From the NCBI GenBank assembly GCA_964631415.1, contig CAZVZC010000043.1, forward strand, positions 1-15,872: DNA of 15,872 nt, written 5' to 3'. Positions 1 through 15,872 of the stretch are shown one piece after another. Positions within the stretch are counted from its first letter, which is position 1; every line of letters begins with the position of its first letter. The notes beneath the pieces are model-generated. The model had not been told where the DNA came from. It saw only the letters and a program-made list of their open reading frames with translations, and did not search any database. Position numbers and translations under genes: made by a program. Source of the DNA: an uncultured archaeon. GTDB lineage: Archaea; Asgardarchaeota; Thorarchaeia; Thorarchaeales; Thorarchaeaceae.

Positions 1-2
1 TG

Positions 3-341
3 TTCCTCGTCTTCACAGTCCTGTACCTGCCCCCGATTCCGACGCCATTTGGACTGTTGCCTTTCGCCAACATGTCATGGCTCTTCACTGACTTCATCAA
101 CTGGATGTCCCTGTTCATTGTCGTTCTCATGGTGGCTGTGAAAGCAAAGCTCAAGGTCAAAGACAGCAGCACCATGGGTGGTCCATCCAATGTCCTCGTG
201 GTCGGGCTTTTCCTGCTTGTTGAGATATTCTTCAAGACAGATCTCTTGGTGGTGACGCTGGTAGTCTGGCTCGCCTTCCTGATTTTTGCTGGAGTCATAG
301 TGATAAGCTTTGCAAGGGCTTCACCCAGAGAGATATACTGA
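3..341 (+). CDS. Multi-pass membrane protein, 3' part only (5' end lies outside the window)
   Basis: The frame is open from position 3 (FLVFTVLYLPPIPTPFGLLPFANMSW...) to TGA at 339-341, so the TTG at 57 is probably not the real start. About four hydrophobic segments are visible. No family recognised. Confidence 0.7.
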   Translation, partial: FLVFTVLYLPPIPTPFGLLPFANMSWLFTDFINWMSLFIVVLMVAVKAKLKVKDSSTMGGPSNVLVVGLFLLVEIFFKTDLLVVTLVVWLAFLIFAGVIVISFARASPREIY

Positions 342-468
342 GATGTACAGGAACCCAGTGTACGGTGAAGACGGGAATTCAGGATGCGAGAGAGAAATCA
401 ACGTCTAGCTGTCTGAAGATTAGGGAGTGACTGTGGTAAGAGCTTAAGAGGGCAGGTTTGAACAGTGT

Positions 469-945
469 GTGTCAAGCGGAGCCACAGGGGGTCGATTATT
501 CTCCATGTGTCCATTCTTTCTCATCGCTTCGTTACCAGCACTTGTCGCCTCTGACGTGGGAGTAGTCGTTCGCGTTTCAGAATGGCTCGGAAGGAACCTC
601 TATGATTTGCCTATCATTGGACTGGCCTTCTACTACTCGGGTTTCGCTCTTGTGGGCGAATTCGCAGGTGAGCTGTTTCCGATTGTAGTCCTTCTCTCAG
701 TCCCCCTGCTTGGAGGGCTAGCAGTTCGGAGGAGGTGCATCGTCATTTTCGGGGCAGCACTGACATGCCTCGCGTCGACGTTTCTCAACATACCGTTTTC
801 AATGCTCGATCATTTCGGTTGGGGCTGGACACTAGCCGGAAACTACATTGCTTTCTCAGGCTTCTTATTCATGCTGACCACCATTGCCTGGATTAGGTCG
901 ACTAAGCATGTATTCAGGAGGAATGCTTCTACTACCGGAGTCTGA
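469..945 (+). CDS. Hypothetical small multi-pass membrane protein (about 5 TM helices)
   Basis: 158-aa ORF with repeated hydrophobic helices and a basic C-terminal tail. TATA-like CTTAAGAG at 443-450. Start is GTG 469 or ATG 505. Confidence 0.6.
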   Translation: MSSGATGGRLFSMCPFFLIASLPALVASDVGVVVRVSEWLGRNLYDLPIIGLAFYYSGFALVGEFAGELFPIVVLLSVPLLGGLAVRRRCIVIFGAALTCLASTFLNIPFSMLDHFGWGWTLAGNYIAFSGFLFMLTTIAWIRSTKHVFRRNASTTGV

Positions 946-1031
946 ACTGCTGAAGATGTGCTCTTGAGAGTCAAGTGCTTTGCAGAGAAGCTCAGCAAAT
1001 CACCATGAATATGAAAACTACTCCCGGACTC

Positions 1032-1397
1032 CTACATGTCTATGATGCTCGGTTTGTCGGTCAATCGTATTATCGGCAGATGAATCGTCATAGGATCCGA
1101 GTCCACAGACTCTGTGAACTCGATAGTTTCCTTTTCTCGGGTCTTATACATGAGGAAGTTGCCTTGAGGCGGAGCTTCGCCCTCAGTGTAGACCCAAAGC
1201 GGCAGTCCATACATCTCATAGTATCCGTGGTTTGAGATGAGGGTGCCATAGATGTGCTTCCCTCGGTGCTCGAAGTAGAGCATGCTGGCAGGTCTGTCCC
1301 TCTGAGACCAAGAAACCAGCATCCTTGCAAGATCCTTCATGGTTGCTATCTTGAGATTCACCGGTGGACGTATTTCCTTCTGCGTCACCATAGGCAT
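1032..1397 (-). CDS. Conserved small archaeal protein ('cren protein'-like family, function unknown)
   Basis: Motifs DLAR, HIYG, YY-x2-GLP and PII-x-L-x2-KP match my recollection of the TACK-type 'cren protein' family. TATA box at leaderless spacing upstream. Confidence 0.75.
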   Translation of the reverse strand: MPMVTQKEIRPPVNLKIATMKDLARMLVSWSQRDRPASMLYFEHRGKHIYGTLISNHGYYEMYGLPLWVYTEGEAPPQGNFLMYKTREKETIEFTESVDSDPMTIHLPIIRLTDKPSIIDM

Positions 1398-1421
1398 CTA
1401 CGCGCTGTTCGGCAGAGTGTG

Positions 1422-1429
1422 CTTATAAG
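1422..1429 (-). promoter_or_regulatory. TATA box (CTTATAAG) of the 1032-1397 gene, likely a leaderless transcript
   Basis: The box ends about 25 nt upstream of the ATG at 1397, the usual archaeal leaderless spacing. No SD motif. Confidence 0.6.
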
Positions 1430-1494
1430 ACCATAGATTTGGAGGACATGCTCTAGATTGCGCCCCGATGGGCGCCCATGTGGCAGGCCCCACG

Positions 1495-3699
1495 TCAACG
1501 AACGGACGCCCGCACCTTGGCAGACAGAGAAGCCACAGCCTTCTTGTCAGGCCCTACAATGACCACTGGCGCGCATGCAGACTCTTCGCTCACTCCTACT
1601 GAGATGGAGGCCCTCATCGCATCTTTTCTCATAAGCACAAAGGTGAATCCCTCTGTGTGACGTACCGAGTCTATAGCCAGACCTAAAGACACGAGTGCTG
1701 CAACCACTGACTGCAGAAACCGAACACCCTCTACGCCAGTTCGCCGCATGGTTACTGTTTCCCGGTACTCTGAGTCTTTCTTGAACAAGAACTCATGTGA
1801 GGGCTTTGCGTAGAGGACCTGGCGTTCCATGGCTTTCTCAAGAAGGGACGCGGACAATGCGCCAAACTTCCTTGCAGCAATGTCAGAGTCTTCAATGAGG
1901 CGTGTGGGTTCAACTGGAATCGGAGGTTTCTCTCCATCCTCAGATGCACCGACCGCCAGAGTTTCTGCCGGAACCTCACCAGTCCTTGGTGCGGATTCCT
2001 CAGTGATTGCGTACTCGCGCTTCTGTCGTTCAAACAGTGCTTTCACATATTCCCGTATCCAGCCATCCAGAACATTCCAGTCCTCTCTGCTGAGTTTCAG
2101 CGGAGGCCTGGGTACTTCTGGCAACTCTGCAGGCCTGTCCTCCTCGGCCTCAGATGCTCGACCACCAGTAGTCGGAGCTCCGACCTCAGACTCAGGTGCT
2201 TCAGGGGGAAGGAGCTTTGTCGCCTCGAGGAGAGCTGAGAGTCTGTCTGTGCCTCCGTGCTTGGACATGCGAGGACGGGCTTGCATGACAAAACCTCGCC
2301 TGTTCTCTGTGGATTGGTCAAACACCAGAGCGACCCCTCTCGGGAGACCACTGATGAATGCCTTGTCCTTGAACTCCTCGGGCATCACTGCTGGTGCTCT
2401 CTGCTGGAGAGCCTTGATGTCAGCATCATGCGACAGGGAGTGGGAGATCACAATATCGGCCTGAGAGATGGCCTCGTCTGAGACAGCCGATGGCTGTTGA
2501 GTACAGAGTACGAGACTGCAACCAAACCTCCGTCCTAGTTTCGCATAGCTGACAATAGCGTCCTTTGCTGGAGTGCTGCCCGACCTTGGTACCAGCGTCT
2601 GGGCCTCATCCACGATCAGCCATGTTGGGGGAAGCTCTTCCCTAGCGCTCGTTCCTTCATCAGTCCATGCCATGCGATAGGTGAGTATCTGCCTACTGAG
2701 CATATTCGTCAGAATCGCTAGAACTGCGTCTGCATCTGACCCAAGAGGAGCGACATCGACTATCGTGATCCGCCCGGCCACAGCAAGATCTTGGGCACTG
2801 GTGCCGCCAGGATGGAAGACACCCAAGTGCTGAGCACGTCTGAGACGCTGGACAAGAGCAGTCCTCGTGGCGGGCTTGTAAAGGTCCGAAAGACCTGCAT
2901 TCGAGTCGACGCAGTGAATCATATCCTGTATGCTGAAGTCAGAACGTGGAAGCTCTTCCTTTCCAGTGTCTCGCGTATACCCGCGTCGCAGGCTGTCAAT
3001 CACATCATTGATCAGGTTCTCTATCGCCGTGCTCAAGATTCCAGACTTCTCAAGCACGTAGGCCCAGTCGGAAAGCGACAACTCTGACGGGCTGATTGCA
3101 AGTGGAAACAGCTGCGACCTCGTCTTGACCTCATCAGGCAGGTGAGAATATGCGCGGCGTGGAATGTAGACGGCGGCAGGAAATCCCTGAGGATCAAGAC
3201 CCCACTTTCTCAGCAGGTCTGCTTGCTCGGTGTTGGGTTCAATCACCTGTCTAAACACGTCGACTGTGTCAATGACAACGACAGCAACCTCAATCTCCTT
3301 GCGCGCCATCGCGCGCGCCAGTTCCTCAGATATGAGACCGAGCGTATAGCTCTTGCCAGAGCCCCTCTTACCTGCGACGAGCATGACATGTGGACTCACA
3401 AGATCGAGATTCACGGGCATGCCGAACAGGGAGGTCAGAACATCCTCGGAGGACTCTGTGACTGCACCAATGAAACCAATCCCCGTCGAACGATACTTCC
3501 GGTGAAAAGACTCAGACCTGCCAAGTATGACCCCGACGCTCATATCCACTAGTAGCTCAAGCGGGGTCGTGGGTCGCGGACGATACTCAAGGACCGTCTT
3601 TGGAATCAGGTCTACGGGCTTGTCAGCAGCGTTGCGTTCAAGGTCCCGTCCGGTTCCGGCGATGTCATCGGGACTGTCACTAGGGTCACGTTTGTCCAA
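1495..3699 (-). CDS. HerA/FtsK-superfamily P-loop ATPase (DUF87-type) with Pro/Glu-rich linker and C-terminal alpha/beta extension
   Basis: Walker A GKRGSGKSYT, VIDTVD strand, Walker B LIVDEAQ, arginine-finger/Gln motif GRRFGCSLVLCTQQP. TTG start with GGAGG 7 nt upstream and TTTATTGG at 3740-3733. Confidence 0.88.
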   Translation of the reverse strand: MDKRDPSDSPDDIAGTGRDLERNAADKPVDLIPKTVLEYRPRPTTPLELLVDMSVGVILGRSESFHRKYRSTGIGFIGAVTESSEDVLTSLFGMPVNLDLVSPHVMLVAGKRGSGKSYTLGLISEELARAMARKEIEVAVVVIDTVDVFRQVIEPNTEQADLLRKWGLDPQGFPAAVYIPRRAYSHLPDEVKTRSQLFPLAISPSELSLSDWAYVLEKSGILSTAIENLINDVIDSLRRGYTRDTGKEELPRSDFSIQDMIHCVDSNAGLSDLYKPATRTALVQRLRRAQHLGVFHPGGTSAQDLAVAGRITIVDVAPLGSDADAVLAILTNMLSRQILTYRMAWTDEGTSAREELPPTWLIVDEAQTLVPRSGSTPAKDAIVSYAKLGRRFGCSLVLCTQQPSAVSDEAISQADIVISHSLSHDADIKALQQRAPAVMPEEFKDKAFISGLPRGVALVFDQSTENRRGFVMQARPRMSKHGGTDRLSALLEATKLLPPEAPESEVGAPTTGGRASEAEEDRPAELPEVPRPPLKLSREDWNVLDGWIREYVKALFERQKREYAITEESAPRTGEVPAETLAVGASEDGEKPPIPVEPTRLIEDSDIAARKFGALSASLLEKAMERQVLYAKPSHEFLFKKDSEYRETVTMRRTGVEGVRFLQSVVAALVSLGLAIDSVRHTEGFTFVLMRKDAMRASISVGVSEESACAPVVIVGPDKKAVASLSAKVRASVR

Positions 3700-3838
3700 G
3701 GGGCTCCCTCCAGAAGGGCAGGCAATTGAACTCCAATAAACGTTTGTACGAGCGCGCCTTCAAGTGATATTCTAAGAGAGGTTCTCGGGAAAACGTCGAT
3801 GGGCAATGCTCAAAACCACCACGTGTGATTCAGGGGCT

Positions 3839-4630
3839 ATGCAAGAGACGATCCAAGATGGCAGCCTTGTCTTGATCTTCCTCGATGCCAAGAGGAACTG
3901 GATAAGGAAAGTGAAAGCAGGAGAGAGCTTCCACTCCAACAAGGGGATCATCAAGTTCGATGACATCATTGGACGTCCCTTTGGGATTAAGGTTCAGAGT
4001 CATTCCGCCCAGTGGTTCCAGATACACAGACCAAGTCTCACGGACATCCAGATATCACTTGGCCGGAACACACAGATCATCTATCCAAAGGACGCGGGGA
4101 CAATCCTTCTTGAGGCGGGGATCGGATCTGGGAGCATCGTCGTGGAGTCGGGCACTGGGTCAGGAGCGCTCACATATGTGCTCGCGAATGCAGTGGGCTC
4201 TACGGGGCACATCTACACCTACGAGGTCCGTCAGGACATGTACGACGGGGCGAAGAAGAACCTCGAGCGGCATGCGTCGATGGATAGAATCACGATGCAC
4301 TTGAAAGACGTCATGAGTGGCATTGAGGAGAAGGACGTGGATGCAGTGGTATTGGACCTCGCGACACCATGGGAGGCGGTCACGGAGGCCCATCGAGCCT
4401 TGAAAGCAAGCCACTTCCTCGCCAGCTATAGTCCCACGATTGAGCAGGTCATGAAGACATGTAAGGCTCTGGGCGAGAGCGGAGAGTGGGGTATGGTCAA
4501 GACCTTGGAGGTCTTTCAGAGGGAGATTATGGTCAGGGAGAACAAGACTAGGCCCACAACTTGGATGGTTGGACACACTGGCTACATGACATTCGCAAGA
4601 GCCATGGCAGAATCCGACACACTACCATAA
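3839..4630 (+). CDS. trmI: tRNA (adenine-N1)-methyltransferase (m1A58/57), TrmI/Gcd14 family
   Basis: TQIIYPKD, SAM-binding VVESGTGSGALT, YEVR, LDLATPW and C-terminal VGHTGY motifs. Start at ATG 3839 preferred; 3806 is the alternative. Confidence 0.95.
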   Translation: MQETIQDGSLVLIFLDAKRNWIRKVKAGESFHSNKGIIKFDDIIGRPFGIKVQSHSAQWFQIHRPSLTDIQISLGRNTQIIYPKDAGTILLEAGIGSGSIVVESGTGSGALTYVLANAVGSTGHIYTYEVRQDMYDGAKKNLERHASMDRITMHLKDVMSGIEEKDVDAVVLDLATPWEAVTEAHRALKASHFLASYSPTIEQVMKTCKALGESGEWGMVKTLEVFQREIMVRENKTRPTTWMVGHTGYMTFARAMAESDTLP

Positions 4631-4631
4631 C

Positions 4632-4639
4632 CTTATATC
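4632..4639 (+). promoter_or_regulatory. TATA box (CTTATATC) for the 4690-5468 gene pair
   Basis: Lies directly after the trmI stop. GGAG at 4677-4680 precedes ATG 4690. Confidence 0.5.
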
Positions 4640-4689
4640 AGTAAGTGGCGAGTTGTTACTGTCGATTGTTGTCGACGGAGCCTGGTCAT

Positions 4690-5073
4690 ATGACGTACCA
4701 GCATAAGAGAGCGCGTTGCGCAAAGGAAACGAAGGACATCCTTCAGAATATCGTCAAGCTCGGAAAGACTGAGTACGACCTCATGGAAACCACAGAAGCT
4801 GTGAAGGTCGGGAGTCCGTTTGATGATGTTGTTAAGGGTGGGTCGCTGTCTAATGTGCTGCCGGGGCAAGCACGCGCAGTCCTACTCGATGAGGACCATC
4901 AAGAGTCAGACGAAACGGAGATTCAAGTCCATGACCATGATGGCGAGGAGTTCGAAGACTACAAGCCTACGATAGAGGTCAAGCTGGACGCGCAGCAGGC
5001 GAAAGAGATCTTTGAGAAGAAGAGGAAACACAGAAACTACGCCGAGTTCCGATTCGACTATGGTCATGTCTAA
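4690..5073 (+). CDS. Hypothetical small protein with acidic central tract and basic/aromatic C-terminus
   Basis: 127-aa ORF from ATG 4690 with GGAG SD (the ORF track starts at GTG 4645). D/E-rich middle, ends KKRKHRNYAEFRFDYGHV. Codon style resembles neighbouring genes. Confidence 0.72.
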   Translation: MTYQHKRARCAKETKDILQNIVKLGKTEYDLMETTEAVKVGSPFDDVVKGGSLSNVLPGQARAVLLDEDHQESDETEIQVHDHDGEEFEDYKPTIEVKLDAQQAKEIFEKKRKHRNYAEFRFDYGHV

Positions 5074-5087
5074 GGAGAAGGGGCAAC

Positions 5088-5468
5088 TTGACGAGAGACT
5101 CTGAAGTCTTCCAGCTAAAGGAAGAGATAATGGAACTCAGAAAGACGGTGCTTATGCTCAGACAGACCGTCAACCAGCTGAGTGCGAAGATCCAGACCAC
5201 GCCCGAGCGGATACAAGTTTCCAGCGAGAGCGGTCAGTACAATGTCTTTGCAAACCAGGCCAGTATCATTGAGTACGACGTCAGCTGGCAGAGGCTGCTC
5301 ACTCTCCTCGAAGACGCGAACGCAGGTCTGACTGCGACTGAGCTGGCGACAAGATGGGGGAAGTCCCGTTCGCGGACGAGTGAGGTTCTCAACAAGCTCG
5401 TTGATGACGGCCACCTAGTGAAGTTCAGAGACGGTCGTCGAATCAAGTTCAGGGCACCCGATGAGTAA
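5088..5468 (+). CDS. Coiled-coil plus winged helix-turn-helix DNA-binding protein
   Basis: N-terminal heptads (LKEEIMELRKTVLMLRQTVNQLSAKI). C-terminal wHTH (GLTATELATRWGKSRSRTSEVLNKLVDDGHLVKFRDGRRIKF). TTG start after AAGGAG. Confidence 0.85.
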   Translation: MTRDSEVFQLKEEIMELRKTVLMLRQTVNQLSAKIQTTPERIQVSSESGQYNVFANQASIIEYDVSWQRLLTLLEDANAGLTATELATRWGKSRSRTSEVLNKLVDDGHLVKFRDGRRIKFRAPDE

Positions 5469-5576
5469 TACTCGAAACAGGCCGTTCTAGACGGCCAGAT
5501 GTGCAGTCCCCCCAAGTATTCTTAAGTATAGGAGAGAAGGACTCAGGCAGGAGAATAACTGCCGGGGTCACCGTAA

Positions 5577-7919
5577 TTGGCCAACGTGATAGGTCGCGCA
5601 AAGAAATCCCAACCGCAAGAAACCTCCTTTGTCGAGAGCGAGGACGTCGTGGTCCATGCCAGTAGACTCTTCGAACTAAACATAACCGCGCAAGATGCTG
5701 TGCGAGAGTTCGCCCTTCACGACATCGACGACACAGAGGGGCTTGAGAGTAAGCGAATCGCAATGCATGATGCCTTCACGCAACTGTATGATGAAATGTC
5801 GGCATTCATCGATCAGATCATGGGTGAGGACTTCGAAATCTCGTACCTCAGAGACAGGGTCGAGAGTGCTGAGGGAGAAACAAAGGACCAGCTTGTCGCC
5901 GGGCTGAAGGAACTCGAAGCCCAGTCCCAAAAGAACATGGCAGACATGTGGATGGCCCGAGTGATGTCTTGGCTCCATCAAGCAGCGGCGGCCAGTGGGC
6001 CCTTCGTCGAGGTTGAGAATGAAGAGAAACAGAAGTCGGCTTCCAAACACTTGGCTGCAGTCTATACGATGTTGGAGAAACCCTTCTCGGCCGTGCCGTC
6101 GAAGTCAGACGGTACGCAGAAGCTCAGAAGAGTAGCTCTGGGCAGCAAGGCCTACTCACTACTGACCGAGTCGTCCACCCGTGATGAGGCCGAGCTTGCA
6201 GACATCCTTGGTAGAAACAAAAGGTCAGAAGCAGAGTTCTACGACGAGTTCCTGAATGAGCTTATCGGGCAAGAGAGCACGTTCAGGCAGGCGTTCAACC
6301 CATTTGACGAACTCATCTGGCGTGACATACTCAGCTCCTTCATATTCGAGCAGGCCACGGATCTCTACAACGAAGCAATTCCCTACTTCGATAAGAGCAA
6401 GACTCCTGACAAGCAGAGAACGGCCATGATCAAATCTTGGAAGCAGAACACGGCCGGCCTGAGCGAAGTCTACCTAGCGATGACCTATAATGACATAGCT
6501 GATGCTCAGATGAGGGCAGGTAACCTTGCGGACGCATCGAAGCTGTATCAGCAGTCTTCAGAAGCCTTTGGCAGAGCAGAGAAGTGCTTCAATGAGGTGC
6601 TGGCATTACGTGCCAATGCAGGGCAATCCAAGAGTGACAAGGACCAGAAGAAGGCACAAGCCCTGTTCTGCAGAGCCGAGGCTTCAGTGCAGACCCTGTC
6701 AGACCTACTTGAGGTCAACAACAAGGAAGAGGCCATCGCCATACTTGGCGACATATTCAAGGACCTGAAGAAAGCGGAAAAGATGGCCAAGAGCCGCGAA
6801 CTCACTGCTGCTATCAAGGAAAACCTGAGAATATTCTCATTCGTGGAACAGCTGCTCAGCAAGAAGATCGATGATCTCAAGAGCATAACAAGCCAGATTG
6901 ATTTCGCTAAGGACTTGAGAAAGACAGGTCTGATTCAGACAGTTAGCAAGTCGCTTGACGAGGCAGGTGCGAAGCTGGCATCAGACCCCGTTGGTTCTCT
7001 CGACGCAGTTCGTGAAGGCCTCAGCAGCCTTGGCATCCTGCTGAGTCTGGAGTCGGAGGACGAGGAAGTAGGCAATCTACGGAACAGGACCTTGGCAATG
7101 CTGAACCACTTGAAATACGTCATTCAGTTCCAGTTGAGCTCACAGATTCAACACGGTGTCAAGTTCATTCTGTCTCGCATTCTTGAGAACCTTCATGCGG
7201 CAGAGGCTGCGACCTATTACAAGGTCATTGGTGAAACTCAACCAGCCGAAGAGCTCACTGACCTAGGAAAGCTCGCCCTCGCAACCGCATACGCATCCGA
7301 GGCGCAGATCTTCTCAAGGCAGTCGGAACAGTGGGCGTTCAGGGCACAGATCGCCCGAGCCAGCGCGTTCAAGAAACTAGAAGACGAGATGGCCGAGTTC
7401 GAGGATGAAGAAGGCATTGAGAACACCGTGAAGATTCATGATGACACAATCATGAGGATCAGGCAGACAGTGGCATCATTCGAGGCGGCTACAAACGAAC
7501 TGAACAGTGTGAAGGGTGAGGCGATTCGGCACAAGAACAACGTCGACCAGCAAGTGAAGCAGCTTCAGGCGGTGGTGCTGAAGTTCAAAGGTGACCTGTC
7601 GAGGATCCTTGGTGCGAAGAGTGACTTTCTAGCTGAGTTCTCGTCAAAGAAGGGAGATGCCTCGAAGGCCATGGTGTACTACTCCGAGGCTACCGACAGG
7701 CTCCGAGAGGCTGTTGGCAACTATACAGTTGCTGCTCAGGTCTTCCAGCAAATGGGTGATGCTCAGGCTGCTCAGACTGTCGACAACAGGGCGAAAACCA
7801 CAGATCTCGTTGCGCGGGGTGTCTGGGACAACAGACAGAAACTCGACAGTGATCAAACACCGGCCTACATGGGCGACAGCGAGCTCACTGCGCTCTATCT
7901 TGGCACTGGGGGACAGTGA
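5577..7919 (+). CDS. Large acidic all-alpha-helical protein with TPR/SNAP-like repeats
   Basis: 780-aa uninterrupted ORF, A/L/E/K-rich, no TM helix. TPR-like units include YLAMTYNDIADAQMRAGNLADASKLYQQSSEAF and SDFLAEFSSKKGDASKAMVYYSEATDRL. TATA-like CTTAAGTA at 5521-5528. Confidence 0.85.
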   Translation: MANVIGRAKKSQPQETSFVESEDVVVHASRLFELNITAQDAVREFALHDIDDTEGLESKRIAMHDAFTQLYDEMSAFIDQIMGEDFEISYLRDRVESAEGETKDQLVAGLKELEAQSQKNMADMWMARVMSWLHQAAAASGPFVEVENEEKQKSASKHLAAVYTMLEKPFSAVPSKSDGTQKLRRVALGSKAYSLLTESSTRDEAELADILGRNKRSEAEFYDEFLNELIGQESTFRQAFNPFDELIWRDILSSFIFEQATDLYNEAIPYFDKSKTPDKQRTAMIKSWKQNTAGLSEVYLAMTYNDIADAQMRAGNLADASKLYQQSSEAFGRAEKCFNEVLALRANAGQSKSDKDQKKAQALFCRAEASVQTLSDLLEVNNKEEAIAILGDIFKDLKKAEKMAKSRELTAAIKENLRIFSFVEQLLSKKIDDLKSITSQIDFAKDLRKTGLIQTVSKSLDEAGAKLASDPVGSLDAVREGLSSLGILLSLESEDEEVGNLRNRTLAMLNHLKYVIQFQLSSQIQHGVKFILSRILENLHAAEAATYYKVIGETQPAEELTDLGKLALATAYASEAQIFSRQSEQWAFRAQIARASAFKKLEDEMAEFEDEEGIENTVKIHDDTIMRIRQTVASFEAATNELNSVKGEAIRHKNNVDQQVKQLQAVVLKFKGDLSRILGAKSDFLAEFSSKKGDASKAMVYYSEATDRLREAVGNYTVAAQVFQQMGDAQAAQTVDNRAKTTDLVARGVWDNRQKLDSDQTPAYMGDSELTALYLGTGGQ

Positions 7920-8228
7920 AACATCCTCGTGGTAACTATGGACACTCTCGTCGTAAACACGAATTGTCGACCGCTAGTGTGATAAACTTGACACGGGAGT
8001 CTTGTCAGCCCGGAAGCGACAGAGGATTGTCTCTCTGAAACCTGTGCGTGTCTTTCTGCAACTCAGCAGTGGTGTTCTCGATGTCACCTTCTGAGTACAG
8101 ATTGGCCTATGTTCAAAACATACCGGGTTTGGAGCAGCTGCTTGGGTAATCCCAGACATGAATGCCCATCTGTGACATCTCTGAGTGGAATCACACAGTG
8201 ACCAACCCGTAAGTCGTGAGGATTAGTT

Positions 8229-10064
8229 TCATGTCTGTGTGGTCGATCCGCCCATGTTCTCGCCTTGCACTTCTGCATGGCGACCGCTATCGCGCCCATG
8301 CGTTTTCTTGCGGCCATATGCTGCAATGATAAACCATGTCAGTGGTGCCGCAAGGACCAAGATGGCCCCAACAATGGGCACAGACGTGTACGGACTCAGA
8401 TTGTACACTCCGATTGCAGTCAATAGTGCGGGGCCGGCGATGATGTATAGCGACAAAGGATCTGGCGAACCTCTGTTATCGGTTGTCATTGCAAGAACGG
8501 CGAGAACCAACGGAATCCACAGGGTGAGAGGTATGAGTGGTGTGACACCTGAAATCCAGGCGTCGTACAGCTCCGGAATACATCTTATCAATGCAGTTCC
8601 ACCTTCAGGAGTCCAGACCAAGGCTGATTGTAGGGCTGGGAAAAACAGGGCGCACTCAGAAACGGGCGCGTCACCCAGCCAATTATAGGAAACAGATGAG
8701 TAGAATGGTAGTGCCAAGCCCACAATGAACATGATGGTCGGTCCGTTCTGCAGCAATCGCTGTCTGGTTACTCCCTTGAAAGACGGCAACAACTCAACAA
8801 CAAGGGCCAGCAGGACAACTGCTGCTGCTATCAACAAGATCAGCGTTTTCGATTCGACTGCAACGTTCCCGACCTGTACGAATGACAGATCGGTCCTCAA
8901 GATTAAGTCATTGGAGGCGGAAGAATCGACATTGAGGCCGCCACTGCCATAAACCCAGCCCAAGTATTCAATCCTAAGGGTCACCGGGAAACGAGCATAC
9001 CTAGGAAAGTACAGGAAATCAGCAGTCATTGGGATTGGATCGAATCCGTAATACGCACCATCCTGGCCAAGACTAAGCTGACAGATTGGCAAATCGGCAG
9101 ACCACTCAAGATGCAGTTTCACATAGGGGAGCCTAAGAATCATACGGATACCCTCATCTTCGGTCACATTCGCCGAGATAGGTTGAGTATTCGTAATCAT
9201 GTGGTATGACGAACAACCCGCGACTCCCACGTAGTGTCCAACAGGCAAGAACAGGGTTTCGTTTGCTCTGGAAACCAAAACTGTGGCCCAGTTGGTACCA
9301 GAGTCAGCTCTCGTTATGTTAATTGATGGTATTCCGGATTGTAGATGCTTGAAGTAAGGATTGACAAAAAGGCCAATGCCGTCGGTACTCCTGACATCCA
9401 AGGACAACGGCTGTAGCTTAACCGAAGAAGAGACTTCGACTACAAAACCCTCTACTTTGATGCCAAGTATATCTGGAAGCACGCAATATCCGTTAATCAC
9501 CCAGCTGGCTGTCTGAGCCCGCACTTCGTCAAGAGGAAGTGAATAGCTTAGAACACGAGTTTCACCTGACGACAATAGAATTGACGGCATGTACGCGGGA
9601 CCGTATGAACCAGCAAACCCTCTGAGTTGAATGTACATACTCATGTTGACCCCATCTGTTACACCAGTAGCGGTCAAGTTGAATGTCAATCGCGTGACAT
9701 TATACAGTGCAATGCTGAAAGGAAAATACGAGCCGGAGGACGTATCGAATGGGGTAGAGTTCACGAGCACTGTTTGGAGTCTGCCCTCTAGAGCTGAAAC
9801 CTCCAACGAAACACCCGGGGTGCCCTCGATTGGTGAGCCATTCCGGATTGTCATGGTCACTCCGTATTCGGACCCCGTGGGAAACCCAAGAGGGAATGCA
9901 AAGAAACAGGCAAGCAGAACCGTAAGCGCTACTAGCCTTATCCTGCGACTAATCCTGATCTTGTATTTCCCCGGACTGATAGCTGAAGCCGCCTCTGCCT
10001 CAGGCACAGGATGCAGTCTACATGCATCAAGTAATCTTGACAGCATGTCCTTTCTTGTTTTCAT
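8229..10064 (-). CDS. Receptor-like membrane protein: short cytoplasmic N-terminus, one TM helix, about 330-aa beta-rich extracellular region, 5-6 C-terminal TM helices
   Basis: Hydrophobic helix RLVALTVLLACFFAFPLGF. Eight N-x-S/T sequons in the extracellular part (NGS, NST, NVT, NLT, NMS, NIT, NET, NVT). ATG 10064 overlaps the upstream TGA (ATGA); GTG 10070 is the alternative start. Confidence 0.8.
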   Translation of the reverse strand: MKTRKDMLSRLLDACRLHPVPEAEAASAISPGKYKIRISRRIRLVALTVLLACFFAFPLGFPTGSEYGVTMTIRNGSPIEGTPGVSLEVSALEGRLQTVLVNSTPFDTSSGSYFPFSIALYNVTRLTFNLTATGVTDGVNMSMYIQLRGFAGSYGPAYMPSILLSSGETRVLSYSLPLDEVRAQTASWVINGYCVLPDILGIKVEGFVVEVSSSVKLQPLSLDVRSTDGIGLFVNPYFKHLQSGIPSINITRADSGTNWATVLVSRANETLFLPVGHYVGVAGCSSYHMITNTQPISANVTEDEGIRMILRLPYVKLHLEWSADLPICQLSLGQDGAYYGFDPIPMTADFLYFPRYARFPVTLRIEYLGWVYGSGGLNVDSSASNDLILRTDLSFVQVGNVAVESKTLILLIAAAVVLLALVVELLPSFKGVTRQRLLQNGPTIMFIVGLALPFYSSVSYNWLGDAPVSECALFFPALQSALVWTPEGGTALIRCIPELYDAWISGVTPLIPLTLWIPLVLAVLAMTTDNRGSPDPLSLYIIAGPALLTAIGVYNLSPYTSVPIVGAILVLAAPLTWFIIAAYGRKKTHGRDSGRHAEVQGENMGGSTTQT

Positions 10065-10525
10065 TTCCACCCCAGCCGCTCCTTTATCTCTTCGAAGAGT
10101 GTAGCTGCAATGTCAGTTGGCTTCTTTCCCTCCGGAATCGACACACCCCATTCCACCGCCAGCTCCTTCAAGATGCTCTCACACTCGTTGTTCATTTCAC
10201 AGTGTGCGCAGTTTCCAGAGTGGCTGTACCACACCTGAACGCCAATCTTGGGAGAATAGGTGATGTAAGTGTCTGTCTTGTATGCAGCACAATAGCCCAA
10301 AGCGAAACCATGTGCCGGGCTCATCTGAGTCAGCCTAATTCTGTTGACATAGGCAGCGTTGGACAGGAGGTTCTCGATTCTCTGTTCGGCTATTCTCTGA
10401 GACTTGGTTATGAATGGAGCAGAAACATGAAGCTCCTTCGCAATGACAGATGGTCTGGTGTTTTGTCTCCTTTTCAACCAGATTAGATTCTGCTGCTTCG
10501 TAGGGTATCGAAACGCCCAGAGCAA
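10061..10525 (-). CDS. Putative transcription regulator: N-terminal HTH plus His/Cys metal-binding motif
   Basis: HTH-like segment IWLKRRQNTRPSVIAKELHVSAPFITKSQRIAEQRI. Motif QVWYSHSGNCAHCEMNNEC. TTG start at 10525 after GGAGACGAGG gives 154 aa; the longer start at 10669 would run through the promoter palindrome. Confidence 0.8.
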   Translation of the reverse strand: MLWAFRYPTKQQNLIWLKRRQNTRPSVIAKELHVSAPFITKSQRIAEQRIENLLSNAAYVNRIRLTQMSPAHGFALGYCAAYKTDTYITYSPKIGVQVWYSHSGNCAHCEMNNECESILKELAVEWGVSIPEGKKPTDIAATLFEEIKERLGWK

Positions 10526-10547
10526 CGCCCTCGTCTCCAGAAAGGGC

Positions 10548-10568
10548 CTTAACCCTTTTTGGGTTAAG
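10548..10568. promoter_or_regulatory. Perfect 8-bp inverted repeat CTTAACCC-TTTTT-GGGTTAAG, putative operator overlapping the BRE/TATA of the regulator gene
   Basis: Arms at 10548-10555 and 10561-10568. The minus strand reads AAAAAGGGTTAAGG, 23-35 nt upstream of the TTG at 10525. Confidence 0.7.
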
Positions 10569-10731
10569 TATCTACAGCTCCGCCTATAAGGTTTCCGAGA
10601 AACGCCTTCAGGTCCTGGGGCCCAACGGGAGCCAGAGAGTAGAAACCATGATTCAAGCCCGTAAGGCAAGTTTCACTATAATCTTAGCGACCAAGGCCAC
10701 CCGCCTCTGCTCAAGACACGGTCAGCAACAC

Positions 10732-12918
10732 TCAGTTCACAGCGTAGCTCTCCTGGACTGGAACGCTCACAATGCTGGTCGTGTGAAGACGCGTTACGTG
10801 GTACGGAGCAAAGGCAACACCACCGGCGTGGTAGAACTTGCTGAACCATTCTACAAAGTGGAGCCTAAGTGCGTGCATGAAGGCCAAGAGACCCTCGAGC
10901 ATTCCCACGATTATTGAACCCAATACCGCCCCAACCACAGGAAGATAGGCTGGAACCAGTGTCAATGCTCCGCCGGTCTCAGTCCACACCTCAGGAGGTA
11001 TAATCTCAACGCCAAGGATTGAGAGCTCGGGGAATGGAACGATGATGGTGGAGTTCAGAGAAATGAAGATGCCGCTAAGTATGATGTGTACTGTGTTGAG
11101 AGCGAAAATACGAGCATAGCTGACGGTATGGCTTATTGTACCTATGGCGTTCTCAAAGAATATGACAATGCCGTCCATTCCGCCCTTTGCAGATGAAACA
11201 GCCATCAGAATAAACGGTACGATGAATGTGAGCAGCGTGAAGACAAGTGGATTGACTGGAAGCATTGGGTAGACGCCATTGTTGCCTGTGCCATATCCGA
11301 TACCAGCAATCGGGATCCAGAGGTACACTGCTCCCGTAGTGCTGAACCACTGTCCCACTGTGCTGTAACTCACGCCAAAGACCAGATTGATGAAACCAAG
11401 GTACATCCAGACGTAGGACAGAGCCACCATGGCCTCACCGTATGACTTGTGTTTCAGCTTGTTGTAGAGATTGAGCAAGATTCCTAGAGTGATGTGGATA
11501 GCGCCAATCTCAATCGAAAGCTTCAGCATGTGTGCCGAGCGAAAGGGGTTGACCTCGCCTGTGGCCAGCCTGTGGGCGAAGAGCGGCCAAATCGGCTCGA
11601 TCACCGTTTCAGCTCCAAAGAAACTCCCAAAGAGCAGTCCTCCAAGCATAGCAAACAGGCCCATCATCATGAGACCGGAAGCACCTGTCTGCAGATATCC
11701 GAGGGTCGACCCCCAGTTCTGATGCTTTTTCTTTGCTCTCCATGCGATGAGACCTACCAATAGAATCAGAAAGCCCTGCCCGACATCTGCAAAGATGAAA
11801 CCGAATATCAGAGGGAATGATAGGAACATCAGCTTTGTCGGATCCAAGTCGTGCTTGGATGGCACACCGTATGCCGTGACAACACCCTCGGTTGTCTTCA
11901 TGAATGAGGGGTTGTCAAGGTAGGTAGGAGATTCCTCTTCGGCAAAGTCAGGGCGGTCGAACTTCACCTCGAGTGCCGAGCCCGCCCTCTCCTGCAGCAA
12001 GGTCTCGAAACGTTCCTCAGTCCCTTCGGGAATCCAGCCCCATACCTTCAGCGAGTGTTCCGTGTACGCAAAGTAGGACTTAATCTCTATACGACGACGC
12101 TCGATATCGAGGGTTTCCCAAGCGGCCATGACCTTGGGTCCCCACTCGCGAGCAACAGACTTCCTTCTGGTTTCCAGCTGCTTGAGCTCGGTTTCGAGTT
12201 CGACCATCTTCTCCTCCGCTGCACGCACTATGTCTTCCGGGAGCCCAGATGCCTTCTCGGGCACCTCAAATGGCTCGAATCCCAATGCTGAGAAGATGCG
12301 CAAGACTGCCGGCTTCTTGTCAGCTCCGACACTGACACTCGCCACTGATGTGTTCTTACGCACTGGAATCGACCTAAAAGCATAGGCACCTTCTGTGACC
12401 TCGTTCAGGCTCCACTCCAACTGGCTCACGCGATTTGCGGGCACGACGCCGGCTGTTATGAAGGTGTATTCAGTAGTGGTCAGTCTGCTGAGGTCGAGGC
12501 CTAGAGGAGCAAGTGAAACAGCAACATCTCTGATGCTTCTCTGCCGGTCCAGTTCAAGCCTGACAGTGGCAATGCTCTTCTCAATCTCGAGTGATTCAGG
12601 CTCCACCGACTTAATCACTGTGGCAACGTATTCCAACGAGTCCGAGAGACTTGTGTCATTGACATCGTCCATCATGCCTGAGTGATGCTGGACATCGAGC
12701 TTCAAGAACGAAACGAAACTGTTGCAGCGGTCCAGACCGGCGAACACAGCCTCCTCGTCCCTGGACCTTTTCAGTTCAGTCACACCGACCTGATGACGCA
12801 CGTCTATGAACTCGAAGAGACCGAACTCCTCCAGCGCCATTATCACTTGTCGTTCAAGGTCTCTGTGCGCCACCACCTTGGCAATCATCATCTTCGCAGG
12901 ACTCATTGTCAGATGCAT
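10732..12918 (-). CDS. atpI: A/V-type ATP synthase subunit I (a)
   Basis: Soluble coiled-coil N-terminal half, GWIP, PT-x-L-x-N-P, YGVP...LDPT, FADVGQG, essential Arg in HTVSYARIFAL, and LRLHFVEWFSKFY. ATG 12918 has GGTGA 8 nt upstream; 12927 and 12930 are alternatives. Confidence 0.96.
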   Translation of the reverse strand: MHLTMSPAKMMIAKVVAHRDLERQVIMALEEFGLFEFIDVRHQVGVTELKRSRDEEAVFAGLDRCNSFVSFLKLDVQHHSGMMDDVNDTSLSDSLEYVATVIKSVEPESLEIEKSIATVRLELDRQRSIRDVAVSLAPLGLDLSRLTTTEYTFITAGVVPANRVSQLEWSLNEVTEGAYAFRSIPVRKNTSVASVSVGADKKPAVLRIFSALGFEPFEVPEKASGLPEDIVRAAEEKMVELETELKQLETRRKSVAREWGPKVMAAWETLDIERRRIEIKSYFAYTEHSLKVWGWIPEGTEERFETLLQERAGSALEVKFDRPDFAEEESPTYLDNPSFMKTTEGVVTAYGVPSKHDLDPTKLMFLSFPLIFGFIFADVGQGFLILLVGLIAWRAKKKHQNWGSTLGYLQTGASGLMMMGLFAMLGGLLFGSFFGAETVIEPIWPLFAHRLATGEVNPFRSAHMLKLSIEIGAIHITLGILLNLYNKLKHKSYGEAMVALSYVWMYLGFINLVFGVSYSTVGQWFSTTGAVYLWIPIAGIGYGTGNNGVYPMLPVNPLVFTLLTFIVPFILMAVSSAKGGMDGIVIFFENAIGTISHTVSYARIFALNTVHIILSGIFISLNSTIIVPFPELSILGVEIIPPEVWTETGGALTLVPAYLPVVGAVLGSIIVGMLEGLLAFMHALRLHFVEWFSKFYHAGGVAFAPYHVTRLHTTSIVSVPVQESYAVN

Positions 12919-13011
12919 CTGTGGCATCACCGCAGGAAAGGAACTTGGGTCATGGAAACGCCGGGTCGTTGCTCTTTGGACGGACCGACTTACTGTCGCG
13001 CAGTTGCCGCT

Positions 13012-13019
13012 GATTTAAG
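13012..13019 (-). promoter_or_regulatory. Probable TATA box (CTTAAATC) for atpI
   Basis: The minus strand reads CCTTAAATCA, about 95 nt upstream of ATG 12918, implying a leader of about 70 nt. Confidence 0.4.
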
Positions 13020-13280
13020 GTTGGTGCTTCTGGGCCGAAACGCAGACGACAAAGAAAAGCTATGCAGAAGCAAACATAGCTGGGTGGGCGTGTGAAAGCT
13101 GTCCGAATCTCCAATAGTCTTGAACTCTCTCGAATACGAACTTAAATAGCACATGACTGACTCGATGTCTGAAGCGTAGCCGCACAGACCGTCCTCAAGA
13201 AGTACTACCCCCAATGCCATTCTTGGGAGGGCAAAGACTTCTGTGTGCAACTTTGCCCAACTAACAATGAATGGTCAACC

Positions 13281-13288
13281 TTTATCAG
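13281..13288 (+). promoter_or_regulatory. Probable TATA box (TTTATCAG) for atpH-atpE
   Basis: About 50 nt upstream of ATG 13337, with GGAG SD at 13324-13327. Confidence 0.4.
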
Positions 13289-13336
13289 GTGATTGCGTCG
13301 GGAAACCACAGCTTGTCACGGCCGGAGTGTTCCATC

Positions 13337-13657
13337 ATGTGCGCAGCCAATGATGCGATAGACATCATACATGAAGCAGAAGAGAAAGCGACTAAGAGGA
13401 TCCAAGAAGCTGGAATTGCTGTCAGACAGATGAAGGAACAGACTGAAGCAGAGGTCAAGCGGATTCTCCAAGAGGCTGAAAGTCAGACAAAGAAGACAGC
13501 TGCACTCTCCGGTTCAGACATTGCGAAACAGAAAGAAGAGATAGAACGCCGAAGTCTGAAAGACTTGGAGGCCGTCATCAACGGGATAGAGGAGTCTGCA
13601 CGTAACCATCGGACAGCTGCGATCCAAGTTGTTGCCAAGATACTGCTGGGGGAGTAG
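13337..13657 (+). CDS. atpH: A/V-type ATP synthase peripheral-stalk subunit H (G)
   Basis: 106-aa charged helical protein with N-terminal IDIIHEAEEKA pattern and C-terminal AIQVVAKILLGE. Directly upstream of subunit E. Confidence 0.82.
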   Translation: MCAANDAIDIIHEAEEKATKRIQEAGIAVRQMKEQTEAEVKRILQEAESQTKKTAALSGSDIAKQKEEIERRSLKDLEAVINGIEESARNHRTAAIQVVAKILLGE

Positions 13658-13661
13658 TGCA

Positions 13662-14285
13662 ATGACGGGAGTAGAGAGCATAGTCCAGATGATTGAGGCA
13701 AAGACGGCAGAAAAGATAGACCAGATGACCAAGGAAGCCGAGGAACAGAGAGAGATCCGGCTGAAGGACGCTAGACAGAAGGCGGCATCGGTTGCGGAAG
13801 ATATCAGGAGCAAGGCTGAGAAGGAACTGAAATCCGAACTGGCAAAGCACGAGGCAGGCATGAAGCTGAAAGCCAAGTATCTAGTCCTCGGAACGAAAGA
13901 GAAGGCCGTAAAGGATGTCTTGGAATCAGCAGGCAAGGTCGCGAAGAAGGAGATGGAAGGAAAGAAGTGCACCGATATCCTGACGAGATTCGCTGTCGAA
14001 GGTGGCACTGCACTCGGCTCTCAGAACCTCGAAATCGTTCTTCCAGAAAAGCAGAAAGTGACTGTTGACTATGCACAAGTTGCTGCTGCGATATCAAAGA
14101 ATATGGGTCAGAAGGTCACTGTGACAGTCGCCAAGGACACTGTCAGGGCATCGGGCGGCCTCATTGTCCGATCAAGCGATGGTTCGAAGTGTGTAGACAA
14201 CACGTTCGAGGCACGAATGGAGAGACTGACTAGCCGGATGAGGGACGAGGCCGCTAGGGTTCTCTTCCAGAAGGAGAGCGAGTAG
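13662..14285 (+). CDS. atpE: A/V-type ATP synthase subunit E
   Basis: MTGVESIVQMI N-terminal coiled coil and the signature GGLIVRSSDGSKCVDNTFEARM. ATG 13662 lies 4 nt after the atpH stop. Confidence 0.93.
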   Translation: MTGVESIVQMIEAKTAEKIDQMTKEAEEQREIRLKDARQKAASVAEDIRSKAEKELKSELAKHEAGMKLKAKYLVLGTKEKAVKDVLESAGKVAKKEMEGKKCTDILTRFAVEGGTALGSQNLEIVLPEKQKVTVDYAQVAAAISKNMGQKVTVTVAKDTVRASGGLIVRSSDGSKCVDNTFEARMERLTSRMRDEAARVLFQKESE

Positions 14286-14295
14286 AACTGGACCT

Positions 14296-14330
14296 GACGG
14301 AGGACTCTCCCGGAAGAGCACCTCCTAGTC
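14296..14330. terminator. Imperfect stem-loop between convergent atpE and atpK (possible bidirectional terminator or 3' stabiliser)
   Basis: GAC/GTC, GGAGG/CCTCC and CTCT/AGAG pairs around a CCCGGA loop. No oligo-T tract, so the function is uncertain. Confidence 0.35.
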
Positions 14331-14360
14331 GCGGCCTCTCACTCATGCTCCATCAAGGTT

Positions 14361-14762
14361 TCAGCCCGCGATTAGCTGAGGTATGTACCCGAGTAGTAGG
14401 AAGGCAATCACCAGTCCGTAGATTGCGATTGCCTCGATGAACACCACGTAGAGTATGCTCTTACCAAAGGTCTCAGGCTTCTCCGTGATAGCTCCAAGAG
14501 ATGCGGCAGCGGCTGTGCCCATGCCTAAAGCTGCACCAACGCCGGCGAGACCCACGGCAAGACCTGCACCAATCGCAATCCCGAGGATTGCCAAGCCACC
14601 TGCTTCAGTCTGTAGTGGCTCGAGTACTGGCGTCGGCGCTATGCTCAGAGCACTCAGGGCTGCAGAGCTAATCTGCAGAGCCAAGAATGAAGTCACCGTT
14701 GCAAGCAGGGCGAACCCTGCCATAAGCATAATGAAGCTAGTTGTATATCCGTAGATTGTCAC
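14361..14762 (-). CDS. atpK: A/V-type ATP synthase proteolipid subunit K (c), single hairpin with N-terminal hydrophobic extension
   Basis: GLAVGLAGVGAALGMG helix, EKPE loop, ion-binding Glu in FIEAIAIYG. GTG start with GGAGG 10 nt upstream. Confidence 0.95.
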   Translation of the reverse strand: MTIYGYTTSFIMLMAGFALLATVTSFLALQISSAALSALSIAPTPVLEPLQTEAGGLAILGIAIGAGLAVGLAGVGAALGMGTAAAASLGAITEKPETFGKSILYVVFIEAIAIYGLVIAFLLLGYIPQLIAG

Positions 14763-14778
14763 TGGGTTTTGTCCTCCG

Positions 14779-15843
14779 TCACCATATCGTAATCATGCGT
14801 CTTATTATATCGGCTGACTCGCCTCGTTCGATCCCCACCGCAATAGACCTTATGTTCCGTATCTCGTAGAACTTCAAGGTGAAGAAACCTAGCACGGTTC
14901 CTGAGTGAAACGGAAAGGCGCTCATAAGCAGTCGGACCTGCTGGGCCAAGTAGTCCTCAACCGCCAGCTCAACATCAGCGAGGTCTTGTGTTTCGTCATA
15001 AAGCCTTGCGAGCCGTCCTGCGAGCTGTCCATACTTTGTCTTCTCAAGCTGTGAGAGGACTTCTCGCCAAGATGGCTGAATCCGTATTGACTCTGTAAGC
15101 ATTTTCGACTTAGATGTGAATCGGATCAGAGACAAGTCGATAGTGCGGGAGTCTAGCTTGAGCACTAGGGCACGCAGCATTGTCAGGACGTTCCTGAGAA
15201 TCACTCTGGCTTCCAAGAAACCTATGACCCTTTGTCTGTCATCAGCCGACAGTCCTTTGAGAGCCTTTGCCACGGTTCTGAGGAACCACTCCTCAAGCGC
15301 TACTTCAAGCGGGGCCGTCGAGCCTAGGTCCTCGAAAGCGGGGAGTCTAGTGAGCAATGCCACCTTGATGTCCCTAAACGGTATGGCGTCAACGAACTTC
15401 TGGACCGAGCCTGTGTCTACGAGCTGGGAGAACAGATCCACCTGTGCAGGAGAGGTGGGAACTGAGAAACGCAGTATCTCATCTCGCTCGAGCCCAACGT
15501 GAAGCCCGCGCACTATTGATTTCAGACTCTCGGCGAGAAACATGCCCGTATAGGCCTGCGTGAATTCACTGACCCTGCCCGTCAGCGATCGCGCAATACT
15601 GTAGCTGACCTGAGCAAAGTCCTTTGAGAGAACGATTGCCAGCTCATCGGGCGCCGGTGTCTTCTGAGGGGACTCCTTGTTGATTATCGGTCCGTAGTGC
15701 GTGTTTGCGAGGAGCTTCATGAACTCCTCATAGCTGGTGGACTGCAAGAACCGTTCATAGTCGCCAACTGTCAGGAACCGGGACTTAATGGCCCGGACCC
15801 GGGAGTTGACAAAACCGTACTCGCTTGCAGCCTTTATGGCCAT
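14779..15843 (-). CDS. atpC: A/V-type ATP synthase subunit C (d/AC39 family)
   Basis: N-terminal YGFVNSRVRAIKSRFL and C-terminal EIRNIRSIAVG motifs. 354 aa, adjacent to atpK. Confidence 0.93.
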   Translation of the reverse strand: MAIKAASEYGFVNSRVRAIKSRFLTVGDYERFLQSTSYEEFMKLLANTHYGPIINKESPQKTPAPDELAIVLSKDFAQVSYSIARSLTGRVSEFTQAYTGMFLAESLKSIVRGLHVGLERDEILRFSVPTSPAQVDLFSQLVDTGSVQKFVDAIPFRDIKVALLTRLPAFEDLGSTAPLEVALEEWFLRTVAKALKGLSADDRQRVIGFLEARVILRNVLTMLRALVLKLDSRTIDLSLIRFTSKSKMLTESIRIQPSWREVLSQLEKTKYGQLAGRLARLYDETQDLADVELAVEDYLAQQVRLLMSAFPFHSGTVLGFFTLKFYEIRNIRSIAVGIERGESADIIRRMITIW

Positions 15844-15872
15844 TTGTCATGAACCGCCTTGTTCGACCCCAG

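Follow-up and report, generated by a model that had tools for sequence, protein, structure and literature searches.

A candidate archaeal autorepressor with a Cys/His site, encoded with interchangeable membrane proteins that share a short N-terminal tag

In several archaeal lineages, a small HTH regulator with a Cys/His site is encoded directly upstream of membrane proteins of about 30 otherwise unrelated groups; these proteins share one conserved N-terminal tag, and the promoters of the operons carry conserved palindromes. The reading we favor, and consider moderately probable, is that the regulator is a dimeric, Tfx-related autorepressor acting on the palindrome in its own promoter, and that its C-terminal metal domain docks the portable tag of the co-translated membrane protein or proteins. 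The regulator family has no name yet, and the module looks like an apparently undescribed link from the cell surface to gene control; a literature search found no paper describing it. Sigma factors are absent from archaea, and few paths are known by which these organisms connect the cell surface with transcription.

Locus, regulator and membrane partner

The window analyzed here is a stretch of 15,872 nucleotides that makes up the whole of contig C43 of a Thorarchaeia genome (2.16 Mb, 85% complete), and the names carried by homologs of the regulator come from Thorarchaeota. Upstream of the module, in the same orientation, are clustered V/A-type ATPase genes, and at its other end the module is convergent with a long helical-repeat gene. 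The ATPase genes occupy window positions 10732-15843, with the I gene confirmed by Pfam and H/G, E, K, and C judged from sequence. Also present are genes for a HerA-like ATPase with a long C-terminal extension (1495-3699), a TrmI tRNA methyltransferase (3806-4630), a coiled-coil and winged-helix protein (5088-5468), and a 780-aa TPR/MIT-like protein (5577-7919), along with ORFs without annotation at 1032-1397 and 4645-5073. In one close relative (L199) a TPR gene precedes the module instead, so its genomic position is not fixed. The features of the module are as follows.

10585-10596, minus strand: likely BRE/TATA element of the operon promoter (CTTATA, purine-rich BRE), read from the sequence and kept in L197-L199; function assigned by the archaeal promoter consensus
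10548-10568, either strand: candidate palindromic operator with perfect 8-bp arms over the predicted start site, running from about -8 to +13 with CTTATA as the TATA element; unique in the genome, kept in close relatives, with family-wide 6-N8-6 palindromes in the same place
10529-10538, minus strand: Shine-Dalgarno-like GGAG/GAGG 5' of the TTG start, from sequence; homologs begin at the same residue
10061-10525, minus strand: regulator, 154 aa, with sigma4/Tfx-like HTH, long stem helix, 4-stranded beta-meander, H-x3-C-x2-C-x5-C and two helices (AF2 model, fold searches, alignments)
10346-10498, minus strand: HTH and stem helix, regulator residues 10-60, with Ala at recognition-helix position 36 (family: Arg) (alignments, fold searches)
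10181-10222, minus strand: predicted metal site H102, C106, C109, C115 (Zn or 4Fe-4S) (alignments)
10061-10064, minus strand: ATGA stop/start overlap, read as translational coupling; -4 is the commonest junction in the family (59/167)
8229-10064, minus strand: membrane partner, 611 aa, probably 6 TM with both termini inside; one of 16 members of a Thorarchaeia partner family
10002-10064, minus strand: cytoplasmic N-terminal tag, partner residues 1-21, an amphipathic helix and then A-C15-R-L-H-P; equivalent of the DUF1673 MGWCP motif and the sole such tag found in the genome
9879-9935, minus strand: predicted first transmembrane helix, partner residues about 44-62
8853-9878, minus strand: all-beta ectodomain with a jelly-roll (96-215, CBM/TNF-like, Z 8-9 in fold comparison), further beta domains and 8 N-glycosylation sequons
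8310-8852, minus strand: C-terminal multi-TM region; 433-580 weakly like the 4-TM fold of claudins (Z 9.2, short of the level at which helical-bundle matches are trusted)

The regulator starts with the TTG at 10525, which is preceded by the GGAG/GAGG ribosome site. A 202-aa reading from 10669 was rejected because homologs begin at its residue 49 and the ribosome site stands before 10525. In the AF2 model (pLDDT 92), three helices with a long stem lead into a four-stranded meander, then into the loop carrying H102, C106, C109, and C115, and finally into two helices, in keeping with the 154-aa HTH protein with an H-x-G-x-C-xx-C-x5-C motif named in the preliminary description (HTH helices, residues 10-60). 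Residues 1-60 aligned to region 4 of SigL, SigH, CnrH, and SigW at Z 4.4-5.0, and weak matches to TIGR02937 and TIGR00721 were obtained with 18 and 16, respectively, of 40 regulator homologs. A Tfx/EnfR-type HTH with a long stem was likewise present (8HNO, Z 4.9, rmsd 1.9, 51 residues), and EnfR/Tfx was the best Foldseek and PDB-sequence match, limited to residues 5-55 with a whole-chain TM-score of 0.32-0.35.

The regulator is neither a sigma factor nor a Tfx member. Sigma region 2 had no Pfam match among the 40 homologs; the HTH begins at residue 10, and the remainder is beta-meander and metal site. TFX_C (PF14601) gave no match at E 0.1 for the window regulator and was not among the families listed for the 40 homologs. 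The Atlas places the regulator in separate, unnamed archaeal clusters, and for its C-terminal half, searched as part of the whole protein, no known fold was found. EnfR recognizes an inverted repeat in dimeric form (PMC10570040), and by analogy the stem shared with Tfx/EnfR, taken together with the palindrome, suggests that the regulator would also form an X-shaped homodimer by way of its stem helix.

The ligand motif reads H102-x3-C106-x2-C109-x5-C115, the first part of which, H-x3-C-x2-C, is an HxxxCxxC. The three Cys are invariant in alignment A6 and the His is less conserved in distant homologs, which would leave room for a ligand from outside. The His-ligated 4Fe-4S family PF10588, the motif of complex I N5 and [FeFe]-hydrogenase, has exactly the ligand spacing of the regulator in a different surrounding fold; its score for the window regulator was 15.4 bits against a cut-off of 27, and 14 of the 40 homologs matched it weakly, below the Pfam cut-off. 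Since the ZAS core and the complex I motif have the same spacing, spacing alone cannot tell Zn from Fe-S.

The 611-aa partner has the layout described previously, with a short cytoplasmic N-terminus, a large ectodomain, and a multi-TM C-terminus. The basic N-terminus of 43 aa (11 K/R, 4 D/E; one Cys) is followed by TM1 at about 44-62, an all-beta ectodomain at about 63-404 that is predicted from its 8 N-x-S/T sequons to be glycosylated, and about five further TM helices. The partner has no Pfam match and does not reach 30.4 bits with PF07895, the HMM score above which a protein counts as DUF1673; neither window protein matched the ArsR or SdpI families. No known family was found for the ectodomain, and in fold comparison its jelly-roll appears to resemble carbohydrate-binding and TNF-like folds only generically. 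Separately, the four TM helices and beta hairpin at window 8310-8770 (partner 433-580) aligned to claudins/TARP subunits (Z 9.2, rmsd 3.4, 139 residues), below the trusted level for helical bundles; the claudin-like segment is a noteworthy fold for an Asgard genome.

Palindromes at the regulator promoters

The palindrome over the promoter is indeed perfect, as previously described. Its 21 bp (10548-10568) consist of 8-bp arms and a 5-bp spacer, and the minus strand reads CTTAACCC-AAAAA-GGGTTAAG. It is the sole match in the 2.16-Mb genome to TTAAC-N9-GTTAA and again the sole match to an extended 7-N7-7 pattern with two mismatches allowed; the background rate for any perfect 8-bp inverted repeat is 0.19 per kb, or about 2% per 100-bp promoter. 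The arms are conserved in three close relatives (L197-L199) in which the flanking bases have diverged. Because the palindrome begins 16 nt 3' of the conserved TATA-like element, the likely start site falls within it. Another small palindrome, on the upstream side of the TATA box, was set aside because close relatives do not keep it, and neither a second operator nor a wider regulon was found in this genome at its 85% completeness. As a separate observation, the leader at window 10529-10568 can fold as two hairpins, the second of which pairs the ribosome site (-21 kcal/mol, z -3.2), a pairing less well kept in L199.

Candidate operators of the form 6-N8-6 were found at the regulator promoters, with a palindrome particular to each lineage: GTCAAC/GTTGAC directly after the TATA box in methanogens and Archaeoglobi, GTAAGC/GCTTAC in Bathyarchaeia, and GTTAAC- or GTTGC-type sequences in Thorarchaeia, often in two copies, one against the TATA box and one at the start site. 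The pattern, designed from the very promoters on which it was scored, matched 51/82, 37/51, and 23/30 promoters versus 2.4, 1.6, and 0.9 expected, far in excess of shuffles and in excess of DNA farther upstream. Three euryarchaeal genomes contained the motif once or twice, with one copy always just 5' of the regulator. In the clade of the window, the outer base of the operator is C and the spacer is 9 bp, and the regulator has Ala36 in place of the family Arg in its recognition helix, possibly a matched change confined to this one clade.

Archaeal repressors such as NrpR, LrpA, and Phr have sites between the TATA box and the start or over the start. The location of the candidate operator over the core promoter thus suggests an autorepressor rather than a sigma-like activator.

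A shared tag on unrelated membrane proteins

Relatives of the regulator are present in Hodarchaeales, Baldrarchaeia, Bathyarchaeia, Archaeoglobi, Methanomicrobiales, and Methanosarcinales, and genomes of Thorarchaeia carry from none to about seven close copies in addition to one distant single-copy paralog (0-8 matches per genome). Neighbors and palindromes were tabulated across archaea, and both the downstream membrane gene and the promoter palindrome proved to be conserved. The downstream gene encoded a predicted TM segment in 159 of the 167 regulator loci with a readable downstream frame, and the partner bodies fell into 36 clusters, a few of them spurious ORFs, or about 30 unrelated groups that include DUF1673, DUF6159, SdpI/DUF1648, AglB-like proteins, and large secreted domains. 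The earlier proposal of a conserved regulator with an interchangeable membrane partner is thereby upheld, as is the earlier statement that relatives in methanogens and Bathyarchaeia sit upstream of variable membrane proteins including DUF1673; the Methanosarcina partners score above the Pfam cut-off for that family. The ATGA overlap of the preliminary description was located at 10064-10061.

A strict cognate pair, also implied at the outset, was not borne out, as one regulator heads up to about ten tagged genes. The large arrays of Methanosarcinales begin right behind the regulator, and in one of them (L229, 311-6371) a single regulator is accompanied by about ten tagged DUF1673-type genes. 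The second and later genes of arrays retain the tag. Some DUF1673-type arrays include broken copies. Of the Methanosarcinales genomes examined, 101 in all, DUF1673 and the regulator occur together in 44, DUF1673 alone in 2, the regulator alone in 8, and neither in 47, a co-occurrence that is less than independent evidence because it is expected from linkage alone.

A Cys tag preceded TM1 of the downstream gene in 149/167 loci versus 25/166 control membrane ORFs (15%), the controls being membrane ORFs of this genome scored with the same loose tag pattern. The consensus starts with an amphipathic helix, after which comes [W/A/V/Y/I]-C-[P/R]-x-P-P, realized as GWCP in methanogens, WCPQP in Bathyarchaeia, and ACR[LI]P or [RK][VI]CP in Thorarchaeia. 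The tag Cys lies a median of 26 nt past the regulator stop, outside the gene overlap in most loci, and is encoded by TGC and TGT about equally; this position and the synonymous codon variation argue that the tag is not an artefact of the overlap. In a quick version of the regulator tree, tag type tracked clade, and near-identical regulators carried different bodies with the same tag type. No tag-like segment was found within the regulator itself. In two sequences (P0359, P0360) the regulator and partner seem to be fused, but each looks like the result of a one-base frameshift at the usual overlap, and they were not taken as evidence of fusion.

The tag Cys and the Cys site of the regulator were also lost together. 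In a Bathyarchaeia clade whose regulators lack the His and all three Cys, the partners keep the helix and G-W-x-P, and V, I, L, or F replaces the tag Cys in 9/9 tagged partners; a more distant Cys-less regulator has a partner with Leu at the same position. As the co-loss occurred in a single clade, it amounts to effectively one event, from which a tie between the tag Cys and the regulator's Cys site is suggested. A Thorarchaeia clade with the full His/Cys site has partners with a Cys-free tag, W-[SATI]-x-Q-P, and a distant subfamily linked to bPH_2 membrane proteins, including a paralog on contig C7 of this genome, has no clear Cys tag. Intact regulator sites beside Cys-free tags indicate that the tag Cys is not required, and it appears to be an optional element of the contact through which the peptide would dock. 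A complex prediction with 2 regulators, 2 tags of 40 aa, 2 Zn, and their own alignments scored 0.08 versus a mark of 0.32 and was counted neither way.

These observations bear on an alternative account, which we consider unlikely though deserving of weight, in which the regulator is an ordinary local autorepressor of a variable envelope-protein operon and the tag is a membrane-targeting, lipidation, dimerization, or turnover signal joined to it only by linkage and 5'-end duplication. Duplication of one 5' end can indeed produce arrays in which the tagged genes number up to ten, the tag Cys is dispensable in clades whose regulator retains its site, and one genome (G351) has an apparently orphan tagged array, with no regulator found in that genome. 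Such an account fits poorly with protein-level selection on the tag outside the overlap, with the other membrane proteins of this genome being without the tag, and with the rarity of DUF1673 without the regulator. It is further opposed by the loss of the tag Cys where the regulator's Cys site is lost and by the tracking of tag type with regulator clade; as to lipidation, the tag Cys precedes a TM helix, unlike a lipobox.

Proposed mechanism and relation to known systems

In the docking model that we favor, a regulator dimer would bind the palindrome over its own promoter and repress the operon, and the partner's cytoplasmic N-terminal tag, in which C-[PR]-x-P comes after an amphipathic helix, would dock on the regulator's C-terminal metal domain. 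The tag Cys would probably touch or complete the Cys3(His) site, perhaps with a shared metal, and the body behind the tag, be it an ectodomain, a TM bundle, or an enzyme, could be freely exchanged. With bodies so exchanged, the output of the operon would depend on how much of the tag-bearing envelope proteins is present or on whether they are intact, whichever proteins these are; and since the tag would work on any body, it probably binds constitutively. For a repressor that is bound constitutively, a co-repressor role of the tag is a slightly better fit than sequestration gated by a signal, as with SdpI, and if docking does take place we lean only narrowly to the former. A repressor facing up to ten tagged products would, under constitutive sequestration, leave its operon permanently on. 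Co-repression would amount to negative feedback, and tag cleavage or proteolysis, loss, or Cys oxidation would derepress. The types of partner point to envelope stress or surface ligands as the putative signal. More tentatively, the module may represent a pan-archaeal principle of transmembrane signaling, in which a Tfx-like factor receives a Cys for its Zn or Fe-S site from a 15-residue tag on dozens of unrelated membrane proteins. A single factor would then monitor a whole envelope array for its abundance, integrity, or redox state, and the module would do with different parts what ECF/anti-sigma pairs do in bacteria.

The likeness to bacterial ECF sigma/anti-sigma pairs (RseA, RsiW, RslA) drawn in the preliminary description holds in part. 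Coupled genes, a sigma4-like HTH, a short cytoplasmic N-terminus with TM and outer domain, and an HxxxCxxC are common to both; the module differs in lacking sigma region 2, in having its operator over the core promoter, and in that one regulator can head many partners. The ZAS anti-sigma domain has an HxxxCxxC with an upstream fourth ligand and is located on the anti-sigma factor, whereas here the motif is on the DNA-binding protein, after the beta-meander, with the fourth ligand downstream, and the ZAS helical domain with an upstream fourth ligand is absent from the membrane partner.

A regulator with ECF-like logic, acting as an activator held inactive by the tag and released by cleavage of the partner (regulated intramembrane proteolysis), is the strict form of the preliminary interpretation and a reading we regard as improbable. 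Its HTH is of the sigma4 type, many partners resemble anti-sigma factors in crossing the membrane once, between a short tag inside and a large domain outside, and constitutive binding with co-expression would be self-consistent for an activator. In many Thorarchaeia promoters another site also adjoins the TATA box on its upstream side; that site, however, covers the BRE position, and the universal site, between TATA and start or over the start, is where archaeal repressors bind. Sigma region 2 is absent, moreover, and no second operator was found in this genome. A toxin-antitoxin-like or defense module, with the tagged proteins as harmful effectors neutralized by an autorepressing regulator, is very improbable: overlapping genes, autoregulation, exchangeable partners, and a patchy multi-copy distribution (0-8 matches per Thorarchaeia genome) would suit it, but the partners are reminiscent of proteins of the envelope, of immunity, or of the surface (SdpI/DUF1648, bPH_2, M48 peptidase, AglB-like, large secreted domains), tagged genes exceed the regulator by up to ten to one in arrays, and PADLOC 2.0 gave no match to known defense systems.

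By analogy, SdpR/SdpI would be at least as close a counterpart of the docking model as ECF/anti-sigma pairs. In Bacillus subtilis, SdpR and SdpI form a two-gene operon of an autorepressor and a membrane protein that controls it from the membrane (PMC2910880, citing Ellermeier 2006). The operon layout is alike, and one methanogen partner is an SdpI/DUF1648 protein with the tag added. SdpR is of the ArsR type and is bound by the second half of SdpI (PMC2910880), whereas in the present module a Tfx-like regulator carries a Cys/His site and would be contacted through a portable tag at the N-terminus of about 30 unrelated bodies. Tfx/EnfR (PF14601, TIGR00721; PDB 8HNO, 8HNP) shares the archaeal sigma4-like HTH with a long stem helix (PMC10570040); the regulator differs in its other C-terminal domain, with a Cys/His site and no TFX_C match, and in its membrane partner, none being reported for Tfx. 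On the features tested, the module falls outside ECF, ZAS, Tfx, and SdpR/SdpI, yet it would work like known membrane-controlled regulators.

The tag found here is the MGWCP motif that was noted for the Methanosarcina expansion of DUF1673/arCOG06827 (PF07895) in passages of PMC4158269 and PMC4390880 that describe just this expansion and its motif and mention neither a regulator nor an operator nor a function. The window partner shares only the tag with DUF1673. The module, which is spread over Asgard archaea, Bathyarchaeia, Archaeoglobi, and methanogens, gives context for that unexplained expansion and its motif. If the docking model is true, membrane proteins could be wired to a promoter by means of a portable tag; the model is directly testable, as the contact it proposes involves only a short peptide and genetic tools exist for Methanosarcina.

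Several further relatives were observed. The tag also occurs on AglB/STT3-like membrane glycosyltransferase-type proteins (L231, 1374-3149; L170). The distant single-copy paralog of this genome (G000, contig C7, 26899-28960) is conserved across Thorarchaeia; palindromes of its own mark its promoter, and it is followed by two bPH_2-like membrane genes, a layout resembled by that of L215, with an ABC transporter. A very distant two-Cys relative (L213, 1031-2240) has the reversed gene order, membrane gene first, and a GTAAAC-N8-GTTTAC palindrome after the TATA box.
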